The position numbers and the translations under genes were made by a program. The notes beneath the pieces were generated by a model that ran no database searches, was not told the origin of the DNA, and saw nothing but the letters and a program-made list of their open reading frames with translations. Source: a virus (taxonomy: Duplodnaviria; Caudoviricetes). From it: a stretch of DNA of 64,000 nt. The DNA lies in the IMG/VR virus record IMGVR_UViG_3300024272_002379. One strand, 5' to 3'. Below, piece after piece: positions 1 to 64,000 of the stretch. How positions within the stretch are numbered: position 1 is the stretch's first letter; each line of letters starts with the position of its first letter.

Positions 1-165
1 AAGTGTACCGATTAGAGATATTAGTGATGATAACGAATGTGAATGCTGTGGCGATTGCAATTGTGAAAACGAAAACCATAATGGTTCCAATATCATCAAG
101 CCTCATGTATTTAATGCATCACAAAATGAAGACGAAGACATGAGAGACTCTCTTAAAGAGGATAA

Positions 166-194
166 TTGACATCAATAATCATACTCTATATAAT
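166..194 (+). promoter_or_regulatory. sigma-A/70 promoter upstream of RNA island
   Basis: TTGACA 166-171, 17 bp, TATAAT 189-194. Confidence 0.75.
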
Positions 195-310
195 CTTTTT
201 ATTAGCCCTGGCGGGCTAATTAAGGTGTTTGGTGTGATATGATTTTCCATTAAAGTTTTCCGCATTGAACTTTGGCACAGCCTTTCCCTAAATCAATGCG
301 GACTCTTTCT

Positions 311-685
311 GGGCCTGTAATGGTATCGACAGGGGCATGAAAGTTATGAGTTCGTCCGAGTGGTGACGCTATCACCAACTTTAAAATTAAACGCAAACAG
401 ACCAATGTTAGCGGCTGCCTAGTTGCAGCTACCAAAACACAGTAAGATATTGCTGGTAACTGTTGAGGTTCAAAAACTAGCATAGTATAAGAAGTTCTCT
501 GTATACAACTTAGTGAACAGAGTGGTGGAGCAAGTAAGAAACCTTACTAGCCTAGTATCTCAGGTCTGGAAGACGATAGCCAGTGAGTGAAAGCTGAGAT
601 GAAATAACTCATTTAAGTTCGTAACGACGTAAAGACTTATAATGAATAATGTTTTTGGACACGGGTTCGACTCCCGTCAGGTCCA
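311..685 (+). ncRNA. ssrA: tmRNA, tag ANRPMLAAA* (393-422)
   Basis: 5' GGGCCTG pairs with 3' CAGGTCC-A with G3.U70; T-arm ACGGG-TTCGACT-CCCGT; GCA resume codon and Ala-rich tag. Confidence 0.95.
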
Positions 686-713
686 CTCTATATTACTATA
701 AGGAGACACAAAT

Positions 714-1499
714 ATGAAATTTCAAAAGTTTTTGGTAACTGCTCTTCTGTTAACTTTAGTTTTATATTCTACATATTATTGGAATGAACAAAGTAAAACA
801 GAAATCATACAAGCCGTTAACCAGTCTAGTAATGAAATATTAGAAAAAGAAAATAAAGTTGAAACCATAGTAGAAACTGTGTACATAGACAGAAAAGATA
901 GAGACCATGAGAATTACTCTATTCTTCAACTTGATGTAAAAAGTATTTCTCAGCTTCCAGAGCTTCCAACTGGATGCGAAGTTACATCATTAGCTATTGT
1001 TTTAAACTACTTAGGATATGAGGCAGATAAAGAAATTCTTGCTGATACATATTTACCTAAAGGACCAATTGGAGAGACCCATCCCGACGTGGCTTTTATA
1101 GGTAATCCTAGAGATGCTTATGCTTATGGTGCTAACGCACCTGTATTGGTTAAAACTGCAAATGATTATTTAGCAGATATGAAATCCGACTATAAAGCTC
1201 ACAATATTACTGGTACAGATTTTAAAGACTTACTTAGTTATGTAAATGATGGTTATCCAGTAATGATATGGGAAACAATTGGTTTTCTTGAACGTTATCC
1301 ATCTACAAAATGGGTTATTGACAACAGAGAGTTTCAGTGGTATGCTAATTTCCATTGTATGGTGTTAATTGGTTATACAGATAGTGACTATATCTTATTA
1401 GACCCTCTGGATGAAAAGAATGAAGTTCATTTTGTAAATAAAGAACTTGTTGAAAAACGATATGACGAGCTTGCAAAGCAGGCTATTGTTATATATTAG
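714..1499 (+). CDS. C39-like peptidase (YvpB/C39_2 type), N-terminal membrane anchor
   Basis: QLPELPTGCEVTSL, HCMVLIGY, DP motifs. Confidence 0.85.
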   Translation: MKFQKFLVTALLLTLVLYSTYYWNEQSKTEIIQAVNQSSNEILEKENKVETIVETVYIDRKDRDHENYSILQLDVKSISQLPELPTGCEVTSLAIVLNYLGYEADKEILADTYLPKGPIGETHPDVAFIGNPRDAYAYGANAPVLVKTANDYLADMKSDYKAHNITGTDFKDLLSYVNDGYPVMIWETIGFLERYPSTKWVIDNREFQWYANFHCMVLIGYTDSDYILLDPLDEKNEVHFVNKELVEKRYDELAKQAIVIY

Positions 1500-1559
1500 G
1501 TCATAATTAAGACCATCCTTTTGTAAAAAGATTTTTATACGGGTCTCATCAACCCGTAT

Positions 1560-1634
1560 CGGAATGTAGTTCAGCTTGGCTAGAACGCTTGTTTTGGGAA
1601 CAAGAGGTCGCAGGTTCGAATCCTGTCATTCCGA
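1560..1634 (+). tRNA. tRNA-Pro(TGG)
   Basis: cloverleaf; CTTGT-TTTGGGA-ACAAG. Confidence 0.95.
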
Positions 1635-1843
1635 CTAAGACTTTTTGTTACCTCTAAGGCATTCTCTTATACGGGTTCCGTATGGGGGATATAAGGAGCG
1701 AGGCGAACCTGAATCTTCCAGTCTCTAAAGAAGAATGAAGTGGCGTTTATGGTTATTATTTCCTTTGTACGACAACAAAGAAATTTAATTCTTTTTCATT
1801 TTTTGGTGTTCCTTTAGGAATAAAGCTGTCTAACGACAGCTAA

Positions 1844-1923
<80 letters not shown>

Positions 1924-2010
1924 TTTTCAAAACGCCATAGTTTTGGAAAACCTCGTTTGTGTAAAAAATCATCGAACCTGGCAGTGTATAGGTTAACTGC
2001 CACCCCACAT

Positions 2011-2083
2011 GCCCCAATTGCACAGTTGGTAGTGCGACTGATTTGTAATCAGTAGGTCGGCGGTTCGAGTCCGTCTTGGGGCT
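2011..2083 (+). tRNA. tRNA-Thr(TGT)
   Basis: ACTGA-TTTGTAA-TCAGT. Confidence 0.95.
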
Positions 2084-2520
2084 TTGTTACATAAGCATTT
2101 ATGCCCTAAGTAGCAGATAGACATAAATGTGTAACAAAACGATGGTCTGCTATAATCGGTAAAGTTGTTCTATCCTGTATAGAGGTTATTGGGTCCGATT
2201 CAGGTAAAACTAACGAAACAGGACGATTTATTGGCGTACTTTAGTGAAAGCAGAGTCGAGTAACTAAAGAGAAAATCAATACCCAGTTCATCATTCTTTC
2301 TGGGTTACGTGAGACGTTAGTATGGTCTCGCCGTAAAGATTAAGCTGTGATATAGTATCAAAGCTATATTGCGGAATCAGGTAGGATATTTATATCAGAC
2401 CTAACGTATACATAAGTTAAAACGAAGGTAATCCAACAGTGAACCGCAGTACAGAAGGTGGGCCTAGTGTTTGTAATACAAAGTTAGACCGTGCGGGGCT
2501 AATGCATGTTTCTTATGATA
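2084..2520 (+). ncRNA. large structured RNA between tRNAs (possibly ROOL-like)
   Basis: ORF-free, many hairpins (TTGTTACA/TGTAACAA, ACCCAG/CTGGGT, GAGAC/GTCTC), tRNA-island context; family not verified. Confidence 0.45.
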
Positions 2521-2528
2521 CGGTATAT

Positions 2529-2611
2529 GCAGCGTTGTGATAATGGTAGTCGGGCGGTCTTGAAAACCGTTGTGTCGAAAGGCATTGGGAGTTCAAGTCT
2601 CTCACGCTGCG
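2529..2611 (+). tRNA. tRNA-Ser(TGA)
   Basis: GCGGT-CTTGAAA-ACCGT, long variable arm. Confidence 0.93.
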
Positions 2612-2750
2612 TTTGGCTAAGCATAGGTAGCCGTACCCAGATGACGAAACGACAGTCGTCATATAACAAGCCTATTGCAGTTTATCATGTACTAAACATG
2701 AAGGCTCTTCTGTTTTAGATGCCAGTCTGTGCAGGAGGGCCGAAGTCTCT

Positions 2751-2839
2751 GGAGTGTTACTCAAGTTGGTGAAGAGGGAACCCTGCTAAGGTTCTAGCGT
2801 CCATTATGGGCGGCGAAGGTTCGAGTCCTTCACACTCCG
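2751..2839 (+). tRNA. tRNA-Ser(GCT)
   Basis: GAACC-CTGCTAA-GGTTC, long variable arm. Confidence 0.93.
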
Positions 2840-3105
2840 TTAAGGCTGAAGTGCAATGCTAAATTTTTATGTAATAGCACGCCCGTAAAAGACGTTGAGG
2901 TTGAGGACAATGAGTATGGAAGTGGCCTTTCGAGGCCTAACACGAAAGTTTGACAATAAGTACCGAATGCATAAGATTGACCCATCTAAATGCTACGTCA
3001 GTGGGAGGAACTTATGTAAATACGTTGATACTACGAAGAAGTATCTGCTTGGAAAACGAATAGGTCATTCCCGTTTCTAGCATTTCTGTACGAAAACAGA
3101 ATTAA

Positions 3106-3199
3106 CGGAAGGTAGCCTAGTGGCTAGGCTTGTTGCGAAAAAACGGGTGAAAGCAACTGGAAACGCCGTTTGACGTGAGTTCGAATCTCACTCTTCCGT
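3106..3199 (+). ncRNA. tRNA-like RNA with pseudoknot replacing the anticodon arm
   Basis: acceptor CGGAAGG/TCTTCCG, D-arm, T-arm GTGAG-TTCGAAT-CTCAC; GTTGC/GCAAC crossing AAACGG/CCGTTT. Confidence 0.65.
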
Positions 3200-3379
3200 C
3201 TATATCATCAATATCAACTTACAACAGCCATGGTAATGTTGTGAGAGCGTCATAGGAAGACGTTCTTCCTACTTCAAAGAGACTGGAGTATGCAACAATA
3301 GCTGATGAGGCTCATGACCCCATAAATTGCAGGATAAATAAACAGCGTCTGCTGAAAGATGACAAAGATGATATTATTT

Positions 3380-3453
3380 GGACCATTAGCTCAGTTGGTC
3401 AGAGCGGTCGGCTCATAACCGATTGGTCCTTGGTTCGAGTCCAAGATGGTCCA
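3380..3453 (+). tRNA. tRNA-CAT, probably Ile2 (lysidine type)
   Basis: GTCGG-CTCATAA-CCGAT; GGACC acceptor like Firmicute tRNA-Ile2. Confidence 0.88.
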
Positions 3454-3503
3454 CTAAGAACTCAATACGCCTCTTAACAATGCGGACCACGTTGAGTCAA
3501 AAA

Positions 3504-3628
3504 CCTGGGGGAGCTGTGGCAAGCAGCCATCTGATAAATGGTGAGTTAAAATATGAAGATACTTTATATCGGCATATTACTATGGTGAAAACCCATTCAT
3601 TAACTAGGTTCGATTCCTGGCTCCAGGA
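3504..3628 (+). tRNA. atypical tRNA-Ile(GAT) with ~61-nt variable-region insertion
   Basis: acceptor CCTGGGG/CTCCAGG, anticodon arm GCCAT-CTGATAA-ATGGT, T-arm CTAGG-TTCGATT-CCTGG. Confidence 0.6.
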
Positions 3629-3783
3629 CTATAATGCCTAACGGCATTAATATGGAATAGAAACCCCAATCAATTCCGTGTCAAACGAATTTCAAGACTA
3701 CCAGGGGGAACCTAACAAGGCTGTTATTTGTGCTGCTTGTGGCGTTAGGCTGGTAGAAGTAACCTACCCCAATTACAATTAAA

Positions 3784-4488
3784 TATTGTGCTTTAAAATG
3801 CACACATATATCCTGGTGAAGATTGTTTAATCAACATGCCAGGGCATATCTACAGTAAGTATGAAATAATATTCGTTACAGGCTTAGCCAGTATGTTTAT
3901 TATGTAATACTGAGACGTATGAGAACATGGGATACTTTGTTCGGTAGTGCGTTTAACGGATATAAATCAAGTCCTAAGGACGTGGTGAAGTTCTGTTATG
4001 AAGAAGGGAACCCTTCAAACGATTGATATGGCGTAACTTATACATAACGATTAGTGTGACATGCTTTTGGTGAACAGAATAGACGCTCTCTGTGAGAGAA
4101 TAACCCTGGGAACTGGATGAGCTGGTAACTCATTACAGATGGCAGGGAATTACCAAACAAGTTCATTCGCTGTGATACCGAGACAACTCGGAGTATAACG
4201 AAAGCATAAGTCGCAAGTAGCCTAAGGCGATAAAAGAGAATATAACAGTGATAAGATGAATGAATGTATCATCAAAACATATTCTGAACGATTCGGGTGA
4301 AAGCTGGAGGTGCCAATCCTTCATGGGTTTTAGACTGATAAAAGGCTGTTAACCTTTATCAGTTGGGGCAAGAAGTATGGAAGTCATGAGCCATGCTCAG
4401 ACTTGTCTCCCCATTCGCATAATAAATCACAATGTATATTTTATAAGATGAATAAAAGTCTATATGGTGTGTGTTTTAAAGCACAATA
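3784..4488 (+). ncRNA. GOLLD-like giant structured RNA
   Basis: 22-bp terminal helix 3784-3805/4467-4488 (2 G.U), ~705 nt, no ORF, in phage tRNA cluster; 3' half resembles GOLLD as I recall it. Confidence 0.7.
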
Positions 4489-4507
4489 CTAACAGCAACG
4501 GAAACTA

Positions 4508-4536
4508 TTGACATTCCATTGCTGTTTTTGTATAAT
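4508..4536 (+). promoter_or_regulatory. sigma-A promoter
   Basis: TTGACA-17-TATAAT, 12 nt before tRNA-Tyr. Confidence 0.85.
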
Positions 4537-4548
4537 TACAATCAATTC

Positions 4549-4632
4549 GGGTAGGTAGACCGTAGTTGGTAGCGGGCCAGACTGTAAATCTGGTGCCTTC
4601 GGGCTCCGTTAGTTCGATTCTGACCCTGCCCA
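4549..4632 (+). tRNA. tRNA-Tyr(GTA)
   Basis: CCAGA-CTGTAAA-TCTGG. Confidence 0.93.
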
Positions 4633-4819
4633 TTTACATCAAGGACGGTTGGTGACAATTTATTTGTCAAAGGGATAAGGGCAATACATGTTACCGCTTA
4701 TCGTGTAGATGTGTAGTGCAAAGTGTATTGGTGTGAGATTGTTTCCATATTAGAGAAACAGCCAATCTTAAATGTGAAATATCTAATTAGAGAAGGATAA
4801 AGTAACAGCTTTGTATTAT

Positions 4820-4891
4820 AGAATATTAGCTTTAACGGCAAAAGCACACGGCTGATAACCGTGGTCAGCGGTTCGACTCCGCTATATTCTG
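4820..4891 (+). tRNA. tRNA-Ile(GAT)
   Basis: CACGG-CTGATAA-CCGTG; AU-rich acceptor AGAATAT/ATATTCT. Confidence 0.85.
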
Positions 4892-5112
4892 TTCTTTGTG
4901 AGTGTGACTACTTACAATGACCTAAAACGGCTCGTAAACTTGTAGAAAGGGCAGGCCGACGGGTAAGAGTGCCGCAAGTACCAAATAACCCTGAGGGTAA
5001 AACTGGGTTCGCCTCTTTTTGAGCACGGGATGCAGAAAAGAATAGACATCTCTCAAAGTTTAGGTAAATAAACAGCTTAGGTTGGTAACCTCTTAGTCAG
5101 AAATAACCATAT

Positions 5113-5185
5113 TGGGTATTAGCTCAGTCGGCAGAGCACATGGCTGTTAACCATGGTGTCGTAGGTTCGAGCCCTACATACCCAG
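5113..5185 (+). tRNA. tRNA-Asn(GTT)
   Basis: CATGG-CTGTTAA-CCATG. Confidence 0.95.
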
Positions 5186-5487
5186 TTTAAATCAAACTGA
5201 AACGAGTCAGGCCCAATCGCTCGATTAAGTATGTGAGGAAAGTGAGGTTGGTTGCCAGCTTACTCAAGACTTCGTGTGCTTGAGGACAGCCCATTTATGG
5301 GTCCCCACTGGTTGTAAAATGTCTTCGCATTTAAAGTGGTGTTGTAAAATACATTCCGCTTAATCTTTAGTTTGGTTTTATTTGGAGAGACATGTTGTAG
5401 CGGTTTCTACGTATGTACAAAGGCTCTGGACAAGTCTTATTTTTTGAAACAGCAAGCGTGCGATTATCAGGTTAGTCTCTCCAGTAT

Positions 5488-5561
5488 AGCGGGGTAGAGC
5501 AGTCAGGCAGCTCGCAAGGCTCATAACCTTGAGGTCATAGGTTCAAATCCTATCCCCGCCA
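5488..5561 (+). tRNA. tRNA-Met(CAT), initiator-like
   Basis: 1:72 A/C mismatch, GCGGGG acceptor, CAAGG-CTCATAA-CCTTG. Confidence 0.88.
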
Positions 5562-5636
5562 CTCATGAAAACAAGTGATTGTTTTCTGATATCAGGCATT
5601 TATCGGGTTCGAATAGATGTAGGTATTGTTTTTAAT

Positions 5637-5668
5637 CCCCAGTCGAAAGGCTGGGGTATTTTATTTTT
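5637..5668 (+). terminator. intrinsic terminator ending RNA island
   Basis: CCCCAGTC-GAAA-GGCTGGGG then T-rich tail. Confidence 0.8.
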
Positions 5669-5759
5669 GTTGACATTATCTAATCGCTGTGATATATAGT
5701 ATTTATAGGCATAGAGAGCTTATTACAGTATATTTCACTTAGAGAGGAGATTATCAATC

Positions 5760-6038
5760 ATGAACAAAACAGAATTAGCAAAAGCTATTGTAGCTGATAA
5801 TAGCTACAACATTACTCAGGCATGTGCAGAAGAAATGATTAATTCATTCATCAGCAATGTAAAGAAAGAAGTAGCAGCAGGTAACAAAGTACAGTTAATC
5901 GGATTTGGTACATTCGAATCAGCAGAAAGAGCTGAAAGAACAGGCAGAAATCCACAGACTGGAGCAGAGATGACTATTCCAGCTTGTAAGGTTCCAAAGT
6001 TCAAAGCAGGACAGGCATTCAAAGATGCTGTTAAATAA
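5760..6038 (+). CDS. hup: HU DNA-binding protein
   Basis: MNKTEL, GFGTF, GRNPQTG, PKFKAG. Confidence 0.95.
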   Translation: MNKTELAKAIVADNSYNITQACAEEMINSFISNVKKEVAAGNKVQLIGFGTFESAERAERTGRNPQTGAEMTIPACKVPKFKAGQAFKDAVK

Positions 6039-6113
6039 TTAAAGTACATATAAGACAGGACATGTTTCGCAAGATTCATGTCCTGTTTTTGTTTTATACA
6101 AAGGAGGTAACAA

Positions 6114-6530
6114 ATGAAATCATTAGAACAAATCAAAGAAAGTCAGAGACTTATAATTTCAAGAACAGGTGTAGACGGTGGCATGGGCGAGATTCACATG
6201 CCACAATGGAAAGGTAGCGTTATTTGGAGTTTTGGTGGTGGTTGGGACCATGTTTCGGTATGCCCATACAAGTCCAACGTAACACCATCATGGGACGATA
6301 TGTGCAGATTAAAAGACATTTTCTTCAATGATGATGAATGTGTCGTACAGTATCATCCACCTAAAACTGAATATGTAAATAATGCAACTAACTGTTTGCA
6401 TTTATGGAGACCAATTGACGTAGAAATGCCACAACCACCATCTATTATGGTAGGTATTAAAAAAGGCCAGAGTATGGCAAGTGCAAGAACCGAAATAAAC
6501 AAATTATACGAGGAGGCATATCATGAATAA
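6114..6530 (+). CDS. conserved phage protein
   Basis: WDHVSV..PSWDDM..HP..YVN..CLHLW pattern; RBS. Confidence 0.7.
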   Translation: MKSLEQIKESQRLIISRTGVDGGMGEIHMPQWKGSVIWSFGGGWDHVSVCPYKSNVTPSWDDMCRLKDIFFNDDECVVQYHPPKTEYVNNATNCLHLWRPIDVEMPQPPSIMVGIKKGQSMASARTEINKLYEEAYHE

Positions 6531-6999
6531 AGAAATACAAAGCAAAATAGAAATGTGTAGCAAATTGCTTATCATATGGTTTGGACAGGAACGAGACGGT
6601 GTAGATTTTTCCAATCATGATAAAGAGATTAAACAGTTATTCATCTCTCAGGTTTTGCTAAAAAGATTTGAAGTATTTGGTATTAACATTGTTATACCTG
6701 ACCCTTTATTAGCTATCTTATCATGTTGTACGGATAGCAATCCAGGTCAATCTCAGGTTATCCTTAAAGATTTACTGAATCATATTAAGAAAATAAAAGG
6801 TCCAATTCCAGATGGTTATGTTATTCAAAGTATGGACTTCAGTTTGTGCTTCCCTATGAATTTTCCTATTACTGAAATTCCAGAAGTTAATGCTAAATAT
6901 GAATCTATGTGGATTGGTCAGAAAATTGAAAGAACTGGTACTTTTTCATCGGATAATTTATGCGATACTCCTGAATGGTGGAAGGAGGTAATGGAATGA
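6523..6999 (+). CDS. hypothetical protein
   Basis: ORF with RBS, coupled. Confidence 0.7.
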   Translation: MNKEIQSKIEMCSKLLIIWFGQERDGVDFSNHDKEIKQLFISQVLLKRFEVFGINIVIPDPLLAILSCCTDSNPGQSQVILKDLLNHIKKIKGPIPDGYVIQSMDFSLCFPMNFPITEIPEVNAKYESMWIGQKIERTGTFSSDNLCDTPEWWKEVME

Positions 7000-7208
7000 T
7001 AGTAGTTTTAAAAGGAATCATTGGTAGAGGAATTAACGGCGTTGCAGAAATGCGTATAACAACTGATGATGAAATTGACCTTACAAAACCAGTTGTTAAA
7101 TTTAAAGGTGAAATTGAACGCATGGATAGTTACTGGAAAGACCATCCACTTGCAGGAGAAAGAGTATTTACCGTAAAAACAGACAATATTGTATGTTTAG
7201 TAGATTAG
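6996..7208 (+). CDS. hypothetical protein
   Basis: GGAGG RBS, start moved to 6996. Confidence 0.65.
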   Translation: MIVVLKGIIGRGINGVAEMRITTDDEIDLTKPVVKFKGEIERMDSYWKDHPLAGERVFTVKTDNIVCLVD

Positions 7209-7217
7209 GAGGTTAAT

Positions 7218-7559
7218 ATGGCAGATTATACACAAGACTGTTGGAAGTGCCATTGGTGTTGGCTGGGAAGATGTATGGACGGCTCTCACTATGGACAGGA
7301 TGTTTCCGTTAAAAAAGACCAGCCAAAAGACTGCCCAGCATATATTACCAAAGAGGAATGGAATAAAACTTATGTACCACCTATGAAACAAGAACGTTGT
7401 ATGGAACTTTTAAATGCAATGATTGACAACCTATCGGTTGCCGAAAAGTATTCAGAAATTATTAAGCACTTACTTCATATTGGATTTACAAAAGAAGAAC
7501 TGATTAATTACTTTAATTTTACTGAATCGGATATAGAAGAAGCTCTAACAAACAATTAG
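7218..7559 (+). CDS. hypothetical Cys-rich protein
   Basis: CxxCxxC N-terminus, RBS. Confidence 0.7.
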   Translation: MADYTQDCWKCHWCWLGRCMDGSHYGQDVSVKKDQPKDCPAYITKEEWNKTYVPPMKQERCMELLNAMIDNLSVAEKYSEIIKHLLHIGFTKEELINYFNFTESDIEEALTNN

Positions 7560-7572
7560 TAGGAGGTATTAT

Positions 7573-7776
7573 ATGAAAGACCGTATTTCATTTAACATGA
7601 CAAATGGCGATGTATATCGAGACATACACACTATTAATGGAACAAAAGTGAGTACTTTAGAAACTCATCGAGATTTGTCAGCAATTGTCGATTCATGCGA
7701 TAGGATATGTATTGAGTTTTCTCATTCAGGCAGTGCTATCGTTAAAACATCATGCATTTCCTCTATTAATTTATAA
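7573..7776 (+). CDS. hypothetical protein
   Basis: RBS AGGAGG. Confidence 0.65.
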   Translation: MKDRISFNMTNGDVYRDIHTINGTKVSTLETHRDLSAIVDSCDRICIEFSHSGSAIVKTSCISSINL

Positions 7777-7787
7777 GGAGGTACGCA

Positions 7788-8543
7788 ATGAAAAAACATC
7801 TTTATACAGTACTGACCTTTATGGTCATTCTCGTAATATGGTACAATGCATCATTGATTGCAAATCCATTATTCATTCCTAATCCACTAGCAGTGTGGAA
7901 TGATTTTAAAATACTTGTATCAGATGGCTCTATCTTTATTCATCTTATTTATACCTTCAGGAGAATTATGGTTGCTACATGCTTATCAGGACTTGTCGCA
8001 CTACCGTTAGGGTTATTGGTGCGTAATTTCAAAATAGCAAAAGCAACCATTTATCCTGTAATTATGCTATTACGTTATATACCTGTAACAGCATTCTATC
8101 CATTGCTTATTATGTGGGTTGGTATTGAAGAGGAAATGAAAGTAGCTTTTCTGTTTATCGCATGTTTTGTTTACATGCTCCCATCAGTAGTTCTTGCTCT
8201 TGATGAAGTAAACGACCAGCTTATTGATACAGGATTGACTATTGGAATGAGTAAATTACAAACTATCACCAGAATTCAATTACCATCTACATTACCTAGT
8301 ATTATGAACAGTTTTGTTATGATGGTTGGTATTGGCTGGACATATTGTGCAGTAGTAGAAACAATCAATGCCAAATATGGATTAGGCTACGTAATCCATC
8401 AGGCAACCGCTAGAGGTAAAACTGATTTGGTATTCATGGCTATTATTGCCATTATGATTGTTAGCTTTGTGTTTGATAACACTTGTAAATTTTTAATCCA
8501 TAAGGTATTTAAATGGAGGTACGTTAATGATAAAACTAAATAA
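7788..8543 (+). CDS. ABC transporter permease (NitT/TauT/SsuC family)
   Basis: multi-TM, EAA-like loop, VVE..GLGY. Confidence 0.9.
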   Translation: MKKHLYTVLTFMVILVIWYNASLIANPLFIPNPLAVWNDFKILVSDGSIFIHLIYTFRRIMVATCLSGLVALPLGLLVRNFKIAKATIYPVIMLLRYIPVTAFYPLLIMWVGIEEEMKVAFLFIACFVYMLPSVVLALDEVNDQLIDTGLTIGMSKLQTITRIQLPSTLPSIMNSFVMMVGIGWTYCAVVETINAKYGLGYVIHQATARGKTDLVFMAIIAIMIVSFVFDNTCKFLIHKVFKWRYVNDKTK

Positions 8544-9123
8544 TGTATCAATAGGCTACAATTGTCTTGCAATTCGGAAAGATTTAAATTATAATTTCCA
8601 TCAAGGTAAGATTTATGGAATCTTAGGAGAATCAGGTTGTGGCAAGACAACATTGTTAAAGACCATTGCTGGATTAATAAGACCCGTGAAAGGCTCAATA
8701 AGATGTGATATTCCTAAAAGAGAAATTTACATGATGCACCAGTCTTACACATGTTTTGATTGGTTATCATGCTTAGATAATATCTTGATAACGGAACGCA
8801 TCAAACATCATAAAATTACGGACGAAATTAGAAATAAAGCAATGGAAATGCTTAAGGCTGTTGGTCTTGAAGACCATGCAGACAAATACCCAACACAGTT
8901 ATCTGGCGGACAGAGACAAAGATTAGCGTTAGCACGCACGCTATTCACTTCACCTAGACTGATTTTAATGGATGAACCATTATCAGCATTAGATGAAGAA
9001 ACCCGTACAGCAATGCAGGATTTAATCCTGGATATACATAAGAAAACCTATAACACAATCATCATGATTACACATAGCAAATCCGAAGCGGATAAAATGT
9101 GTGATGAGATTATTAACTTTTAA
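8527..9123 (+). CDS. ABC transporter ATPase
   Basis: GESGCGKT, LSGGQ, DEPLSALD, H-loop. Confidence 0.95.
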   Translation: MIKLNNVSIGYNCLAIRKDLNYNFHQGKIYGILGESGCGKTTLLKTIAGLIRPVKGSIRCDIPKREIYMMHQSYTCFDWLSCLDNILITERIKHHKITDEIRNKAMEMLKAVGLEDHADKYPTQLSGGQRQRLALARTLFTSPRLILMDEPLSALDEETRTAMQDLILDIHKKTYNTIIMITHSKSEADKMCDEIINF

Positions 9124-9137
9124 GGGAGGACAAAACA

Positions 9138-9686
9138 ATGGCTAGTTTTCTTGAAAGAATGGGCTTAGTTGAAAAAACTGAAGAAGAAACATTCGACTAC
9201 GAACCAACTGAATATGAAGTAGAAACAGATGAATCTGTTGATGTAAACCTTGAAGGAGTATCCAAAGAAAATTTACAGACAAATCTGATTTCTGAAATTT
9301 ACAATGCGAATGGACTGTCTGATATGTCTAATTCTATTTTTAAAGCAGAAGAAATCAGCAAGAGTTTACCAGCTACAATGACAACTGAAGCAAAGAAAGC
9401 TTCTGTAGTAGGTATTCTTGGTTCATTCGGTCTTACAGTCGAAGGATTAATCGAAGATGCATCCACAAGAGCATTTATGCTCGGAGGAGCAGCAACACGT
9501 ATTACAGAAGATAATACAGCAGTTATTAACGCAAAGAAATTAGAAATCGAAGAAGCGAAAAAGCTTATCGAACAGTGCGAAAAGACAATCGCAGAACATG
9601 AACAGGTTATCGCTACATCCATGGATTTAATCGAGGATGAAGTAAAGCGTATCACTGGTCTTAAAGAATTTTTAGGAGGTAAGTAA
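9138..9686 (+). CDS. coiled-coil protein of ABC/PspA module
   Basis: ORF in operon, C-terminal heptads. Confidence 0.75.
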   Translation: MASFLERMGLVEKTEEETFDYEPTEYEVETDESVDVNLEGVSKENLQTNLISEIYNANGLSDMSNSIFKAEEISKSLPATMTTEAKKASVVGILGSFGLTVEGLIEDASTRAFMLGGAATRITEDNTAVINAKKLEIEEAKKLIEQCEKTIAEHEQVIATSMDLIEDEVKRITGLKEFLGGK

Positions 9687-9688
9687 TT

Positions 9689-10435
9689 ATGATTACTTTA
9701 ACACAGATGATTTATGCTACCATAATCATTATTGTGGTAGTGGCATTAATTGTTTCAGGCAAATTACGTGCATTAGGTAAGGCGTTTCTTAATCTTTTCG
9801 TGGAAGATTTAGCGGCATCTCCAGAAGGAGCTGAGGCTTTATTTAACCAGAAAATTGAAGAAGTTGAAGATAAGTATCGTAAGGCTAACGATGTTTTCTC
9901 AAGAATCGCTGGTGAACGTACAAACTGCAAGAAACAGGTAGAGAATTTAAACGCTAGATTAAAAAGAGTAGAGTCTGTTTGTGAACAGTTAGCTCAGGCT
10001 CAGGATGTAGAAAGTTTAAAAATTAAAGCTTCTGAACGTGCAGAAATCGTAGAAGAAATTAAGCTTCATGAAGAAACATTAGTAACACTTGAAGCTGCAT
10101 TAAAAGACGCAACTGAAGCAAGAAATGCTTGCGAAGAAAATCTTAACGAGCTGAGAAAACAGAAGAAACAGGTTGTTACAAAGATGAAACGTAACAGAGA
10201 TATGAAGGCAGTTTATGATGACCTTAATGGCATCGGTGCTGGTGACCATACTTCTAAATTACTTGATAAAGTAATTGAAAGAGGTACTGATTTAAACAAT
10301 CTCGTTACAGGTTCCAAAGAGGCTTATGATTCTAAGACCTCTACAAAATCAAGAAAGATTGACCAGAAACTCAGTGCTTCTGAAAACGATGCATATGTTC
10401 AAAGTTTACTGGGCAAGTACAGCAAAAAGTCATAA
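9689..10435 (+). CDS. PspA/IM30-like coiled-coil protein with N-terminal TM
   Basis: TM helix followed by a long coiled coil of PspA-like length. Confidence 0.6.
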   Translation: MITLTQMIYATIIIIVVVALIVSGKLRALGKAFLNLFVEDLAASPEGAEALFNQKIEEVEDKYRKANDVFSRIAGERTNCKKQVENLNARLKRVESVCEQLAQAQDVESLKIKASERAEIVEEIKLHEETLVTLEAALKDATEARNACEENLNELRKQKKQVVTKMKRNRDMKAVYDDLNGIGAGDHTSKLLDKVIERGTDLNNLVTGSKEAYDSKTSTKSRKIDQKLSASENDAYVQSLLGKYSKKS

Positions 10436-10453
10436 CATCAGGAGGGAATTATT

Positions 10454-12049
10454 ATGAAACAGTACAGAATTACAGGTAAGGCAAAAATTTTAATCATTGT
10501 CTTTGTTATTGTAGTATTGGCAGGACTTATCGGCGGTGGCTTAAAAACAGGCCTTATCAAAAACGACATCAAAGATGGTGGTAGTAATACAGTAGTATCT
10601 CAGGACAGCAATACAGGTTCTAACAAAAAAGAAGAATCTAATGCTACAGTAAAACCAGAAGTAACAGATACAATTAACCTCTCATTAGATGAGTGGATTG
10701 GTTGGAAATCTATTGTAGATGCTAATGGTGATTTAACAACAGATGCAGAAGAAGCTTTTGCTTTAATGGGTATCAATGTAAACATTCATGTTATGAATGA
10801 TGCCACACAGTCAAGTAATGCATTAATCAAAGGTGATTTGGATGCTGCTGGTTATACAATCAACAGAACTGCATTCTTATCTTCTAAGTTTAAAAATGCT
10901 GGCGTAGATGTTGTAATGCCATTCATTACTAACTATTCTAACGGCGGTGACGGTATTATCGCAAAATCAAGTATCAAATCAGTTAATGACTTAGTTGGTG
11001 CTAAAATCGGTGTACCAGAATTCTCTGAGGCTCAGACATTAGTTGTTTGGTTTGTAAACAATTCTAACTTAACTCAGGCAGAAAAAGATACAATTATCGA
11101 CAATCTTATTATGTTTGCAACTCCAGATGAAGCCGCTAAAGCGTTCTTCTCAGGACAGGTTGATGTAGCTGCTACATGGGAACCATATTTAACACAGGCT
11201 GAAAATATGACAGATTGCCATATCTTATTTAGTACAGCAAGTTCTTCAAATCTTGTAATGGATGGTATCTTATTCCGTAAGGATTTCGTAGATGCTAATC
11301 CAGAAACTGTAGAAAAATTCATTATGGCTTGTTTAATGGCTGCTGATAAATATGAAACAGATTTCGATGCAATCAGAAAAGTTATGCCTATGTATTCTAC
11401 AATGTCTGATGAAGACATTAAGGCAAACTGTGTTGCTGCTAAGTTAACAACATGGAAAGATAATGCTGATTTATTAAACGGAACTGCTAAGATTATGTAC
11501 ACAGACATGTGTGAAGTATGGCAGTCTATCGGTGAAGAAGTCGATGCAAGTATCGTAGATACTTTATTTGATGATAAATACATTCAGAATATCGCTTTTA
11601 ATTTCAGCAGTACAGATTCATCTTATGATACAGGTAAAACTCAGGTAACAGAAGAGAATAAACAGATTATTGCTGATACACAGGCATTACTTGGCGGTAC
11701 AGCATCTGTAACATTCGAGAAGAATACAGCTAAATTCTCTGATTCTGCCGCTGCTTCTGCTGAACTTAATAAGTTTATTGAAATGGCAAAAGTACTTGAC
11801 GGTGCTATTATCGAGATTGCTGGTAATACAGACCCAAATCCTAACAGCGACCCTCTCGATGAGTACAATAAGAAATTGTCTTCTCAGAGAGCTGAAGCTG
11901 TTAAGAATTACTTCATCATGAACGGTATTTCTGCTGATAGAATTGTTACGGTTGGTAACGGTTCAAGCAATCCTATCGTTGATAACGATACAGAAGAGCA
12001 TCGTGCAATGAATCGTCGTACAGACGTATCATTTAAAATTATTGAATAA
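10454..12049 (+). CDS. ABC substrate-binding protein fused to OmpA/MotB-like peptidoglycan-binding domain
   Basis: SNGGDGIIA, DVAATWEPY; C-terminal GNTD..YNKKLSSQRAEAV..NRR. Confidence 0.88.
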   Translation: MKQYRITGKAKILIIVFVIVVLAGLIGGGLKTGLIKNDIKDGGSNTVVSQDSNTGSNKKEESNATVKPEVTDTINLSLDEWIGWKSIVDANGDLTTDAEEAFALMGINVNIHVMNDATQSSNALIKGDLDAAGYTINRTAFLSSKFKNAGVDVVMPFITNYSNGGDGIIAKSSIKSVNDLVGAKIGVPEFSEAQTLVVWFVNNSNLTQAEKDTIIDNLIMFATPDEAAKAFFSGQVDVAATWEPYLTQAENMTDCHILFSTASSSNLVMDGILFRKDFVDANPETVEKFIMACLMAADKYETDFDAIRKVMPMYSTMSDEDIKANCVAAKLTTWKDNADLLNGTAKIMYTDMCEVWQSIGEEVDASIVDTLFDDKYIQNIAFNFSSTDSSYDTGKTQVTEENKQIIADTQALLGGTASVTFEKNTAKFSDSAAASAELNKFIEMAKVLDGAIIEIAGNTDPNPNSDPLDEYNKKLSSQRAEAVKNYFIMNGISADRIVTVGNGSSNPIVDNDTEEHRAMNRRTDVSFKIIE

Positions 12050-12062
12050 TTGAATATTGTGT

Positions 12063-12093
12063 AAGACCCTAGTTAATAGCTAGGGTCTTTTTT
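12063..12093 (+). terminator. intrinsic terminator
   Basis: AAGACCCTAG..CTAGGGTCTT then T-run. Confidence 0.75.
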
Positions 12094-12110
12094 ATTGGAG
12101 GTGTGGTGGA

Positions 12111-12533
12111 TTGATAAAGAAAACTCAACCATATGAAAAGTTAGTGGATTATGTAAAGGACAATCCACAAAAAGGATTAACCATTCCACATACAGAAATT
12201 GAAACAATTATCGGAATTCCTTACAAAAGTAGCAGATACTCATATCATGTTACTAAGGCAAACGATAAATTAACACAGGTTTCATTAAGACTGGAACCAA
12301 TTAACGGATTTGGTTACCGTATCATTCAGGATAATCAGTATGTTGACAGTATGCGTAAATCGTACAATATGGCAGTTAGAAACATTCAAAAAGCAAAATT
12401 CATTGCTGACAATACTGATGTTACAACTTTAAATGTTGGCGAACATATGGAATGGCATACTGTATCGCTAAAGATTAAGAACGCTCAAAGTGCATTAGAT
12501 GCGATTTTACCAAAACCAACAAATATCCCATAG
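12111..12533 (+). CDS. putative winged-helix protein, companion of RAMP gene
   Basis: helix-turn-helix then LEPINGFGYRI wing; TTG start with GGAGG. Confidence 0.6.
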   Translation: MIKKTQPYEKLVDYVKDNPQKGLTIPHTEIETIIGIPYKSSRYSYHVTKANDKLTQVSLRLEPINGFGYRIIQDNQYVDSMRKSYNMAVRNIQKAKFIADNTDVTTLNVGEHMEWHTVSLKIKNAQSALDAILPKPTNIP

Positions 12534-12543
12534 GAGGGAACAA

Positions 12544-13005
12544 ATGGCAAACGAATATAATTATGATGCTGCGATAAAAGTAATTCTTGACGCATTTACA
12601 GTAGGAACAAATGTTACATATGAACAATTAGAAGTTGCAATGGGATTAAAATCTCCTATTACATCAGCAACTCCTGCAAACAATTGTGCTCTTTCAAAAC
12701 TTAAACGTCGTCTTAAAGAAGAACATGGCTTAGTTATGAAAAGTGCCAATGTAAAAGGTGGCGAAAACAATTACTATGTCATTTCTAAAGTTAAAGATAA
12801 TGTAATTAGCAAGAAAGAATCCAATTCAGATAAGGATTCTAATTATGAAGCTTTATCAAAAAACAATCAGAAACTCTACATGGAATTGGAAAATGCAAAA
12901 GCTGCTAACGCAGCATTACAGGAAAAATATATTGCATTGCAGGAAAAAGAACTGGAGTATATTACAATCATCCAGTCTTTAATGGCTCTTGCAGGCATCG
13001 CATAG
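12544..13005 (+). CDS. putative winged-helix plus coiled-coil protein
   Basis: VTYEQLEVAMGL..LKRRLKEEHGL..YYVI; start moved to RBS-supported 12544. Confidence 0.55.
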   Translation: MANEYNYDAAIKVILDAFTVGTNVTYEQLEVAMGLKSPITSATPANNCALSKLKRRLKEEHGLVMKSANVKGGENNYYVISKVKDNVISKKESNSDKDSNYEALSKNNQKLYMELENAKAANAALQEKYIALQEKELEYITIIQSLMALAGIA

Positions 13006-13015
13006 GAGGTATTCT

Positions 13016-13516
13016 ATGGCAATAGTAGGAGAATGGATACCACAGTCTGGCTACAAAGGTAAAGCAGATGCAAACAAAGTAGCTTACGAAATTGAAACCA
13101 TTGGAATCAGTAACACTACGGATGAGTTTAATACTCAGGAAATGGTAGATTATGCTCGTAATAATCCAGGGTCAGAATTACATAAGTTATTTGAATGGAA
13201 CGATAGCGTTGCTGCTGAAGCATATCGAAATCAGCAAGCACGAGATATTTTACGTTTCTTAAAAATTACTGTTGTTGATGATACGACTCAGACTAAAAAT
13301 CCTACATTAGTTAGGTATTTTGTTAGTACTGGTAATCATGATGGTATGTATAAGAAAACAGAACCTATATTCCAGAATGCTTCAGAAGCAGATAGGGTAT
13401 TAGAAAATATGAGAAGAGACGCTGAAAACTTTATTAATAGATACAAAGCATATCTCAGTCTCAATCCAAATTTATCTAACGCTATTACAGCTTTACAGGC
13501 AGTTGTTAATCCTTAA
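13016..13516 (+). CDS. conserved phage protein adjacent to RAMP gene
   Basis: VDYAR..SELHKLFEWNDSVAAEAYRNQQAR motif; RBS at 13016. Confidence 0.7.
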   Translation: MAIVGEWIPQSGYKGKADANKVAYEIETIGISNTTDEFNTQEMVDYARNNPGSELHKLFEWNDSVAAEAYRNQQARDILRFLKITVVDDTTQTKNPTLVRYFVSTGNHDGMYKKTEPIFQNASEADRVLENMRRDAENFINRYKAYLSLNPNLSNAITALQAVVNP

Positions 13517-13523
13517 GTTTTAT

Positions 13524-14238
13524 ACCTTGCTGTATATATATTGGCTTTAATTGGTCAATGAAAATACAACAAATTAGGACAAACCAATCCAGCAGAGAAC
13601 ATTATCAGCATACTACAGGACATAAGCAGGATAGGACATCACAAACGGCTCGTTAGAGCCTTTATATATACAGCAAGGTTGTTGTATAAAGCTCATTATA
13701 GGACAGAATAGCTCATAGCAGATGATATCATTAAAATACATAATAACACAAAGTCTTTTATAATCTCTTATATGTATATCGACTTTAAATGCTTAGAGTC
13801 AATATACATGTAAGAGAGGACAGGACAACTCAGTGCATTTCTACCACAACAAATGACAATGTATAACAAAGCAGAGGGGCGATTTTCGCCCCATTTTTAT
13901 GAATACATATATTGGCTTTAATGGTCAATAGAACAATACAGTGCAGAGCAGTATATAATAGCTCAGTTAAGAATACCATAGCATAACACAAATGGCTCTT
14001 AGAGCCTTTATATGTGTTCATAAATAGATATATTGACTTTAGCAGTCAATAAGCTCAAAAGACCGTAGAACAGGACAGCTCATTACAAAGTAGTTCAGGT
14101 TAAAACAAGCGAAAACAAAGGCTCGTTAGAGTCAATGTATGTGTTTATGAAACACAAAAGCACAAAGACAGCATAATACATGTCAGTGCAACATAGGATA
14201 TTACAAATCATTACAAAATCCTATTGAAAATCAATAGG
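13524..14238 (+). repeat. array of six 5-nt-periodic (NYA-NN)n tracts in repeated hairpin scaffolds; putative guide-RNA array
   Basis: invariant A every 5 nt over 80 units; repeated scaffold arms ATATYGRCTTTA...TTAGAGYC inside long inverted repeats. Confidence 0.9.
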
Positions 14239-14256
14239 TAGAAAGCGAGACGCATT

Positions 14257-14913
14257 ATGGCAGCTAAAGTTACAGAAGAAGTAAAAGAGATTCAGAACAA
14301 AATTAATTTCGCTACAGCAACAATTACAATTGTTGGCGATAGTGACCTTATTCTTAACAAAATGAGAGATAGCACTACTCAGGAACTTGCAGATAAACAG
14401 GAAGGTAAAGTACAGGGTACAAAGAAACCTGTAAACATGTACGAGCATCTTGTTGGTTCCATTCATTGGCTCAAGGGAGAAGAAACAGACTATACAGAAG
14501 AAGGCTGGTTGAATGCATTAAAGAATAATGTTCCAGGTTATCCATCTTCAGGTATGAAGAAAGCATTATGTGATGCTGTTGTTCGTGTATTAGGCGAAAC
14601 ATATAGCACAAAGTTCAATGCTAACGTACAGATTCTTAATAGCTTCTTACCAATCGAATTTGGTTCAAGTGCTTATGATAAATCATTATTTAGCCCTCAG
14701 AAGGGTAGTCCAGTTCTTTGTTACAGAAATGTATTCAGAGATTGGAAAACAACATTTACAATTAAATATATTCCAGACAATTATTCATTAGACCGTATCA
14801 TCGAAGTTATTAACTGTGCAGGTTTTGCATGTGGTATCGGTAGCCACAGACCATCAAGTAAAGGTGGCTCCAACGGTATGTTCCACGTAGAATCCGTTAT
14901 GGAAGTAGTTTAA
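14257..14913 (+). CDS. stand-alone Cas7/RAMP-like RNA-binding protein
   Basis: beta1 ITIVGDSDLILN, PSSGMKKAL, YRNVFRDW, C-terminal Gly loop AGFACGIGSHRPSSKGGSNGMF. Confidence 0.8.
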   Translation: MAAKVTEEVKEIQNKINFATATITIVGDSDLILNKMRDSTTQELADKQEGKVQGTKKPVNMYEHLVGSIHWLKGEETDYTEEGWLNALKNNVPGYPSSGMKKALCDAVVRVLGETYSTKFNANVQILNSFLPIEFGSSAYDKSLFSPQKGSPVLCYRNVFRDWKTTFTIKYIPDNYSLDRIIEVINCAGFACGIGSHRPSSKGGSNGMFHVESVMEVV

Positions 14914-14921
14914 GTACATAT

Positions 14922-15650
14922 GGGAAGGAAAACCCTATAATAAACCGCTAAGATGAAGGCAGACCAAGGCTGTTGCAGGACCTGAAAAGGCGTTCGCACT
15001 TAGATGTAATAAAAGCGAAGATTAGGAGACTCATATGCAAAACCCTGACATATGACATGGAGAAATACCGTTGAATGCAACCAGGTAGTTAAGATTTTAT
15101 ACCGACAGAAACGACCGTTACTGCGTAGCTCAAAGTCGGAAGTTTACTTAATTGAAATAAAAAACAAATAGAGAGCAAAGGTAACAGCTAAGATATTACG
15201 ACCTCATGGGTGCCAACCACGCACACGAATCCGTATTAAATCTGACGTAGAGGCAAGTTCACTTAGATGCAATCAAGAACTTTAGCGTGGGTGCTTCACA
15301 ACTGCATAAATATTTTGAGAAGGAAAACTCGCTATCAAACCGCTAGGTTATGGGTCCCTTACCATGTTTAAAGACCTTGAACTCCTAGAGCGTAAGCATT
15401 TGTAACAAAAGTTTTAAAATTGAATAGTGGCTTTAGTGGTTTGATGGAAACCATCTCCCAGGAGGGGACTGGTGCGAATGAACCCAGGAGACAGGACTAA
15501 CTCCTTACACCAGCGAGTCTTGAATTAGACCGCTCGGAGAAACGATGCCCAGCTAAGTTTTCAGAGGGATAAGGTATGCTTTGCAGGAAACCCTCGGTGC
15601 TGTTTGCCTATTTCTCCTACCAGGCTTCTTAGATGCAATAAAAAGACCGA
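14922..15650 (+). ncRNA. array of five related pseudoknot-like RNA units
   Basis: repeated GCTAAG...CTTAGATGYAAT with variable 36-70 nt inserts. Confidence 0.65.
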
Positions 15651-15871
15651 TAAAACAAAATAGGATATAGTTGGTAATATACGTAGTTTCGGGTTCGAGG
15701 AACCATTTTCTGTACCATCCACAGGAATAAACGAAGAGGAATTACAAGTACATTGGCGACAAGGTGTGCGAACAAAGACGACCATTACAGTCATTCATGG
15801 TTAATCGTGTACAAAATGTATGAGAGTATCATATGCACTGCTCTCATACTACTTGTCGAACGAAATAAGTA

Positions 15872-15899
15872 TTGAAATATTTTTCAAATCTGTTACAAT
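15872..15899 (+). promoter_or_regulatory. sigma-A promoter (extended -10)
   Basis: TTGAAA-16-TACAAT with TG; precedes tRNA-Gln. Confidence 0.6.
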
Positions 15900-15912
15900 A
15901 TATAACACATAT

Positions 15913-15984
15913 AGGGCTATCGCCAAGCGGTAAGGCACAGGATTTTGATTCCTGCATCCGTTGGTTCGAATCCAACTAGCCCTG
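15913..15984 (+). tRNA. tRNA-Gln(TTG)
   Basis: CAGGA-TTTTGAT-TCCTG. Confidence 0.93.
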
Positions 15985-16069
15985 TTCATAGTGGTCAGTG
16001 TTAATGCACACTGTAAATAAAGTAGCCTCTCGATTGGCTTTCAATGGTCAGCTTTAACCACTATAACAT

Positions 16070-16244
16070 ACACGGGTTGTCTGAGCTGGTGAGAGATGAT
16101 ATCTTATCAATAGGCCAGTGAACTAGGTGCCAACCACTCTGATTAGAGTAGGGACATGTGAAAGTTATAAGGGAAGGAACGCTGATACGTAGCATTGTTT
16201 TGGTAACTTGATGAGTAGTAGAGGTTCGATTCCTTGCCCGTGTG
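16070..16244 (+). ncRNA. tRNA-like RNA with ~100-nt insert in place of anticodon arm
   Basis: ACACGGGT/GCCCGTGT acceptor, GAGG-TTCGATT-CCTT T-arm, CTTATCAA/TTGATGAG helix. Confidence 0.55.
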
Positions 16245-16259
16245 TTAAAGACCAAGCAA

Positions 16260-16332
16260 AGGTAAGTAGCTCAGTTGGGAGAGCACCCTGCATTGAGCGG
16301 GGTCGTCGCAGGTTCGAGTCCTGCCTTGTCTT
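16260..16332 (+). tRNA. atypical tRNA (loop CATTGAG, nominal TTG; identity uncertain)
   Basis: canonical D/T arms, A at position 33, two G.U in acceptor. Confidence 0.6.
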
Positions 16333-16494
16333 GATATAAGCTGAAGTCTTGAAGCCAAGTATAGTCATGCGGTGGGTGGATATTTACATTAGGTCCAATG
16401 AGATTAGACTTTAGTATCTATCAAATAGAACTGTTGACTAAAAATAATGCCCAGCAAAAACCATATGCTGGGCTATTTTATTGGAGGAAATTAT

Positions 16495-17043
16495 ATGAAT
16501 TTAATAGTAACTCTTTGCCTTATATGTATTTTTATTGAAATATATCATGTCTGTTACCATGATTACATATATAATCAGATATTTAATCCAATGTCAAAAA
16601 GACATGAAATGATTAAGGCATATCAAGATTTATGGCGTAGCCATGTAAAATTCGTAAAAGGCTATAGAGACAATAAGAAAAAAGAAGAAATCAGCCTTGA
16701 GGACATTGAGGCTATACAAAAACTAACACAATTTACAGAACATTTTGGAACAAAAAGCTCATTCTTTAAGAAAGAATTCGTAGATTATTTTGGCTCTCTA
16801 ATGGTTGGTAAATTTGTTCTTCAGCAGTTCATTGAGATTGCGTATTCAATTATTATTATCATTATAGCGTTAAACTTACCAATTGGTATAGGACTTGTAT
16901 TTTACATATTTATGATATTAATTTCATATTTCGCTCAGCAAAACGAAAAAGCCAATGCTGAAGATAAAATTAAATATCTCTACATAGCAGATACAATAAT
17001 CTGCATTACGGTGTACTTTGTAATTATTTTTGCATATTGTTAA
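16495..17043 (+). CDS. membrane protein
   Basis: several TM segments; start moved to RBS-supported 16495. Confidence 0.7.
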   Translation: MNLIVTLCLICIFIEIYHVCYHDYIYNQIFNPMSKRHEMIKAYQDLWRSHVKFVKGYRDNKKKEEISLEDIEAIQKLTQFTEHFGTKSSFFKKEFVDYFGSLMVGKFVLQQFIEIAYSIIIIIIALNLPIGIGLVFYIFMILISYFAQQNEKANAEDKIKYLYIADTIICITVYFVIIFAYC

Positions 17044-17097
17044 CACTTAGCCCCTTCCTAACGGAAGGGGCTTAAAATCTTATAGGAGGTGAATATC

Positions 17098-17778
17098 ATG
17101 GGTAAGATATCAGGCGAGGTATCAAAAGGACTCGGAACAGCTATTGCAGAAGTACAGGAAAAGTTAGGTATCACACCTGTAACTGAAGATTCTTCTGTAA
17201 CACCAGAAGATTTACTTAATTCTGGAGTAAAAGCAAAACGAAAAAGAAGAACAAAAGCTGAAATGGAAGCCGCTCGTCAAGAAGCTAATTCTGAAGGAAA
17301 TTCATTATTTGAGTCTTTAGTTGCATCTGGCAAAGAAGAAGAGGTAAGACCAAAGAATCATGAAGAATTCTGTGAATTAGAATTAAAGAAAGCTCACGAG
17401 AAAGGTTTACCTGACCCAGATTTTGACTTTAGAGCTTTTTATGAAAAAGGCCAAACTGCATATTATGTACGTGTTCAGGAAAGACTTGGTGAAAAGGAAA
17501 TCATTAAGGTATTTTTAAGAACAATATACCCTAGAACAATGATTGGTTCTGAAGAAAAATCTTGTTGTCATTGTATAGGTTACCATGAAAGAGACCGTGT
17601 TTTCGATACACCAAGAGAAGCACAAGCTTTCTATGATTCTATCACTATAGCCTCTAAATACGCTGAAGAGCCCAAATCGGAACGGAAAAAGCGTAGGGGT
17701 GCAGTTGATGACTTAGAAGAAGAAAACGGCGATTATCAGCTAAATACGAGCTTAGAGGAGATAATGAATGAAGATTAA
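17098..17778 (+). CDS. hypothetical protein
   Basis: RBS GGAGGTG; KRKRRTKAEMEAA motif. Confidence 0.7.
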   Translation: MGKISGEVSKGLGTAIAEVQEKLGITPVTEDSSVTPEDLLNSGVKAKRKRRTKAEMEAARQEANSEGNSLFESLVASGKEEEVRPKNHEEFCELELKKAHEKGLPDPDFDFRAFYEKGQTAYYVRVQERLGEKEIIKVFLRTIYPRTMIGSEEKSCCHCIGYHERDRVFDTPREAQAFYDSITIASKYAEEPKSERKKRRGAVDDLEEENGDYQLNTSLEEIMNED

Positions 17779-17944
17779 AACCTTTATATGTACAAAAATC
17801 AATCAGGAGCACTTAAAAAACGTTGAAAAAGAAGTAAATGCTTTTACTGCTAAACACAAAGTAGTAGATATCAAAGTTAATACTACATCTAATAATTATG
17901 GAGCTGTTGTTGTTTATACTGTAATTTATGAAGGAGAAGAATAA
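17768..17944 (+). CDS. 58-aa protein, DUF2758/Cse60-like (not in ORF track)
   Basis: MKIKTF..EKEVNAF..VVDIK..YTVIYE; RBS GAGGAG. Confidence 0.55.
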   Translation: MKIKTFICTKINQEHLKNVEKEVNAFTAKHKVVDIKVNTTSNNYGAVVVYTVIYEGEE

Positions 17945-18129
17945 TGGGCAGAAGTGAGTTAATCATTTATGATGAAAACCTTCGTGTTAAAGAATCCATT
18001 ACATGGAAAATACAGCAAAAAAGTCTCACTCTTCATCTAAGAGATGCAAAAGGAAACCCTGTAGCTAGAGCTAATGTACCTTTTGATACAATGAAAAAAT
18101 TTATATTAGACAACAACAAAATGAAATAG
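17944..18129 (+). CDS. small protein, paralog of next gene
   Basis: ITW..G.P.A.A..NxMK shared. Confidence 0.7.
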   Translation: MGRSELIIYDENLRVKESITWKIQQKSLTLHLRDAKGNPVARANVPFDTMKKFILDNNKMK

Positions 18130-18137
18130 GAGGAGCT

Positions 18138-18326
18138 ATGGCTAACTATTTAAGAGTACCAGATACAGACTCGCATATTACATGGAGACAAGGTGTAACA
18201 AGCGATAGAAAAGGTGAAGCGTTAGACTTTACTGTAAGAAAACAAGATGGTACGCCAATTGCTAAAGCAAAAATTACAGCAGAACAGTTACATGCTTATA
18301 TCTGTATGCATAACACAATGAAATAG
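18138..18326 (+). CDS. small protein, paralog of previous gene
   Basis: same pattern, RBS. Confidence 0.7.
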   Translation: MANYLRVPDTDSHITWRQGVTSDRKGEALDFTVRKQDGTPIAKAKITAEQLHAYICMHNTMK

Positions 18327-18335
18327 GAGGAATTC

Positions 18336-18722
18336 ATGAAAGACATTAAAAGAGTTTTAAAGTTCACCAAATATGATACATACAATAGCATTAGAAAAGT
18401 AGCTGATGATATTGTTATATCATTAATGAACAATGAAACATTTAACAGACCACGTACATTTACATCAACAATAGTGGTAAATCCTATATATCAGATAGGT
18501 GTTGGATTAGGCATTTTTATACCAAAATGTAGAGAGTATGGAGTTGAGAAAGATGAAAGATACATGCTTTATGATATCAAAATCTATCAGGTTTTGGGTA
18601 ATCGAAAAAGCAGAATATCTATCGCTCAAAATGAACAGCTAAGACAAATTGTATTAGGCAATGATATTGTTGAGCAAGAAGAAATTATTAAAATAGAGGA
18701 GGAGTCCGATGGTAAGCTTTGA
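18336..18722 (+). CDS. hypothetical protein
   Basis: RBS. Confidence 0.65.
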   Translation: MKDIKRVLKFTKYDTYNSIRKVADDIVISLMNNETFNRPRTFTSTIVVNPIYQIGVGLGIFIPKCREYGVEKDERYMLYDIKIYQVLGNRKSRISIAQNEQLRQIVLGNDIVEQEEIIKIEEESDGKL

Positions 18723-19071
18723 AGATTTATCGCCTGAAGACCAGGCAAAAGTATTAGAAGAAGCAAAGCAGTTAGTTGATAAGGAAAACATTCGTAAGCA
18801 CGCTGTTGCAATGTATGGTTTAAAGAAAAAAGAACTCACAAATGATTATCTTGAAATCATTTATAAATCATTAGGGTTGAAACCAGGCCCTGAACAGTCT
18901 GCAATAAGACAGCGATACATATCCATGGTTAATTATCTATACAAGATAGCCATTAATGGTAAATATCGTGGCGAAAACGTAAAAGCCATGTCAACGGAAG
19001 AAGAATGGATTGCTTATCAGGATGTTTCTAATAAAGTTAAAACTTTATTGGTAAGCTGTTCAAAAAAGTAG
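18709..19071 (+). CDS. hypothetical protein
   Basis: RBS. Confidence 0.65.
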   Translation: MVSFEDLSPEDQAKVLEEAKQLVDKENIRKHAVAMYGLKKKELTNDYLEIIYKSLGLKPGPEQSAIRQRYISMVNYLYKIAINGKYRGENVKAMSTEEEWIAYQDVSNKVKTLLVSCSKK

Positions 19072-19081
19072 GAGGTATGCT

Positions 19082-19345
19082 ATGAACGAAAATAAGTTAT
19101 TGGCAGACATCTGGAAAATTAAAACATTACAGGAAATATTCAGTAGTGCAGAAATTTTTACATATACAGAATCATTCATTATTGATGCATTTGCTGAAAA
19201 ACACCACATCAAAAACGAGAATAGTGAACTTATCTTACTGTTAGAAGAAATGTATACGAAAAATCCAGATAAGATTCCTACTATCATGGAATTATTGGAA
19301 ATCTGTAAAGAAAGCAATTTGATTGAGGAGGTAGAAAATGGCTAA
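19082..19345 (+). CDS. hypothetical protein
   Basis: RBS. Confidence 0.65.
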   Translation: MNENKLLADIWKIKTLQEIFSSAEIFTYTESFIIDAFAEKHHIKNENSELILLLEEMYTKNPDKIPTIMELLEICKESNLIEEVENG

Positions 19346-19751
19346 GTTTAATATTTACGCCGTTGCTTACGGCATTAATCCAGAAACAAAACAACCTACA
19401 TTCTGTCATAAATTTCGTACATGGGATGAATGTAAACCTTATGTAGTTGGAGTTGAGGGAGCGAAATACAAAGGATTCTTCACTGAAACCGAGGCTGATA
19501 TGTGGTTGGAAAAAACTGTTCAGGATTTGGTTCAGGTTAATGAAAAAGACAAAGAAACTGAATATGTACCAGCTATTGAAATCATTGCTGCTCATGGTGT
19601 GGATGAATTTGAGGTACTGTGTGCTAATCTTCACTTAGATTCTCATACCGTTACACAGTTTCTTAAGAAGCAGTTTGTTGAGCAATACAGATTCCTTTGT
19701 GATAATACAATTGATGTATCTGATATATCAACTAAAACATCAACCGAATAA
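19338..19751 (+). CDS. RNase H1 N-terminal hybrid-binding (viroplasmin) domain protein, no catalytic domain
   Basis: YAVAYG..FRTWDECKPYVVGVEGAKYKGF..EA..WL. Confidence 0.8.
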   Translation: MAKFNIYAVAYGINPETKQPTFCHKFRTWDECKPYVVGVEGAKYKGFFTETEADMWLEKTVQDLVQVNEKDKETEYVPAIEIIAAHGVDEFEVLCANLHLDSHTVTQFLKKQFVEQYRFLCDNTIDVSDISTKTSTE

Positions 19752-19780
19752 CTTTGTCTTGAGCCGAATGGACATAGTTT

Positions 19781-19823
19781 CTCCCCCTAGCCCCGAAAAA
19801 ATAAAAGCTAGGGGGAGATTTTT
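19781..19823 (+). terminator. GC-rich hairpin/terminator
   Basis: TCTCCCCCTAGC/GCTAGGGGGAGA then TTTTT. Confidence 0.7.
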
Positions 19824-20365
19824 ACTTTGTCTCTCGCATTAAGACAGTATCTTTAGTTTGACTGTTATCTCAAACAATCCTCATACCCACATCCATGACG
19901 TTCCGTATGTGTAATCTCTAAATATAGATAACTAACATATACATCTATATGTTATTCAAGTATTTATATTATCATTGAGATAATGGTATGAGCTCCCTAT
20001 TTTTATATCATGGCCCACGAACCCGTCGTCTGTTTTATTATTGAAATAATGAGGATGACCGACGTAGCTTCCTCTACAGTATGCGTAAGATACTCCGCTA
20101 TACTGCAACCGAGATTTTCTGAATGAGCTCTCGACACCACTACCGTTTATTATCCTGTGTGCGTCACCACAGTTATCTATTATTATACAGGTTTAATCCT
20201 GTCGTATTTACTAATAATCTAGTATAATCACTTAAAGCTGATTGGCACTTATCGTCTATCTGGGTTATTTTATTATACGTAGCATATAGACTTTATCTAC
20301 GTAATGATTATAAGTATTAATACATTTTTGATATGTATGCACATGTCTATGCAATTTTTGACATT

Positions 20366-20394
20366 AAAAAAGACCGTATCTGAATGATACAGTC
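20366..20394 (-). terminator. minus-strand intrinsic terminator (attenuator-like)
   Basis: GACUGUAUC/GAUACGGUC + U6 on the minus strand; the U.G pair forms only in that polarity. Confidence 0.7.
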
Positions 20395-20424
20395 ATACTT
20401 AATACACATATCTTGTAAAGAATA

Positions 20425-20453
20425 TTGACAACACTATGGCAAAATGCTATAAT
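20425..20453 (+). promoter_or_regulatory. consensus sigma-A promoter
   Basis: TTGACA-17-TATAAT with extended TG. Confidence 0.85.
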
Positions 20454-20551
20454 TATATAAATTCAATACATTTCTATGTTTGGTATTCACTCTACCATTC
20501 AGAACCTAACTTGATACTTGCAATATCAATTAGGAGTTTTGTATTAATGCT

Positions 20552-20580
20552 ATGGTAGCATAGCTACCAATGAAAGTCAA
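20552..20580 (-). promoter_or_regulatory. convergent minus-strand promoter
   Basis: TTGACT-17-TACCAT with TG on the minus strand. Confidence 0.6.
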
Positions 20581-20605
20581 GCTCATTCTTCGGAATGAGC
20601 TTTTT
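20581..20605 (+). terminator. intrinsic terminator of short + RNA
   Basis: GCTCATTC-TTCG-GAATGAGC-TTTTT. Confidence 0.8.
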
Positions 20606-20635
20606 CTATGAGCAAAAATAAAAGGAGGTAACACC

Positions 20636-20797
20636 ATGATACTTAAAGCTGGAGAATCGTATACTGTAGAGCTTATAGTTACTATAGAAGAAGATGTTGA
20701 TGAAGCAGTAATAGATGCTACAATTACAAATGCTCTCTATAATGATACACCAACAGAATCATTGACTATTGGCCATTATGAAGAGTTAACTATATAA
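20636..20797 (+). CDS. 53-aa hypothetical protein (not in ORF track)
   Basis: AGGAGG RBS, open frame. Confidence 0.55.
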   Translation: MILKAGESYTVELIVTIEEDVDEAVIDATITNALYNDTPTESLTIGHYEELTI

Positions 20798-20827
20798 AAT
20801 TCCTAACGGAATAGTAAATAGAATATT

Positions 20828-21139
20828 ATGGAGGACAATACAATGTTCAATCTTATTCAAAGTACTCCAATGTCTGGAGATTGTACCTGTGGATATATTG
20901 TGGATTTGCACAATGACTATACTGTTAATGAATTCATTCAAGAAGTGTTAACCGAACATAAAAAAGAATGGGGATGTTTTAGAATCAACGAAGGAGTTCA
21001 TCGGAATAGAGGAATTCGTTGGTACAGATATGGAAGATTAGAGTCTGGCATGATACCAGAAGAACTTTTAGACATGAAAATAGAAAAAGTTACCGCTAGA
21101 GGCGGTTGGTCCGCAATGGACTACACTATTACAATTTAG
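20828..21139 (+). CDS. hypothetical phage protein
   Basis: ORF, GGWSAMDY C-terminus. Confidence 0.7.
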   Translation: MEDNTMFNLIQSTPMSGDCTCGYIVDLHNDYTVNEFIQEVLTEHKKEWGCFRINEGVHRNRGIRWYRYGRLESGMIPEELLDMKIEKVTARGGWSAMDYTITI

Positions 21140-21151
21140 GAGGACAAACTA

Positions 21152-21529
21152 ATGTTAATATTTTCAAACGTTGCATTATTTGAGAGAGTGTACGACGCTG
21201 CTGCAAAGTGTTATCCAGAACTTAAGGATGGCATTATCGTTGTTGACTTAAATGGTACTGATAATCTTAGTATCTTTGAAGGAACTGGGGAAGACCTGGG
21301 AAAATATAAATTATCCTTAAAAATGGAAGAAAGTTACATTGAAAACGTTAAGTCTATTGCATTAGGCTTTGCAATGATTGTATGTCACAATAAACATGGT
21401 CAGATGGATTCTAAAAATATGACACAGGAACAGCAGGATGACCTTGTAAAAGTAACAACTAACATCATTGAAGCGTATGCAGATATTCCATCTCATGGAG
21501 AAATGGCATATGAGACAGGAGCGGTGTAA
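21152..21529 (+). CDS. hypothetical protein
   Basis: RBS. Confidence 0.65.
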   Translation: MLIFSNVALFERVYDAAAKCYPELKDGIIVVDLNGTDNLSIFEGTGEDLGKYKLSLKMEESYIENVKSIALGFAMIVCHNKHGQMDSKNMTQEQQDDLVKVTTNIIEAYADIPSHGEMAYETGAV

Positions 21530-21984
21530 TGGTTAAAGAGATTCTTAAGGTAACTACACATAATGATGAGGTTGAAGCATTTTTAAGTCAACCATGTAAA
21601 AAAATAACAGATATCAGAAAAGCTAGAGAAATCGTTAAAGATTTGATTGACACAGCTTTACATAATAACGAACACAATGGTACAAAATGTTGCGGACTTG
21701 CCGCAAATCAGATTGGTATCAATGCCAGAGTTATTATTGCTCAAATGCCTAATGGTAAATTTGAACCATTTATTAATCCAGTTATTGTGGACCACTCAAA
21801 AGCAATAACTCAGAGTACAGAAGGATGTATGTCATTAGAAGGAACACGAGAAGTTCCTCGCTATCATAGTATTATACTTATGGCTCAGGATATCAGTGGT
21901 AGATGGAACAAAAGAAAATTTACAGGATTTACAGCTATTGAGCTTCAGCATGAGATTGACCACACAAACGGCGTTTTGATTTAA
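21529..21984 (+). CDS. def: peptide deformylase
   Basis: GLAANQIG, EGCMS, QHEIDH. Confidence 0.95.
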   Translation: MVKEILKVTTHNDEVEAFLSQPCKKITDIRKAREIVKDLIDTALHNNEHNGTKCCGLAANQIGINARVIIAQMPNGKFEPFINPVIVDHSKAITQSTEGCMSLEGTREVPRYHSIILMAQDISGRWNKRKFTGFTAIELQHEIDHTNGVLI

Positions 21985-22046
21985 TATTTACAATTGACAC
22001 AGAAATTGGGGAATTTCTATACTCATTTAGTAAAGGAGGAAAAGAA

Positions 22047-22328
22047 ATGAACCTAGAAAATTTCAATGTAAACGTAAATCAAGTTGCCACAGTTGTAACT
22101 GAACATACATTTTGGATTGGCGAAGATGCTAATATTGAGGTTGTTGTTGATTTATATGAACACAACGGCAGCTATCAAATAATGGCTCTTCTTAATGGTA
22201 GCGAAGAAATTGACACAATAGATTACGAAGGCTCCATTGACGATACAGATGAAGTTCTGGCAACCATGGAAAAACTGGTAAACGACAATGAAGATTACAT
22301 TTTGGATTTAGCATTGTGGAATGATTAG
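22047..22328 (+). CDS. highly acidic small protein with own promoter
   Basis: D/E-rich, almost no basic residues; TTGACA-18-TATACT at 21994-22023. Confidence 0.7.
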   Translation: MNLENFNVNVNQVATVVTEHTFWIGEDANIEVVVDLYEHNGSYQIMALLNGSEEIDTIDYEGSIDDTDEVLATMEKLVNDNEDYILDLALWND

Positions 22329-22366
22329 GCAGATGAAAATCTGCCTTTTTATTTTTGGAGGTAACC

Positions 22367-22594
22367 ATGAAAGTAATTGGCACCAATGATGAAATAACAT
22401 ATTTAATGATGCAATGCCAAAACACAAAGTACGCATGTGAAGAATGCGTATTGTATAAATTTTGTTCTAAAGACATGTTTATACGTATGAAACCTGCAAC
22501 TTTAGATGCTATCGAAACAGGAAAATATCAATCTATTCTTATATCGAAAGGAGATGATGAAGATGCCAGTAGAACACAGCAATCCAGTAATTAA
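22367..22594 (+). CDS. hypothetical protein
   Basis: RBS, Cys cluster. Confidence 0.6.
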   Translation: MKVIGTNDEITYLMMQCQNTKYACEECVLYKFCSKDMFIRMKPATLDAIETGKYQSILISKGDDEDASRTQQSSN

Positions 22595-23435
22595 GGATTT
22601 AACTGACAAGATAGTAAGTGCTTTAAAAAGTCAAGGATTTGTGATTCAAAGATATGATGCATATTCAACACACTCCGTATATTTGAAATTAGATTATGGA
22701 GTGTGTAACACTATTCGGATTAGTGACCATGAAGGAAAACAGCACCTTAAGTACAGATACAATTTAATTATTGGTGGAGAAGACAACATTACCGACGAAG
22801 AATATACAAGATATTTCTTCAACGAGAATAGTGTAAGTAGCTTATTGAATCAGATTTTATTTGATAAAACCATAAAACTTCAAAAGTATGGTAAAACATC
22901 ATACAAAAATTTTATGGTTAGAAATATGCTAGACCATAGAAACGAAAAAGGTTTTTGGAGAGACGCTAAGTTAATCACCAAAGGAATAAATGATGATTTG
23001 ACAGAAACACAAGTCTCTAGGAGATATTCATCAAACCCATTTTCAACTCAAGATGATGTTATGACACTTAGACAAATGCCAGATGGTACTTATGCATGTG
23101 GGCCAGACGTGGTATTGAACGAATATAAAAAAGTAGTTGTCAATCAGATGAATTTAGATGCAAACGCAAAATTTCATCCAAACGAAAAGGTAAGAGTAAC
23201 AGCTAGTTTTAATGAATTAGTTAATTATTATATGAGTGCCAACGAAACTATTAATCAGGCTAAAACACATGCATTACAAATCTTAAGTAAAGGATTTGAC
23301 ACTGAAGAGTACGATGTTGGAACTGTTATAGGTGCAACTCAGTGTGACGAAGGAATGTTCTATACATTAGAATTGCCATTAATTCCAATGGAATTTTTGC
23401 CTGAAAGTTTTATTAGTAAATTAGGAGGTATCTAA
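22563..23435 (+). CDS. hypothetical phage protein (IRISDH motif)
   Basis: SVYLKLD..TIRISDH. Confidence 0.7.
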   Translation: MPVEHSNPVIKDLTDKIVSALKSQGFVIQRYDAYSTHSVYLKLDYGVCNTIRISDHEGKQHLKYRYNLIIGGEDNITDEEYTRYFFNENSVSSLLNQILFDKTIKLQKYGKTSYKNFMVRNMLDHRNEKGFWRDAKLITKGINDDLTETQVSRRYSSNPFSTQDDVMTLRQMPDGTYACGPDVVLNEYKKVVVNQMNLDANAKFHPNEKVRVTASFNELVNYYMSANETINQAKTHALQILSKGFDTEEYDVGTVIGATQCDEGMFYTLELPLIPMEFLPESFISKLGGI

Positions 23436-23635
23436 TGGATAAAGAAACAGCAGAACTTTTAAAAGGTGCATTAGAAGTAGTAAACAAGGTTGAAGACCCT
23501 GAGCTACATAGCATGATTGAAAAATTTGATTACACTCCAGCTCCTGAACTGACATTAAATATTAATGAATATCTTAATATTTATAATTGGTTAAAAGAGC
23601 TGGAACTGTATAGAAAAATATGTGGACCGCTATAA
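23435..23635 (+). CDS. hypothetical protein
   Basis: RBS, coupled. Confidence 0.6.
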   Translation: MDKETAELLKGALEVVNKVEDPELHSMIEKFDYTPAPELTLNINEYLNIYNWLKELELYRKICGPL

Positions 23636-23650
23636 ACAGGAGGAAATACT

Positions 23651-24154
23651 ATGAAAACATTTCAAAAGACAAGTAACGGATATACACTCGAAATCATTAT
23701 TGATGATGAAGAGTTACTTAAGAAACTGGACAAAGAAATACAGACATATCAGCATTTACTGGAAAAGCACGCTGAGCATGAAAAAGAACGAGTAGAGGCA
23801 GAAGAAAACAATAATGACGATTATTACGATTATCGTTGGGAATATAATATGCAGTCAGTTTACGGAGACCCAGAATCTGACTATTGTACTCCAGAAGAAA
23901 TTATCAGAGACCTTAAAGAGTTCAAAAAGATTATTACTGATGCGGTAAATGGCGATGGTTCTGAATTATGGGCTAAGGTATCTCTTAAGAAAAATGGTAC
24001 ATTTAAGAAAACAGGTAAACCTACATTAAAAGAAGCTATCAATGGTTCTTACTGGGAAGATAGCTATGGCTGGAACGCTCAGGTTTTAAGACTTGAACCT
24101 ACTGATGATACTCATGTTCATCTCAAATTAAGTCATGTTACGTTGCATTATTAG
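23651..24154 (+). CDS. hypothetical protein
   Basis: RBS. Confidence 0.7.
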   Translation: MKTFQKTSNGYTLEIIIDDEELLKKLDKEIQTYQHLLEKHAEHEKERVEAEENNNDDYYDYRWEYNMQSVYGDPESDYCTPEEIIRDLKEFKKIITDAVNGDGSELWAKVSLKKNGTFKKTGKPTLKEAINGSYWEDSYGWNAQVLRLEPTDDTHVHLKLSHVTLHY

Positions 24155-24174
24155 GAGGTTGTTAAGGAGGTAAT

Positions 24175-24756
24175 ATGTTCGGAGAACCATACGAAATACC
24201 ACAGCCAGAATATTATACCTTCGTTTATGAGGAACCAGATAACGGCTGGTGGTTAAAGATTGACTCAATAGAAAAATTGGGCGATTACATGATGAAAACT
24301 GAAGCAATGTACGGAGATTGCATGGAAGAGTATATGAGATATGCATTTCATCAGGAAGAGAATGAAGAAAATCGTCTAAAGCTTAGTAATAGACTTCAGG
24401 CTATTATTATGTTTGGAGAAAGAAGACATCTTACTATTATTGATGCTATTATCCAGTTTAGAATGTGTGTATTTTCTCAAATGTGTGAAGTTATAAGAGA
24501 ATCTGGATATATAGTAATCAATAAAGTAGGTGGTTATCATCGTGGTCCAGTAGAGCATTCACAGTTTGTAAACAGAAAAACATTTACTTGGCCTGATTTT
24601 CAGGAAAATGACATTCGTATATCTCAGTTTCCAGGAGGAGAACATTATTATGTTCGCATTGGTGACATGGAGCTTCATGAGAATGGTGCCATTAAATGGA
24701 ACACTAGAGAGGAAGCTTTAACGGTAGCAAGAAGATATATCTCAAAGGAAGGGTGA
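24175..24756 (+). CDS. hypothetical protein
   Basis: RBS. Confidence 0.7.
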   Translation: MFGEPYEIPQPEYYTFVYEEPDNGWWLKIDSIEKLGDYMMKTEAMYGDCMEEYMRYAFHQEENEENRLKLSNRLQAIIMFGERRHLTIIDAIIQFRMCVFSQMCEVIRESGYIVINKVGGYHRGPVEHSQFVNRKTFTWPDFQENDIRISQFPGGEHYYVRIGDMELHENGAIKWNTREEALTVARRYISKEG

Positions 24757-24760
24757 TATC

Positions 24761-24961
24761 ATGTCTAACGACGAACAATATATTGGTTCAATGTCTCCAA
24801 CAATAGGAGTCAAAGAACACAGAGAGCTATTGCAAGTTACAAAACAAGTAGGTTTTTTACTTACACAAGAAGAATTTGCAAAAATAATGGCTGTCTATAT
24901 GCAAACATTGGATAGAGTTTTTAAAGAAAATGGATTAGCGGAGGTAGAAGATGAAGATTAA
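24761..24961 (+). CDS. hypothetical protein
   Basis: ORF in operon. Confidence 0.6.
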   Translation: MSNDEQYIGSMSPTIGVKEHRELLQVTKQVGFLLTQEEFAKIMAVYMQTLDRVFKENGLAEVEDED

Positions 24962-25661
24962 ATCAGTAAACAATGATTTGAAGAAATACGGTTATCCAAC
25001 AGAGATGGAATACAATAATCACAATTTCAATGGACATCAGATTGGTGTAGCTGTATGTATTAAAAACAATGTAACAGGATTAATCGAAGAGAATTTCCTA
25101 TCAGAAAGTCTCGGTGATAAAGCAAGTAGAGATTCGCTTCTGTCTGAATTACTTGCAGATGAAAATATAACATTAATTCCAGATATCATTACACAGTTTG
25201 ACAGAGAAAATGGCGGTTTAATACCTAAAACAATTTATTATATTCCATATGTTGTAGAAAATCATTCAAGATTTATTCCAACAGTAACGAATGATAACAT
25301 TGTGGATTCTTGCAATGCTTCTTACGACATCAAGATAGAACTTCTTTTTACAGAAGAAGAAGTAAGTCGTTATTTGGTAATACCATTTAAAACAAGGAAT
25401 ATATCCGTAATGGATTTGGTGTATAACCTATTTGAAGGTGACAGAGAAGATTTGAAAGAAGTTGGTATTGAATGGCAAGACGGTTCAGACGATACAGAAG
25501 CAGGTTATACTCTTGACTTTTACACCAACACAGGTGAAAGATATAATCTTGTATTCAGTAACGGAGAAAGATTAAGAGACGCAATTGCATCAATGCGTTT
25601 AATTGATATCGTATGCCATATAGATGGCGAGGACGAAGAAGATGGAAACAAATCTGAATAA
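24951..25661 (+). CDS. hypothetical protein
   Basis: RBS. Confidence 0.7.
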   Translation: MKIKSVNNDLKKYGYPTEMEYNNHNFNGHQIGVAVCIKNNVTGLIEENFLSESLGDKASRDSLLSELLADENITLIPDIITQFDRENGGLIPKTIYYIPYVVENHSRFIPTVTNDNIVDSCNASYDIKIELLFTEEEVSRYLVIPFKTRNISVMDLVYNLFEGDREDLKEVGIEWQDGSDDTEAGYTLDFYTNTGERYNLVFSNGERLRDAIASMRLIDIVCHIDGEDEEDGNKSE

Positions 25662-26340
25662 AATAAAAGAAATGGCTAAACTTTTCTTGCATTTGCCTAT
25701 ACAAGAAGACAAACATCTACATCCGTTACTATGTGTTCACCATCCTTTTTTAGCTAGTTGTACAACATGTATTAATCATGAATTTGTTAATCTCTTAGAA
25801 AATCCAGAAAGGTTATCAGATTTTCATGAGTACATGGAAGAACAAATAGATAAAGGTGATTTATGTAAGATTTATGTTCTTATTAGAAAACCATATCGTT
25901 TAACCTTTTTAAAGCACTGTGAACCATATTTATCACCAAAAGATTTAGCTGAATATTTTGCAGATGCATGGGTTGCAAGCGAAAACCCAAATCAGGATGC
26001 AAATTGTCCAATTCCGTATCTAGTCAGAATGTTTAAGAAATGTAGCAAAGAACATCTTATGACAGAAGAAGATTACGAAGTATATCAATCATTGCCTGAA
26101 ACATTTACCATATATCGTGGTGTTGCAGTTGGAAGAAATCCAAAAGGATTATCATGGACTCAAAATTTCGAAAAAGCAAAATGGTTTTCTGAAAGATTTG
26201 ACAGAGAAGATAAAAAAGGTTATATTCAGAAAGCAACAGCAAAGAAAGAAGATGTTCTAGCATACTTTAATACACGAGGAGAAGATGAAATCGTATATGA
26301 CAGTAGAAAACTAGAAATATCTGTTTTTGAAGAGGTGTAA
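25642..26340 (+). CDS. hypothetical protein, possible ADP-ribosyltransferase-like fold
   Basis: TIYRG..GLSWT..AKWF..GEDEIV resembles the R-S-E pattern. Confidence 0.5.
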   Translation: METNLNKIKEMAKLFLHLPIQEDKHLHPLLCVHHPFLASCTTCINHEFVNLLENPERLSDFHEYMEEQIDKGDLCKIYVLIRKPYRLTFLKHCEPYLSPKDLAEYFADAWVASENPNQDANCPIPYLVRMFKKCSKEHLMTEEDYEVYQSLPETFTIYRGVAVGRNPKGLSWTQNFEKAKWFSERFDREDKKGYIQKATAKKEDVLAYFNTRGEDEIVYDSRKLEISVFEEV

Positions 26341-26343
26341 GTC

Positions 26344-28133
26344 ATGTTAACAATAACCCAATTGCCGAATAAAAAGTTAAGCATCAAGGCAGATTACTTT
26401 TATCGACAAAGAATCAAAGAGATTCCAACAGCTACTTTTGATTCCGTTACAAGACAATGGATAATCGAAGATTTCATGCTTGGTACATTAGAGCATCATT
26501 TTAATGGTGAGCTGGTATATAAAACTCCTCGATGGGTTATTCTTAACCAGTCTATGCCAGATATGTCTGCTATGTATCAAATATCAGATGCATCCATAAC
26601 AGCTCCTCAGTTAAAACTAAAACCATATGATTATCAAGATTATGGTATTCGTTTTATGATAGACAAAATATTACAGAAAGGATTTGTTCTAAACGCAGAC
26701 GACGTTGGATTGGGAAAAACAATTCAGACCATTGCAACGTTAAAATGGTTTATAGAAAATCGTGGCGTTAGAAAAATACTTATCATCTGTAAGAAGTCTA
26801 TTAAGAAACAATGGCTTGATGAAATTCAAAAGTTTACAGATTTAGGCAACGTTTTTGTAATGGAGCGTACTGGCACAACTCCAGCTCAACGTAAAAAGTC
26901 ATATGATGCATTTAATAATGCTTCTGATGCAATCCTGGTTACAAACTATCATACCTTTTTAAATGACACAAACTTATTCCAAAACATGAATATAGATTTT
27001 GTAGTTATTGACGAAGTACATAGTGTTAAGGCTAGGACTGGCAAACTGAATAATAATATTTCAAAGATTACAATGGGAAAACCCACTGTATTCTTAACAG
27101 GTACTCCAATTATGTCTAAGCCAGAAGATATCTTTGGCATTGTACAAATGGTAGCACCTAAATATTTTGGTAAATGGACAGATTTTAGCGATACTTCTTA
27201 ACCATTGACCGTAATGGTAGATTTGGAGTAAGAGTTGTTGGAGCTAAAAACCTTGATATTTTAAGAAATATGGTGCAAGATATTGTTATAAGACGTACTG
27301 AGTACGAAGTATCTATTCAGTTGCCAAAAACCCTTATTAACGAAATGAGATGCACAATGGATTCTGTGCAAGAAAGTCTGTTGATGGAAATACAAAAGAC
27401 TCAAGATACAATAGCAGAATCACTGGATAAACTAAAAGTAAATGGAGTTATTCCAGATTATCATCAGGAAAAAGCAGGTCAGTTAGAGGCTAAATCTAAA
27501 GGATTGATTGCTGCTAGACAAGCAGCATCTACAGACCCTAGATTGTTCTTAATGAGTTATTCTAAAATGATGAAAGATACATTTGGAAAACTCGTACCAT
27601 CATCATATAAGATGTCTAGTAAGGTAGAATCCATTCTTGATGTAGTTGAAGATATCCTTGCAAACGGAGATAAGGTAATCTTATTTACTAAGTTTAGAAC
27701 TTGTGCTGAAATGATTGCTAATGATATTCGAAAGGAATTGAAAGAAAACGTTCTTCTATATACAGGTGCCGAATCAGAAACAGATAGAGAAATGAATGTA
27801 GATTTCTTCAAGAATACAACCATTTACAATATCTTGATTGGTACTGAAGCAATGGCGGAAGGTTTAAATCTTCAGTGTGCCAAATATGTCATTAATATTG
27901 ACCAACCAGACACTCTTGCTATCAAAACACAGCGTATTGGTAGAGCGAGAAGAGCAGGTTCTCAGTTTAACAATGTAATTGTATATGATATGATTACATC
28001 AAGCACAGATAAGGCACACTCAAAAGATGAAGAAAGACTTCAGAATATCATGAACAATCAGGATTTAACAGATGCATTGGTATCAATAGATGAAGCTCAA
28101 CGTCAAGCATTAATAGAAGCTATGAGGAGGTAA
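26344..28133 (+). pseudogene. SNF2-family helicase interrupted by a 1-nt frameshift near 27190
   Basis: ORF1 DDVGLGKT, DEVH, TGTP; ORF2 AEGLNLQ, QRIGRARR; second frame is open back to the junction. Confidence 0.8.
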
Positions 28134-28303
28134 AACATGGTTCAAACAGTTGGAGAAATCATAGAAGAACTCATAAGTGTTAAGGATAGACTTTCACCAG
28201 ATTTATGGGGAACAGAAATAGATGCTATCAATAATGCTTGTAATATTCTTAATCATAATTTTGATAGAATGGTCACTTCAGATAAGTTAACGGAGGTTTA
28301 GGT

Positions 28304-28651
28304 ATGAGAGTAATAGGTATATCAACAGGATATACTCCAGGAGTATACATTATATGGGAAGTTCCACATGAAAACATTACAGGATACGAAGTGTATCGTA
28401 ATGGACAAATGATTGCTTCATCATTATTGGAATCTGAAGAAGAAAGAGCTGAATTTGTTCAGCCTACAGTATTTGACCATGACCATCAAACAAATCTTTT
28501 CAAAAAAGACTCTATTTTTAAACTGATGTACGTCGATGAAGATGTGCATAGATATCAGTTTTATGAGTATAAAGTAGTAGCAAAAAGAATTGTAGATGGT
28601 GTTGTCATGGAAGAAATAACATCTAACGATGTTCATATCACAGCGAATTAG
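28304..28651 (+). CDS. fibronectin type III-like protein
   Basis: IIW..ITGYEVYRNG..YVD..YEYKVVA. Confidence 0.55.
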   Translation: MRVIGISTGYTPGVYIIWEVPHENITGYEVYRNGQMIASSLLESEEERAEFVQPTVFDHDHQTNLFKKDSIFKLMYVDEDVHRYQFYEYKVVAKRIVDGVVMEEITSNDVHITAN

Positions 28652-28662
28652 GAGAAAACACG

Positions 28663-29202
28663 ATGTTAAATGATATATTTGCAAAGTATGTCAAACCAGC
28701 ATCCAAAAATGAATCCCTAGTGAACGAAAGTATATGTGAGAAATGTGGCGGAGATTGTTGTAAAACAATGGGATGCCACATTTCTCCTTTTGATTTAAGG
28801 GAAATTTCAGAACAATCCATCATTAACTTTATAGATGAAACAGGATGCGTATCTATAGATTGGTGGGAAGGCAACCCTATTACAAATGAACATGACGGAA
28901 CAAAAGGATTTTATCTACGCATTAGAAATGTAAATAGTGCGATAGTTGACCCAGCATACAAACGCCAATGTTCTATTTTGACAGATAAAGGATGCCCTCT
29001 TGCTTTTGAGTATAGACCAAAAGGAGCAAGAGAATTGGTTCCAGGCTTGTTGCAATGTAGCCCAGATTATTCTAAGCAACAATGTGCTATTGACTGGTAT
29101 CAATATATAGACATCTTATCGAATGTTTATGATTATTATGTTTCAAAAGGAGAAGTAGCATCTCCAGATTTTGATTGGATTATTGAGATGTTAGGGTTAT
29201 GA
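28663..29202 (+). CDS. YkgJ-like Cys-cluster protein
   Basis: CEKCGGDCC..CSIL..GC..RP. Confidence 0.7.
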   Translation: MLNDIFAKYVKPASKNESLVNESICEKCGGDCCKTMGCHISPFDLREISEQSIINFIDETGCVSIDWWEGNPITNEHDGTKGFYLRIRNVNSAIVDPAYKRQCSILTDKGCPLAFEYRPKGARELVPGLLQCSPDYSKQQCAIDWYQYIDILSNVYDYYVSKGEVASPDFDWIIEMLGL

Positions 29203-29537
29203 TGGATAAAGTAGAGAAATTTATTTCAGGAATGAAAGAAGTGTTCCCTGAAGAATTAGAATTTACTTTCTACAGAGGATATTGTTACTGGTTTGCATTT
29301 ATTCTTGCGGAAAGGTTTAAGGGAGATATTTGGTTCAACTCAAAGACCGTTCATTTTGCTACGAAAATAGATGGACAGTTGTATGATATATTTGGAAAAG
29401 TAAAGCTTGGTATTTGCCCCGTAAACGGTGAAGATGATTACAGTGAAAACGATTGGTCAAGCTGGGCAGATTACCAAATTTCACATCACGATGTAGTTGA
29501 ATCAATAGTAAATTCCTGCATAAAAAAGACATGTTAA
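29199..29537 (+). CDS. conserved phage protein
   Basis: GYCYWFA..HF..LYDI.G. Confidence 0.7.
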   Translation: MMDKVEKFISGMKEVFPEELEFTFYRGYCYWFAFILAERFKGDIWFNSKTVHFATKIDGQLYDIFGKVKLGICPVNGEDDYSENDWSSWADYQISHHDVVESIVNSCIKKTC

Positions 29538-29896
29538 AGAAAATATACGACAGTAATGGAATTATGACAATAATTGATACACAAACTGGTCAAAAATATA
29601 GTGAGTTTGAGTATGATGATTTTCAAACCGATAGTTATTTGTCAGATGATGGAGTTATATCATCTCTGGCCCCACCAACAGCAGAAGAACTAGGACGCCA
29701 AGTAGTTTTTATGCAAAAAAGAATAGCTGATTTAGAATACGAAATACGGCGATTAGGTCGTGCAGTTCATTCAGATATGGAGTTTCTTGATAACAAAGTC
29801 ATTGAAATAGAGGACAGAGTACAAGAGCATACAGGTTCATTTCATGCAATGCTTATATGCGGAAAGGATAATTCAAATGAAAGTAATATTTCTTGA
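29531..29896 (+). CDS. hypothetical protein
   Basis: ORF, coupled. Confidence 0.6.
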   Translation: MLKKIYDSNGIMTIIDTQTGQKYSEFEYDDFQTDSYLSDDGVISSLAPPTAEELGRQVVFMQKRIADLEYEIRRLGRAVHSDMEFLDNKVIEIEDRVQEHTGSFHAMLICGKDNSNESNIS

Positions 29897-30440
29897 TGTT
29901 GATGGAGTGTTAAATTCAGAGTATTGGTATAAGAAAAATCATGAAAAACATCCCGAATTATGCCGTGTAGATACAGCAATTGACCCACGATATGTGCGTA
30001 ATTTAAGAAAAATTGTAAAACGTACAGGAGCTAAAATCGTATTATCTGCTACCTGTCGTGGTGTTGTCCGCAAGGATAAAACGCATTATTTGCACAAGAT
30101 TCTTAAAAAATACGGACTGGAAATCTACGATTATACACTACGATTAAGTGGAGAACGAGGTTATGAAATTCAAGATTGGCTTGATAAACATAAAGATGTA
30201 ACTAATATTGTAATTCTGGATGATGATTCAGATATGTTACATCTTTCTAAGTATCTAGTACAAACTTTAAGTGGACCATACATTAAAAAGAAAGATGGTA
30301 CAGAAAAAAGGGATACTTCACCATTTGGCTGGTTAAGAGAAGGTCTAAGCTTCAAGGCAACTCGACAAGCTATTAAAATGCTTCGTCGTCCATATGTAAA
30401 TATTTATGCCACCAAGAGTGTGCATCGTAAAAGTTTTTAA
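29877..30440 (+). CDS. HAD phosphatase (Swiss-army-knife RNA-repair-like)
   Basis: FLDVDGVLN, IVLS, ILDDDSDM. Confidence 0.85.
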   Translation: MKVIFLDVDGVLNSEYWYKKNHEKHPELCRVDTAIDPRYVRNLRKIVKRTGAKIVLSATCRGVVRKDKTHYLHKILKKYGLEIYDYTLRLSGERGYEIQDWLDKHKDVTNIVILDDDSDMLHLSKYLVQTLSGPYIKKKDGTEKRDTSPFGWLREGLSFKATRQAIKMLRRPYVNIYATKSVHRKSF

Positions 30441-30492
30441 TAACTCCCTAACGGGAGTTATTTGGTTATAAAACTTAGGAAGGAGAATAAAA

Positions 30493-31242
30493 ATGTTCGA
30501 TTTACAAATTGCAAGCATCGAATTAAAAATGCCTGTGCAAGATTTTGAAACAGCATTACGTGATTGTATTGATGATTATCACGAAGACATGGATTATGCA
30601 ATAAAACCAATGAGAACAAGACATGGTAAAAACATGTATAAAATCACCATTGACAATACACAGAGTTCAACAATCGAAATTGTTGGTGAGCAGGATGATG
30701 TATCTGGTGATATTTATTTGCATCCATTCAAACTTTCAAATATGAACGAAAGTTTTTACAAAGTCAATTACAGTGATTCAAGTATTGCAGGAACAGATTC
30801 AGACCCAAGTATGTTCTTTTGTCATGCGATGAATGAAATCTGTAGAAATCAAAAAGGTAGTTTTGCTTATATCGACGCTAAAGGAAACACAACCATTATA
30901 AGAGATGGTTCAACAAAGAGAGGCTCATCAGTTGCTCTGGTAGATTCAGAAGGCAACGTTTATTCATGCGTCGGAGCAAAAAGTGTAAAAGGCGTAACAG
31001 ATAGTTCGGATTTCACTGTTAGAAAACCAATTAATGAATGGCTGGGAGAAAACCCAGAAGTACAAAGAGCAATCGCCAAATTACCATTAGCAGATAAAAT
31101 GAATTACATTGGCAAATATCTTATCAGTGCAAAGCTGAATGAAGAAATTGACGCCGACGAATTTACAGATATATTCTGTCAAGCAGGTTTATTTGGATTC
31201 ACAGAACAGTCTGTGTTAAATATTTATAAGTTAATTATGTAG
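30493..31242 (+). CDS. hypothetical protein
   Basis: RBS. Confidence 0.7.
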   Translation: MFDLQIASIELKMPVQDFETALRDCIDDYHEDMDYAIKPMRTRHGKNMYKITIDNTQSSTIEIVGEQDDVSGDIYLHPFKLSNMNESFYKVNYSDSSIAGTDSDPSMFFCHAMNEICRNQKGSFAYIDAKGNTTIIRDGSTKRGSSVALVDSEGNVYSCVGAKSVKGVTDSSDFTVRKPINEWLGENPEVQRAIAKLPLADKMNYIGKYLISAKLNEEIDADEFTDIFCQAGLFGFTEQSVLNIYKLIM

Positions 31243-31256
31243 TGGAGGAATTAATT

Positions 31257-31646
31257 ATGCAAAATTTAGATGTAAGATATTTTGTTGACGAAGAAAAGAA
31301 AATCGTTGTATGTAAAATCGAGTGTTGCTGTCACGAGCTGATTATTGATATGGCTCGTAAAGGATGGCCTGGAGATGAAGCATTATTGCTTAACCACTGT
31401 TACACTGGCAAAGCAAAGTGTTCTTCTGAAGATACATTTGATGTTGAACTCGGTAAGAAAATCGCATTCAAACGTGCTATTGCAAAATTAAATGTAGCGA
31501 AGAAGAGAACATTAACAAGATTCATTTCAGAATTCGCAAAAGTTCAGGCGAAATTAGAAAAAGACGCTAAAGCTTTAGCGGACAAGTATGAAACAACAGC
31601 GACTCGACAGGAAGAGTCTATTGCACATATGTTAAAGGAGGTATAA
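31257..31646 (+). CDS. conserved phage protein
   Basis: GKAKC..DTFDVELGKKIAF.RA. Confidence 0.7.
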   Translation: MQNLDVRYFVDEEKKIVVCKIECCCHELIIDMARKGWPGDEALLLNHCYTGKAKCSSEDTFDVELGKKIAFKRAIAKLNVAKKRTLTRFISEFAKVQAKLEKDAKALADKYETTATRQEESIAHMLKEV

Positions 31647-31650
31647 CAGA

Positions 31651-33036
31651 ATGGCATCAGCATCTAGCAATTTAGATTTCAGCGGTTTTGATGATTTATT
31701 TAAGGACATGGGTGTAAGCGAAAGCCCTTCTAATGCTGCTATGGAAGCATCAATCGCAAATGAGCAGAATGTTACAGCACAGCCAGTGCAGGTTGATGGA
31801 ATTCAGATTCAGAATGTAAATGCACCTATTAATCCAGCACTTGTTCAGTCTGGTCAGGTGAAAATGCAGCAGATTTTCGTAGAAATGAACAATCTTTTCG
31901 TAGAAAGAGATACATTGATTAAGTTAATGCAGTTAGCTGTTGTTACAGGTACTAACCTTTTAATGTTAGGCCCTCCTGGTACTGCTAAATCAGCTATTAC
32001 TTATGAACTTTGCGGTAGAGTAGAAAATGCTAACTACTTCCAGTGGATGTTAAATAAGACTTCTGACCCATCAGAAGTATTTGGTCCATTCTCTGTTAAA
32101 GAAATGGAAAATGATAAATTCATGCGTATTACAACAGGTAAGTTACCTGAGGCACATATTGCGTTCATGGATGAGGTATTTAAATCAAATGCCCCTACCT
32201 TAAATGCATTGTTAACTATTATGAATGAACATATCTTCTACAACGACGGTAAGCCACAGCCTGTTCCGTTAATCTCTATGTTCGGTGCTTCTAATGAGCC
32301 ACCAGAAGATGAAACTTTGGATGCTATGTACGACCGTTTCATTTTCCGTATCAATGTTCAGTACATTCATGATGCAGCTAACAAAAAGCGTATGCACGCT
32401 AACTATGTAGACAACAGAGCTGGTTTACTCGGTCTTGCAGGTAAGACTACAATTACTTTAGCTGAATTACAGGCTTTACAGGAAGCTTCTAAATCAGTAA
32501 AAGTTCCAAAAGATATTATCAACAAGTTCATTCGTCTTATCAGTGATTTAGACCGTCAGGCTATTCACGTATCTGATAGACGTCAGAATGAATGTTTCAA
32601 GGTAATGCAGGGTAACGCAGTTCTTGCAGGTAGAAACGTAGTAGGTCTTGATGACTTTAAATCTCTCATCTATGTATTATGGGAGAAAGAAGAGCACATT
32701 CCTATGATTGAATCTGCAATTCTTAAGATGGTTAATCCTTATGATGACCGCTTCAAAGAACTTAAAGAGAACTTCAGTCAGGTTAAGACAGATATCGACA
32801 GCATCTCAGATTCATCTCAGAAATCTAAGAAAGCAATCGAATCTAAGGGTGTAATCGAGAAAATCGTAAGCAAGACAAACAAGCTCATCAACGAAGCATC
32901 TAAGAATGGTAAAGATGTAACTGAATTTACAGAGTTCAGAGATGAAATGATTCAGTACAATCAGAAATTAATCTCTGCTGCTCTCGGTACTGCATTCGGT
33001 GGCTTTGGTGATGATGATAGCGATAGTCCCTGGTAA
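31651..33036 (+). CDS. MoxR/RavA-type AAA+ ATPase
   Basis: GPPGTAKS, EVFGP, FMDEVFK, ASNE, YDRF, SDRR. Confidence 0.92.
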   Translation: MASASSNLDFSGFDDLFKDMGVSESPSNAAMEASIANEQNVTAQPVQVDGIQIQNVNAPINPALVQSGQVKMQQIFVEMNNLFVERDTLIKLMQLAVVTGTNLLMLGPPGTAKSAITYELCGRVENANYFQWMLNKTSDPSEVFGPFSVKEMENDKFMRITTGKLPEAHIAFMDEVFKSNAPTLNALLTIMNEHIFYNDGKPQPVPLISMFGASNEPPEDETLDAMYDRFIFRINVQYIHDAANKKRMHANYVDNRAGLLGLAGKTTITLAELQALQEASKSVKVPKDIINKFIRLISDLDRQAIHVSDRRQNECFKVMQGNAVLAGRNVVGLDDFKSLIYVLWEKEEHIPMIESAILKMVNPYDDRFKELKENFSQVKTDIDSISDSSQKSKKAIESKGVIEKIVSKTNKLINEASKNGKDVTEFTEFRDEMIQYNQKLISAALGTAFGGFGDDDSDSPW

Positions 33037-33121
33037 TTCGCTAAAATATACGACAACATTTACCATTAACAACAATGCAGTTGTTAATATGACTTTTTAT
33101 TAACCAGAAAGGGAAAAATAA

Positions 33122-34957
33122 ATGGGAAACTTAGACAATTTAGGTTTTGATGAATTATTGGAAGAACTTGATGAGATTGCAAATATCTCACAGTCTTCTG
33201 TTTCAACAAACAGTGTTTCGCCAGCTCAGAAAAAGGTTGGTGGTTTTCAGGATATGTCATCAGAAGAAATTGAGCAGTTTCAGAGTTCCCAGGAATATAA
33301 AGAGTATAAAGCAGATATTGAAGAGGCTGTAAGTACACCTGCAAATTTTAAAGGTAAGACTGTTCAGGAAATTATGGGTTTATCCAATAGAAAAGATACT
33401 ATTGGATATTCCTATAATGCATTGGAGCATTATGATGTTGACATTGACATCTATCAGGACATTGTTGACCAGTCACCTGTTATGCAACAGACGTTGGAAG
33501 AGGGCGAGGAACTTCTTCCAACGTTTAAGTATTTACATCAAGATATCTTCTTAAGTCTTTATAAGTATAAAGCAAGAGTACTTCCTGAGACAGAAATGCA
33601 CATTTCTACACGTATGAATCGTGGTATTATTAGTAATTTGATTAACACACCAGAGTATATCTCATTGCGTCAGACTTGTCGTATGGACCAGTTTAATGCT
33701 GCATTAGGTACAGAGATTATTGGTAGAGAAGCTATTGACATTCTAAGAGAAGCCATTGATAAAATCAAAGACCTTCAGAAAAAGAAAGATGCAATGGACA
33801 GACTTCTTGAAGAAGAAGAAAAGATGGATGCTCTCATGGAAGAAATTGGCGATATTGATGAGCTAATCGAAGATGCTAAGCGTCAGGGTAATGGTGCTTA
33901 TGCCGCTCAGCTTGCTGCTGATAGACAAGCTAAAGAAGAGGCCGTTGCTCGACTTAAAGCAATGGCTAACAAGATTGCTGAAGAATGTGACGAACTTCTT
34001 GATGATGATGAATTAGCATCTGAAGTAAGTACTGTTATGGGTAGTACATTATCCCAGACAGGTCAGGAAGTACAGGAAGTATCTGACTTATGTCAGGCAT
34101 GGGGATTAGGTACTGGTGAAAACTGTCACGTTGCTTTCCAGAACAAGAAAGATGCAATTGAGCGTATTAGACGTTCCTCTAAATTAAATAAGCTTACTGA
34201 TTTAGTTGGTAGATTTAAAGAATCTGCCATTACTGAACAGAAAAAGAAAGCTAAACATGGTGCAGTTGAAATTAAATCTGTAACTGTTGGTAGTAGAGTA
34301 GAAGATACATTACCTTCAGACAGAATGAATCTTTGCAATGACACAACAAAGAAAGATTTCTATCGTCGTATGACAGAAAATCAGTTGATGACATACAGCA
34401 AAGAGGCACACAAACAGAAGAACAAAGGTCCAATTATCGTATGTGTTGATACTTCTGGTTCAATGCAGGGTGATGAGGAAATCTGGAGTAAAGCTCTTAC
34501 TGTAGGTATTCTTGAAGTTGCTCAGATGCAGAAACGTGACTTTGCTTGTATTATTTACAGTAGTCATGCTGACGCACCAATTGTTATCAAGAAAGATGAA
34601 ATTGCTCCTCAGAAGATTATTAATTGTGCCGAACGATTTCATAATGGCGGTACAAGCTTCGAGGCACCATTAAATGAAGCCCTTGAGTTAATTAAGGACT
34701 CAACATTTAAGAATGCTGATATCGTATTCATTACTGACGGTGATTGTTACGTATCAGATAGTTTCAGTCGTAAATTCAAACAGATGAAAGAAGAGAAAGA
34801 CTTTAAGACTCTCGGTGTATTAGTAAACATGGGTAGAGGTCATGTATCTGATAGCAGCTTGAAAGAATTCTGTGATAGTATTACACTAGTTAGTGATATT
34901 GCAGATTTGAAGGATAGTAGTTCAGATGTAAATAAGTCTATCTTTGGTGCATTATAA
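33122..34957 (+). CDS. vWA-domain protein (ViaA-like)
   Basis: MIDAS DTSGS, GGTSF, FITDG. Confidence 0.9.
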   Translation: MGNLDNLGFDELLEELDEIANISQSSVSTNSVSPAQKKVGGFQDMSSEEIEQFQSSQEYKEYKADIEEAVSTPANFKGKTVQEIMGLSNRKDTIGYSYNALEHYDVDIDIYQDIVDQSPVMQQTLEEGEELLPTFKYLHQDIFLSLYKYKARVLPETEMHISTRMNRGIISNLINTPEYISLRQTCRMDQFNAALGTEIIGREAIDILREAIDKIKDLQKKKDAMDRLLEEEEKMDALMEEIGDIDELIEDAKRQGNGAYAAQLAADRQAKEEAVARLKAMANKIAEECDELLDDDELASEVSTVMGSTLSQTGQEVQEVSDLCQAWGLGTGENCHVAFQNKKDAIERIRRSSKLNKLTDLVGRFKESAITEQKKKAKHGAVEIKSVTVGSRVEDTLPSDRMNLCNDTTKKDFYRRMTENQLMTYSKEAHKQKNKGPIIVCVDTSGSMQGDEEIWSKALTVGILEVAQMQKRDFACIIYSSHADAPIVIKKDEIAPQKIINCAERFHNGGTSFEAPLNEALELIKDSTFKNADIVFITDGDCYVSDSFSRKFKQMKEEKDFKTLGVLVNMGRGHVSDSSLKEFCDSITLVSDIADLKDSSSDVNKSIFGAL

Positions 34958-34973
34958 AATAGGAGGTTATACC

Positions 34974-35573
34974 ATGAAAGCAGATGAAGTTATTTCAAAA
35001 GCCGAGCTTTTTGCAATGGGTTTTATTTCTAAAATTCAGGATAAAAGCGAACAGCCTGGAAGAAGACAGGCATATTTTCTTGACAACCAGGAAGAGTTAA
35101 AATTATACATGGGTGCTTTGCAGAAAATCATTAAAGTGGAAGACGAATCCGCACTTACTGATGATGACCTGGTATTAGTGCAGAGAGCCGAGGAAACTCT
35201 TAGTAAGTTAAAGCTTGCTATGGATGAGTTCCAGAAAGAATTAATCATTCAGGATACAGTTTCAGAAGAAGACACAACAGCGGTCTTTACAGAAGAAACT
35301 CTTAGCAATGCTATGAAGACAAATAAGACTACACAGGAAATTTCCGCAAACATGACAGCAATTGCTGAACAGCAGAAAGCTGCTGCTAATATCGGTTACA
35401 ATTATGCTTTAGTATGTGATGGAGCGATTAACTTAATCGGAGCTCAGGATAAAGCTCAGTTAAACGATTCTATTAATGCTATTGCAAATGCAGGTAATTT
35501 TAAGAGCATCCAGTTGTATGAACTGAAATTTACTCCTGTTCCTCTTAAGAAGAAAACTGTTCTTACAGTGTAA
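34974..35573 (+). CDS. hypothetical protein
   Basis: RBS at 34974. Confidence 0.7.
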   Translation: MKADEVISKAELFAMGFISKIQDKSEQPGRRQAYFLDNQEELKLYMGALQKIIKVEDESALTDDDLVLVQRAEETLSKLKLAMDEFQKELIIQDTVSEEDTTAVFTEETLSNAMKTNKTTQEISANMTAIAEQQKAAANIGYNYALVCDGAINLIGAQDKAQLNDSINAIANAGNFKSIQLYELKFTPVPLKKKTVLTV

Positions 35574-35585
35574 AGAGGTGATTTT

Positions 35586-36563
35586 ATGAGTAATGTTTTG
35601 TGTAAAACAAATCAGGAAATACCACAGGATATGCTCTTAGGAAATCTTTTATTTACAAATTTAATTGATATGCAGATAGCAGACAGTGATTTGTCTGCTA
35701 TCTTTCAAAAGAACAATATTCCTGAGCGTTACGTAAAAAAGATTTCCCCATCAGATGCATTCCGTAGAGCATCAGCCAGCATTAAAAATCGTATCATGTA
35801 CATTACTGCAACCAATGGCAATGGTAATGACAAGGTACGTGTTGAAATTGACGAAATCAAAAGTGATGTGGACTCCATCAAGAGAATTATCGGAATTAAA
35901 AGAGTGAACGAAGTCAGTGAAGACATCACATATGAACCAATGGGTGAAATCATTTTTAACAGAGCAGGTGGTACTTGCGTTGCTACTCCATATTTGGTTC
36001 CTGGTGACGCTGATTATCAGCAGTTTAGAGATTTATGTGACGAAGTAGAAAATAAATACTCCGAATGGTCTGTGTACCACAATAAGGATACGGTAAGAAA
36101 CATTATTAACCGTATTATTGCTGACACTCATCCAGTAAATCTAATGCCAACTGGTTTATGTAAATTTGTTCCGTCAGGTTCTACAGATTTACTTTATCAC
36201 CTTAAAGAAGCATTATCTGATATGTCTCTTTATAGAGCAAAAACATCAAATGGCGGTGATAACATTATGGAAATCATTCCAGTTATCGACACCGAAGAAC
36301 AAAGAGCATTAATCGAAAAGAATTTCACGGCAGAAATTACAGAAGAACTCTTTGGATTCACTCAGGAACTCAAAGAGGTCTTATCCAAAAAACAGACATT
36401 AAGTACACGTACCGCTACAGCTTATGTTGAAAAATTCAACGTATTAAGAAACAAGGCAAAAGAATACGAGAGTTTGTTAGGAATCTATGTTGATTCTATT
36501 TATCAGCAAATTACAGACTCATTAGCCCTTGTTGATGATAACGTAGAGGATGCTACAGAGTAA
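35586..36563 (+). CDS. DUF6744/DUF3150-like protein
   Basis: DAFRRA motif, next to MoxR-vWA. Confidence 0.55.
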   Translation: MSNVLCKTNQEIPQDMLLGNLLFTNLIDMQIADSDLSAIFQKNNIPERYVKKISPSDAFRRASASIKNRIMYITATNGNGNDKVRVEIDEIKSDVDSIKRIIGIKRVNEVSEDITYEPMGEIIFNRAGGTCVATPYLVPGDADYQQFRDLCDEVENKYSEWSVYHNKDTVRNIINRIIADTHPVNLMPTGLCKFVPSGSTDLLYHLKEALSDMSLYRAKTSNGGDNIMEIIPVIDTEEQRALIEKNFTAEITEELFGFTQELKEVLSKKQTLSTRTATAYVEKFNVLRNKAKEYESLLGIYVDSIYQQITDSLALVDDNVEDATE

Positions 36564-36969
36564 TATGTACGAATATATTAAAGGCTCTAAGGTTTTAATG
36601 GAAGAACACATGCTTTCTGCAACTGAACTTGCAAAAATGTATGGTCTTTACACATTAAATAACAATCCTAATGGGTTATTAGTATGTTGCGTTCTTGCGG
36701 ATTATGTTGAGGCTAACAATTTAAATGTAGCTGAATATTATTACCCTCATGGCCGTGGTGTCATGAGGGTATATCCATCTCTTGTGTATAGAAAATCGTT
36801 AACAGATTTTGTGTTCGATTTAGAAGAAGACACAGAATATACTTATGTTACAAAAGGTAAACGTGAGAAACGCAAAATAAATTATAAGTTTAAGAAACAA
36901 AAGTGCGGTACAATTATATCTATGACAGAAAGGAGATATACAAATGTCAGAGAACAAAGAGGTAAATAA
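36550..36969 (+). CDS. hypothetical, possible DNA-binding protein
   Basis: SATELAKMYGL helix. Confidence 0.6.
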   Translation: MLQSNMYEYIKGSKVLMEEHMLSATELAKMYGLYTLNNNPNGLLVCCVLADYVEANNLNVAEYYYPHGRGVMRVYPSLVYRKSLTDFVFDLEEDTEYTYVTKGKREKRKINYKFKKQKCGTIISMTERRYTNVREQRGK

Positions 36970-37741
36970 CAAGGTATGTCCTGATTGTGGCGGAAAAATG
37001 TTCATGGCTACCATTACAAGAAGTTGTGTAGTAGAAGTTATCGCCCCAGAGAAAGAAGGGGAAGAATCTTGTTATAAGATTTTAAAAGAAAACGAAAACA
37101 AATACGATATTAACGTTATTATGTGTGCTAGATGCAGAAAAGAACTCTCAGAAGAAGAGTTGGTTACAGGTGTAAAATGTGTAGAATGCGGTAAAATTGT
37201 TAGCCCAAATGACGTTGATGAGAAAGGTGTTTGCGATGTATGTAACGCAAAGCATCAGCGTGCTGAATTACAGAATGCTTCAAGAGAAGATTTAATCAAA
37301 ATGCTTCTTGATGCAGAAAGAAAAGCAAATCCTGTAGCTTCAAAAATTGAAAAACAGATTCAGAAAGCTACTGAAGTTGAAGTACCTGCTGACCAAACTG
37401 TTGCTGAAGAGATTCCTTCAGAACAGACAACTGAAGAAACTTCAGATGTAAAACCTACAAAAAGAGCAAAAGCTCCAAGAGGAAAGAAAGCAAAAGAAGT
37501 AGTGGAAGATGCTGATACTTCTGTAACTGAAGAATCGGTTACTACAGAAGTTCCAGCAGAAGAACCTACAGAATCAGTTGAAGCAGTAAATGATTTAGCA
37601 AATCAGCAGGAAGCACCATTTCCTGAAATGAATCTTCCAGAAGAATCAACTCCAACTCCTGTTGTTGAAACACCAGTTGCAGAAGAGCCTATTGGTGCTC
37701 CAGGATTTCAAATGTTCGATGATGGAGATGAACCGTTTTAA
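36944..37741 (+). CDS. Zn-ribbon protein with acidic disordered tail
   Basis: four CxxC pairs. Confidence 0.7.
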   Translation: MSENKEVNNKVCPDCGGKMFMATITRSCVVEVIAPEKEGEESCYKILKENENKYDINVIMCARCRKELSEEELVTGVKCVECGKIVSPNDVDEKGVCDVCNAKHQRAELQNASREDLIKMLLDAERKANPVASKIEKQIQKATEVEVPADQTVAEEIPSEQTTEETSDVKPTKRAKAPRGKKAKEVVEDADTSVTEESVTTEVPAEEPTESVEAVNDLANQQEAPFPEMNLPEESTPTPVVETPVAEEPIGAPGFQMFDDGDEPF

Positions 37742-37799
37742 TTAATGTTAATAGGCAGAGATAGTTAATATCTCTGCCTATTATTTATTTCGAAAGGAA

Positions 37800-38570
37800 A
37801 TGTATATGATTGACAATAATGCGATTATGCAAGAAATGCTTGCTAATAATGAAAATTGTAGAATTATTCAGGATGGTGCTCAGGTAATAGCAAAACTTAG
37901 ACCTCTTGCTGTCACTCAATCATTAATTGGTAAATTATCTGGAAATGATATAGAGCAAGGAATATCGCTTATTTCACGACAGACATCTTTATCTAATCTT
38001 AAGACAGGTTTATATCGTCAATGTTCGAATACAAATTGCATAGCAAAAGATAAATGTGTTTTTAGGGCCATACCTAACGGTAACACTAATGCTGATGTTG
38101 TATTTGTAAGTAAAATGCCTACTCAATATGAAATGTGTAATATGACTAGTCATTGTGATAGAAATGGAGTATTCTTAACTTTGATTTTAAGTAAGATGAA
38201 TGTTTCAAGAGATTCTATATATTGCACCGATGTAATTAAATGCAATACCCAGTTAGATGAACAATCATATGACGAATGCATTAGAACTTATCTTGAACGT
38301 GAAATTGAATATGTTTCACCAAAAATAATCATATGCAACGGGTTATCTGTTCTTAAAGCCTGTATTAAATCAGGAATACTAAGCGACTTGTCATTGGATG
38401 TCACTTATGGTAAGATATACAATACTAGATTATCGTCAGGATTGCCAGTAAAAGCAATTGCGATATACGATTTAGATACGGTACTACAGAAAACAGGAGA
38501 AAATTACGAAAAGTGCAAGACAGAATTATGGACACAAATTCTATCAGCATTTAAAGAATTATCAGTTTAG
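37800..38570 (+). CDS. uracil-DNA glycosylase family 4-like, degenerate
   Basis: GNTNADVVFV, YCTDVIKC, LEREIEYVSPKIIICNG. Confidence 0.7.
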   Translation: MYMIDNNAIMQEMLANNENCRIIQDGAQVIAKLRPLAVTQSLIGKLSGNDIEQGISLISRQTSLSNLKTGLYRQCSNTNCIAKDKCVFRAIPNGNTNADVVFVSKMPTQYEMCNMTSHCDRNGVFLTLILSKMNVSRDSIYCTDVIKCNTQLDEQSYDECIRTYLEREIEYVSPKIIICNGLSVLKACIKSGILSDLSLDVTYGKIYNTRLSSGLPVKAIAIYDLDTVLQKTGENYEKCKTELWTQILSAFKELSV

Positions 38571-38582
38571 GAGGAAGTAAAC

Positions 38583-38891
38583 ATGGACGCAAGTAAAATC
38601 AAAATCAATGGTGCAAGAGTTCTTGTAAAAGAAGAAAGATTAAGTGACACCACTACTTCTGGCATTATTATGCCAGGTAGAGACAAACAGCAGACCAACA
38701 AGGGTAAAGTACTTATCGTAGGAGATGGAGCTATCCTTGAAAACGGAACTAAAATTCCAGTTCAGGTAAATGTAGGTGATACAGTTATCTATTCAAGTTT
38801 TAGCGGTTCTCCAATTAAGCAGGATGCTAACGATGAAGATGTATATTTAATTCTTAATGAAAGAGATATTCTGTGTGTTGTTACAGAATAA
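38583..38891 (+). CDS. groES: co-chaperonin GroES
   Basis: RVLV..TTSGII..GKV..VG.G..VGD.VI..ERDIL. Confidence 0.93.
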   Translation: MDASKIKINGARVLVKEERLSDTTTSGIIMPGRDKQQTNKGKVLIVGDGAILENGTKIPVQVNVGDTVIYSSFSGSPIKQDANDEDVYLILNERDILCVVTE

Positions 38892-38938
38892 TAATTAAGG
38901 CTCATGGAAACATGAGCCTTTTATTTTGGAGGTAAACA

Positions 38939-39247
38939 ATGACAACAATTAAACGTAAGCAGATTAATAACGTTAGTGGAGAAATTATCGAAACTAAAAC
39001 ATATGACTGCGAAGATTTTACAGATGCTGTTGAGGTTATAGAAAAACTTCGAAAAGCAGACTTAGCAAGATACACTCTTCTTATGACAAAATACCCAGAT
39101 TTATTTTATGACGATTGTCATAATTATACTTCGTATACTTTTGTTGTTGGAGATACTGAAATTTCATGTGAAATTGAAGATGCATTAGAAGATGCTTGCT
39201 TGGAATTTTTGATACCGTATCAGTTAAATTTACCGCTAGAAAAATAG
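38939..39247 (+). CDS. hypothetical protein
   Basis: RBS. Confidence 0.65.
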   Translation: MTTIKRKQINNVSGEIIETKTYDCEDFTDAVEVIEKLRKADLARYTLLMTKYPDLFYDDCHNYTSYTFVVGDTEISCEIEDALEDACLEFLIPYQLNLPLEK

Positions 39248-39255
39248 GAGGTAAT

Positions 39256-39423
39256 ATGAAAAAGTTTTTTAAGATTTTATTTCAACTTTTATTGGCGATA
39301 TTGCTTGCACTTTTACTTATTAGGATAATCAGTGGTCTTATTCGATTATCAACTATTATTTGTGTAGTATTGGTTTGTGCAGCATGTATCTCCTTATCAT
39401 GGTTCTTTTCAAGAAAGAGGTGA
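39256..39423 (+). CDS. small two-TM membrane protein
   Basis: RBS at 39256, hydrophobic. Confidence 0.6.
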   Translation: MKKFFKILFQLLLAILLALLLIRIISGLIRLSTIICVVLVCAACISLSWFFSRKR

Positions 39424-39429
39424 TAACCC

Positions 39430-40179
39430 ATGATGATTAAGATTACAGAGAAGTGCTCAATGCATTGTAAACATTGCCTAAATGATGCAACCTCTTGCGA
39501 AAATCATATGGACTTCCATACATTCAAGAAAGCAGTTGCTTTCCAGAAAATGTATGGTGGTCCTTTTTGTATTATTACAGGAGGAGAGCCAACTGAACAC
39601 CCACTTTTTGCCTATTTTATAGGTTTTATAATGGAAGAGTTGAAAGATTGTTTTATTACCGTAACAACAAATGGGGTATGGATGCAAGATAATGAATCTT
39701 TTATACGCAATATGAATGAAGTATATGGAGTACGTCTCATGTTTCAGGTAACAAATGATGAGAGGTATTATCCAACTCGCATTGACTTATCTCTTCCTGT
39801 ATTTAATTTAGACAATGTTGTAGTGTGCGAAGAGATTGCACAAATTTATCCACAAGGAAGGGCTCTATATAATAACTTACCATGGGAATCTAAAGGTAGT
39901 AAATGCTTTAACATACGTGCAATAACTCATCAAGTAGAGGTTAAGGATTTACGTATCATTATCGGAATGCTTGCAGTAAAACAAAAATTTTGCACACCTC
40001 ATATTGGTATTAATGGCTGCATAAAACTAGGTGAAAGTGATTTATGCCCAGCATGTAGTCACATTGACAAATCACATGACGAAATAATAAAAGACATATT
40101 GGAATTTCGCTGTGATGGTTGTAAACATGTAAATGATAATTTGCCACAAGAATACAGAAAGATAATAGGCGAACCATAG
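39430..40179 (+). CDS. radical SAM protein
   Basis: CSMHCKHC, TGGEP, TTNG. Confidence 0.9.
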   Translation: MMIKITEKCSMHCKHCLNDATSCENHMDFHTFKKAVAFQKMYGGPFCIITGGEPTEHPLFAYFIGFIMEELKDCFITVTTNGVWMQDNESFIRNMNEVYGVRLMFQVTNDERYYPTRIDLSLPVFNLDNVVVCEEIAQIYPQGRALYNNLPWESKGSKCFNIRAITHQVEVKDLRIIIGMLAVKQKFCTPHIGINGCIKLGESDLCPACSHIDKSHDEIIKDILEFRCDGCKHVNDNLPQEYRKIIGEP

Positions 40180-40187
40180 GAGACAAT

Positions 40188-40952
40188 ATGCAATATATAA
40201 ACGAAAGTAATATGGATAATTTTAAGAAAATAGATAGTTCTTCATGGGAAACTTTAAAGAGCAATGTCTATTTACGTCTTATAAATATCAAAACCTTAGA
40301 CAAATTTGGTGATGACATTGCTTACTTAAAATATCTTGATTTAGCTATTGTATTTTCTGTTCAGGAAAAAAGAAGTCAATCAATGCTTTCACATATGTTG
40401 ACAAATGCAGAATTACAAAGTTTTGGTATAACCGTTGAAGACGCATATAGAGAAGCGTTTGATAATACAAAGCACGACAAGAAAAGAAGAATTATGACAT
40501 TCAAAGAGAGCACATTAAAGAATAATGTCATGTATCCTGTTTTAACTTTCCCTAGTGGAATGACGTTAGGAACTGGTGGAACTTCGATAAACAATTGTGG
40601 TCTTATTGAAGATGTAGACCCTAATGACAATACGGAAAACATTCTTATGCTTTGTAATAAATACGACATTTTCGGAGCTGCATATATGATTGTACCAAGC
40701 ATTTTAGAGGAAATATATGAAAGATTCGATTATGAAAATTTTTATATAATTCCATTATCTATTCATGTAGTTATGTGCGTTAAGGGTTCTTATGTAACAC
40801 GAAATAAGAAAATTTATGAAGCTGAAGACGACTTATTAGATATGATAGAAGCATATAATGACCAAAACAATAAGTCCTGGCAAGATATACTATCGTATAA
40901 AATATATTATTATATGGGTGATGACGGTAAGAAACTATTCCTCATCAAATAG
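40188..40952 (+). CDS. DUF5688-like protein
   Basis: RLIN, LDLAIVF, FGAA, FYIIP.SIH, LS..IY.Y. Confidence 0.7.
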   Translation: MQYINESNMDNFKKIDSSSWETLKSNVYLRLINIKTLDKFGDDIAYLKYLDLAIVFSVQEKRSQSMLSHMLTNAELQSFGITVEDAYREAFDNTKHDKKRRIMTFKESTLKNNVMYPVLTFPSGMTLGTGGTSINNCGLIEDVDPNDNTENILMLCNKYDIFGAAYMIVPSILEEIYERFDYENFYIIPLSIHVVMCVKGSYVTRNKKIYEAEDDLLDMIEAYNDQNNKSWQDILSYKIYYYMGDDGKKLFLIK

Positions 40953-40966
40953 AAAGGAGTTTTAAA

Positions 40967-42160
40967 ATGTTTAATATTAGTATTGAACAAAAAGTGCTTG
41001 CTAAAGCATTAGAGTATCTTGAGCCAACCGTTGGAAAGAACGCTATGGGATTAGGAGATAATTGTGTCTCTATGAGAACAACGGGTAATGGTTCTATCGA
41101 AATGTATACCACAAATACGGTTGAGTTTACAAAATTAGAGGCTATTGTTGCAGTCGGTGGCAACACTCAGGATGTAGCTCCATATGTGGATTTTAAGAGA
41201 TTTAAAGCTATTGTTATGTCTATCCCAGCTAATGAAGTTATATCTCTTGAGGCAAACGTGAATGACTTATTAATCAATTTTGCATTAAAGAAAACACCGA
41301 TAACATTAGTTGGTTGCACAAATGGTATGATACCGTTACCAAGTAATCAGTTCCCATCTGCAAACATGATTACGGTTCCAAAACAGTTTATCAAACAGGC
41401 AGTTGAAAATGTATGTAGTATTATTACTGATAATGTTTCAGCTCCAATTTATAACTGTATGAGAATTTTTACAACAGCTATGAGCGTAGAAGTAACTGCT
41501 GTTGATATGACAAGTAAACGTACATTTGCACAAACTGGTACGACAACTAACAACAATCCTCAACAGGATATACTTATTGAAGCATCTAAATTAAAGAAAT
41601 CTCTAAAGTTATTCGAAGATTACAACGAAATGGAATTCTATATGGATGCCAATATGGTGAAGGTTGATGGAACAGATATAGTTCCTCAATATAGTCAGCA
41701 CGCTAACGGTATGATTAGTGGTATAAGTTATTATTCAAGAAGATTGAATGGAGCTTTCCCTGCTAATATTAAAGCTAATTTCACACCAATGCCTACTGAG
41801 TTTTCGGAAATAAACAAGGAAGACGTTGCTAATTGTTTCGCAAGAGTGAAAGCTATTGAAGACCAGGTATCTGGTGGTATTGTAACTTTTGAAATCAATG
41901 GAAGTAATGTTGGCATCTCAATAAATTCTTCATATGGAAATATTGAAGATAGCATTACTGCCGAAAATGCCATTGCAAAAACATTCAGAACTATGTTCAA
42001 ATATGAGAACCTTAATGATATAATGAAGGTAATTGGCACTGATACATTTGAAATAGGTGTGTTACCAAATCACCCATCAAATTATGTCATAAAACAAAAG
42101 GGTAGCGATGAAATTATGTTTACTATATCTGGAATGGCTGGAGCATCTGCTACACCTTAG
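40967..42160 (+). CDS. dnaN: DNA polymerase III beta sliding clamp, divergent
   Basis: size, three-domain pattern, SRRLNGAFP, next to dnaE. Confidence 0.75.
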   Translation: MFNISIEQKVLAKALEYLEPTVGKNAMGLGDNCVSMRTTGNGSIEMYTTNTVEFTKLEAIVAVGGNTQDVAPYVDFKRFKAIVMSIPANEVISLEANVNDLLINFALKKTPITLVGCTNGMIPLPSNQFPSANMITVPKQFIKQAVENVCSIITDNVSAPIYNCMRIFTTAMSVEVTAVDMTSKRTFAQTGTTTNNNPQQDILIEASKLKKSLKLFEDYNEMEFYMDANMVKVDGTDIVPQYSQHANGMISGISYYSRRLNGAFPANIKANFTPMPTEFSEINKEDVANCFARVKAIEDQVSGGIVTFEINGSNVGISINSSYGNIEDSITAENAIAKTFRTMFKYENLNDIMKVIGTDTFEIGVLPNHPSNYVIKQKGSDEIMFTISGMAGASATP

Positions 42161-42179
42161 AAGGAAAGGTGAGTAAAAA

Positions 42180-42704
42180 ATGGCAGTGAAGAAAACAATT
42201 GCCGTACTTGGTCCAGATGGAGTTTATCTTAGTCATTGTACATGGAATAGGGCATTAAGCCTACTGGAATCTAAAAGAGCCATTAGACTTGATGCCACTA
42301 CTGTACGTTTAAAGCAAACAAAGAAAGAACGCATAAGAAAAAAGCATGACATAATTGCTGAATCAAAAAGAATCTGTTATATTTGTAATACTCAAATCCC
42401 GATTGAGGAAACTGCAACTATTGACCACATTATTCCAAAGTCAAGGGATAGAAGAGCAGATGTATACTCAAATATGAGATGTTGCTGTAGTCGTTGTAAT
42501 AATGACAAAGGAAATATGACACTTTCTGAATATGTAGAACATATGTTAAAACACAGAGAGGATTATTTGTACATCTCAGACAAGCGGCTAAGATATCTTG
42601 AAAGATTTGCACAATGCTATGAAGAAGAATTCTATAGCCAAAAGAGGATACATATAAAAGATTTAAAGACACCATGTAAGAAGAGGAGAAGAAGGCGAAG
42701 ATGA
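42180..42704 (+). CDS. HNH endonuclease with RRXRR-like N-terminus
   Basis: CYIC..TIDHIIPKS..N..CSRCNNDKG. Confidence 0.88.
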   Translation: MAVKKTIAVLGPDGVYLSHCTWNRALSLLESKRAIRLDATTVRLKQTKKERIRKKHDIIAESKRICYICNTQIPIEETATIDHIIPKSRDRRADVYSNMRCCCSRCNNDKGNMTLSEYVEHMLKHREDYLYISDKRLRYLERFAQCYEEEFYSQKRIHIKDLKTPCKKRRRRRR

Positions 42705-45700
42705 TAGAATTTGCTCATATACATTGTCACACTAAATATTCTATTCATGATGCTATTCCCAGTCATAAAGCTTATGTTGATGCTATTTACGAACAAAATC
42801 AAAACAGCAGTAAGTATCATTGCGTTGGGTTTGCAGCGACGGACCATGGTAATATTTATGGACTAGTAAAACATTATAATGCATGTAACAATCCCGACCA
42901 TAAAGAACGAAAAACTAAGGCACTATATGGTTGTGAAGTCTATCATTGTATTGATGTTGAAAATAACCCAAATAATGACAGATTTCATCTTGTTCTTATA
43001 GCAACAACTCAAGAAGGTTTGACCAATTTATATGAAATAGTATCTCACGCAGGAACTAATATCATACACGGCAGACAAAAAGATTTTCCAGTAACAGACC
43101 TTAAATTCATGTCAACACATGGTAAGGGTATTGTTGCTTTAACTGCTTGTGCTGGAGGTATTGTTCCAACATGTATTATTAATGGTCAAGATAAAGATGC
43201 ATTAATGTACATTGATACATTGGCTAATATCTTTGATGAGGTTTATCTCGAAGTACAGCCACACGATTTCCCTGAGCAGTTAATAGTAAATAATGCTTTG
43301 GTAAGCATATCAGCTCAAACAGGATATAAGTTAGTAATGACTTCAGATAGTCATTACATCCATTCAGGTGATGACCAATATCATAATATTTTGAAAAACA
43401 TGTGTCATCAAAAATTATTCACAACAAATAACCATTTGTTTACACCAGAAGAAATGGAAGATTATTGTATTAAGAACAATATTCCATTGGAATGTATTAG
43501 TAATACAGCAGAGATAGCTAAATTAGCTAATGTAGACCCAAAACCAAAAGACCATAATGCTTTGTTACCAGTATTCCCTTGTCCACCTGGATATGATGAA
43601 TCTTCATATCTTAGAAAACTTTCGTATGAAAAGTTACAAGAGAAACTTATCAAGAACAATATTAAAAATCCATCAAAGTATATCAAGCAAATGACTTACG
43701 AACTTGAAATTATTTGTAATGCAGGTTTCGCTGGTTACTTCTTGATATTGTGGGATTGGTTTGAATGGTGTAGAGCTAACGATATTCTTTGCGGACCAGG
43801 AAGAGGTAGTGCCGCAGGAAGTATTATTTCTTATGCATTAAATATTACTAAGGTAGACCCTATTAAGAATGGTTTCTTCTTTGAACGTTTCTTAAATGCA
43901 GGACGTTTAGAGTTCCCTGATATTGATACTGATATTCCACGTAGTCGTAGAGCAGACGCTATTAAGTATTTGCTAAGTAAATACGGAGTACAAAATGTAT
44001 CTCAGATTATTACCTTTGGGGAATATAAGTTAAAAAATACAATTAAATCAATTATGTCTTTCTTAGGTTGCCCATTCCAAGAATCTAATGAGGTAACAAA
44101 AGGCATTCCTGACATGATTGATGGACACACAGTAACATATGAATTCATAGAAGATGTGGTTAATAACCCAGATAGTGAAAAATATGCTGGTTTAACTGAT
44201 GGAGAAAAGCAAAATCTTGTAAGAATTTATGACAAACTTAAAGATTTATTCCAAAAGTATCCAGTTGTATATGCTGGTGTATTAAACCTAAAGGGTTGTA
44301 TATCAAATACTGGAATTCATGCAGGTGGTGTAATTATATCGAACAAACCGATAAATCAAAATGCTGCTATCATTGACGGTGGAGATACAGCCGTTCTGCC
44401 TTTAATTCAGTTTGAAATGGCAGACTTAGATTTCTTCGGTTTCTTAAAGATTGACGTATTAGGATTAAAGACTCTTGACGTAATTAAAGCAACAATGGAT
44501 TTAGCTGGATTGGGATATGATTGGTACGATTCAGAAGATTATAGTGACCCAGCGGTATACGATATGCTTCGGGCTGGAGAAACAACAGATGTCTTCCAGA
44601 TGTCAAGTTACCAACCAACTTCCATGTTAGCTGACTTCGATGTACGTGACATTGACGGTATATGTGCGGTTAACGCTGGTAACAGACCAGGACCTCTTGA
44701 GAAAGATGCAACCACAGGAAAGTCAATGGTTGATTTGTATATCGAACGTAGAAGAACGGGTGTCATTGAAAGTTGGCATCCAGATATTGACCCAATTCTT
44801 AAAGATACAATGGGATGTATTTGGTATCAGGAACATTGTATTAAGATAGGACAGGTTATGGCAGGATACGATTTAGGTAGTGCCGATTTACGTATTCGTA
44901 AACCATTGGGTAAAAAGTTAAAAAAGAAGATACCAGAAATCAAAAACGAGTTCATTTATGGGAAACAATCAGAATATGATGAAGACCATAATGTAATCGG
45001 CATGAAGAATGAGCCGTCTCAATATTGTGTAGGTAGTCTTGCAAGAGGATACAGTCAGGAATTATCTGAAAAAGTATTTGATTCAATGGAAGCTTTTGCA
45101 AAATATGCTTTTAACCGTTCACACAGTTTCTGTTATGCCGTTGTTGGTTATAAGACAGCAGATTTGTCTTGTCATTACCCTCTTGAATTTGCTATTGCGA
45201 ACTGTACTGTTAATGAAGACCAAGAAAACATTACGTCAACATTAACATTAGCAAAGAAGCGTAAGATAGATATACTTCCGCCAGACATTAATAAATCTCA
45301 GGTAGGCTTTAGTATAGATAACGGATGTATTCGTTATGGACTTAAGGCTATCAAAGGTGTTGGTACATCTGTATTAAACTTCATTAGAGAGTATAAAAAG
45401 ATGGACTCAGTACCTTTTGCAGACTTTGATGATTATTATAATCGAATTCATGATGCTACAAATCCAGTTGTTGTTTTGCTACTTGATGCATTAAGAAATC
45501 AAACTGGTAAAAACAGTCCAAACCCTATGAAGAAAGACGTAGAGGTTGCTTTAATATTATCTGGTGCATTTGATTATTGTGAACCTAATCGTTTTGCATT
45601 GTTAAACCACTATATGATAGATATTAAGAAAGAAAAGACTGTAAAGATTATGGGTGAAGAGAATCCACGTACACTACCGTTGGATGTAAAAGAATACAAG

Positions 45701-46159
45701 CGTAAGACTAAACTTGCTCTTGAGAAACATTATATGGGTAGTTATATTTCAGAGCATCCATTAGACCCATTCCCATATGCAGATTTTGAATCAGCACAGG
45801 AAAATGAAGTTATCAGAACAACTGGTATTGTTACAGCAGTTGTTTCTAAACTTACAAAGAGAGGTAAAGAATACCTTTCTATAAAATTTAAAACAAAAGA
45901 TGATGTTGAGCGTACAGTAAATGTATTTGATGAAACCTTAACTCAAACCTTGAAACAAAATATCAAGAAGAACCAGATTATTATTGTCAAAGGTAAGGTA
46001 AGCAAAAAGTTCAATAACATTAATGCTACGGACGTATCGCCAGTAGCATTTAAAAAACAATCAATTGACGTTGAGGATATCGAAATAGAAGATAGAACAG
46101 CTAAAGTAGAACAACCAATGATTGTTGCTCAGCCAGTAGAATTTGGTAGTATTTTTTAA
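42701..46159 (+). CDS. dnaE: DNA polymerase III alpha (DnaE type)
   Basis: PHP HCHTKYS, GRGSAAGS, PDIDTD, KIDVLGL, FNRSH. Confidence 0.97.
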   Translation: MIEFAHIHCHTKYSIHDAIPSHKAYVDAIYEQNQNSSKYHCVGFAATDHGNIYGLVKHYNACNNPDHKERKTKALYGCEVYHCIDVENNPNNDRFHLVLIATTQEGLTNLYEIVSHAGTNIIHGRQKDFPVTDLKFMSTHGKGIVALTACAGGIVPTCIINGQDKDALMYIDTLANIFDEVYLEVQPHDFPEQLIVNNALVSISAQTGYKLVMTSDSHYIHSGDDQYHNILKNMCHQKLFTTNNHLFTPEEMEDYCIKNNIPLECISNTAEIAKLANVDPKPKDHNALLPVFPCPPGYDESSYLRKLSYEKLQEKLIKNNIKNPSKYIKQMTYELEIICNAGFAGYFLILWDWFEWCRANDILCGPGRGSAAGSIISYALNITKVDPIKNGFFFERFLNAGRLEFPDIDTDIPRSRRADAIKYLLSKYGVQNVSQIITFGEYKLKNTIKSIMSFLGCPFQESNEVTKGIPDMIDGHTVTYEFIEDVVNNPDSEKYAGLTDGEKQNLVRIYDKLKDLFQKYPVVYAGVLNLKGCISNTGIHAGGVIISNKPINQNAAIIDGGDTAVLPLIQFEMADLDFFGFLKIDVLGLKTLDVIKATMDLAGLGYDWYDSEDYSDPAVYDMLRAGETTDVFQMSSYQPTSMLADFDVRDIDGICAVNAGNRPGPLEKDATTGKSMVDLYIERRRTGVIESWHPDIDPILKDTMGCIWYQEHCIKIGQVMAGYDLGSADLRIRKPLGKKLKKKIPEIKNEFIYGKQSEYDEDHNVIGMKNEPSQYCVGSLARGYSQELSEKVFDSMEAFAKYAFNRSHSFCYAVVGYKTADLSCHYPLEFAIANCTVNEDQENITSTLTLAKKRKIDILPPDINKSQVGFSIDNGCIRYGLKAIKGVGTSVLNFIREYKKMDSVPFADFDDYYNRIHDATNPVVVLLLDALRNQTGKNSPNPMKKDVEVALILSGAFDYCEPNRFALLNHYMIDIKKEKTVKIMGEENPRTLPLDVKEYKRKTKLALEKHYMGSYISEHPLDPFPYADFESAQENEVIRTTGIVTAVVSKLTKRGKEYLSIKFKTKDDVERTVNVFDETLTQTLKQNIKKNQIIIVKGKVSKKFNNINATDVSPVAFKKQSIDVEDIEIEDRTAKVEQPMIVAQPVEFGSIF

Positions 46160-46230
46160 AATGTAACATTATATTGCACCCCTTCTTTGTATGTAATATA
46201 ATATTTATATGCGAAAGGAGGGGTAGTTTT

Positions 46231-46494
46231 ATGCTCAATGATGAAGTTATGGGATATATGTTAACAAATGCATATAAAAAGTCCCGATTATTGGACACTA
46301 AACGTGATAATATAAAGTCAGATATAACAGAGAAGGAAGCGTTAGAAATTTTCAATGAAATAGTAGAGATATATAAAAAGCACAATGTATCGTATCAGTG
46401 TGCATGTAGATTAAGCATTGCATTAAATGAAGCGTTTCTTTCTGGTGCAGTTGAGTTATATCAACAAGAGCAGTTAAATCCCTATCGGGATTAA
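46231..46494 (+). CDS. hypothetical protein
   Basis: RBS at 46231. Confidence 0.65.
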   Translation: MLNDEVMGYMLTNAYKKSRLLDTKRDNIKSDITEKEALEIFNEIVEIYKKHNVSYQCACRLSIALNEAFLSGAVELYQQEQLNPYRD

Positions 46495-46529
46495 CAAATA
46501 ATATTATTAGAGAAAGGAATTAGATAACA

Positions 46530-47075
46530 ATGGTAAATCCAGCAAACGTATGTATTTATGAAGGAAGAATGGTGCGAGAGCCACAATACAGCACCGTACA
46601 AATGGGACAGGACAGTGTAGAAAAAGCACTTTTCACAATCGCAGTAGATAGAGCATTAAGCTCTGCACAGCGTCAGAAAGTAAAGGCAGGAGACCAGTCT
46701 ATTAAGACAACAGACTTTATTCCGTGTTCATTACTAGGTGCTCAGGTTGCAACATTAAGACAGTATTATCCAGTTGGTAAAGCTATCCGTGTTATGGCTC
46801 ACTATACAGAGTATCAGACAAAAGATAATCAGACAGGTCAGACAAAATATGGTCATATCTTTGAAGTAGACAACATTAGCTTTACAGTACAGGATTCTAA
46901 GAATTTACAGAACAATAACGGACAGCAACAGGGTGGTTATCAGCAGCCAGCACCACAGCAGAATTATGCTCCGCAGAATAATGGTTATCAACAGCCAATG
47001 CAGAACAATTATCAGCAACCAGCTCCACAGCCAGGCGGCTTCGCAATGTTTGACGAAGGTGAGTCTCCATTCTAA
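46530..47075 (+). CDS. ssb: single-stranded DNA-binding protein
   Basis: OB fold (FTIAVDR, TDFIPC), Q-rich linker, acidic ..SPF tail. Confidence 0.92.
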   Translation: MVNPANVCIYEGRMVREPQYSTVQMGQDSVEKALFTIAVDRALSSAQRQKVKAGDQSIKTTDFIPCSLLGAQVATLRQYYPVGKAIRVMAHYTEYQTKDNQTGQTKYGHIFEVDNISFTVQDSKNLQNNNGQQQGGYQQPAPQQNYAPQNNGYQQPMQNNYQQPAPQPGGFAMFDEGESPF

Positions 47076-47086
47076 AAGGAGGATTT

Positions 47087-47437
47087 ATGGAAGGTAGTAA
47101 GATTTCAGGTGCAAAACATGGTGTTCAAACCATGTTGTATTACTACCTTTCTTCTCTTATTGGTACAACGCCAGACCCTAAGCAAGTCATTGCTACAGAG
47201 TTAGGAGCTATGATAGATTTGTCAGAAGAGCAAATTCAATATGTAAAAATGAGTATCGCTCATGATAATAAGATGCTTGAGAATCTGTCTTCCTGTGTTG
47301 CTTTATTAAGTAACATAGAGAAGACAGGTGAATTAGATTTACAATCCATTGGAATAGTAAGAAAAATTCTTGAAGTTATGCAATCTCAATGCAAAATTGC
47401 ATTAGATGAATATACCGATTTTACAGAGGAAGATTAA
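47087..47437 (+). CDS. hypothetical protein
   Basis: RBS. Confidence 0.65.
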   Translation: MEGSKISGAKHGVQTMLYYYLSSLIGTTPDPKQVIATELGAMIDLSEEQIQYVKMSIAHDNKMLENLSSCVALLSNIEKTGELDLQSIGIVRKILEVMQSQCKIALDEYTDFTEED

Positions 47438-47438
47438 A

Positions 47439-47969
47439 ATGGATAAAGCTTTGCAATGGTTAGTTCAAAGAGTTAATGAAGAAACTCAGAACTATACTAC
47501 TTTAACCAAAACAGATATTGGTGACATGGTAAATACAGTGTTTAACTTAGATGAAACTTTATACACTATAGTTAATGATGTAATGGGTAATTACACAATC
47601 AAAACAACGTATGATTATCAAAAATCAGAATTAACAGTTGCCAATATTTCTAAGACAAATCTAATATCAATATCAGAAGAAAGGCTAATCGAATATATAG
47701 AAATGAATTTCAGTAGAGAATATATTCGAGAATCTGGTTCATATATCTATCAAGTTATTCATGAAAAAGCGTATGAGCTTATTGTAAAAACATTGGATGA
47801 CCACAAAGATGATTATCTATATGAAGATACAGATGCTTTGGCAGAAGCAATATTTGAACAAATGGATTTTGAGTACGTATATGATATCATTGACAATATC
47901 CTAGAACAGCCAGTAACAATGGAAGAAAAACTGGCAGATATAGGTATGTCACAAAAAGACTTTTTATAA
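47439..47969 (+). CDS. hypothetical protein
   Basis: RBS at 47439. Confidence 0.65.
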   Translation: MDKALQWLVQRVNEETQNYTTLTKTDIGDMVNTVFNLDETLYTIVNDVMGNYTIKTTYDYQKSELTVANISKTNLISISEERLIEYIEMNFSREYIRESGSYIYQVIHEKAYELIVKTLDDHKDDYLYEDTDALAEAIFEQMDFEYVYDIIDNILEQPVTMEEKLADIGMSQKDFL

Positions 47970-47988
47970 TACAGGAAGGGAATCAAAC

Positions 47989-49167
47989 ATGGATAAAGAA
48001 AAAATGAAACGATTACAGGCATCCATGACTCAGATTAATAAGAGATATGGTGCTAATACTGTAATGAAAGCCTCTGACGCTGTAGCTCAGGGAAAACTTA
48101 CAAAGAAAATTATTCCTACACCATCTTTGGAATTAAATGATGCATTGCATTGTGGCGGATTTTCTGGAATTGTTGAACTTTATGGACCAAACTCTTCAGG
48201 TAAGACTAGTTTGGCTATTGATACAATTGTTAAGAACCAGAAATTAGACCCAGATTTTGCAGTTGCATGGTTAGAAACAGAAGGTTCTGTAACAGAAGAA
48301 ATCTTAAAAGACCATGGAGTTGATTTGGATAGACTATTCTTCTGGAGACAGGAAGATGTTGGTAATGCAGAAAATGCCTTAGATATTGCACGAGGATTTA
48401 TTGTAGCAGGAGATATCGACTTAATTGTTGTTAACTCAGTTGCTGGTTTAACTCCTAAAGTGGAAGCGGAAGATGATTTGGAAAAACAGAATATCGCTTT
48501 AACTGCAAGATTATTATCTAAGTTCTTTAGAGTAGCGACTGGTGCTGCTTCAAAAGGAGACGTTACCTTATTGTTTATTAATCAGGTTCGTGATAATGTA
48601 GGACAGATGTTTGGTGATACAACTACTACCACTGGCGGTAAGGCATTAGCGTTCTATGCTTCTCAAAGAATCAAGATGAACCGTAATAAGATTATGGCAG
48701 CAGACCCAATTAAAGAAGAAGAGGGTGTGAAGATTTCTTGTATCGTTCACAAGAATCGTTTTGCTGGTAAGAACAATCCATTTACTAAATGTATTTACTA
48801 TGCAACATATGCTAATGGTATTGATTCTGTAATTCCTATGCCTGCACTCTTATTAGAGGCTGGTATTATGCGTCAGGCTGGTGCATGGTGGTACTATGAA
48901 GACGCTCAGGGACAGCTTATTACTGTTGACGGTATTGTTGGTAAGTTCAGTAGTAAGAATAATTTCTTAGATGTGTTACGCACCAATGAAGCGTGGTATA
49001 ACGAAATGATTTCAAGATTAAGTGGCGGTTTGGCATCTTCTCAAACTACAGAAGAAATGGCTGAAGTTGAAGCAGAAAATGCAGAAATTAATGCCCTTAT
49101 GGATGAAGTTAACAGATTAGAAGCTGCCGAAGACATTAACGATATTCTGGAACAGAATGAGCAGTAA
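47989..49167 (+). CDS. recA: RecA recombinase
   Basis: ELYGPNSSGKT, FINQVR, TTGGKALAFYAS. Confidence 0.95.
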   Translation: MDKEKMKRLQASMTQINKRYGANTVMKASDAVAQGKLTKKIIPTPSLELNDALHCGGFSGIVELYGPNSSGKTSLAIDTIVKNQKLDPDFAVAWLETEGSVTEEILKDHGVDLDRLFFWRQEDVGNAENALDIARGFIVAGDIDLIVVNSVAGLTPKVEAEDDLEKQNIALTARLLSKFFRVATGAASKGDVTLLFINQVRDNVGQMFGDTTTTTGGKALAFYASQRIKMNRNKIMAADPIKEEEGVKISCIVHKNRFAGKNNPFTKCIYYATYANGIDSVIPMPALLLEAGIMRQAGAWWYYEDAQGQLITVDGIVGKFSSKNNFLDVLRTNEAWYNEMISRLSGGLASSQTTEEMAEVEAENAEINALMDEVNRLEAAEDINDILEQNEQ

Positions 49168-49170
49168 TGT

Positions 49171-49755
49171 ATGTTGTGCTTTGAGTCTCATCTAACAAAG
49201 CAGGAAGAAAAAGCACGGGATATAATGGTTTATCTATTTAATCCCGTGCTAAAATTTATTTTATTAAGTGAAGGCTATATTCAGTTTAAAAAATATAATT
49301 TTAATAGCTGTAGGCAGACAGCTATATTAGGAGCTGGATACTTAAGAAAATTACTTCCAGATTACAATATTGATGTATACGAAGGCCAATTTGTAGAATC
49401 TATTGATGGAGTACCTGTGCCTTATATACATGCATTTATCATGGCAACAAAAGATAGCAGATGTCTTATCATAGATTTGTCCAGAACGGAAAAAAGATTA
49501 CTGTTTACACAAGTCTATCCAGATATTTATCCGATAACGGAAGAATATTCAAATATGATATTGCTTACTTTTAGTCAATTAAACTTAGAAGAAATGCTAA
49601 ATACTGATATACCAGAATTTATTACTGGTTACATTCCACGCCAATTAATGGAAGCGATTGAAAATCTTATTGAAGAACTGAAACAACTTCCAAAAGAAAA
49701 ACAATTAGAATTTTGTGACCAAATATATTCAGAGACAACAAAGTTAAGGAGGTGA
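49171..49755 (+). CDS. hypothetical, possible transglutaminase-like fold
   Basis: C..HAF..IID spacing. Confidence 0.55.
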   Translation: MLCFESHLTKQEEKARDIMVYLFNPVLKFILLSEGYIQFKKYNFNSCRQTAILGAGYLRKLLPDYNIDVYEGQFVESIDGVPVPYIHAFIMATKDSRCLIIDLSRTEKRLLFTQVYPDIYPITEEYSNMILLTFSQLNLEEMLNTDIPEFITGYIPRQLMEAIENLIEELKQLPKEKQLEFCDQIYSETTKLRR

Positions 49756-51659
49756 GTGCTTTGACAGATTTAAGTACTTTGAACGACCAACAACGCAATG
49801 CTGTCTTAGAATCAATAGGTAACAATGTTGTACTTATGGCAGGTGCTGGAGCAGGAAAAACAGCAACTCTTGTAAGAAGAACACAGTATCTTATAGATGA
49901 CTTGGGAATATCACCAAGTAACATCATGATGATTACTTTTACAAACAAAGCAGCAAATGAAATTCGTGAAAGAGTATCGGCTATTTCAAATGAATCTCAT
50001 AAAATGTGGATTGGTACTTTCCATAGAATCTGCACAAGATTAATGCGTATGTTTGGAAGTAGATTAGGCATTCAAAATTTTACGATTATGGACGCCAAGG
50101 AAGCTAAGAATTTAGTAAAGGAAATTCTTAATGACAAAGGAATCGAGTATACCCCTTTTATGGTAAATCAGATTGTTTCAAAAATCAGTACCTACAAAAA
50201 CAATCTAGTTAAACCAGCTAAGGTATTAGCTAATCCAGATGAGAAGAAGATATATGCAGATGTATATCAAGAATATCAGAATATCTCATGGAGAAGAAAA
50301 AATTTTGATTTTGATGATTTGATTATCTATACTATTTTGTTACTGTCGTCTTATTCAGATGTTTTAGAATGGGTGCATAACAATATTAAGTATTTAATGA
50401 TTGATGAAACTCAGGATACCAACAGTGCTCAGTTCCAGCTAATTAAACTATTGGCTGGAGAAAACAATATTATGATGGTAGGAGATACCTGCCAATCTAT
50501 TTATGGTTTTCGAAATGCAAAACCACAGTACCTTGAATACTTTGCAGACAATCATCCAAATACTGTAAAGTTAAAGTTAGAGCAAAATTATCGTTCAACT
50601 AAGACTATCATTGAAGCAGCTAATCATGTTGTTAATAAAAATAGATTTGGAACAAAGCTACAAATGTTCTGTGCCAATGAGACTGGTGAAAAGATTCAGA
50701 TATTAGAAGCCGCCGATGCTCATGATGAAGCAAGATGGATAGCCTCTGAGATATTAATGCATGGAGGAAAGAACCTATCTGACTATGCTATTATTTACAG
50801 AGCAAATTTCCAATCACGTATTATAGAAGAAGAGTTTACCAAATGTGGTATTGGATATACAATTTTTGGTTCTCAATCTTTCTATTCTCGTAAAGAAGTA
50901 CGTGACTTACTAGCTTATTGTAAACTTGTAGTAAATGCTTATGATATTGATAGTTTTAAACGTATTCTCGGCACTTTAAAAGGTGTTGGAAAAGTTACAA
51001 TTGATAATATCATCACATTAGCTCAAGATGATTGTGTTAATTTCCATGATGCTATTAACCATTATTTATCTAGCAATAAGGTTAGTGCTGCAATGAAACA
51101 CAGATTAAATACAGTTTCAACAATTTTAAATACAAATTACCAAAAATGTAGCGATATTGTTAAAGATGTATTATTCTTAACAGAATATAGAACTGAAGCT
51201 CAAGCTTCTCAATCAGAAGAAGCAATAGAGAAACTGGCAATCATAGATGAATTTGTTACTATGATAGAAGGAACAGAAACTAATTCTCCAAATGATACAA
51301 TGATGGAAATCATTGACCAAATTTCATTATTGTCAGATACAAAAGGTGCAGAGAAAGAAAAGCTTAATGCAGTTAAACTCATGACCGCTCATGCTTCTAA
51401 AGGATTGGAGTTCAATACAGTATTCATTGTTGGTGCAGAAGAAGGATTATTTCCTCATTCAAATGCATTAAATGAAAATACCCAGGATGCAATCGAGGAA
51501 GAACGTAGATTATTCTATGTAGCGATGACAAGAGCCGAAAAGAAACTTTATATTACCAGAGCTTCTCAGAAAAGAGCAGGAAAGGACGGCTTAATTATGT
51601 CACAAGCTAGTCGTTTCTTGTACGAGATTCCTAAACATTTGACAGAAGAAGCTTTTTAG
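49752..51659 (+). CDS. pcrA: UvrD/PcrA helicase
   Basis: AGAGAGKT, DETQD, QNYRS, HASKGLEF, EERRLFYVAMTRA. Confidence 0.95.
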   Translation: MSALTDLSTLNDQQRNAVLESIGNNVVLMAGAGAGKTATLVRRTQYLIDDLGISPSNIMMITFTNKAANEIRERVSAISNESHKMWIGTFHRICTRLMRMFGSRLGIQNFTIMDAKEAKNLVKEILNDKGIEYTPFMVNQIVSKISTYKNNLVKPAKVLANPDEKKIYADVYQEYQNISWRRKNFDFDDLIIYTILLLSSYSDVLEWVHNNIKYLMIDETQDTNSAQFQLIKLLAGENNIMMVGDTCQSIYGFRNAKPQYLEYFADNHPNTVKLKLEQNYRSTKTIIEAANHVVNKNRFGTKLQMFCANETGEKIQILEAADAHDEARWIASEILMHGGKNLSDYAIIYRANFQSRIIEEEFTKCGIGYTIFGSQSFYSRKEVRDLLAYCKLVVNAYDIDSFKRILGTLKGVGKVTIDNIITLAQDDCVNFHDAINHYLSSNKVSAAMKHRLNTVSTILNTNYQKCSDIVKDVLFLTEYRTEAQASQSEEAIEKLAIIDEFVTMIEGTETNSPNDTMMEIIDQISLLSDTKGAEKEKLNAVKLMTAHASKGLEFNTVFIVGAEEGLFPHSNALNENTQDAIEEERRLFYVAMTRAEKKLYITRASQKRAGKDGLIMSQASRFLYEIPKHLTEEAF

Positions 51660-51682
51660 TGTATATAAAGGAGGATAAATAA

Positions 51683-52135
51683 GTGGATACATGGAGAAGC
51701 TGGGACAATCACAACGTTGCTGACGTTTGTGATAATGGACCAAACTATATGTATAGTTTAATATGTGACTATGAAAAATATATTAAGTCATTTGGCGTTA
51801 TTCCAATAAATATTTTTCTAAAGGGATGGACATGTATTCAGTACGTGGATTTTTCAAATTTCCGTATAGGTGACACTGTATATACAGCCAATGGTGATGA
51901 GTATGAAATCATTGATATACCATACGAATCAGATGATGAAGTAAATCTATACGTAGAAGTAAGACACATAAGAAAAGATGGCAAGATAAGTTCAACTACA
52001 GATATACTGCAAACAGGAGACATTTATTTTGCCAGTGTTGTTCATAAAGACTATTATAGAAAGAAAATAAAAAGAGAAAGCGAGGAACCATTATGTCCGA
52101 TTTTAATTACAAAGACAAATCAGCCCCAAAATTAA
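51683..52135 (+). CDS. hypothetical protein
   Basis: GTG start with RBS. Confidence 0.6.
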   Translation: MDTWRSWDNHNVADVCDNGPNYMYSLICDYEKYIKSFGVIPINIFLKGWTCIQYVDFSNFRIGDTVYTANGDEYEIIDIPYESDDEVNLYVEVRHIRKDGKISSTTDILQTGDIYFASVVHKDYYRKKIKRESEEPLCPILITKTNQPQN

Positions 52136-52713
52136 GTGATGAATTCAAGAAAAAATTCACCAACAATATCAAGGGTAAAGATGCCATCAAGCTTGAGGGA
52201 TTGACAGCAGTAGCCCATGAAAAGGGTATGTGGAAATTTGAAACAGAAATTATCCAGTATCCTAGTGACCAGAATGGTTGGACTGCAATTTGTAAAACTA
52301 CAGTTGGTGGTTATGATTATGACCCTATTACAGAAAAAGTTCGTGAAGTAATTTATTCTGATATTGGTGATGCAAATGTTCAGAATTGTGGTAAAATGGT
52401 AGCAGCGTCTTATATTCGTATGGCCTCTACTCGTTCACAGGCAAGAGCATTACGTAAATACGTTAACATTGATATGGTATGTTCTTCTGAGCTTAGTGAC
52501 GTTGTTGACGAAGCTCCAGAACCAATTATCAATATTGAACAGCTTACAAGAGTTAAGCAACTTCTTGGTGAGAAGCAGATTTCGAAAGAAAAATTTAACG
52601 AAATGCTGTTCCAGTTGTTCCAGCACATTAACTACACAGGACTTACAGAAACACAGGGTCACACTCTTATTGCAACATTGACATCGTATATTCCTACATC
52701 GCCTGCTCAATAA
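52093..52713 (+). CDS. putative ssDNA-annealing protein (Rad52/Sak-like)
   Basis: IGDA..RMASTRSQARALR..SSEL. Confidence 0.55.
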   Translation: MSDFNYKDKSAPKLSDEFKKKFTNNIKGKDAIKLEGLTAVAHEKGMWKFETEIIQYPSDQNGWTAICKTTVGGYDYDPITEKVREVIYSDIGDANVQNCGKMVAASYIRMASTRSQARALRKYVNIDMVCSSELSDVVDEAPEPIINIEQLTRVKQLLGEKQISKEKFNEMLFQLFQHINYTGLTETQGHTLIATLTSYIPTSPAQ

Positions 52714-52734
52714 TAAAAGAAAGGAAGTGGTCTC

Positions 52735-53496
52735 ATGCATTATGTCAGTAACCGCTTCCCTGGTAAAAGAATATTAAGAACAGTTTTAATGGCAGTTCTA
52801 TTACTTCCTATAACTATTTCTATGACTACAATAACTATTAGTGAAGATTGTAGTCATAGAATTGTAACACCAGGGAAGATGACAAACCATGATAGTAACA
52901 ACGAAATTCAGACATTATCAAGTAACGAAAAATTAACCGCAGGAATTACAGAAGAACTTAATCAATTATATTCTGAAGAAACAACTTATGTTTCTTCATC
53001 ACCAATGGTAGTAGGCATTGTTACGCAAGGCGAACAGGAAAGAGAAAATAAACTATACTACGTTTATGAATCTCATATACGAACAGATTTAGATATTGAG
53101 TATCAGGATTACCTTTATCAAATGTGCGTTGAATACGATATTCCAGAGCACTATACTTTACTCTTAGCTCAAATGTATCATGAATCAGGATTTGATGTTA
53201 ATGCTGTAAGCTCTACAAACGATTATGGTTTAATGCAAATCAATGTATTTAATCATGAATGGTTAAGAGAAAAATTAGGTATTAGTGATTTCCTTGACCC
53301 ATATGACAATATAAAAGCTGGAACATTTATGATGAGTCAATTTTTGAAAAAATATGATGATGTACAGAAAGCTTTAGTATGTTATAATAGAGGCGAAGGT
53401 GCAGTAAAGAAAGGTACATACTCAACAAGTTACAGCGAGGGAGTTTTATATGACATGACGTTACTTGTTGAAATAGAATCCAATGGAAAGGAGTAA
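52735..53496 (+). CDS. SLT lytic transglycosylase, membrane anchored
   Basis: HESGF..DYGLMQIN..YNRG. Confidence 0.88.
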   Translation: MHYVSNRFPGKRILRTVLMAVLLLPITISMTTITISEDCSHRIVTPGKMTNHDSNNEIQTLSSNEKLTAGITEELNQLYSEETTYVSSSPMVVGIVTQGEQERENKLYYVYESHIRTDLDIEYQDYLYQMCVEYDIPEHYTLLLAQMYHESGFDVNAVSSTNDYGLMQINVFNHEWLREKLGISDFLDPYDNIKAGTFMMSQFLKKYDDVQKALVCYNRGEGAVKKGTYSTSYSEGVLYDMTLLVEIESNGKE

Positions 53497-53502
53497 CTAA
53501 TT

Positions 53503-54036
53503 ATGCTACTTGAATATAATTACGATAAGGGAAATCTTGTTCTTGAAATGCTTAAGAAGTCAGAAATAGCTACATTAACTATTTCACAGGTAGAAACAGG
53601 TGACAATACAAGTGCTTTTGTTATGGATTATACACTTGTTTCAGATTATCCTGAACCTAAACAGAATGTAATCAGAAAGGCTTTGGCTGAATCTTTACCA
53701 GAACGATTACAAATTGTAAACGTTTTAAATGGTTTCGTTGAACAGCAGATACTTAACAACGTTAATAGCTTTTCATTGAAATTTAATTCTGTTAATGTTC
53801 GTAAATGCCAGATTAGCTATCAAACTTCTTATAAGTCTTCTGAAGGTAGTTTAAATTTACTACCTGAGTTAATTAATGTTCTTGAAAGATATGAACACAT
53901 TGCAACTAAAATGGGCATCATGGACCAACAGACTAACGTTTTTAGAAAAGAAGCTGGAGGCAAGGGTAAAAAATATACGCCACTTACAATTGGCGAAGTA
54001 TCTAAAGCTTTACGCCAATCTTTAATGGAGGATTAG
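53503..54036 (+). CDS. hypothetical protein
   Basis: RBS. Confidence 0.65.
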   Translation: MLLEYNYDKGNLVLEMLKKSEIATLTISQVETGDNTSAFVMDYTLVSDYPEPKQNVIRKALAESLPERLQIVNVLNGFVEQQILNNVNSFSLKFNSVNVRKCQISYQTSYKSSEGSLNLLPELINVLERYEHIATKMGIMDQQTNVFRKEAGGKGKKYTPLTIGEVSKALRQSLMED

Positions 54037-54037
54037 T

Positions 54038-54427
54038 ATGGCGACAGCTATCAACAAAGTAGACAATATCATTGAATTCACATGTGATAATGAATTCTTA
54101 CCTGGAATATATCAACACTCTTCACAAGAAAAAGGTTATCGTCTACGAGCTTATGTGGATAAGTGGATATATCCGTGGAAATATACTATTGTACCTATAA
54201 ATATCAATAGTATTTCTTTGCCAAATAACACTATTGGTTTTATTCAGACATTGGTATTTTGTGACGACATACTTAATGTTAAAACTAAAGTTCTTATTTT
54301 TGATGAAGAATGTTGCTATTTAATGGTAAAAGCGAATGGATTATTTCCAAGAAAAGTGTGTGCGAACGAAGACATAGCTACACTTCACATTCTTTCATAT
54401 CAAGAATGTCACCTTGTCAATAATTAA
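54038..54427 (+). CDS. degenerate trimeric dUTPase-like protein
   Basis: GYRLRA..I.P..IVP..I..P pattern; catalytic motifs lost. Confidence 0.4.
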   Translation: MATAINKVDNIIEFTCDNEFLPGIYQHSSQEKGYRLRAYVDKWIYPWKYTIVPININSISLPNNTIGFIQTLVFCDDILNVKTKVLIFDEECCYLMVKANGLFPRKVCANEDIATLHILSYQECHLVNN

Positions 54428-54493
54428 ATACAAAGTTGGAATAGGCGGTTGAAAGACCGCCTATTTTATTATATAATACGGAGGTGTAATATA

Positions 54494-54760
54494 ATGTTAC
54501 AAATTACAATCCTTCATGAAGAAGGAAAGGTAAAGGTTGCAGAGATTAAGGACCATGCTAACTTATCAATATTGGCAGAGTTTGATGAAGTTGAGGGTAG
54601 AATTAATCTTGAACCGTTATTGTATCACGTTGGAGAAAAAGTATTAGTTAGTCATTTCAACAAAGTTGATGATGGTGTAGTGTTCGAATATGAACACCCT
54701 GTAACATTAACCAAAGTTGATAAAGATGAAAACGGAATCTGGTTCTTCCAATACAATTAA
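54494..54760 (+). CDS. hypothetical protein
   Basis: RBS at 54494. Confidence 0.65.
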   Translation: MLQITILHEEGKVKVAEIKDHANLSILAEFDEVEGRINLEPLLYHVGEKVLVSHFNKVDDGVVFEYEHPVTLTKVDKDENGIWFFQYN

Positions 54761-54777
54761 ATATTAAGGAGGACTTT

Positions 54778-57159
54778 ATGAAAATATTACACATAACGGA
54801 CTCACATGGGACTGTTAAAGGACCAGAAAGCAGAAAGGATGTATACTACATCTCTTTTTTAAAGAAATTATATGAATTAGGTTTCGTTGTAAAAAAGAAC
54901 AATATTGATTTAATTGTTCATACTGGAGACCTATTCCATACTGCTAGAGTATCTGATAAATTTGCAGGTCAGGTATCTGAAATGATTAAAGCAATGGGTA
55001 TTCCATTTTATGTGGTTCCAGGTAATCATGATATTGAAGGATATACCACAGATACTATTGACCAAACAAAATTAGGCTTATTAGCCAAAGCTGGTGTTGT
55101 TACCATTCTTGACAGAGACAACCCAATTAGAATCACTGCAAATCAGGGTGGCGAAGAATACACAGTAGCCATTAGTGGTCAGGAATATTATGCTCATATT
55201 GATGAAGGCAATCAGACAGATTTTGAAATGCAGCAAGATGATGCAGACCTTAATATCTTAGCTATTCATGGATATTTAGCAAGTACGCCACAGCATCCTG
55301 ATATTAAATGCACGATGGTTAATGATGTAGTTACAGATGCAGATATTATCCTTACAGGACATTATCATAGAGCATTTGAATGGAATGGTCCAGATGTAGA
55401 TATTTACAATCCTGGTTCTATGATGCGTGTTGAGCAAACTGACTACAATAAAACTAATATGCCTAAGTATGGTATACTGGACATTTGGTTAGATAGTGCT
55501 GGACGTATTGATTATAGATATGATTTCCATGAGTTTAGAATTGCTCAGCCATCTACGGTTATATTTGATTATAGTGCTAAATACAAAGCAAGAGCAACAT
55601 CAATTACATTAGATGGATTTAAAAATAGCATTTCTAACACAATGAGTGCTGTACAACCATCTATGGCTATTGATAAAATCATTAGTGACATTTGTGTAGC
55701 AGGTAATGTAGAAGCTAATGTACAGCAACTTGCATTAGATACTTATCATAATACATTACAGACAATTCCAGATAAGTTTGAAGTACAACAGGGTTATATT
55801 GAAGCCCAGAGAACAAGAAAGATTTCCAAAGTAATTCTTGAAAACTTCCAGTCACATGAACATACAGAAGTAACGTTTGACGATGGCTTGAATATCATTG
55901 TTGGTGAATCCAATAATGGTAAAACTTCTATTCTTAGAGGTATTATGTGGGTTATTAATAATCAGCCATTAGGAACTGATTTCATTATGGCAGGTAAAGA
56001 TAGTTGTTGTGTTCGTATCGAATATGATGATGGGTCATTCATTGAAAGAGGTAGAACGTTAAAAGATACTGGTTATTACAAAGTAAGATTTGTTGACGAA
56101 AATGGAAATATGACTCAGGCAGAGTATCGAGGGTTTACCAATGCAGTTCCTGTTGAAGTTGCAAATGTACATCAGATGCCTAAAGTAAATATCACCAAAG
56201 ACATCGAAACTCATTTGAATGTATTATCTCAGCTTGATGGTCCATTCTTACTTACAGAAAGTCCATTAGTTAAGGCTTCTGCTATCGGTAGAATTACTGG
56301 TACTCATGTTGTAGATGATGCTATTAAAGAATCAAATAAAACTATTCAGGGCAACAATAAGCTTGTAAAGAATTACCAGAAAGAACTTGAAGAAAAAGAA
56401 AATGAACTAAGAGCGTTACCTGATATACAGATGATGTCTCAGTTTGCTGATATGTATGCTTTATTAGTAAGTCGTATTAAAAAGTTACATGATGATACGC
56501 AAGAAATTAATGACCGTATCAAGGTTCTTAATGGATTAGATATCAGTATTGCACAACAAGAAAAGATGTTCAATGAATGTTGCGTAATGAAAGGATTGTT
56601 GCCAATGATTGATGCTGCAATATCAAGACAGAAAAAGGTTAATGGTCTGTCTGGATATCTTTCTAGCTATCAGCGTAATAGTGATGAAATTCGCCAGCAA
56701 GAAAATATATTAAGTAACACAAAAGCACTTAAATTGGTAAAACCATTAGTAGATAAGGCGTATGACATTAAATGCTTTATTGACCAATTAAATGCTAAAT
56801 CTGCTTTATGCGAACATGTCATTATAGATGAGCATCAAGCACAAGATAGAGCTAGTATGTACAACAATTATAAGGCTGTACTTAATAATATAATTGTTCA
56901 CTGTCAGTTACTGTATGATTACAGTTATCGTATGATTCCTAAAGTACATCAGATAACTGAATTAGGAGAACGACAAGACAAAGAAGTACAGAATATAGCA
57001 GGTATCAAACGTACAGTTAAAAGTATTGAAAAGCAAATCAAGGATGCTCAGCAAGAAAAGAATACATTTATCGTAAGCCATGGTATTTGTCCTTGCTGTG
57101 GTCAAAAAGTTGAAGAGTCACATGTATCTGCTATTACCACATTTATGGAGGGACGATAA
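54778..57159 (+). CDS. SbcD/Mre11 nuclease fused to N-half of SbcC/Rad50 (Walker A, coiled coil, Zn hook)
   Basis: DSH, GDLFH, GNHD, GHYH; NFQSH, GESNNGKTS; terminal CPCC. Confidence 0.9.
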   Translation: MKILHITDSHGTVKGPESRKDVYYISFLKKLYELGFVVKKNNIDLIVHTGDLFHTARVSDKFAGQVSEMIKAMGIPFYVVPGNHDIEGYTTDTIDQTKLGLLAKAGVVTILDRDNPIRITANQGGEEYTVAISGQEYYAHIDEGNQTDFEMQQDDADLNILAIHGYLASTPQHPDIKCTMVNDVVTDADIILTGHYHRAFEWNGPDVDIYNPGSMMRVEQTDYNKTNMPKYGILDIWLDSAGRIDYRYDFHEFRIAQPSTVIFDYSAKYKARATSITLDGFKNSISNTMSAVQPSMAIDKIISDICVAGNVEANVQQLALDTYHNTLQTIPDKFEVQQGYIEAQRTRKISKVILENFQSHEHTEVTFDDGLNIIVGESNNGKTSILRGIMWVINNQPLGTDFIMAGKDSCCVRIEYDDGSFIERGRTLKDTGYYKVRFVDENGNMTQAEYRGFTNAVPVEVANVHQMPKVNITKDIETHLNVLSQLDGPFLLTESPLVKASAIGRITGTHVVDDAIKESNKTIQGNNKLVKNYQKELEEKENELRALPDIQMMSQFADMYALLVSRIKKLHDDTQEINDRIKVLNGLDISIAQQEKMFNECCVMKGLLPMIDAAISRQKKVNGLSGYLSSYQRNSDEIRQQENILSNTKALKLVKPLVDKAYDIKCFIDQLNAKSALCEHVIIDEHQAQDRASMYNNYKAVLNNIIVHCQLLYDYSYRMIPKVHQITELGERQDKEVQNIAGIKRTVKSIEKQIKDAQQEKNTFIVSHGICPCCGQKVEESHVSAITTFMEGR

Positions 57160-57437
57160 TGGTAACAAAATTTAAACCAGGACAAATTATTAGACATTTT
57201 AAAAGAGATTTCATTTCTCCGTTGGAGAAATCAATGAACAAATATTTGTATCAGGTTCTTGCTGTAGCACAGCATACTGAAACACAAGAACAGATGCTTG
57301 TATATCAAGCTCTTTATCACCCATTTCAGGTTTATACAAGACCATTACAAATGGCGGAAGAAAAGGTTGATAAGGTTAAATATCCTGACGCTAAACAGGA
57401 ATACAGATTAGAAGTGTGTGACGAGGAGGAAGCATAA
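57159..57437 (+). CDS. DUF1653 protein
   Basis: RHFK..Y.V..VA.HTET..VYQALY..RP..KYP..Q.YR. Confidence 0.85.
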   Translation: MVTKFKPGQIIRHFKRDFISPLEKSMNKYLYQVLAVAQHTETQEQMLVYQALYHPFQVYTRPLQMAEEKVDKVKYPDAKQEYRLEVCDEEEA

Positions 57438-57763
57438 TGGATTTTAAAGAACAATATCAGAGTTATGACCAGAAATTGAATCAGCTTAAGTCTCAATGTA
57501 CCGAAGCTGAAAAGCAAGCAATTATTGCAGAAACAAATCTAAACAATCTCAGACAGCAAAGAGAAACACTTGTAGAAGAGTGTGAAGCTTTTGCTGGTGT
57601 TCCAATGGATAAGGTTCCAGAAGTGTTACAGCAGAAAACAGAAGAGCTTGAGGCTATTATGACCAAGCTTGCTTCTATTGATGTAACAGGTCCTGTTACA
57701 CAGGAAAAACTTGATGCGATTAAAGCAATTACAGATGAATTTGCAGTTAATCCTGTAGAATAG
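57437..57763 (+). CDS. coiled-coil protein
   Basis: heptads; lies between the Rad50 halves. Confidence 0.7.
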   Translation: MDFKEQYQSYDQKLNQLKSQCTEAEKQAIIAETNLNNLRQQRETLVEECEAFAGVPMDKVPEVLQQKTEELEAIMTKLASIDVTGPVTQEKLDAIKAITDEFAVNPVE

Positions 57764-57774
57764 GAGGATTAGTT

Positions 57775-58485
57775 ATGGATATAGCGACATTTGAACAGTC
57801 ACTTAGAGAATTAGAAACAAATGTCATCATAGCTAAACAGAACGAAACAATGCTAAAGAAAGACATAGCTACTATTAAAAGCAAGATGTCTTCACTGGAA
57901 GCAATGAATCAGAATTTGGAAAAGGTTATTGTCATTCTTACTCAAGCAGCAACCACTTCACGAGATAATGCTAGAACTCATTTCGAAAAGATTATTACAG
58001 ATGCATTACAATTTGTAAGCCAAAGCAAAGACTATGAGTTCGTCATTAAAGAGCTAACTGGAAGAGTAAAAGCTTCTTACGAGTTTTATATCAAAAGTAC
58101 AGTTAATGGTGTTGAATGTATTCAGAAACCAGAAGATGCTAATGGTGGTGGCTTTGTAGATATTATCTCTGTAGCAGCAAAGTATGCGTATTTAGAGATA
58201 TTTAACGACCCTAAGATTATGAGTGGAACATTATTATATGATGAACCAGGTAAGATGATTTCCGAACAGATGTCAGTTAAGTTTGCCGAATACATTAAGT
58301 TCTTAGGAAATCATTATGGTAGACAAACCATCATGGTTACTCATAATGATAACCTTTCCAATGTTGCAGATAAGACTTTTGTTGTCCGCAAAGACAATAA
58401 TGGTATTAGTACAGCAACAGAACAATCTGCTATGGCAGTAGCTTTTGATGACGTGGAGGAATTATTAAATGAAAATACGAATTGA
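57775..58485 (+). CDS. C-half of SbcC/Rad50 ABC ATPase
   Basis: signature-like NGGG, LLYDEP, MVTH; no Walker A. Confidence 0.85.
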   Translation: MDIATFEQSLRELETNVIIAKQNETMLKKDIATIKSKMSSLEAMNQNLEKVIVILTQAATTSRDNARTHFEKIITDALQFVSQSKDYEFVIKELTGRVKASYEFYIKSTVNGVECIQKPEDANGGGFVDIISVAAKYAYLEIFNDPKIMSGTLLYDEPGKMISEQMSVKFAEYIKFLGNHYGRQTIMVTHNDNLSNVADKTFVVRKDNNGISTATEQSAMAVAFDDVEELLNENTN

Positions 58486-59203
58486 AGATTCTAAGGGCAA
58501 CGGTGTATCATTGGAAACTCCAGATGACAGAGGTCTTTCTTATATTGATGAAATCAGTGCTAAAATGCGTGACCTTATTACACATGTACGCATTGATGCA
58601 ATTAAGAGTGATATTGTCTGCAATGAACAGAAAGCTGTTCCTGCGACTCCTGTTGTATCTGATAGAGAAACATTAATTAGACCTCGTATCCCTAACAATT
58701 TGGTTGACGTAAAAGATTTAACAGTTAAGCAAGCAGTTACAGAGCAAGCATTAGTTCGTTGCCCAAACTGTGGTCAATCTCATGTTTTAGCAGTCAATGC
58801 AGGTAATCGCATTTACATGATGAGAAAATTCTATAGTCTTACAGGTAATGATGAGTTTAGAATTATTGCTGAATTCGATTCTTTAACTTCTCAGGACCTT
58901 GTTAATATGTGCTGTAAACCAGAAACAGACCGTAAGGCTTATTTTGAAGATATTCAGAAAGTCAAAATGATTGATGATAAAGATTTTGCAGTTAATAATG
59001 AGACAGAGGTATTTTGTCCTGTTTGTTGTCAATCAGATACGTTCTTCAAATGGAAAAGTGCATATGAAAATCCATTGAACTATTTTGAAACAGAATGTAT
59101 TTGTGATGCATGTGGTGGTGAAAAACTTGAAAAAATCGTAAAGAATCATAAAGTATATCAGTGCGATAAATGCGGTCTTCAAACCGACTTTAAGGAGGAA
59201 TAG
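58469..59203 (+). CDS. multi-Zn-finger protein
   Basis: four CxxC pairs. Confidence 0.7.
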   Translation: MKIRIEDSKGNGVSLETPDDRGLSYIDEISAKMRDLITHVRIDAIKSDIVCNEQKAVPATPVVSDRETLIRPRIPNNLVDVKDLTVKQAVTEQALVRCPNCGQSHVLAVNAGNRIYMMRKFYSLTGNDEFRIIAEFDSLTSQDLVNMCCKPETDRKAYFEDIQKVKMIDDKDFAVNNETEVFCPVCCQSDTFFKWKSAYENPLNYFETECICDACGGEKLEKIVKNHKVYQCDKCGLQTDFKEE

Positions 59204-59205
59204 TC

Positions 59206-59496
59206 ATGTACGCTATTTACAGAGAAGACACGCAACTTTATTGTCGCTGGGACGAAAAAGTTATTGTGTTTGACACTACCGAAGAAGTAGAAAAGTTTGC
59301 AAATGAATTTCCATTTTTCTTCTCGTTAGCAGCAAAGCATGTTCGTGTAATTAAAGTTACAGTTGATGACGATTATGATGATAGTATTATCAACTATAAA
59401 GACATAAGCAAAGATGCTATTGAAGAAAACAAACAGCTTTTTAAAGAAATGGAAAAGCATAATGATGACATGAAGGAGGAACTCAAAAATGAGTAA
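59206..59496 (+). CDS. hypothetical protein
   Basis: RBS. Confidence 0.65.
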   Translation: MYAIYREDTQLYCRWDEKVIVFDTTEEVEKFANEFPFFFSLAAKHVRVIKVTVDDDYDDSIINYKDISKDAIEENKQLFKEMEKHNDDMKEELKNE

Positions 59497-59776
59497 AACA
59501 TTACAGGAAGTACTGGATACCGATTTATCACCAGATAAAATGGGAGATTATACTCCAAACGAATTAGCGGATTTCCTCGTAAAAAATGGTATCGTAGATA
59601 ACGCAGCAGATGTTAACCGTTTAGTTATTGAAGGTATTCAGAGAGCATTAAATGATGATGACGAATTCCCAATTCGTTATTATGCTAAAGATGAGGAAAT
59701 GTCGGAAGAAGGACGCACAGTTGACCCAGGCGAATGTCTTACAGATGATTATATTGAAAATAATCTCTCTAAATAG
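59489..59776 (+). CDS. acidic hypothetical protein
   Basis: RBS. Confidence 0.65.
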   Translation: MSKTLQEVLDTDLSPDKMGDYTPNELADFLVKNGIVDNAADVNRLVIEGIQRALNDDDEFPIRYYAKDEEMSEEGRTVDPGECLTDDYIENNLSK

Positions 59777-59825
59777 TCCATCCCCTTAACAGGGGTTGTG
59801 TACTATATTTTTGTGGAGGGAACAT

Positions 59826-61037
59826 ATGGACATTAATACAGAAGAGCTTAAGGCTCATGCCCCTCTTATTCCATATGTAAAACAACATTATAAAGACAAA
59901 ATACATATAGAGCGAGAGACGAAACATGTTGTATTTATGAGATGCTTATGGCACCAAGAAAATACAGCGTCTCTTGCTTTATTTGCGAATGGGACTTATA
60001 AATGTTTTGGGGAATGTGGAGCTCATGGAGACGTAATCACATTCGTACAGGCAATGGAAAATTTACAATTTCAGGAGGCATGTAAATTGATAGGCGACAA
60101 CGTAGGATATGACGTTATATTGGAAGAGCCAAATCCTGTATTTGAAGCTTACAAAGATAAGCTAGATAATTATTCGAGAAGATATTGGAGCAATCTTCAA
60201 CAGAATGGCCCTGCTCTTAAGTACCTTATCTGTGAAAGAGGTATATCAAAAGAAATGATAGACCAATTCAGATTAGGATTTACAGACCAGGAAGAATACA
60301 GGTATAGAACAGACATCGGAAATATATCAAGTAAGCTCGTATTTCCGATATTAGAACATAAAAGAAGAGCTCCTAAATGTGTTGGAATGGCTTATAGAGG
60401 GCTTACAGATGAAAAACCTAAGTATGTTAATGACCCTAATCAAGATGGACGAGAAGGGCAAGATTTACAGCTTGCAGGTGTATTCATTAAGGGAGATTTA
60501 TTATATGGTATGCCATTTGCTCATGAAAGCATAAGTAAAAATGGTTGTGCGATATTAGTAGAAGGGTATCTGGATGTTATATCACTACATCAATCTGGAA
60601 TCACAAATTCAGTTGGAGTAATGGGAACATCTATTACGGAAAATCAAATAAAAGTATTATCTAAAATCACGAAAAACATTTTGCTATTTCTTGATGGTGA
60701 TAAAGCTGGAACAGGAGCAATGCTAAAGGTAATTGGAGATTTATATAATGCTGGTCTAAATGTAGCAATATGCTTGTTAGATAATAACATGGACCCAGCA
60801 GATTTATGCAAAGCTTTAGATTTTGACAACGCAAGAGTTACAGCGGAGATTAAAGCTCATACAAAACAAGGAATAGAGCTTGTTGTTAGTAATGCCGTTG
60901 AACGATATGAAAGTATCGCTACATTGGAAAGAACAAAAGCGTTACGTACCGCAATGCCTATCATTGAGGCAGTGCAGGACCAGGGCATTAAAGAAATGTA
61001 TAAAGCAAAACTTTATAAAAGACTTGATATTAATTAA
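59826..61037 (+). CDS. dnaG: DnaG primase
   Basis: CHC2 finger, PKYVN, TOPRIM VEGYLDV, DGDKAG, DPAD. Confidence 0.95.
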   Translation: MDINTEELKAHAPLIPYVKQHYKDKIHIERETKHVVFMRCLWHQENTASLALFANGTYKCFGECGAHGDVITFVQAMENLQFQEACKLIGDNVGYDVILEEPNPVFEAYKDKLDNYSRRYWSNLQQNGPALKYLICERGISKEMIDQFRLGFTDQEEYRYRTDIGNISSKLVFPILEHKRRAPKCVGMAYRGLTDEKPKYVNDPNQDGREGQDLQLAGVFIKGDLLYGMPFAHESISKNGCAILVEGYLDVISLHQSGITNSVGVMGTSITENQIKVLSKITKNILLFLDGDKAGTGAMLKVIGDLYNAGLNVAICLLDNNMDPADLCKALDFDNARVTAEIKAHTKQGIELVVSNAVERYESIATLERTKALRTAMPIIEAVQDQGIKEMYKAKLYKRLDIN

Positions 61038-61049
61038 GGAGGCATATTA

Positions 61050-61934
61050 ATGGAACAGATGGAAAACATGATTAAAGAAGTCATGGGACAAAAAGTAACA
61101 GTAGTTAAACCAGAAGATGAATTTGGTTTTAAATGTCAGCAATGTGGTGCGTGCTGTACTAACAGAGATGATATTATTCTTAATCCATTTGATGTTTACA
61201 ATGGAGCGAAATATTTAGGAATTACACCAGAAGATTTCTTGATGAAATTTACTTTTAGTGAATTAGGACATACTTCAAAAATTCCGATTGTATTGCTTCA
61301 ACCAGAGAGCAATGGCTTTTGTCCATTATTAGAATTTGACATCAAAAATGGTGGTAAATTCAAATGTAAAATACACCCTGTTAAACCTGGTGCATGTGCA
61401 AACCATCCTATTGGTGTAGCATTTTCTAAAAACATAGAAACAGGTGAAGAAGAAATGTCTTACATTAAAGTTGACCAGTGTCATAATAGTGTATCAGATG
61501 AAATGCACAAGGTTTCTGATTGGTTAAAAGCTTATACAGATAATATCGAAGACATTAAGGCAGCTCACAGAATTCAGTTATTCGTTAGAGAAGTAATGAA
61601 TCCAGAAGAATTTATCAAAACTCTTGCCTTAATTGGTATAATATATGATAGAGAACCTACTACAACAGCATTAGGTTTGAACATCAAAGACTCTGTTAAA
61701 CAGGTTATTGATACTTATTCAATAGCTACTGTTAAGTATGGATATGCTAATTATGATACCAGTAGACCTTTTGCAGAACAGGTTGATGAGAATATTGAAA
61801 AATTAAGAAATATATATAATGACATGAATATTTTCTATACCAATGTTAAAGTCAAACTGGAAGAAACTACTGGTAAAACCATAGATGAACATATCGAGGA
61901 AATCAAAGAATTAATTATCAACGAGGAGGAATAA
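61050..61934 (+). CDS. YkgJ-family Cys-cluster protein
   Basis: FKCQQCGACC, CPLL, CKIHPVKPGAC..P. Confidence 0.85.
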   Translation: MEQMENMIKEVMGQKVTVVKPEDEFGFKCQQCGACCTNRDDIILNPFDVYNGAKYLGITPEDFLMKFTFSELGHTSKIPIVLLQPESNGFCPLLEFDIKNGGKFKCKIHPVKPGACANHPIGVAFSKNIETGEEEMSYIKVDQCHNSVSDEMHKVSDWLKAYTDNIEDIKAAHRIQLFVREVMNPEEFIKTLALIGIIYDREPTTTALGLNIKDSVKQVIDTYSIATVKYGYANYDTSRPFAEQVDENIEKLRNIYNDMNIFYTNVKVKLEETTGKTIDEHIEEIKELIINEEE

Positions 61935-61936
61935 CA

Positions 61937-62338
61937 ATGGCAACAGCTATGGATGCAACCACACACTTTAGTCCAGCTCAGTTACAGGAAATGACGGAGT
62001 TGGCTATGATTAACGAAGAGATGAAGAAACTTGAATCAAGAAAAAAAGTTTTATCTGACAGCGTTAAACAGCATATGATAACTGCAAACATTGATAAGGT
62101 AGCTGTAAATGGTAGCGTATTTGGTCTTACAGAATCGGAAAGAAGAACGGTAACTAAAGCTACCAAAGACCAGTTCATCGCAGACCTTGTAGGAATGGGC
62201 AAAAAACATCTTGTAACTTATTCTATTGAGCCAGATTTAGATAGCATCTTTGCAGAAGTAGATGCTGGTTCGCTGCAACAGGACTTTGTTGATAAATATG
62301 TTAAAGTTACTCCTATAGTAACATTGAGATGTAATTAA
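61937..62338 (+). CDS. hypothetical phage protein
   Basis: RBS. Confidence 0.65.
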   Translation: MATAMDATTHFSPAQLQEMTELAMINEEMKKLESRKKVLSDSVKQHMITANIDKVAVNGSVFGLTESERRTVTKATKDQFIADLVGMGKKHLVTYSIEPDLDSIFAEVDAGSLQQDFVDKYVKVTPIVTLRCN

Positions 62339-62895
62339 TGAGTTCATTAGATGACATGAGACAATATCTTCTGCCGTTAGATACTACGGCAGAAGATAAA
62401 AGATACGCTATGTACTTCTGCAAGAAATTAAACTATCTAAACGAACTCAGAAATGCTATTATAAAAGATACCAATGAAAGTTATATTTCAATGGGATATG
62501 GAAATGTAAATGCCAAAATCTGTATAGTAGTTAAAGATGAAGAGATGTTTAATATTGTAAAGCCATTGATTCAAGATGTATTAGAACGCTTTGACGTTAA
62601 TTTTTGGAACATATATGTCACATTTATTGACAAGACCAAAACTCCATATAAAGAAAAATATGAGTTACTTGTAAATGAAATCAATGCCATTAAGCCCAAC
62701 TTAATGTACGTAATTGATAAAGATGACACAATGTATTTAGAAATGATTCGGTCTTTCTGTACATTAAATATTGATTTTCCAGAGAAATATTTTTTCATTG
62801 ACTTAGAATATCTTGCATCAACAGATATAGAAGTTCGTAAGTTATTATGGCGTGATTTTAGATATCTTATCAATTACAAAGAAATAGAACAATAA
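62338..62895 (+). CDS. second degenerate UDG-like protein
   Basis: GYGNVNAKI, IYVT..K, EI.AIKP. Confidence 0.45.
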   Translation: MSSLDDMRQYLLPLDTTAEDKRYAMYFCKKLNYLNELRNAIIKDTNESYISMGYGNVNAKICIVVKDEEMFNIVKPLIQDVLERFDVNFWNIYVTFIDKTKTPYKEKYELLVNEINAIKPNLMYVIDKDDTMYLEMIRSFCTLNIDFPEKYFFIDLEYLASTDIEVRKLLWRDFRYLINYKEIEQ

Positions 62896-62908
62896 GGAGG
62901 AATGTATA

Positions 62909-63553
62909 ATGTCTTTAGCACAAGATGTGGCTCCAAATCCAATGGGAGCTATAAAATTTCCACAAGAAGACCAACAACCTGTTCTTCAGCAACAAGTTGC
63001 TTTTGACCCATCACAAATTCGTAGAGCTTATAACGATGCTCAATGGATGGCAAAAGAAGACTGGTATACTCAGCAATGTAACGCAATACAATTAACTGAT
63101 AGTCCATCTCCAGCAGAGGTGCAAAGTGCAGCTCTTCAGATTGATACTTTATTATCCGTAGCTCGTATTGATTATGCATACGTTGCTCAAATGTATGATA
63201 GATACAGTATGCAGTTAAAAATCGAAGAAAAACGTTTATTCGTTGACCTTAAGATTCAGCCACCATCTCAGTATAATACTTTAAAACTTACTGTTGATGA
63301 AATGAAAGGCGTTGTAGCATCTGTCATTCAAAAACAGCCATGGGCAAATACAAAGTATTCATTGTATGAGTTGGTTGAAAAATCAAGTTCAAGAAATATC
63401 TTCATGGAAGCTATTATCAAGATTCTTCAGGATAAGAAAGACTTACTTATCACTCATAGTGGTATGTTAAAGATTGAGAATAGCTTAAATGGCATTCAGC
63501 CAACTGTTCCAGGACAGCATAAAACAGCATACAGACATCCTATGGAGGAATAA
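62909..63553 (+). CDS. hypothetical protein
   Basis: RBS. Confidence 0.7.
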   Translation: MSLAQDVAPNPMGAIKFPQEDQQPVLQQQVAFDPSQIRRAYNDAQWMAKEDWYTQQCNAIQLTDSPSPAEVQSAALQIDTLLSVARIDYAYVAQMYDRYSMQLKIEEKRLFVDLKIQPPSQYNTLKLTVDEMKGVVASVIQKQPWANTKYSLYELVEKSSSRNIFMEAIIKILQDKKDLLITHSGMLKIENSLNGIQPTVPGQHKTAYRHPMEE

Positions 63554-63554
63554 C

Positions 63555-64000
63555 ATGAGTTGTGCGTATGAAAGCTCTTGTTTAAATTATGGCAAGTGTT
63601 ATCGGTGTACAAACCAAGGTCTATTGAAATTAAAAGGACAAAAGGGCCAGCGTAAAACCGCTGGTCTTTTTAATTCAGTTGACCATAAAACAGCAACTGC
63701 CGATGATTCATGGAAAGATTTAGAACAACAAGTTGCCGACAAGTTAAATAATATTCCAACAATGCAAGAGGCCAGAAGAAGTAGAGCCTCTGGTGCTTTG
63801 TGGTTTGAAAAAGGTGACATTGTTGATACTATTCTGCATCCAGAATGCAAAGAACGAAAAGGCAATGAATTAAAGTCTGGTGAAAAATCTTTATCCATTA
63901 AGAGGGAATGGCTTGAAAAGGCTGCTGACGAATGTAAATTTGAAGATAAAACAATGTGTTTACCATTCAGATTTAAATGTGATGAGAATATTTATTGCAT
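63555..64000 (+). CDS. Holliday-junction resolvase-like PD-(D/E)xK nuclease, runs off window (not in ORF track)
   Basis: LEQQVA..RASGALWFEKGDI..ECK..SIKREWLEK. Confidence 0.7.
   Translation, partial: MSCAYESSCLNYGKCYRCTNQGLLKLKGQKGQRKTAGLFNSVDHKTATADDSWKDLEQQVADKLNNIPTMQEARRSRASGALWFEKGDIVDTILHPECKERKGNELKSGEKSLSIKREWLEKAADECKFEDKTMCLPFRFKCDENIYC

What the first reader, a model, noticed from the sequence alone, without database searches (positions are those of the whole stretch)
12111..14913. Candidate RNA-guided system: stand-alone Cas7/RAMP-like protein plus a non-CRISPR array of 5-nt-periodic guide tracts
Seen: 14257-14913 has the RAMP/Cas7 pattern (beta1 ITIVGDSDLILN, PSSGMKKAL, C-terminal Gly-rich loop), and there is no other cas gene or CRISPR array in the window. 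Just upstream are six tracts (A 13559-13645, B 13688-13752, C 13815-13875, D 13928-13992, E 14050-14119, F 14163-14217). Each has an invariant A every 5 nt in a semi-constant triplet (mostly ACA/ATA/TCA/GCA) alternating with a freely variable dinucleotide: 17+13+12+13+14+11 = 80 units with three 1-nt slips. Five tracts end ACA-AA; C has ACA-AA one unit before its end. Established: Cas7 proteins polymerise on guide RNA with a fixed step and flip out bases. Inference: each subunit grips one triplet and presents NN, giving a gapped target code. From memory this resembles recently reported phage 'VIPR' loci with GGY/NN repeats (not verified); here the constant motif is NYA, so it would be a distinct variant.
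Basis: partly seen in the sequence, partly recalled or inferred. Interest (0 to 1): 0.97.

Follow-up and report, generated by a model that had tools for sequence, protein, structure and literature searches.

The report
Phage VIPR system with AYA-NN guides
An uncultured ~210-kb gut phage carries a variant of the recently described VIPR system (a lone Cas7-like protein plus guide RNAs made of 5-base units), which uses A-Y-A instead of G-G-Y as the fixed part of each unit; one guide spells, codon by codon, a conserved DNA-polymerase motif of rival phages.

Summary

- **Protein.** Gene 14257-14913 encodes a RAMP-fold protein (Z 12 to Cmr/Csm3). It is homologous to the solved SUSP1 Vipr protein.
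- **Tracts.** The six upstream tracts are real arrays of A-Y-A/NN pentamers: 80 units with three 1-nt slips.
- **Conservation.** Among 98 relatives' loci, all 80 viral ones scanned keep such arrays upstream of the gene, same strand. 92 of 98 keep a conserved accessory gene (13016-13516, phrog_15946), which also accompanies GGY-type Vipr genes in actinophages.
- **Target.** Read by the published 1-nt-skip rule, the inner 15 units of tract A match 30 of 30 positions in family-A DNA polymerase genes of at least 85 viral contigs. Guides from five related loci hit other motifs of the same gene, at skip 1 only.
- **Self-targeting.** Complete relatives of this phage lack that polymerase.
- **Differences from published VIPR.** There is no G in the scaffold triplet. 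The G-loop Asp-Trp pair is replaced by Ser-His/Gly. Three of the six guides are enclosed by ~30-bp closing stems.
- **Open.** Targets of guides B, C, E and F were not found. Nothing is known about expression or binding.

VIPR and non-canonical repeats are already in 2026 preprints, and this scan noted an AYA-NN locus in another ~210-kb phage. I rate it a new variant of a known kind.

The parts
13016..13516 (+). Conserved accessory gene (166 aa, phrog_15946), a vap-type partner of Vipr; fold unresolved (possibly a winged-helix-like N-domain plus a C-terminal helical hairpin)
   Evidence: A homologue lies directly upstream of the array in 92 of 98 related loci. phrog_15946 match 2.4e-14. The same family lies next to Vipr in Mycobacterium phage Saal and Gordonia phage Pipp. 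No Pfam or PDB match.
13523..13557 (+). 5' arm of the closing stem of guide A
   Evidence: Pairs with 13646-13680: 30 bp, -44.7 kcal/mol.
13559..13645 (+). Guide tract A: 17 AYA/NN units (two 6-nt units). Its inner 15 units match a family-A DNA polymerase motif
13646..13680 (+). 3' arm of the closing stem of guide A (includes a small hairpin followed by a T-rich run, 13647-13660)
13688..13752 (+). Guide tract B, 13 units, shared with relative L002; target not found
13764..13817 (+). Strong hairpin between tracts B and C
   Evidence: fold of unit C.
13815..13875 (+). Guide tract C, 12 units (one 6-nt unit), shared with L001 and L002; target not found
13876..13900 (+). Intrinsic-terminator-like hairpin plus T-run after tract C
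13895..13927 (+). 5' arm of the closing stem of guide D
   Evidence: Pairs with 13993-14025: 29 bp, -35.9 kcal/mol.
13928..13992 (+). Guide tract D, 13 units, unique to this phage; one tentative target (24 of 26 positions)
13993..14025 (+). 3' arm of the closing stem of guide D
14005..14048 (+). 5' arm of the closing stem of guide E (overlaps the 3' arm of D)
   Evidence: Pairs with 14120-14161: 38 bp, -41.8 kcal/mol.
14050..14119 (+). Guide tract E, 14 units, shared with L001; target not found
14120..14161 (+). 3' arm of the closing stem of guide E
14163..14217 (+). Guide tract F, 11 units, conserved in all three ~210-kb relatives; target not found
14220..14238 (+). Hairpin between tract F and the vipr start codon
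14257..14913 (+). vipr homologue: 218-aa minimal RAMP protein whose G-loop reads G-I-G-S-H-R
   Evidence: phrog_4652.
12111..13005 (+). Two ORFs (140 and 153 aa) inside the finding's span; not conserved with the system, function unknown
   Evidence: Weak homologues only in L002, where they lie just downstream of vipr. No family match. Not paralogues of each other.

Best explanation
This is a VIPR-family RNA-guided DNA-recognition system of a large gut phage, with a non-canonical guide scaffold. The six tracts are transcribed on the + strand as guide RNAs. Vipr protomers (14257-14913) assemble one per pentamer, sequester the A-Y-A triplet and expose the two variable bases. The exposed dinucleotides pair with a DNA strand while every third target base is skipped, so a guide reads codon positions 1-2 and ignores the wobble base. 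Guide A is aimed at the most conserved motif of the family-A DNA polymerase genes of ~50-kb phages and prophages of gut Firmicutes. Binding most likely silences that gene and so handicaps competing phages. The accessory protein (13016-13516) assists in an unknown way. Long stems formed by the flanks of guides A, D and E probably mark processing or assembly boundaries. Shown here: homology, fold, conserved locus architecture, flank pairing and skip-1-specific target matches. Inferred: transcription, filament assembly, the silencing outcome, and the roles of the stems and the accessory protein.
For: Protein. A profile of the family hits PDB 36pp_D, 'SUSP1 Vipr protein', at E 1.8e-5. hhalign against a SUSP1-type Vipr gives 95.5% probability, E 1.6e-8. 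The AF2 model has pLDDT 87.8. The top structural matches are all CRISPR RAMPs: Foldseek E ~1e-6 and VIA-align Z 12.2.

Array. All 80 viral loci encoding homologues (42-89% identity) carry 2-10 period-5 A tracts directly upstream of the gene on the same strand. The pooled unit logo is A 79% / Y 85% / A / N / N. Related phages share the guides nearest the gene and differ in the distal ones.

Target. A 9-unit skip-1 core of guide A has at least 116 exact hits in IMG/VR, whereas three other cores of 18-19 fixed bases gave none. The full guide matches up to 33 of 34 positions. In 85 of 114 targets the inner 15 units match 30 of 30, across 104 distinct 51-mers with free wobble bases. The gene is a family-A DNA polymerase: PF00476 at 1e-23 and phrog_17 at 5e-152.

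Independent guides. Five guides from other loci match other motifs of the same gene: L001 28/28, L017 25/26, L091 20/20, L084 21/22 and L039 24/28. At a threshold of 0.9 or more, skip 1 gave 5 of 88 guides, skips 0, 2 and 3 gave none, and shuffled guides gave 1 of 264.

No self-target. None was found in the window. Complete relatives lack this polymerase.

Accessory gene. It is linked in 92 of 98 loci and is homologous to the neighbour of Vipr in GGY-type actinophage loci.

Flank pairing. Cognate flanks pair at a mean of -27.5 kcal/mol against -15.4 for non-cognate flanks, p = 4e-22.
Against: There are no expression, RNA-binding or DNA-binding data. Guides B, C, E and F have no convincing target, and D has only one hit. 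The scaffold triplet lacks the G bases on which the solved recognition mechanism rests. The residues that read them in SUSP1 (D177, W178) are Ser and His here, so how the scaffold is recognised is unknown. Tracts A and C contain 6-nt units that a strict one-protomer-per-5-nt filament might not tolerate. No sigma-70-like promoters stand out. The transcribed strand is inferred only from gene orientation and + strand terminators.
Confidence: 0.85

Rival explanations
1. Same RNA-guided recognition, different outcome: the Vipr-guide complex recruits a nuclease or another effector (through the accessory protein or a host factor) and destroys or nicks the target rather than silencing it.
For: The VIPR preprint reports types with nuclease or helicase accessory genes. 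The accessory protein here has no assigned fold, so an effector or adaptor role is not excluded.
Against: The accessory protein shows no nuclease, helicase or other enzyme family. The characterised systems with small non-enzymatic accessory proteins act by repression.
Confidence: 0.12
2. The complex targets RNA (mRNA or antisense transcripts) rather than DNA, as type III and type VII Cas7 backbones do.
For: The closest solved folds are RNA-targeting Csm3, Cmr4 and type VII Cas7.
Against: All six decoded polymerase guides have the same sense as the target ORF, so they cannot pair with its mRNA. The characterised Vipr binds double-stranded DNA.
Confidence: 0.05
3. The tracts are not guides. They would be DNA-level elements (phased A sites for a DNA-binding protein, origin-like iterons) or structural RNAs, and the polymerase match would be fortuitous.
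For: There is no direct evidence of transcription. The tracts are A-rich, and the flanks contain palindromic TTGGC/GCCAA-type motifs that could be protein-binding sites.
Against: A 30-of-30 match, repeated independently by five guides from other loci and only at skip 1, is far beyond the shuffled controls. The signal is strand-specific and always lies next to a Vipr homologue. A period of 5 does not fit DNA curvature (10-11 nt).
Confidence: 0.03
4. An orphan CRISPR-derived Cas7 that borrows crRNAs from a host CRISPR array, with the tracts unrelated to it.
For: RAMP fold; half of the family members weakly match Pfam RAMPs PF03787.
Against: No CRISPR repeats or cas genes in the window. The sequence homology is to Vipr, not to a Cas7 subtype. 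Linkage to the pentamer arrays is universal in the 80 viral loci scanned.
Confidence: 0.01

Closest known systems
Type II VIPR of Escherichia phage SUSP1 and the Pseudomonas fulva prophage (bioRxiv 10.64898/2026.04.26.720920, 10.64898/2026.04.26.720927, 10.64898/2026.10.15.759431; PDB 36pp)
   Same: Phage-borne minimal RAMP protein homologous in sequence and fold. Adjacent same-strand arrays of 5-nt units with 3 fixed and 2 variable bases, 11-17 units per guide. One-base-skip code that lands on codon wobble positions. Targets lie in competing phages. No self-targets found.
   Different: The scaffold triplet is A-Y-A, not GGY. The G-loop Asp-Trp pair that reads the two G bases is Ser-His (Ser-Gly in most relatives). 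The accessory gene is unrelated to vap1. There is no pseudoknot tail; instead a terminal ACAAA unit plus a hairpin, and ~30-bp closing stems around three guides. The phage is a ~210-kb gut phage, and the decoded target is a polymerase motif rather than a satellite or a lysogeny regulator.
Non-canonical VIPR-like clusters found by entropy periodicity (Evo-PIN/COMPASS preprint, bioRxiv 10.64898/2026.10.21.760802)
   Same: Period-5 arrays with fixed triplets other than GGY, next to Vipr-like folds. That preprint reports 21 clusters with 6,318 sequences.
   Different: The text names GAC, CAC, WGT and TGH triplets, not AYA. The full list is in a figure I could not read, so this clade may or may not be among them. 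No targets, G-loop comparison or RNA architecture are given there.
GGY-type VIPR loci of actinophages (Mycobacterium phage Saal gp51-gp52, Gordonia phage Pipp gp42-gp44)
   Same: Vipr homologue (phrog_4652) next to a homologue of the accessory protein of this locus (phrog_15946; hhalign 98.6% and 99%).
   Different: Those arrays are canonical YNNGG and their G-loops keep Asp/Glu-Trp. The accessory gene lies downstream of vipr there and upstream of the array here.
CRISPR class 1 backbone proteins Cas7/Csm3/Cmr4
   Same: RRM-based RAMP fold with a glycine-rich loop (Z 10-12). Polymerisation along a guide with periodic base flipping is the established mechanism of the fold.
   Different: No CRISPR array, no Cas10, Cas5, Cas6 or other cas genes, a 5-nt rather than 6-nt step, and 10-19% sequence identity.

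Membership tests
VIPR (Vipr protein + vrRNA array + vap) | Protein homologous to characterised Vipr | tested here: met
   Profile hit to PDB 36pp_D, SUSP1 Vipr, E 1.8e-5. hhalign 95.5%, E 1.6e-8, against a SUSP1-type Vipr. Shared phrog_4652.
VIPR (Vipr protein + vrRNA array + vap) | Minimal single-RRM RAMP fold with a glycine-rich loop | tested here: met
   AF2 pLDDT 87.8. Foldseek and VIA-align top hits are all Cas7-type RAMPs, Z up to 12.2. The thumb was not examined separately.
VIPR (Vipr protein + vrRNA array + vap) | Adjacent tandem 5-nt repeats, 3 fixed + 2 variable bases, about 9-16 units per RNA | tested here: met
   Six tracts of 11-17 units. Present in all 80 viral loci scanned. Positions 4-5 are near-uniform in composition.
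VIPR (Vipr protein + vrRNA array + vap) | Fixed triplet GGY or a G-containing relative (NNNGG, YNNNG, NNNNG) | tested here: not met
   The triplet is A-Y-A, with G at 2-7% in the fixed positions. No GG-periodic array occurs anywhere in the window.
VIPR (Vipr protein + vrRNA array + vap) | Targets read by NN pairing with one skipped base | tested here: met
   Computational only. Guide A matches 30 of 30 inner positions in 85 targets. Five independent guides match at skip 1 only; skips 0, 2 and 3 and shuffled guides serve as controls.
VIPR (Vipr protein + vrRNA array + vap) | Invariant structured 3' tail capping the repeat tract | tested here: inconclusive
   Five tracts end in ACAAA followed by a hairpin. 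Three are closed by long stems formed by their flanks. There is no resemblance to the SUSP1 pseudoknot tail, and the RNA ends are unknown.
VIPR (Vipr protein + vrRNA array + vap) | Small accessory (vap) gene in the locus | tested here: met
   The phrog_15946 gene is linked in 92 of 98 loci and lies next to Vipr in Saal and Pipp. Which of vap1-6 it corresponds to could not be tested, and it is not vap1.
VIPR (Vipr protein + vrRNA array + vap) | Borne by a virus or provirus, without CRISPR array or cas genes | tested here: met
   The window holds tmRNA, ROOL RNA and 12 tRNAs and has ~210-kb phage relatives. No CRISPR-like repeats and no PADLOC hits.
VIPR (Vipr protein + vrRNA array + vap) | vrRNAs expressed, bound by Vipr, RNP binds dsDNA and represses | not testable with these tools
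   Needs small-RNA sequencing, pull-down, EMSA and reporter assays.
CRISPR-Cas class 1 effector (Cas7 backbone) | CRISPR repeat-spacer array and further cas genes (Cas5, Cas6, Cas10 or Cas8, Cas1-2) | tested here: not met
   No direct-repeat families of 22 nt or more within 120 nt of each other. No tandem arrays. The neighbours match no defence model.

The most novel reading that the evidence does not exclude
AYA/NN VIPR would be a distinct, not yet described VIPR type with three features. (1) A Ser-for-Asp change in the G-loop, with loss of the stacking Trp, re-specifies the scaffold triplet from GGY to AYA. This would give an orthogonal protein-scaffold pair and a first hint of a scaffold recognition code: acid with G1, Ser with A1, Glu-Asp with GTT. 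(2) Guides are delivered as loops closed by ~30-bp stems. (3) The lineage convergently aims guides at three conserved motifs of family-A DNA polymerase genes. A jumbo phage could then silence replication of whole families of competing gut phages with a single wobble-blind guide.
Probability: 0.45. Interest if true: 0.72.

Novelty: new variant of a known kind. Interest (0 to 1): 0.6.

Why it matters
VIPR is a months-old class of RNA-guided DNA recognition, proposed to predate CRISPR. This locus shows that the fixed scaffold of the guide can be completely G-free while the 5-nt step and the one-base-skip code stay the same.

It also points to the G-loop residues that change along with the scaffold. 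That is directly testable (swap the residues, swap the triplets) and would give orthogonal Vipr-guide pairs for multiplexed gene control.

The decoded natural target is the most conserved motif of a replication enzyme, read at codon positions 1-2 only. This shows how one guide can cover more than a hundred different nucleotide sequences. It adds polymerase genes of gut Firmicute phages to the known targets of phage-against-phage interference.

Tried and rejected
**Target scans that led nowhere**
- F core: 0 hits in IMG/VR. In metagenomes, 24 hits at about the chance level.
- C core: 0 hits.
- B core: 0 hits.
- E core: 33 hits at about the chance level, best 23 of 28.
- D: one 24-of-26 hit in a truncated ORF (L222). 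A second core found no coherent family.

**Self-targeting**
- None in the window at any skip.
- No F target in two complete relatives with up to 3 mismatches.

**Guides against each other's VIPR loci:** no hits.

**Hypervariable NN between conserved flanks:** not seen. When both flanks are at least 80% identical the tract is nearly identical too. Diversity arises by whole-cassette turnover.

**Known RNA families:** no Rfam family and no hammerhead ribozyme in the array.

**Promoters:** sigma-70-like sites are not enriched. The flank motif ATATATTGRCTTTA is confined to the array.

**Other period-5 A signals in the window:** these are coding-sequence chance events, for example 47670.

**Accessory protein fold**
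- Foldseek found nothing below E = 1.
- VIA-align found only generic helical hairpins and weak winged-helix-like rows.
- The protein atlas gave only unnamed viral clusters.

**Tools and data not available**
- No whole genome is held for the window.
- Supplementary tables of the preprints are not held.
- DNA for one distant homologue was unavailable.
Full report
**1. Observation**

The 740-bp intergenic region 13517-14256 holds six tracts at exactly the coordinates given. With the invariant A as position 3 of a pentamer, the unit counts are:
- A: 17 units, with extra bases at 13604 and 13625.
- B: 13 units.
- C: 12 units, with an extra base at 13840.
- D: 13 units.
- E: 14 units.
- F: 11 units.

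That is 80 units with three slips. Position 2 is C or T in 83% of window units, and positions 4-5 show no preference.

Unbroken A chains of 11-14 units occur in B, D, E and F. A combined Y-A periodicity score of 18-20 out of 20 is reached nowhere else in the 64 kb, and shuffles did not exceed 18. A simple Fourier scan on A did not flag the region, because A is also frequent off-phase.

The window has no CRISPR-like repeats.

**2. The protein**

ORF 14257-14913 (218 aa) has no Pfam hit of its own. It does have 180 homologues in the word-indexed search and 1,095 cluster representatives at E <= 0.001.

- A 50-sequence profile hits one PDB sequence, 36pp_D, 'SUSP1 Vipr protein', at E 1.8e-5 over the C-terminal strand/G-loop region.
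- hhalign against the Vipr of a SUSP1-type phage (ESCO56) gives 95.5% probability, E 1.6e-8.
- Both proteins fall in phrog_4652.
- The AlphaFold model (pLDDT 87.8) matches only CRISPR RAMPs at the top: Foldseek E ~1e-6 to Csm3, and VIA-align Z 12.2 and 12.1 to Cmr and Csm3 subunits.

**3. Literature**

VIPR is real.
- It comprises a Vipr protein, a vap accessory gene and vrRNAs of 9-16 YNNGG units.
- One protomer binds per repeat. G1 is read by H17 and D177, G2 by R138 and W178, and Y3 sits in a narrow pocket.
- NN pairs with DNA while one target base is skipped.
- Targets lie in satellites and prophages.
- Seven types are described, all with GGY or G-containing variants.

A later preprint reports 21 period-5 clusters with other triplets, naming GAC, CAC, WGT and TGH. 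AYA is not named in any text I could read, and supplements are not held.

**4. Conserved locus**

All 80 IMG/VR loci encoding homologues (42-89% identity) carry 2-10 period-5 A tracts just upstream of the gene on the same strand. Many carry one more tract downstream. The pooled logo is A 79% / Y 85% / A / N / N.

Eighteen further loci lie in MAGs of gut Clostridia such as Lachnospiraceae, Oscillospiraceae and Ruminococcus.

ORF 13016-13516 (phrog_15946) has a homologue directly upstream of the array in 92 of 98 loci.
- It is homologous to the gene next to Vipr in Mycobacterium phage Saal (hhalign 98.6%; phrog_15946 at 3.7e-89) and in Gordonia phage Pipp (99%).
- It is therefore a recurrent Vipr partner.
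- It is unrelated to SUSP1-type vap1 and to the LESphi2 neighbour.
- Its fold is unresolved.

The two ORFs at 12111-13005 are not conserved with the system.

**5. Array dynamics**

Close relatives share the guides nearest the gene and differ in the distal ones. Cassettes appear in different combinations.

The window shares B, C and F with L002, and C, E and F with L001. Guides A and D are its own. Where both flanks are conserved, the tract is conserved too. Diversity therefore comes from cassette turnover.

**6. RNA architecture**

Guides A, D and E are enclosed by stems formed between their 5' and 3' flanks:
- A: 30 bp, -44.7 kcal/mol.
- D: 29 bp, -35.9 kcal/mol.
- E: 38 bp, -41.8 kcal/mol.

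B, C and F lack such stems. Across 133 distinct guides of the family, cognate flanks pair at a mean of -27.5 kcal/mol against -15.4 for non-cognate flanks (p = 4e-22). The stem sequences differ from guide to guide.

A terminator-like hairpin follows C, and smaller hairpins with T-rich runs follow A and D, all on the + strand. No Rfam family matches.

**7. Targets**

I tested this.

Three other cores of 18-19 fixed bases gave none.
- Extending to the full guide, matches reach 33 of 34 positions.
- In 85 of 114 targets the inner 15 units match 30 of 30. The encoded peptide is RQKGKIAELALGYGGS.
- Only the first unit and the terminal ACAAA unit mismatch.
- The 114 targets comprise 104 different 51-mers with freely varying skipped bases.
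- The match runs straight across both 6-nt units of the guide.
- The gene is a ~650-aa family-A DNA polymerase (PF00476 at 1e-23; phrog_17 at 5e-152). It is common in ~50-kb phages of gut Clostridia and in Streptococcus prophages.

Guides that played no part in selecting these loci hit the same gene at skip 1 only:
- L001, array slot A: 28 of 28, peptide MFQFYGANRTGRWA, 128 codons upstream of the guide A site.
- L017: 25 of 26, the same motif.
- L091: 20 of 20, peptide AMGALDMGLK.
- L084: 21 of 22.
- L039: 24 of 28.

Among 88 guides with at least 10 inner units, a match of 0.9 or more occurred 5 times at skip 1. It occurred 0 times at skips 0, 2 and 3, and once in 264 shuffles.

All six decoded guides are sense to the ORF, so they cannot pair with its mRNA. 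This favours DNA as the target.

The complete 210-kb relatives lack this polymerase, and the window has no self-target. One target contig (L179) comes from the same sample as relative L001.

Targets of B, C, E and F were not found, and D has one tentative hit.

**8. Scaffold recognition**

Four GGY-type Vipr proteins from phages of E. coli, Gordonia, Pseudomonas and Mycobacterium keep an acid-aromatic pair in the G-loop (D-W, E-W, D-Y, D-W). All four have YNNGG arrays.

The AYA clade has Ser (at least 90% conserved) followed by Gly or His. A homologue with Glu-Asp is flanked by perfect GTT/NN arrays. The pattern 'acid with G1, Ser with A1' is suggestive, not proven.

**9. Verdict**

This is a genuine VIPR-family system that works by the published gapped code. 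It has a G-free scaffold, a changed G-loop, stem-closed guides, and a decoded natural target in rival phages' polymerase genes.

VIPR itself and non-canonical repeats in general are already in preprints. This scan has also noted an AYA-NN locus in another ~210-kb gut phage (e1-5709135). I therefore rate it a new variant of a known kind, with interest 0.6.

Noticed in passing
window 311-688, 1560-5562, 3788-4481: The phage carries its own tmRNA (tag ANRPMLAAA), a cluster of ten tRNAs and a full-length ROOL RNA (231 bits).
   Followed up: no
window 14914-16446: A 1.5-kb stretch downstream of vipr has no + strand ORF longer than 46 aa. It holds two tRNA-Gln(UUG) genes (15912-15985, 16259-16333). 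The rest is unexplained and may encode other RNAs.
   Followed up: no
L308:1-60 and 768-830 (JGI 3300062531 contig): A Vipr homologue 32% identical to the window's, with Glu-Asp in its G-loop, is flanked on both sides by perfect GTT/NN pentamer arrays. This is another non-canonical scaffold.
   Followed up: partly
window 13604, 13625, 13840: Three 6-nt units occur inside guides A and C. The polymerase target of A is continuous across both of its 6-nt units, so the extra base must belong to the non-pairing part of the unit.
   Followed up: partly
L222:10459-10848 (IMG/VR 3300018495_003548): This is the only near-complete match of guide D (24 of 26 positions). It lies in a truncated ORF of unknown family at the end of the fetched stretch.
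   Followed up: partly
window 12111-13005; L002:3829-4569: Two small ORFs upstream of the system have weak homologues (37-38% identity) immediately downstream of vipr in relative L002. They stay near the locus without being a fixed part of it.
   Followed up: partly
window 14005-14025: The 5' arm of guide E's closing stem overlaps the 3' arm of guide D's stem, so the two full-length stems cannot form on one transcript at the same time.
   Followed up: no

Follow-up and report, generated by a model that had tools for sequence, protein, structure and literature searches.

The three small genes packed ahead of a guide-like repeat array in a ~213-kb uncultivated phage probably form part of a VIPR system or accompany one; ORF3 would be its cognate accessory gene, ORF1 a Vap1-like gene and ORF2 the companion of ORF1. 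The window analysed here is a stretch of 64,000 nt from IMG/VR record IMGVR_UViG_3300024272_002379 (Duplodnaviria; Caudoviricetes), part of this phage; the phage has a G+C content of 34%, and every gene of the window lies on the + strand. VIPR (Viral Interference Programmable Repeat) is a phage-borne, CRISPR-like, RNA-guided DNA silencer described in 2026 (bioRxiv 10.64898/2026.04.26.720920, 10.64898/2026.04.26.720927, 10.64898/2026.10.15.759431). A VIPR locus is defined by vipr, the vrRNAs and vap accessory genes (bioRxiv 10.64898/2026.04.26.720920). Vipr protomers polymerise along a vrRNA built of pentamer repeats; recognition of double-stranded DNA follows a gapped code, and the outcome is transcriptional repression of competing mobile elements (2026 VIPR preprints). 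The locus in the window is a further member of this already described system, with some unusual features, and not a new kind of system. A sequence-only reading had placed the three genes beside a RAMP-like gene and a guide array, as accessory subunits, regulators or guide-writing factors. Their association with a RAMP-based RNA-guided system outside CRISPR is supported, and the interpretation is largely right for ORF3 and plausible for ORF1.

The unit opens at an intrinsic terminator (12063..12089, + strand) with a 12-bp stem, a 3-nt loop and a T run, which closes the upstream OmpA/NMT1 gene. It is followed on the same strand by ORF1 (12111..12533; 140 aa, TTG start), ORF2 (12544..13005; 153 aa from ATG) and ORF3 (13016..13516; 166 aa from ATG). 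All three have their own GGAGG-type ribosome-binding site, and each gene stands 10 nt from the next. The scaffold of the array begins 8 nt past the ORF3 stop, and the non-coding array itself occupies ~740 nt (13524..14256, + strand), ending directly before vipr (14257..14913, + strand; 218 aa). The tightly packed trio between a terminator and the array was thus recovered in full, with all three ORFs and both flanks in place. Further upstream, an ABC-transporter-like module was observed (7788-12049), made up of a permease, an ATPase, a PspA-like protein and a 531-aa protein in which an NMT1-type substrate-binding domain is fused to an OmpA domain. This gene set is unusual for a phage and is kept directly upstream of the VIPR core in related ~210-kb phages. 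The left end of the window (within 311-5562) carries a tmRNA, ten tRNAs and a ROOL RNA (3788-4481, 231 bits), and two tRNA-Gln genes lie in a 1.5-kb non-coding stretch 3' of vipr (15912-16333), giving twelve tRNAs in all. A blastn search of the region against cultured phages returned tRNA matches only.

The RAMP gene at 14257-14913 is identified as a Vipr protein from profile comparison and a structural model. For the 218-aa protein, a profile built from 59 homologues matched one solved chain, PDB 36pp_D, entitled 'SUSP1 Vipr protein', at E 1.4e-11. Alignment of the window Vipr family with the SUSP1-like Vipr by hhalign gave E 7e-15 (probability 98%), and both proteins fall in phrog_4652. An AF2 model of the window protein (pLDDT 83) matched Cmr4, Csm3 and the type VII Cas7 (Foldseek E 2e-7, probability 1.00), and a Pfam search with the 59 homologues returned no match. 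The window protein is only remotely related to type II Vipr, the match spanning only the C-terminal ~65 residues. Since the downstream gene matches the SUSP1 Vipr by profile and Cas7/Csm3 by model, the locus was assigned to VIPR. The resemblance to the published systems also includes the single Cas7-like gene flanked by long non-coding tracts of 5-nt periodicity with structured tails, the small accessory genes devoid of a nuclease and the phage-borne setting. The Cas7 backbones of CRISPR types III and VII, with their small subunits (Csm2/Cmr5-like), share the RAMP filament on a guide RNA and the small helical proteins, and the Vipr model matches Csm3/Cmr4. However, ORF1, ORF2 and ORF3 showed no similarity to any Cas small subunit, the locus has no Cas10, Cas1, Cas2 or repeat-spacer array, and the target of VIPR is double-stranded DNA, read through the gapped code.

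On the protein side the locus is a VIPR system, and on the RNA side it would be a variant. Published vrRNA pentamers consist of a constant GGY and a variable NN (2026 VIPR preprints); tandem YNNGG repeats are the published vrRNA signature, and vrRNAs are known from sequencing and from co-purification with Vipr (2026 VIPR preprints). The array of the window contains six tracts with lag-5 and lag-10 periodicity. In a pool of 92 pentamers, A occupies position 2 in 84 and a pyrimidine (C or T) position 1 in 71, so that the constant part reads Y-A (Y-A-N-N-N / N-Y-A-N-N) and not GGY. The authors of the system list the pentamer variants NNNGG, YNNNG and NNNNG, and the Y-A type is absent from that list. 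No YNNGG run of at least 4 units was found on either strand of the window, and none in close relatives. Terminator-like sites are enriched in 11900-15100, with 10 sites against 1.8 expected from shuffles. Between 13647 and 14006, GGCTC-loop-GAGCC hairpins followed by TTTATAT recur and look like the conserved 3' tails of guide units. We therefore describe the array, with its about six pentamer-periodic tracts and hairpin tails, as predicted vrRNA-like guide genes of a non-canonical type. The window further departs from published VIPR loci in having three candidate accessory genes and not the 'typical' one, and in its host, an uncultivated phage of ~213 kb with 34% G+C.

Canonical repeats are common elsewhere in the family. 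In most loci sampled through vipr, YNNGG runs lie between or beside vipr and the ORF3 homologue, on the coding strand only. In the Gordonia phage Pipp, gp43 (L013:6602-6871; 89 aa, annotated 'hypothetical') is placed between gp42, a Vipr homologue, and gp44, an ORF3 homologue; as it overlaps four YNNGG runs (6630-6810) and has no PHROG match, gp43 is probably a vrRNA array misannotated as a gene. The VIPR core of Mycobacterium phage Saal (genus Cheoctovirus) comprises genes 51-52 (L014:4588-6037). Its five YNNGG runs, of up to 11 units, lie just ahead of gp51, the Vipr homologue, and reach into the annotated start of that gene; gp52 (phrog_15946) comes next. Some two dozen further records of Mycobacterium phages were matched by the same Vipr query, and all the genes are annotated as hypothetical. 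Four small phage contigs (L001, L004, L005 and L011) showed no canonical YNNGG runs.

By its sequence family and genomic neighbourhood, ORF3 is the near-obligate companion of the Vipr proteins of this clade, and it appears to be a Vap-type accessory gene. It carries the LHxxFEWNDxxAAExYRxxQAR motif (LHKLFEWNDSVAAEAYRNQQAR), the most conserved segment of its family. Across 96 diverse homologues, W61, A66 and R71 are invariant, while H56, F59, D63, E68, Q74 and A75 are nearly so. The family is large, with 12,381 clusters at 50% identity (E up to 1e-3); ORF3 itself matches phrog_15946 at E 2.4e-14, and 96/96 family members match it as well. The association of this family with phage RAMP-like genes, noted in the sequence-only reading, proved correct and very strong. 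The vipr-side sample comprised 95 loci, each with a Vipr homologue: 80 were obtained by scanning IMG/VR with a vipr profile and 15 had been collected earlier, some of them via ORF3 itself. Of these loci, 90 contain an ORF3 homologue on the strand of vipr within about 2 kb. Conversely, a Vipr homologue is present in 77 of the 80 loci sampled by the ORF3 motif. Most of the misses (6/8) were cut off by the locus end, namely 3 of the 5 on the vipr side and 3 of the 3 on the ORF3 side. The next commonest real gene family in the neighbourhood reaches 19/95 loci, and the pair alone is conserved. The order ORF3, array, vipr is seen in the window and in 56 of the 77 motif-sampled loci, and the order vipr, array, ORF3 in most vipr-sampled loci. 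The pair also occurs in cultured, unrelated phages, as gp42/gp44 of Gordonia phage Pipp and gp51/gp52 of Mycobacterium phage Saal, all annotated as hypothetical. Saal gp52 and Pipp gp44, both of phrog_15946, resemble ORF3 in their ~150-aa size, the FEW[DN]D..AAE..R..QA segment and the adjacency to vipr and array, but the gene order is inverted and the identity is about 30%.

The AF2 model of ORF3 is confident (pLDDT 91.6). Its residues 14-118, covering the N-terminal half, resemble winged-helix domains with modest VIA Z scores of 5.4-6.2 (I73R, 2od5, FoxP, YceH), and residues 121-166 form a C-terminal helical hairpin. Foldseek found no PDB match below E 1e-3, and against BFVD only uncharacterised members of the family were recovered. 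A sequence-profile search of solved structures gave nothing below E 0.19, and the 96 homologues showed no Pfam match and no integrase, nuclease or helicase domain. The assignment of ORF3 as a Vap1 was considered and ruled out, as hhalign against the SUSP1-like and LESphi2 Vap1 gave E 0.3-0.5, which is no similarity. A co-fold of Vipr (A4) and ORF3 (A3) scored 0.00 in two runs, a result that counts neither for nor against binding. With a pI of 5.2 for ORF3 and a median of 5.3, the family is acidic. This does not fit the published generalisation that the products of vap genes interact with DNA. Vap proteins strengthen silencing or are required for it (2026 VIPR preprints). Given its acidity, ORF3 would more probably dock on the filament of Vipr and vrRNA, or on the DNA-bound form of it, than bind free DNA by itself.

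Six vap families have been described over seven VIPR types (bioRxiv 10.64898/2026.04.26.720920). Those of types II, VI and VII are predicted DNA binders, winged-helix-like or HTH-like, and those of types III-V are nucleases or helicases (bioRxiv 10.64898/2026.04.26.720920). The Vap1 family was described for type II Vipr; Vap1 enhances the restriction of λ (bioRxiv 10.64898/2026.04.26.720920), and deletion of vap1 lowers the plaquing of SUSP1 on a satellite lysogen about 10^4-fold (bioRxiv 10.64898/2026.10.15.759431). It is with this family that ORF1 can plausibly be connected, as a distant homologue accompanying a Vipr only remotely related to type II. The relationship is drawn from shared membership in phrog_5926, from hhalign and hmmsearch comparisons and from a common basic charge. 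ORF1 of the window matches phrog_5926 at E 5e-4, and 26/27 members of its family match it (best 2.6e-8) and almost no other family. The same PHROG is matched by the SUSP1-like Vap1 (E 1.4e-75) and by P21_8 of Pseudomonas phage LESphi2 (4e-31), the gene after vipr in that phage, which is 27% identical to the SUSP1-like Vap1. Alignment of the ORF1 family with the SUSP1-like Vap1 by hhalign gave E 3.9e-4 over 104 colinear columns (probability 36% against the single sequence), and hmmsearch gave 9.5e-5. The pI is 9.35 for ORF1 and 9.9 for the SUSP1-type Vap1.

Compared with the type II Vap1 of Escherichia phage SUSP1 and of a Pseudomonas fulva prophage, ORF1 is of similar length (140 against 146-163 aa) and aligns colinearly over its full length, including a G-x-G-Y-R-[IV] segment. 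The identity, however, is about 21% (hhalign), and the accompanying Vipr is of a different clade. The position also differs: vap1 of SUSP1 directly follows vipr, whereas ORF1 of the window lies 1.7 kb upstream of it, two genes and the array away. In a 208-kb relative (L003), the ORF1 homologue is found directly downstream of vipr, as in SUSP1. The 45 homologues of ORF1, at 40-99% identity, were found only in the ~210-kb phage clade, and tblastn against cultured phages gave no match.

ORF2 has only 6 homologues. It comes after ORF1 in the window, likewise in L098, L099, L097 and L003/L017, and in every complete relative locus with ORF1. Residues 1-90 of its Atlas model align with the winged-helix domains of Rep3, MAGE and Trans_reg_C at TM 0.4-0.55, and its C-terminal third is a conserved coiled coil. 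No match to cultured phages was obtained by tblastn, and comparison with Vap1 showed no similarity, nor was there a tie to any published vap. ORF2 is best described as a companion of ORF1 inside this phage clade; its candidate role in VIPR derives solely from the link to ORF1 and is unproven. The sequence-only reading had seen two winged-helix proteins in the trio. Such features are weak in ORF2 and also show in the N-terminal half of ORF3 (VIA Z about 6). ORF1 is a homologue of Vap1, whose type is called predicted DNA-binding by the authors.

The three genes are not one conserved unit. No significant family similarity was detected between ORF1 and ORF2, ORF2 and ORF3, or ORF1 and ORF3, and their arrangement varies among relatives. 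In L098 the order is that of the window; in L003 it is ORF3, vipr, ORF1, ORF2; in L097, an ABC-transporter module stands between the core and ORF1-ORF2, which are upstream of that module; and in L009 and L010 the OmpA/NMT1 gene is followed directly by ORF3, array and vipr. In L002, L009 and L010, no copy of ORF1 or ORF2 was seen at distances of up to about 5 kb from the core. Because ORF1 and ORF2 shift or are missing near the core among relatives, we define the core as ORF3, array and vipr. ORF1 and ORF2 are a mobile pair, usually but not always beside the core and on either side of it. The gene-neighbourhood co-occurrence proposed as a check thus gave a divided answer, with ORF3 universally linked to vipr and the linkage of ORF1 and ORF2 confined to the clade. 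The 66.7-kb relative L098 (7206-8658) was also observed to carry a longer Vipr homologue (255 aa). After it comes an additional gene of 220 aa, without a match to any of the four profiles, which may be a further accessory.

This mobility gives some weight to the reading in which only ORF3 belongs to VIPR, and ORF1 and ORF2 are early-gene DNA-binding regulators that have become neighbours by chance in some genomes. We regard it as possible but clearly the less probable account. Consistent with it, the two genes are restricted to this phage clade; L002 and L009/L010 lack them near the core, L097 carries them at a distance from it, and ORF1 of the window is itself only weakly similar to Vap1. However, nearly the whole ORF1 family matches the Vap1 family and almost nothing else, and the pair adjoins the core in two arrangements, preceding ORF3 in the window and L098 but following vipr in L003, which drift alone would not be expected to keep. 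A more specific proposal can be put forward tentatively, namely that one Vipr with non-GGY guides is served by two accessory lineages, an obligate, acidic, winged-helix-like ORF3 that would dock on the filament and a mobile ORF1-ORF2 cassette related to the type II accessory gene.

It is very improbable that ORF3 and the RAMP protein form a replication or recombination module, such as an origin-binding pair, with the repeat gap as an iteron origin. In L001, L004, L005 and L011 the vipr-ORF3 pair is followed closely by genes for AAA_24 (Sak4-like), ERCC4 nuclease and primase-helicase, a position that places it at the head of a replication/recombination module, and the weak Foldseek matches of ORF3 include RepE-type initiators. 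Nevertheless, AAA_24 is present in 19/95 and ERCC4 in 14/95 loci, while only the vipr-ORF3 pair is conserved; the RAMP protein matches solved Vipr and Cas7 folds; and the gaps carry the published vrRNA signature on the coding strand only. On these grounds a replication or origin module was disfavoured. Equally remote is the idea that the trio are guide-acquisition ('writing') factors, a counterpart of Cas1-Cas2, for which the sole point is the position beside the array, the origin of new vrRNAs being still unexplained in the literature: nothing like Cas1, Cas2, an integrase or a polymerase was found in ORF1-3, these 140-166-aa, winged-helix-like or coiled-coil proteins have no integrase, nuclease, polymerase or reverse-transcriptase domain, and the published Vap1 acts in interference and not in acquisition.

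In the preferred reading, in which the trio belongs to or travels with the VIPR system, ORF3 would be the cognate accessory of this Vipr clade, probably co-transcribed with the array, and would dock on the Vipr-vrRNA filament or its DNA-bound state rather than on free DNA, as its acidity suggests. ORF1, as a basic Vap1-like protein and presumably a DNA binder, would reinforce silencing at the target, in the manner of Vap1 in phage SUSP1. ORF2, a winged-helix-like coiled-coil protein, might work together with ORF1. Searches of ORF1-3 against Pfam (E up to 1) returned chance-level matches only, with no nuclease, integrase, helicase or other family, in agreement with the earlier observation that no nuclease motif is evident. 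As the trio includes neither a nuclease nor an adaptation enzyme, the system would silence and not cut. The earlier suggestion to this effect fits the published VIPR types with DNA-binder vaps.

VIPR was described only months ago, and the mode of action of its accessory proteins is named by its authors as an open question. In this respect, phrog_15946 is a very large uncharacterised phage family (>12,000 clusters, no Pfam, no solved structure) that is almost always tied to vipr, and its acidity argues against a simple DNA-binder role. The presence of ORF1 indicates that a Vap1-like gene may accompany a Vipr of another clade. If the two accessory lineages do serve one Vipr, the accessory modules of VIPR would be exchangeable between types and would act at separable steps. 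With its three closely packed genes and its unusual guides, this phage offers a natural test bed for separating these accessory functions.

What the first reader, a model, noticed from the sequence alone, without database searches (positions are those of the whole stretch)
13559..14217. The variable dinucleotides read as codon positions 1-2: a wobble-skipping guide code
Seen: joining the NN units as NN-x codons gives protein-like text in all six tracts. The first base is G in 33/80 units and C in 5/80, the skew expected at codon position 1. Decodes: A (K/N)(Q/H)(K/N)G(K/N)(I/M)A(D/E)(L/F)ALGYGGS; B A(F/L)G(D/E)AY(D/E)Y(F/L)(I/M)YT; C GGTV(F/L)PT(C/W)(I/M)Y(K/N)(D/E); D (D/E)(I/M)V(D/E)VYAV(D/E)PAT; E A(K/N)P(D/E)GA(F/L)(K/N)VG(K/N)(R/S); F (R/S)A(I/M)(C/W)VTG(F/L)(K/N)(F/L). 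The base after NN does not supply the third codon position (it would give TAA in tract A). Inference: the guide reads two bases and skips one, in register with conserved coding motifs, so synonymous changes cannot escape it. A + strand RNA has sense polarity, so it would pair with the template DNA strand rather than mRNA.
Basis: partly seen in the sequence, partly recalled or inferred. Interest (0 to 1): 0.95.

Follow-up and report, generated by a model that had tools for sequence, protein, structure and literature searches.

The report
Phage VIPR guide-RNA array, AYA-type
The six five-base-repeat tracts are guide RNAs of a phage VIPR system, a CRISPR-like weapon first described in 2026 preprints, whose variable base pairs read the first two bases of each codon in conserved genes of rival phages and DNA-modification systems; this copy uses a different fixed triplet from the published ones.

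Summary
This scan has also met VIPR loci before on other DNA.

The region 13517-14256 holds six tracts of 12-16 pentamers, NN-A-Y-A. It lies between a conserved 166-aa gene (13016-13516) and a 218-aa Cas7/Csm3-fold protein (14257-14913). That protein is homologous to Vipr proteins of phages carrying canonical NN-GGY arrays.

- **Tract A:** nine NN units written as NNx codons gave more than 108 viral contigs, all in frame in the family-A polymerase motif RQKGKIAELALGYGGS. Six further units not in the query also fit.
- **Tract B:** the same test gave more than 120 genome contigs, 119 of them in HsdM (GDAYEYL).
- **Baseline:** five equally long patterns from tracts C-F gave 0, 1, 0, 0 and 0 viral hits.
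- **Phase:** over 93 parsed tracts from related loci (112 searched), the skipped base is codon position 3 in at least 83% of 805 local hits.
- **Tract F:** antisense to DndB-family genes.
- **Tract C:** tentatively antisense to C5-methyltransferase motif X.
- **Tracts D and E:** unresolved.

What is new here is the G-free AYA scaffold, the stem-bracketed cassettes and the targets in DNA-modification genes.

The parts
13016..13516 (+). Conserved 166-aa gene, candidate vipr-accessory protein (vap)
   Evidence: A homologue lies upstream of the array in 82 of 83 related loci, at a median of -1131 nt from the vipr start. Alignment A2. AF2 pLDDT 82. No significant fold or Pfam match; the only weak rows are winged-helix/forkhead-like at E>1. 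phrog_15946.
13517..14256 (+). vrRNA array: six guide tracts separated by long stems and hairpins
   Evidence: Non-coding gap; no Rfam family. The same 600-750 nt gap with NNxYA tracts is present upstream of every homologue examined.
13524..13679 (+). Cassette 1: 27-nt arms (13524-13550 and 13653-13679) enclosing tract A
   Evidence: Inverted repeat I1, 89% complementary. RNA fold -47.7 kcal/mol, z -6.35.
13562..13643 (+). Tract A, 16 units; units 2-16 spell QKGKIAELALGYGGS of family-A DNA polymerase (sense)
   Evidence: More than 108 viral contigs, all in frame. 74 of 107 match all 15 units. The non-queried units match in 103, 105, 106, 107, 91 and 74 of 107. Target ORF is PF00476 DNA_pol_A.
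13647..13660 (+). 3' hairpin after tract A (GGCTC-GTTA-GAGCC, then a T-rich run)
   Evidence: Terminator-like site. Equivalent hairpins follow tracts D and E: 13994-14006 and 14120-14133 (read from the D5 repeat).
13686..13750 (+). Tract B, 13 units; units 2-11 spell AFGDAYEYL(I/M) of HsdM (sense)
   Evidence: More than 120 genome contigs, 119 of 120 in HsdM context ...GKxxGEFYTP. Nine units match in 120/120 and the tenth (GC) in 33/120. The first unit and the last two match in 0/120. Target ORF is PF02384 plus PF12161.
13764..13817 (+). Hairpin 2 ('empty cassette'): 25-nt arms with a 4-nt loop
   Evidence: Inverted repeat I2, 88% complementary.
13813..13873 (+). Tract C, 12 units; tentatively antisense to C5 DNA methyltransferase motif X (QVGNAVPPL)
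   Evidence: 9/12 units (19/24 nt) at motif X of a PF00145 gene, and 7/12 at the same motif in two others. Shuffled unit order reaches this in 0.2% of 1000 trials. No exact target in viral contigs or in 401 Bacillota genomes.
13876..13892 (+). G+C-rich hairpin followed by a T run, terminator-like on the + strand
13896..14024 (+). Cassette 3: arms 13896-13921 and 13999-14024 enclosing tract D
   Evidence: Inverted repeat I3, 85% complementary with U-G wobbles on the + strand.
13926..13990 (+). Tract D, 13 units; target unresolved
   Evidence: One exact viral hit, 11/13 units, in an RcpC/CpaB-like ORF. This is at the chance level for the pattern.
14017..14151 (+). Cassette 4: arms 14017-14041 and 14127-14151 enclosing tract E; its 5' arm overlaps the 3' arm of cassette 3
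   Evidence: Inverted repeat I4, 84% complementary.
14048..14117 (+). Tract E, 14 units; target unresolved
   Evidence: 0 exact viral hits. No local match above controls.
14150..14215 (+). Tract F, 13 units; units 3-12 antisense to FKPVTQMALA of DndB-family genes
   Evidence: Of the 36 metagenome hits to the 9-unit core, 10 contigs (9 from human gut) read FKPVTQMALAH or LKPVTQMALAH on the opposite strand. A tenth unit not in the query also matches. Three ORFs tested are PF14072 DndB. About a dozen other hits lie in the abundant motif NPFNPVTxIAF.
14220..14238 (+). Hairpin after tract F, just before the vipr ribosome-binding site
14257..14913 (+). vipr: 218-aa stand-alone RAMP (Cas7/Csm3 fold) with a C-terminal glycine-rich loop
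   Evidence: AF2 pLDDT 81.7. Foldseek top hits Csm3/Cmr4/type VII Cas7, E 1.6e-6. VIA-align Z 11.0-8.6 to Cmr, Csm3 and Cas7 chains. More than 180 homologues, one carrying PF03787. G-loop in alignment A1. hhalign 95% and 90% to Vipr genes beside NN-GGY arrays.

Best explanation
This is a VIPR locus of a large phage; near-identical vipr genes sit on contigs of about 210 kb. It has three parts: a vap-like gene, six vrRNA guides and the vipr gene.

Each guide is a run of 12-16 pentamers, NN-A-Y-A, followed by ACAAA and a hairpin. Several guides are enclosed by 25-27-bp stems.

By homology with the solved SUSP1 system, one Vipr protomer binds each pentamer. It buries the fixed triplet and presents the two variable bases. 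The filament then pairs these NN steps with one strand of double-stranded DNA, skipping every third target base. Binding blocks transcription.

Because the skipped base is the codon wobble position, a guide written against a conserved protein motif hits diverged genes and cannot be escaped by synonymous change.

The guides here are aimed at:
- the family-A DNA polymerase of a widespread group of (pro)phages (A);
- the type I methylase HsdM (B);
- a DndB-family DNA-modification gene (F);
- tentatively a C5 cytosine methylase (C).

Shown here: the repeat anatomy, the gapped matches and their codon phase, the RAMP fold, homology to Vipr, and conserved synteny.

Inferred from the preprints: + strand transcription, filament assembly, DNA binding and silencing.
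For: - Five equal-length patterns from C-F gave 0, 1, 0, 0 and 0 viral hits.
- **Units left out of the queries also fit:** for A, in 103, 105, 106, 107, 91 and 74 of 107 targets, where chance is about 1 in 16.
- **Codon phase:** 671 of 805 local hits skip position 3; reversed-order controls give 74 hits with no phase preference.
- **Nucleic-acid recognition, not peptide:** one tract in a related locus runs through the polymerase stop codon with a TA unit, and other tracts are antisense.
- **Convergence on one module:** 93 parsed tracts from related arrays (112 searched) hit the same target module. They match three polymerase motifs, the Enc34-type SSB, DUF2800 and, on two or three 7-unit hits, VapE; HsdM recurs in L234 and L240.
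- **No self-targeting in the window**.
- **RAMP fold and G-loop**.
- **Homology to Vipr genes beside NN-GGY arrays on the vipr strand**.
- **Conserved three-part synteny** in 82 of 83 loci.
- **Published mechanism** for GGY-type VIPR.
Against: - The fixed triplet is A-Y-A, not GGY, and matches none of the variants named in the preprint text (NNNGG, YNNNG, NNNNG). The residues that hold G1, G2 and Y3 in SUSP1 Vipr therefore cannot work the same way.
- Tracts D and E have no confirmed target, and C reaches only 75% of units, below the 80% threshold used in the preprint.
- Silencing hsdM after entry would not obviously protect the incoming genome. The biological purpose of the modification-gene guides is unclear.
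Confidence: 0.9

Rival explanations
1. The guides are read from the - strand, as U-R-U-NN units. Tracts A and B would then be antisense to their target mRNAs, and the Csm3-like protein would act on RNA as type III CRISPR backbones do.
For: - The closest folds are Csm3 and Cmr4, which are RNA-targeting backbones.
- On the - strand the triplet U-R-Y resembles GGY in its second and third positions.
- Most resolved tract families are sense on the + strand.
Against: - Stem mismatches are G:T 228 against A:C 111 in 98 distinct helices. That fits + strand RNA, though related helices and mutation bias are not controlled for.
- Terminator-like hairpins with T runs follow the tracts on the + strand.
- In the canonical loci ESCO56 and LESphi2, the NN-GGY arrays lie on the vipr strand.
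- On the + strand, the base next to NN is the best conserved and the farthest base the least, as in the published variants.
- Tracts of both polarities coexist, which fits dsDNA targets.
- Published VIPR binds dsDNA on either strand.
Confidence: 0.06
2. The tracts are binding sites or sponges for a multimeric RNA-binding protein. Candidates are a TRAP-like ring reading about 12 spaced triplets, or CsrA reading the many GGA/ACA motifs. The variable bases would carry no information.
For: A 5-nt period with a fixed triplet and about 12 units resembles TRAP sites. The tracts are rich in AGGACA.
Against: This cannot explain why the variable bases of A and B reproduce 15 and 10 consecutive codon positions 1-2 of conserved motifs in hundreds of genes. 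It also cannot explain why related arrays hit other motifs of the same genes.
Confidence: 0.01
3. The resemblance of the NN series to protein motifs is chance or an artefact of A-rich sequence.
For: A-rich coding DNA gives many weak 5-nt-periodic false positives with a loose detector. D and E have no target.
Against: - The baseline for 18-base gapped patterns is 0-1 hits in viral contigs, against more than 108 for A.
- All hits are in one frame of one protein family.
- Flanking units also match.
- Local search gave 805 real against 74 control hits.
Confidence: 0.005
4. It is a degenerate or mini CRISPR array served by an orphan Cas7.
For: Cas7 fold; stems between guides could look like repeats.
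Against: - There is no repeat-spacer structure.
- Guides are internally periodic at 5 nt and match targets only with one base skipped.
- No other cas genes are nearby: the flanking ORFs scanned had no Pfam family or none related to cas.
- The protein is single-RRM-sized (218 aa) and groups with Vipr genes.
Confidence: 0.01

Closest known systems
VIPR systems, type II of Escherichia phage SUSP1 and a Pseudomonas fulva prophage (bioRxiv 10.64898/2026.04.26.720920; structures in 10.64898/2026.04.26.720927; biology in 10.64898/2026.10.15.759431)
   Same: - A small stand-alone RAMP next to an accessory gene.
- Guides of 9-16 tandem pentamers with two hypervariable bases.
- Targets matched with one base skipped, and the skip on the codon wobble position.
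- Targets on either DNA strand, no self-targeting, and targets in competing mobile elements.
- A structured 3' end after each repeat tract.
- Detectable protein homology: hhalign 95% and 90% to Vipr genes of ESCO56 and LESphi2.
   Different: - The fixed triplet is A-Y-A with no G at all, instead of GGY or the named variants NNNGG, YNNNG and NNNNG.
- All six guides sit upstream of vipr, between vap and vipr.
- Three guides are enclosed by 25-27-bp stems, there is one 'empty' hairpin, and two cassettes share overlapping arms.
- The 3' ends are simple hairpins, and no pseudoknot was sought.
- The accessory protein has no recognisable fold.
- Resolved targets include HsdM, a DndB-family gene and tentatively a C5 methylase. 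The preprints held here do not contain the words methyltransferase, restriction-modification or hsdM.
Class 1 CRISPR backbones: Csm3/Cmr4 (type III), Cas7 of types I, IV and VII
   Same: RRM core, thumb and glycine-rich loop; one protomer per fixed step of the guide; bases flipped at regular intervals.
   Different: - The step is 5 nt, not 6.
- Three guide bases are hidden and two are read, rather than one hidden and five read.
- The target loses one base in three.
- There are no repeat-spacer array, Cas5, Cas6, Cas10, Cas11 or adaptation genes.
- Guides are hard-wired rather than acquired.
Other VIPR loci met earlier in this scan on other DNA (CGC-type e1-3282847, GTC-type e1-3414384, YNNNG-type e1-3308816)
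   Same: Pentamer-periodic guide arrays in phages, some with non-GGY fixed triplets. They suggest that the fixed triplet varies between lineages (those notes were not re-tested here).
   Different: Here the triplet is AYA, Vipr and a conserved accessory gene are both present, and targets were identified directly.

Membership tests
VIPR (Vipr + vrRNA) | Small stand-alone RAMP protein with RRM core, thumb and glycine-rich loop | tested here: met
   AF2 model pLDDT 81.7. Foldseek E 1.6e-6 to Csm3. VIA-align Z 11.0 (rmsd 3.7, 155 aligned) to Cmr and 10.6 to Csm chains. G-loop GFGxGIGSGRSSGYGRYHV is conserved.
VIPR (Vipr + vrRNA) | Sequence homology to Vipr proteins of recognised VIPR loci | tested here: met
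   tblastn E 3e-7 to LESphi2 and 1e-3 to ESCO56, an Ounavirinae phage as SUSP1 is. hhalign probability 90% and 95%. Both genes are flanked by NN-GGY tandem arrays. The authors' own sequences were not on hand.
VIPR (Vipr + vrRNA) | Guides of 9-16 tandem pentanucleotide repeats with two hypervariable positions | tested here: met
   Six tracts of 12-16 units. 1500 five-nt units in 93 tracts of related loci; positions 1-2 are variable and positions 3-5 constrained.
VIPR (Vipr + vrRNA) | Conserved GGY in each repeat (or the named variants NNNGG, YNNNG, NNNNG) | tested here: not met
   The fixed triplet is A (66%) - C/T (85%) - A (97%), with G at 10%, 4% and 1%. No GGY-type run occurs anywhere in the window. 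Fig. S17 of the preprint ('a related consensus') could not be seen.
VIPR (Vipr + vrRNA) | Targets matched by the one-nucleotide-skip rule, with skips on codon wobble positions | tested here: met
   Only the one-base skip was tested against collections; skips of 0, 2 and 3 were not compared.
VIPR (Vipr + vrRNA) | Targets on either DNA strand, no self-targeting | tested here: met
   Sense guides are A and B. Antisense guides are F, C and two polymerase tracts of related loci. No tract matches the window above shuffles.
VIPR (Vipr + vrRNA) | Adjacent accessory gene (vap1-6) | tested here: inconclusive
   A conserved 166-aa neighbour is present in 82 of 83 loci, but it has no fold or family match.
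VIPR (Vipr + vrRNA) | Structured 3' tail after the repeat tract | tested here: inconclusive
   Every tract ends in ACAAA followed by a hairpin, and cassette 1 folds with z -6.35. Transcript ends are unknown, and no covariation model was built.
VIPR (Vipr + vrRNA) | Vipr-vrRNA filament that binds dsDNA and silences transcription | not testable with these tools
   Needs RNP purification, binding and reporter assays.
CRISPR-Cas class 1 | Repeat-spacer array with contiguous spacers, plus Cas5/Cas6/large-subunit genes | tested here: not met
   No direct-repeat/spacer structure. The flanking ORFs scanned have no Pfam family or none related to cas. Matches exist only with a skipped base.

The most novel reading that the evidence does not exclude
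A large gut-phage lineage of VIPR has replaced the GGY scaffold by a G-free A-Y-A scaffold, which implies a rebuilt RNA-binding pocket. It also points part of its hard-wired guides at host-type DNA-modification genes (hsdM, dcm-like, dndB-like). VIPR would then serve as a counter-defence or as a way of stripping rivals of their protective modification, not only as a silencer of rival phage regulators.
Probability: 0.4. Interest if true: 0.7.

Novelty: new variant of a known kind. Interest (0 to 1): 0.55.

Why it matters
The noncontiguous, wobble-skipping guide code is only months old in the literature and rests on GGY-type systems of Proteobacteria phages.

This locus shows the same code on a different fixed triplet, in a family with more than 180 protein clusters from metagenomes. 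The code is therefore separable from the GGY-specific contacts seen in the cryo-EM structures.

It also gives unusually clean natural targets: 15 consecutive codons of a polymerase motif and 10 of HsdM. These could serve directly as test substrates.

The presence of methylase and DndB-family targets raises a testable question: do phages use VIPR against DNA-modification systems of hosts or of rival elements?

Tried and rejected
- **Rfam:** no family in the region.
- **Tandem Repeats Finder:** sees nothing there, because the units vary.
- **blastn of the array against isolated phages:** no match.
- **No whole genome is held for the window**.
- **Early ideas dropped:** CsrA sponge, TRAP-like ring site and MazF ACA decoy were abandoned once the NN series proved to match coding motifs.
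- **Third base of each unit as codon position 3 or as a wobble partner:** rejected.
- **Tract C:** exact patterns gave 0 viral hits twice. At most three mismatches in 401 Bacillota genomes gave 4 hits against 5 for the backwards control.
- **Tracts E and F:** exact 18-base patterns gave 0 viral hits. F was resolved only with the core shared by relatives, in metagenomes.
- **Tract D:** the single hit is in an RcpC-like ORF and is at chance level.
- **First local scan:** timed out and was replaced by a gapped-word index.
- **First frame classifier:** misassigned hits near gene ends and was replaced by a longest-ORF rule. That rule still misassigns part of the short SSB gene.
- **Fold search of the accessory protein:** nothing significant.
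- **Supplements of the preprint:** not held.

Full report
**What is in the sequence**

Between a 166-aa gene (13016-13516) and a 218-aa gene (14257-14913) lies 740 nt of non-coding DNA with no Rfam match.

It contains four long inverted repeats whose outer arms differ between copies but stay complementary within each copy. It also contains six A-rich tracts.

A dynamic-programming parse gives 12-16 units per tract, nearly all of 5 nt, of the form NN-x-Y-A. In the window, position 5 is A in 77 of 77 five-nt units, position 4 is C/T in 66 and position 3 is A in 50. Position 1 is G in 33 and C in 7.

A strict detector finds no such tract elsewhere on the + strand of the window.

I wrote the NN series as NNx codons and searched public collections for exact matches.

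Every hit is in one frame of ...RQKGKIAELALGYGGS....

The six units left out of the query match the flanking codons in 103, 105, 106, 107, 91 and 74 of 107 targets. In 74 targets all 15 units fit. The ORF is a family-A DNA polymerase.

Nine units of tract B hit more than 120 genome contigs. Of these, 119 lie in D(A/L/V)(F/L)GDAYEYL(I/M)...GKxxGEFYTP of HsdM.

Five patterns of the same information content from tracts C, D, E and F gave 0, 1, 0, 0 and 0 viral hits. That fixes the chance level.

No tract matches the window itself above shuffles.

**Comparative evidence**

The 218-aa protein has more than 180 relatives. All loci examined carry a 600-750 nt gap with the same kind of tracts upstream.

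I searched 112 distinct tracts (the six of the window and 106 decoded from related loci) against a local collection of polymerase, HsdM and array loci, using a gapped-word index. This gave 805 hits, against 74 for the same units in reversed order.

The skipped base is codon position 3 in 617 sense and 54 antisense hits. Most of the remaining 111 are one SSB motif near a gene end, misassigned by the ORF rule. Controls show no phase preference.

Tracts of other phages hit further motifs of the same target module:
- FQFYGANRTGRWAGR and SVGALKAMGALEMGL in the polymerase;
- the polymerase C-terminus ADGYETDFYKKD, with a TA unit on the stop codon;
- FYAFNSNGNKGIACGL in an Enc34-type single-strand-binding protein;
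- KLVEGRS in DUF2800;
- two tracts antisense to the polymerase.

L234 and L240 carry their own HsdM tracts.

The third base of each unit says nothing about the target's third base: 21.3% identity against 22.5 +/- 1.5% when shuffled.

**The other tracts of the window**

The core that F shares with two close relatives hit 36 metagenome contigs. Ten of them, nine from human gut, read (F/L)KPVTQMALAH on the opposite strand, with a tenth unit also matching. Three ORFs tested are DndB-family. About a dozen other hits fall in the very common motif NPFNPVTxIAF.

Tract C aligns antisense to motif X (QVGNAVPPL) of C5 methyltransferases at 9 of 12 units. Shuffled orders reach this in 0.2% of trials. I call this tentative.

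D and E remain unassigned.

**The proteins**

The AF2 model of the 218-aa protein (pLDDT 81.7) matches Csm3, Cmr4 and other Cas7 chains: Foldseek E 1.6e-6, VIA-align Z up to 11.0. The family has a C-terminal glycine-rich loop.

tblastn finds distant relatives in isolated phages. Those of Escherichia phage ESCO56 (Ounavirinae) and Pseudomonas phage LESphi2 score 95% and 90% in hhalign. Both are flanked by NN-GGY tandem arrays on the gene's strand.

The 166-aa upstream gene is conserved in 82 of 83 loci, but it has no recognisable fold.

**What is known**

A literature search found three 2026 preprints on VIPR systems. They describe:
- a stand-alone ancestral RAMP (Vipr) and an accessory gene (vap);
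- vrRNAs of 9-16 YNNGG repeats and a one-nucleotide-skip rule;
- skips on wobble positions and dsDNA targets on either strand;
- transcriptional silencing, and targets in rival phages and satellites.

The cryo-EM work shows one protomer per repeat, the GGY bases buried and the NN bases presented.

The locus meets every testable defining feature of VIPR except the GGY triplet. Earlier agents of this scan have also met VIPR loci on other DNA, some with non-GGY triplets.

**Strand**

Four things favour + strand RNAs:
- Mismatches inside 98 distinct helices are G:T 228 against A:C 111.
- Hairpins with T runs follow the tracts on the + strand.
- Canonical arrays lie on the vipr strand.
- The conservation gradient of the triplet matches the published variants only on the + strand.

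This is inference; no RNA data could be obtained.

Cassette 1 folds into a long stem enclosing tract A (z -6.35). Stems of 25-27 bp could be processing sites, for example for RNase III, but that is speculation.

**Verdict**

The locus is a VIPR system with a G-free A-Y-A scaffold, a stem-bracketed array and an unclassified accessory protein. Its guides are aimed at a phage replication module and at DNA-modification genes.

It is a new variant of a kind described in 2026, not a new kind.

Noticed in passing
window 311-688, 1560-5561, 3788-4481, 15913-16332: tmRNA, twelve tRNA genes and a full-length ROOL RNA (231 bits) lie in the same window. This is typical of a large phage genome.
   Followed up: no
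window 9689-12049: A PspA/IM30-like protein (below the Pfam cut-off) is followed by a 531-aa protein with an NMT1-type substrate-binding domain and an OmpA domain. Both have near full-length PHROG matches of unknown function.
   Followed up: no
window 13735-13755, 13975-13993, 13630-13646: Tracts end in a shared ...A(T/A)AACA(C)AAA junction before the hairpin. The last two units of B (TA, AC) match 0 of 120 HsdM targets, so the final units are probably part of a fixed 3' junction, not of the guide.
   Followed up: partly
L234:3463-3622 against L007, L012, L104 and others: A guide of a related phage matches the last 12 codons of the polymerase gene and continues over the stop codon with a TA unit. 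This shows recognition at the nucleic-acid level.
   Followed up: partly
L350, L337, L347 (about 1.57 kb from the tract F site); L349: The contigs carrying the DndB-family target of tract F are also hit, at another site, by 7-unit words of guides from unrelated arrays (L309, L273). Several VIPR lineages may converge on the same element.
   Followed up: no
L333, L334, L340, L342-L344, L351, L354, L358, L359, L362: The core of tract F also matches the very abundant motif NPFNPVTxIAF on the opposite strand. From memory this looks like the C-terminal sorting signal of Bacteroidota secreted proteins. It may be coincidental or an off-target class.
   Followed up: no
L237:2609-2959 and 6631-8223: In one related locus the VIPR module sits next to a Tad4-family gene and near a reverse transcriptase with a faint bAvd-like neighbour. 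That is an anti-defence and diversity-generating neighbourhood.
   Followed up: no
window 14914-15900: About 1 kb downstream of vipr has no + strand ORF of at least 50 aa and no pentamer tract of AYA or GGY type. Its content is unexplained.
   Followed up: partly
window 19589-19655 (- strand): This is the only other stretch passing the strict pentamer detector. It is probably a chance match in coding DNA.
   Followed up: no

What the first reader, a model, noticed from the sequence alone, without database searches (positions are those of the whole stretch)
13559..13645. Tract A spells the conserved motif of phage family-A DNA polymerases (QKGKIAELALGYGGS)
Seen: NN series AA CA AA GG AA AT GC GA TT GC CT GG TA GG GG TC AA. 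Fifteen consecutive units (CA to TC) fit Q-K-G-K-I-A-E-L-A-L-G-Y-G-G-S. I recognise this from memory as the motif-B region (RQKGKIAELALGYGGSVGAL) of family-A polymerases of Firmicute phages and prophages. The polymerase in this window is DnaE and the motif is absent here. Inference: the guide targets the replicase gene of competing (pro)phages.
Basis: partly seen in the sequence, partly recalled or inferred. Interest (0 to 1): 0.93.

Follow-up and report, generated by a model that had tools for sequence, protein, structure and literature searches.

The report
Phage VIPR guide RNA against PolA
This stretch is a guide RNA of a phage-borne VIPR system, a CRISPR relative first described in 2026 preprints. 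Its variable base pairs spell the first two codon letters of a conserved motif in the DNA polymerase of rival phages.

Summary
Tract A (13559-13646) is a run of 5-nt units, Y-A-N-N-a. Fifteen consecutive NN pairs (13565-13641) equal codon positions 1-2 of QKGKIAELALGYGGS.

- **Match to targets:** All hits lie in frame in family-A DNA polymerase genes. They form 95 distinct 44-mers that differ only at wobble bases.
- **Controls:** the same NN series with 0-nt or 2-nt gaps gives no hits.
- **Neighbouring protein:** the gene just downstream (14257-14913) encodes a small RAMP/Cas7-fold protein. Its family profile matches the solved SUSP1 Vipr protein.
- **Conserved locus:** 81 related loci share the order accessory gene, then repeat tracts, then RAMP gene. 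Guides in relatives hit other conserved motifs of the same polymerase family.

This is therefore a VIPR system, described in bioRxiv 10.64898/2026.04.26.720920 and 10.64898/2026.04.26.720927. In that system the guide binds dsDNA by a 1-nt skip rule and silences competing elements.

Three features differ here. The constant trinucleotide is A-Y-A rather than GGY. A long stem closes vrRNAs A, D and E. Sister guides match host HsdM and a CpaB-like pilus gene.

RNA expression, DNA binding and silencing were not tested. This scan has already found VIPR loci on other DNA.

The parts
12989..13516 (+). Conserved accessory gene (vap-like; 175-aa ORF from TTG, or 166 aa from the ATG at 13016; phrog_15946, function unknown)
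   Evidence: A homolog lies upstream of the Vipr gene in 80 of 81 related loci, with the repeat tracts between the two genes. It has no Pfam family. The AF2 model has pLDDT 81 and gives no clear fold match; residues 14-118 give only weak winged-helix-like rows at Z 5.5-5.9.
13524..13558 (+). 5' half of the stem that closes vrRNA A: outer arm 13524-13540 and 5' element 13541-13558
   Evidence: It pairs with 13647-13679 in the fold of the scaffold. The outer arms differ between copies in the window, L239 and L240, with compensatory changes. The G-U pairs fit only a + strand RNA.
13559..13646 (+). Tract A: 17 pentanucleotide units (Y-A-N-N-a). It is the guide part of a vrRNA
13565..13641 (+). The 15 units whose NN pairs equal codon positions 1-2 of QKGKIAELALGYGGS (PolA motif B region)
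   Evidence: At least 117 exact gapped matches, all in frame in PF00476 genes. The targets form 95 distinct 44-mers that differ only at wobble bases. The 0-nt and 2-nt skip controls give 0 hits.
13647..13679 (+). 3' element (13647-13660) and outer 3' arm (13663-13679) of vrRNA A
   Evidence: Close relatives keep the same element next to different NN series.
13684..13753 (+). Tract B. Units 13689-13738 spell AFGDAYEYL[MI] of the type I R-M methylase HsdM
   Evidence: At least 120 genome contigs match exactly, and all translate to that motif. The ORFs carry HsdM_N plus N6_Mtase.
13811..13876 (+). Tract C, target not found. A + strand terminator-like hairpin follows at 13876-13892
   Evidence: L239 carries a near-identical tract.
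13912..14006 (+). vrRNA D. Units 13929-13988 spell DIVDVYAVDPAT of an RcpC/CpaB-like Flp-pilus assembly protein
   Evidence: Of 20 metagenome hits, 17 are this protein, and most of them match all 12 units. It matches PF16976 and has a T2SSF neighbour.
14033..14133 (+). vrRNA E (tract 14050-14119), target not found
14150..14238 (+). Tract F followed by hairpin 14220-14238, target not found
   Evidence: The only hit is out of frame and looks like chance.
14257..14913 (+). vipr: a 218-aa stand-alone RAMP (Cas7/Csm3-like fold)
   Evidence: The AF2 model has pLDDT 87. The top Foldseek hits are all Csm3/Cas7, E 6e-7. VIA Z is 12.4, and 28 of the top 30 representatives are CRISPR RAMPs. The family profile hits PDB 36pp 'SUSP1 Vipr protein' at E 1.9e-5. 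Some homologs hit PF03787.

Best explanation
Tract A is the programmable part of a vrRNA of a phage-encoded VIPR system.

Shown here: (a) the 5-nt repeat with two variable bases per unit; (b) its exact, wobble-skipping match to the motif-B codons of a family-A DNA polymerase carried by many phages and prophages; (c) an adjacent Vipr-like RAMP gene and a conserved accessory gene; (d) the same gene-and-array order in 81 loci, with guides that differ between loci.

Inferred from the published VIPR work: the + strand transcript is coated by one Vipr protomer per unit. Each protomer hides the constant trinucleotide (here a-Y-A) and presents the NN pair. The filament binds dsDNA, pairing NN with two target bases and flipping out every third base, which is the wobble base. 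This forms a gapped R-loop of about 45 bp on the template strand of polA and blocks its transcription.

The likely outcome is that a co-resident or co-infecting phage or prophage that depends on this PolA cannot replicate. Synonymous mutations cannot free it, except by a switch of codon family, as with Leu TTR to CTN or Ser TCN to AGY.
For: - **Repeat anatomy in the window:** 84 units, Y at position 1 in 72, A at position 2 in 83, positions 3-4 variable.
- **Repeat anatomy in relatives:** 3438 units give Y 89%, A 90%, N, N, A 71%. There are 189 tracts on the vipr strand against 4 on the other strand.
- **Target match:** at least 117 hits, all in frame. They form 95 wobble variants. Only the 1-nt skip works. 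The targets belong to PF00476.
- **Protein:** the RAMP fold and the match to solved SUSP1 Vipr.
- **Programmability:** close relatives L239 and L240 keep the scaffold but carry other NN series.
- **Convergent targeting:** relatives' guides spell MFQFYGANRTGRWA, TGRWAGRII, DFSAIEARVIA and ADGYETDFYKKD of the same PolA.
- **No self-target** in the window, which uses DnaE.
- **Published mechanism, skip rule and inter-phage role:**
- **Strand:** G-U pairs in the stems and a + strand terminator-like hairpin (13876-13892, after tract C) fit a + strand RNA.
Against: - There are no RNA data.
- The constant trinucleotide is A-Y-A, not GGY. The SUSP1 residues that read the two G's (D177, W178) align to S and G in this family. 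Protein-RNA recognition must therefore differ and has never been tested for this clade.
- The sequence match to SUSP1 Vipr covers only 59 residues, at E 1.9e-5.
- Two units of tract A have 6 nt, and it is not known how a filament tolerates that.
- The host of this phage is unknown, so it is only assumed that PolA-bearing phages meet it in one cell.
- Tracts C, E and F have no exact target.
Confidence: 0.82

Rival explanations
1. It is a working VIPR guide, but the PolA site is not a weapon against rival phages. It could control a resident prophage in some other way. It could also belong to a broader host-takeover programme, since sister guides match host genes (hsdM, cpaB-like).
For: Tract B matches HsdM in at least 120 bacterial contigs. 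Tract D matches a CpaB-like gene on large, chromosome-sized contigs. Published VIPRs can either induce or block prophages, depending on the target.
Against: PolA is a replication gene, not a lysis-lysogeny regulator. Silencing it most simply blocks replication of the element that carries it. Five independent guides in related loci converge on PolA, which fits a contest with that group of phages.
Confidence: 0.1
2. The periodic tract is only a binding platform or sponge for an oligomeric RNA-binding protein (TRAP-, CsrA- or Hfq-like). On this view it has no guide function, and the PolA reading is a coincidence.
For: A 5-nt period with a constant dinucleotide recalls TRAP sites. GGA motifs occur in the tract.
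Against: Thirty of 30 bases match at least 117 genes in frame, while the gap controls give 0. Tracts B and D show the same behaviour. The neighbouring protein is a RAMP, not TRAP, CsrA or Hfq.
Confidence: 0.01
3. The tract acts on RNA: it would silence or sequester polA mRNA rather than the gene.
For: Published Vipr-vrRNA can pair with ssRNA in vitro, though it then forms incomplete filaments.
Against: The NN series has the sense of the coding strand, and the stems indicate a + strand transcript. The RNA is therefore identical in sense to the mRNA, not complementary to it. It can pair only with the template DNA strand.
Confidence: 0.03
4. The tract is a decayed or expanded fragment of a captured polA gene, or a mini-gene read in 5-nt steps to give the peptide.
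For: The NN series has sense orientation.
Against: The third base of each unit is not the wobble base, since it would give TAA and AAT. All six tracts and 189 tracts in relatives share the same Y-A frame whatever they spell. There is no start codon or RBS, and no evidence for quintuplet decoding.
Confidence: 0.01

Closest known systems
VIPR systems (Vipr protein + vrRNA + vap). Type II examples: Escherichia phage SUSP1 and a Pseudomonas fulva prophage. Sources: bioRxiv 10.64898/2026.04.26.720920, 10.64898/2026.04.26.720927 and 10.64898/2026.10.15.759431
   Same: - Phage-encoded.
- One small stand-alone RAMP of about 20-25 kDa.
- An adjacent accessory gene.
- Intergenic arrays of roughly 100-nt RNAs made of 9-16 pentanucleotide units, each with three constant and two hypervariable bases.
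- Targets found by the 1-nt skip rule, with the skipped base on the codon wobble position.
- Guides placed on codons of catalytic-core residues.
- Targets in competing mobile elements.
- No self-target.
   Different: - The constant trinucleotide is a-Y-A with no G. Published forms are GGY, with the variants NNNGG, YNNNG and NNNNG.
- The G-binding residues D177 and W178 of SUSP1 are S and G in this family.
- vrRNAs A, D and E are closed by a bipartite stem of about 30 bp around the tract, in place of the 3' pseudoknot tail of SUSP1.
- The gene order is vap, array, vipr.
- The carrier is a phage of about 210 kb.
- The targets include a replicative PolA, host HsdM and a CpaB-like pilus gene.
- Which of the seven published types it belongs to could not be determined, because the type tables are not held.
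Non-canonical VIPR arrays found by a genomic language model (bioRxiv 10.64898/2026.10.21.760802): GAC/NN, CAC/NN, WGT/NN, TGH/NN and others, in 21 clusters
   Same: A 5-nt period with a non-GGY fixed trinucleotide next to a Vipr-like fold.
   Different: AYA/NN is not among the motifs named in the text. The full list is in a figure that is not held, so prior description of this clade cannot be excluded. Those clusters are said to repeat about 10 times. Here the tracts have 12-17 units.
Class 1 CRISPR-Cas backbone subunits (Csm3/Cmr4/Cas7) with crRNA
   Same: The RAMP fold (RRM core, G-rich loop, thumb). One protomer binds each guide segment, with periodic base flipping.
   Different: The window has no CRISPR repeats. 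No other cas gene was seen among the roughly 30 window ORFs scanned. The period is 5 nt with only 2 paired bases, against 6 nt with 5 paired bases. Guides are hard-wired in a repeat scaffold rather than acquired as spacers.
TRAP-binding sites (11 GAG/UAG triplets with 2-3 nt spacers)
   Same: A period of about 5 nt in a single-stranded RNA.
   Different: No TRAP-like protein is present. The variable bases carry sequence information that matches foreign genes.

Membership tests
VIPR (broad sense) | A small stand-alone RAMP protein (RRM core, G-rich loop, thumb) encoded next to the RNA | tested here: met
   For 14257-14913 the AF2 model has pLDDT 87. The top Foldseek PDB hits are all Csm3/Cas7, E 6e-7. 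VIA Z is 12.4 over 157 residues at rmsd 3.6, and 28 of the top 30 rows are CRISPR RAMPs. The C-terminal G-rich loop GFGxGIGSGRxSGxGR is conserved. Some homologs hit PF03787.
VIPR (broad sense) | Sequence relationship to a characterised Vipr | tested here: met
   A profile of 52 family members hits PDB 36pp_D 'SUSP1 Vipr protein' at E 1.9e-5, and it is the only PDB hit. The match covers 59 residues (strand, helix, G-loop), so it is modest.
VIPR (broad sense) | RNA made of tandem pentanucleotide units with three constrained and two hypervariable positions, about 9-16 units | tested here: met
   The window has 84 units in six tracts of 12-17 units. The logo from 3438 units in relatives shows two near-uniform positions. 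The scaffold is kept while NN changes in L239 and L240.
VIPR (broad sense) | Targets follow the 1-nt skip rule, with the skipped base on the codon wobble position | tested here: met
   Tract A gives at least 117 hits with 1-nt skip, and 0 hits with 0-nt or 2-nt skip. All hits are in frame. Tracts B and D behave the same way.
VIPR (broad sense) | A conserved accessory (vap) gene in the locus | tested here: met
   A homolog of 12989-13516 is present in 80 of 81 related loci, upstream of the array. Its fold and its relation to vap1-6 are not established.
VIPR (broad sense) | A structured invariable element capping the 3' end of the repeat tract | tested here: inconclusive
   Each tract ends in a constant caAA unit followed by a hairpin. 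For A, D and E that hairpin is part of a long closing stem, with compensatory changes between copies. No pseudoknot was tested, and the RNA ends are unknown.
VIPR (broad sense) | No self-targeting | tested here: met
   The best self match is 7 of 16 units. Only the 64-kb window could be tested, because no whole genome is held.
VIPR (broad sense) | The vrRNA is expressed and co-purifies with Vipr. The RNP binds dsDNA and silences transcription | not testable with these tools
This needs bench work.
VIPR type II (SUSP1-like, canonical) | Constant GGY trinucleotide read by H17, D177, R138 and W178 and by a pyrimidine-only pocket | tested here: not met
   The constant trinucleotide is a-Y-A, and G is at most 10% at each constant position. 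SUSP1 D177 and W178 align to S and G, while R179 is kept. This is therefore not a canonical GGY-type member.
VIPR type II (SUSP1-like, canonical) | A 3' tail with the SUSP1-type pseudoknot | not tested
   The scaffold sequences here (5' TTGGCTTTAAT..GTCAA, 3' GGCTC..GAGCC) were not compared with the SUSP1 tail, which is not held.
CRISPR-Cas class 1 | A CRISPR repeat-spacer array and further cas genes (Cas5/Cas6/large subunit/Cas1-2) | tested here: not met
   The window has no direct-repeat families of at least 22 nt within 120 nt. None of the 30 window ORFs scanned against Pfam or PHROGs is a cas gene.

The most novel reading that the evidence does not exclude
This clade is an undescribed AYA/NN subtype of VIPR. 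It would have a re-built base-recognition pocket and stem-closed guide RNAs. The ~210-kb phage would use it against rival phages' replicase and also to silence host genes: the type I restriction-modification methylase and a Flp/Tad pilus assembly gene. That would make VIPR a general, programmable tool for host takeover and anti-defence.
Probability: 0.3. Interest if true: 0.65.

Novelty: new member of a known kind. Interest (0 to 1): 0.5.

Why it matters
This is a very clear natural example of the VIPR logic. A 45-bp footprint sits on the motif-B (O-helix) codons of a replicative polymerase. One guide fits 95 different wobble variants found in at least 117 viral contigs. Related phages aim guides at four other conserved segments of the same enzyme, including the segment that aligns with motif A.

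Guides seem to be selected for sites where escape costs the target its function. This extends the published recombinase example to a replicase.

The A-Y-A scaffold, with the two G-reading residues replaced, offers a natural experiment on how Vipr reads the constant bases. That bears on engineering orthogonal VIPR tools.

The sister guides against hsdM and a pilus gene hint at uses beyond conflict between phages. How a 3-nt-period target is ever converted into a 5-nt-period guide remains an open question, and this locus does not answer it.

Tried and rejected
- **Rfam** on 12500-15000 at E up to 1 gave only a chance miRNA row. The whole-window gathering scan found no family in the array.
- **Exact gapped scans** of the inner 10 units of tracts D, E and C in IMG/VR gave 0 hits. 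Tract F (9 units) gave one out-of-frame hit, judged chance.
- **Tracts C-F against the 237 PolA and HsdM loci** gave no good match.
- **Tract D in five bacterial genomes** with up to 3 mismatches gave nothing.
It matches a CpaB-like gene.
- **Megablast of 12000-16500 against GenBank phages** gave only an 80-bp hit.
- **No whole genome** is held for the window, so host and self-targeting could not be tested genome-wide.
- **The vap-like protein** has no Pfam family and no Foldseek PDB match at E 0.001 or better. VIA rows are mostly a generic helical hairpin on residues 121-166.
- **SUSP1 Vipr** did not appear in the two fold libraries, which seem not to hold it. Only the sequence search found it.
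- **TRAP/CsrA-type sponge, mRNA antisense, pseudogene and quintuplet-translation readings** were considered and rejected (see rival explanations).
- **Complex prediction** was not used. A Vipr filament without its RNA is not a test the tool is suited to.

Full report
**What is in the sequence.** The window reads like part of a large phage genome. All long ORFs lie on the + strand, and it carries a tRNA array, a tmRNA and DnaE-type replication genes. Homologs of the key protein sit on contigs of 206-223 kb.

Between a 175-aa ORF (12989-13516) and a 218-aa ORF (14257-14913) lies 740 nt of non-coding DNA. It holds six tracts with a strict 5-nt period. Over 84 units, position 1 is C or T in 72 and position 2 is A in 83. 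Positions 3-4 vary freely, and position 5 is A in 51. A scan of the whole window for this periodicity flags only this region, and only the + strand.

**Checking the observation.** Tract A (13559-13646) has 17 units, two of them 6 nt long.

- Every hit translates in frame to QKGKIAELALGYGGS within LRQKGKIAELALGYGGSVGAL.
- The hits lie in ORFs of about 650 aa that match Pfam DNA_pol_A.
- Chance expectation is about 1e-18 per position.
- The same dinucleotides joined with no gap or with 2-nt gaps gave 0 hits each.
- The 117 sites are 95 different 44-mers that differ only at the skipped bases. The commonest occurs four times. A contiguous guide could therefore cover only a few of them.
- The flanking units (AA on both sides) do not match the neighbouring Arg and Val codons.

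From my own knowledge of family-A polymerases, the segment corresponds to motif B (the O-helix: R..K......YG). The window has no such gene; its polymerase is DnaE. It also has no self match.

**What it is.** The 218-aa ORF has no Pfam hit of its own. It has 180 homologs, and some of them hit the RAMP family PF03787. An AlphaFold model built on 52 homologs has pLDDT 87.

- Foldseek returns only Csm3/Cas7/Cmr4 subunits at the top, E 6e-7.
- An independent aligner gives Z 12.4, with CRISPR RAMPs in 28 of the top 30 rows.
- A profile of the family has a single hit in the PDB sequence set: 'SUSP1 Vipr protein' (36pp), E 1.9e-5, over the last strand, helix and G-rich loop.

A literature search led to two April 2026 preprints, and I read them. 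They describe VIPR systems as follows.

- A small ancestral RAMP (Vipr) polymerises on a vrRNA made of 9-16 YNNGG units, one protomer per unit.
- The GGY bases are buried, and the NN bases pair with dsDNA while every third target base is skipped.
- The skipped base usually falls on the codon wobble position.
- Binding silences transcription on either strand and needs no PAM.
- Natural targets are satellites, prophages and other VIPRs.

An October 2026 preprint shows a guide sitting on active-site codons of a satellite recombinase. Another reports 21 clusters with non-GGY trinucleotides. Tract A fits this description point by point.

**Evidence from relatives.** A scan of viral contigs with the protein alignment returned 80 loci, and one more came from an exact-protein look-up.

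- Y-A periodic tracts occur 189 times on the vipr strand and 4 times on the other. They lie just upstream of the gene, or in some loci just downstream.
- The unit logo over 3438 units is Y 89%, A 90%, N, N, A 71%.
- The ORF 12989-13516 has a homolog upstream of the array in 80 of 81 loci. The two ORFs before it do not.
- The closest relatives (L239 and L240, 85-89% Vipr identity, contigs of about 210 kb) keep the scaffold elements but carry different NN series.
- Guides of relatives match other conserved segments of the same PolA family: MFQFYGANRTGRWA (128 residues upstream of the tract A site), TGRWAGRII, DFSAIEARVIA (52 residues upstream; from my knowledge this aligns with motif A) and ADGYETDFYKKD near the C-terminus.

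Five independent guides on one enzyme argue for a standing conflict with the phages that carry it.

That PolA family is common in temperate Streptococcus phages (the Javan series), and also in Staphylococcus, Bacteroides and other phages. Javan346 of S. oralis matches 29 of 30 bases. The one mismatch is a Leu coded CTA instead of TTR. A S. agalactiae phage matches 27 of 30. The wobble-skip rule is thus blind to synonymous third-base changes but not to switches of codon family.

**Anatomy of the RNA.** In vrRNAs A, D and E the tract forms the loop of a long bipartite stem. This stem has an outer helix of 15-17 bp, whose sequence differs between copies with compensatory changes. It also has an inner helix formed by the conserved 5' and 3' elements. 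Several G-U pairs would be A-C mismatches on the other strand. A terminator-like hairpin with a T-run lies on the + strand at 13876-13892. The RNA is therefore read from the + strand.

The NN series then has the sense of the polA coding strand. The guide would pair with the template DNA strand and cannot pair with the mRNA.

Tracts B, C and F are not stem-enclosed. Each follows a scaffold stem and ends in a constant caAA unit plus a hairpin. The element at about 13764-13830 looks like an empty scaffold with no tract. RNA ends and processing are unknown. Cleavage of the long stems by RNase III is my inference only.

**How this locus differs from published VIPR.** The constant trinucleotide is a-Y-A, without G. 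The first preprint names the variants NNNGG, YNNNG and NNNNG. The language-model preprint names GAC, CAC, WGT and TGH. AYA is not named, but the full lists are in figures and tables that I could not read.

In the HMM alignment, the SUSP1 residues that read G1 and G2 (D177, W178) correspond to S and G in this family, while R179 is kept. This is consistent with a re-built pocket. The closing stem replaces the SUSP1 pseudoknot tail.

The accessory protein has no recognisable family. It gives only weak winged-helix-like similarity, Z 5.5-5.9 on residues 14-118.

**Sister guides.**
- **Tract B:** ten units spell AFGDAYEYL[MI]. They match at least 120 bacterial contigs from many phyla, all in HsdM genes carrying HsdM_N plus N6_Mtase.
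- **Tract D:** twelve units spell DIVDVYAVDPAT. They match an RcpC/CpaB-like protein beside a T2SSF-type gene on human-gut metagenome contigs, some of them over 250 kb. These account for 17 of 20 hits; the other three are a lipase with a 10-unit match.
- **Tracts C, E and F:** no exact target was found.

At least two guides thus point at host-type genes. Silencing hsdM at infection would not remove R-M enzyme that is already present, so the benefit is unclear.

**Verdict.** The kind of system is already described, and this scan has met VIPR loci on other DNA several times. This locus is a new member with an unusual A-Y-A scaffold and an especially clear replicase target. Expression, binding and interference remain to be tested.

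Noticed in passing
window 13684-13753: Ten units of tract B spell AFGDAYEYL[MI] of the type I restriction-modification methylase HsdM. Exact gapped matches occur in at least 120 bacterial contigs from many phyla. The target is a host defence gene rather than a rival phage.
   Followed up: yes
window 13912-14006: Twelve units of tract D spell DIVDVYAVDPAT of an RcpC/CpaB-like Flp/Tad pilus assembly protein. The gene lies next to a T2SSF-type gene on human-gut metagenome contigs. It may hint at the host, a gut Firmicute with Tad pili.
   Followed up: partly
window 13764-13830: A stem-loop that looks like a vrRNA scaffold with no repeat tract inside. The 5' and 3' elements are joined by a 4-nt loop within an outer stem. 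Tracts B and C flank it instead of being enclosed.
   Followed up: partly
window 13600-13605, 13621-13626: Two units of tract A have 6 nt instead of 5, although the target match stays in register across them. How a one-protomer-per-unit filament tolerates the extra base is unexplained.
   Followed up: no
window 3788-4481: A ROOL RNA (Rfam RF03087, 231 bits) lies within the tRNA array.
   Followed up: no
window 311-688 and 1560-5562, 15912-16333: A phage-encoded tmRNA (tag ANRPMLAAA) and 12 tRNA genes, two of them tRNA-Gln(TTG) downstream of vipr.
   Followed up: no
window 14921-15900: About 1 kb of G+C-richer non-coding sequence downstream of vipr has no 5-nt Y-A periodicity and no Rfam family. 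I did not study it.
   Followed up: no
L254, L261-L272 at about 3658-3722: In the more distant Vipr loci (contigs of 50-60 kb), a 13-unit tract lies just downstream of vipr as well as upstream of it. Array placement therefore varies within the clade.
   Followed up: no
window 31651-34957: A MoxR-type AAA ATPase (bpMoxR) is followed by a vWA-domain protein. Further on are RecA, a UvrD helicase, an SbcCD-like nuclease and a DnaG primase, in a DnaE-based replication module.
   Followed up: no
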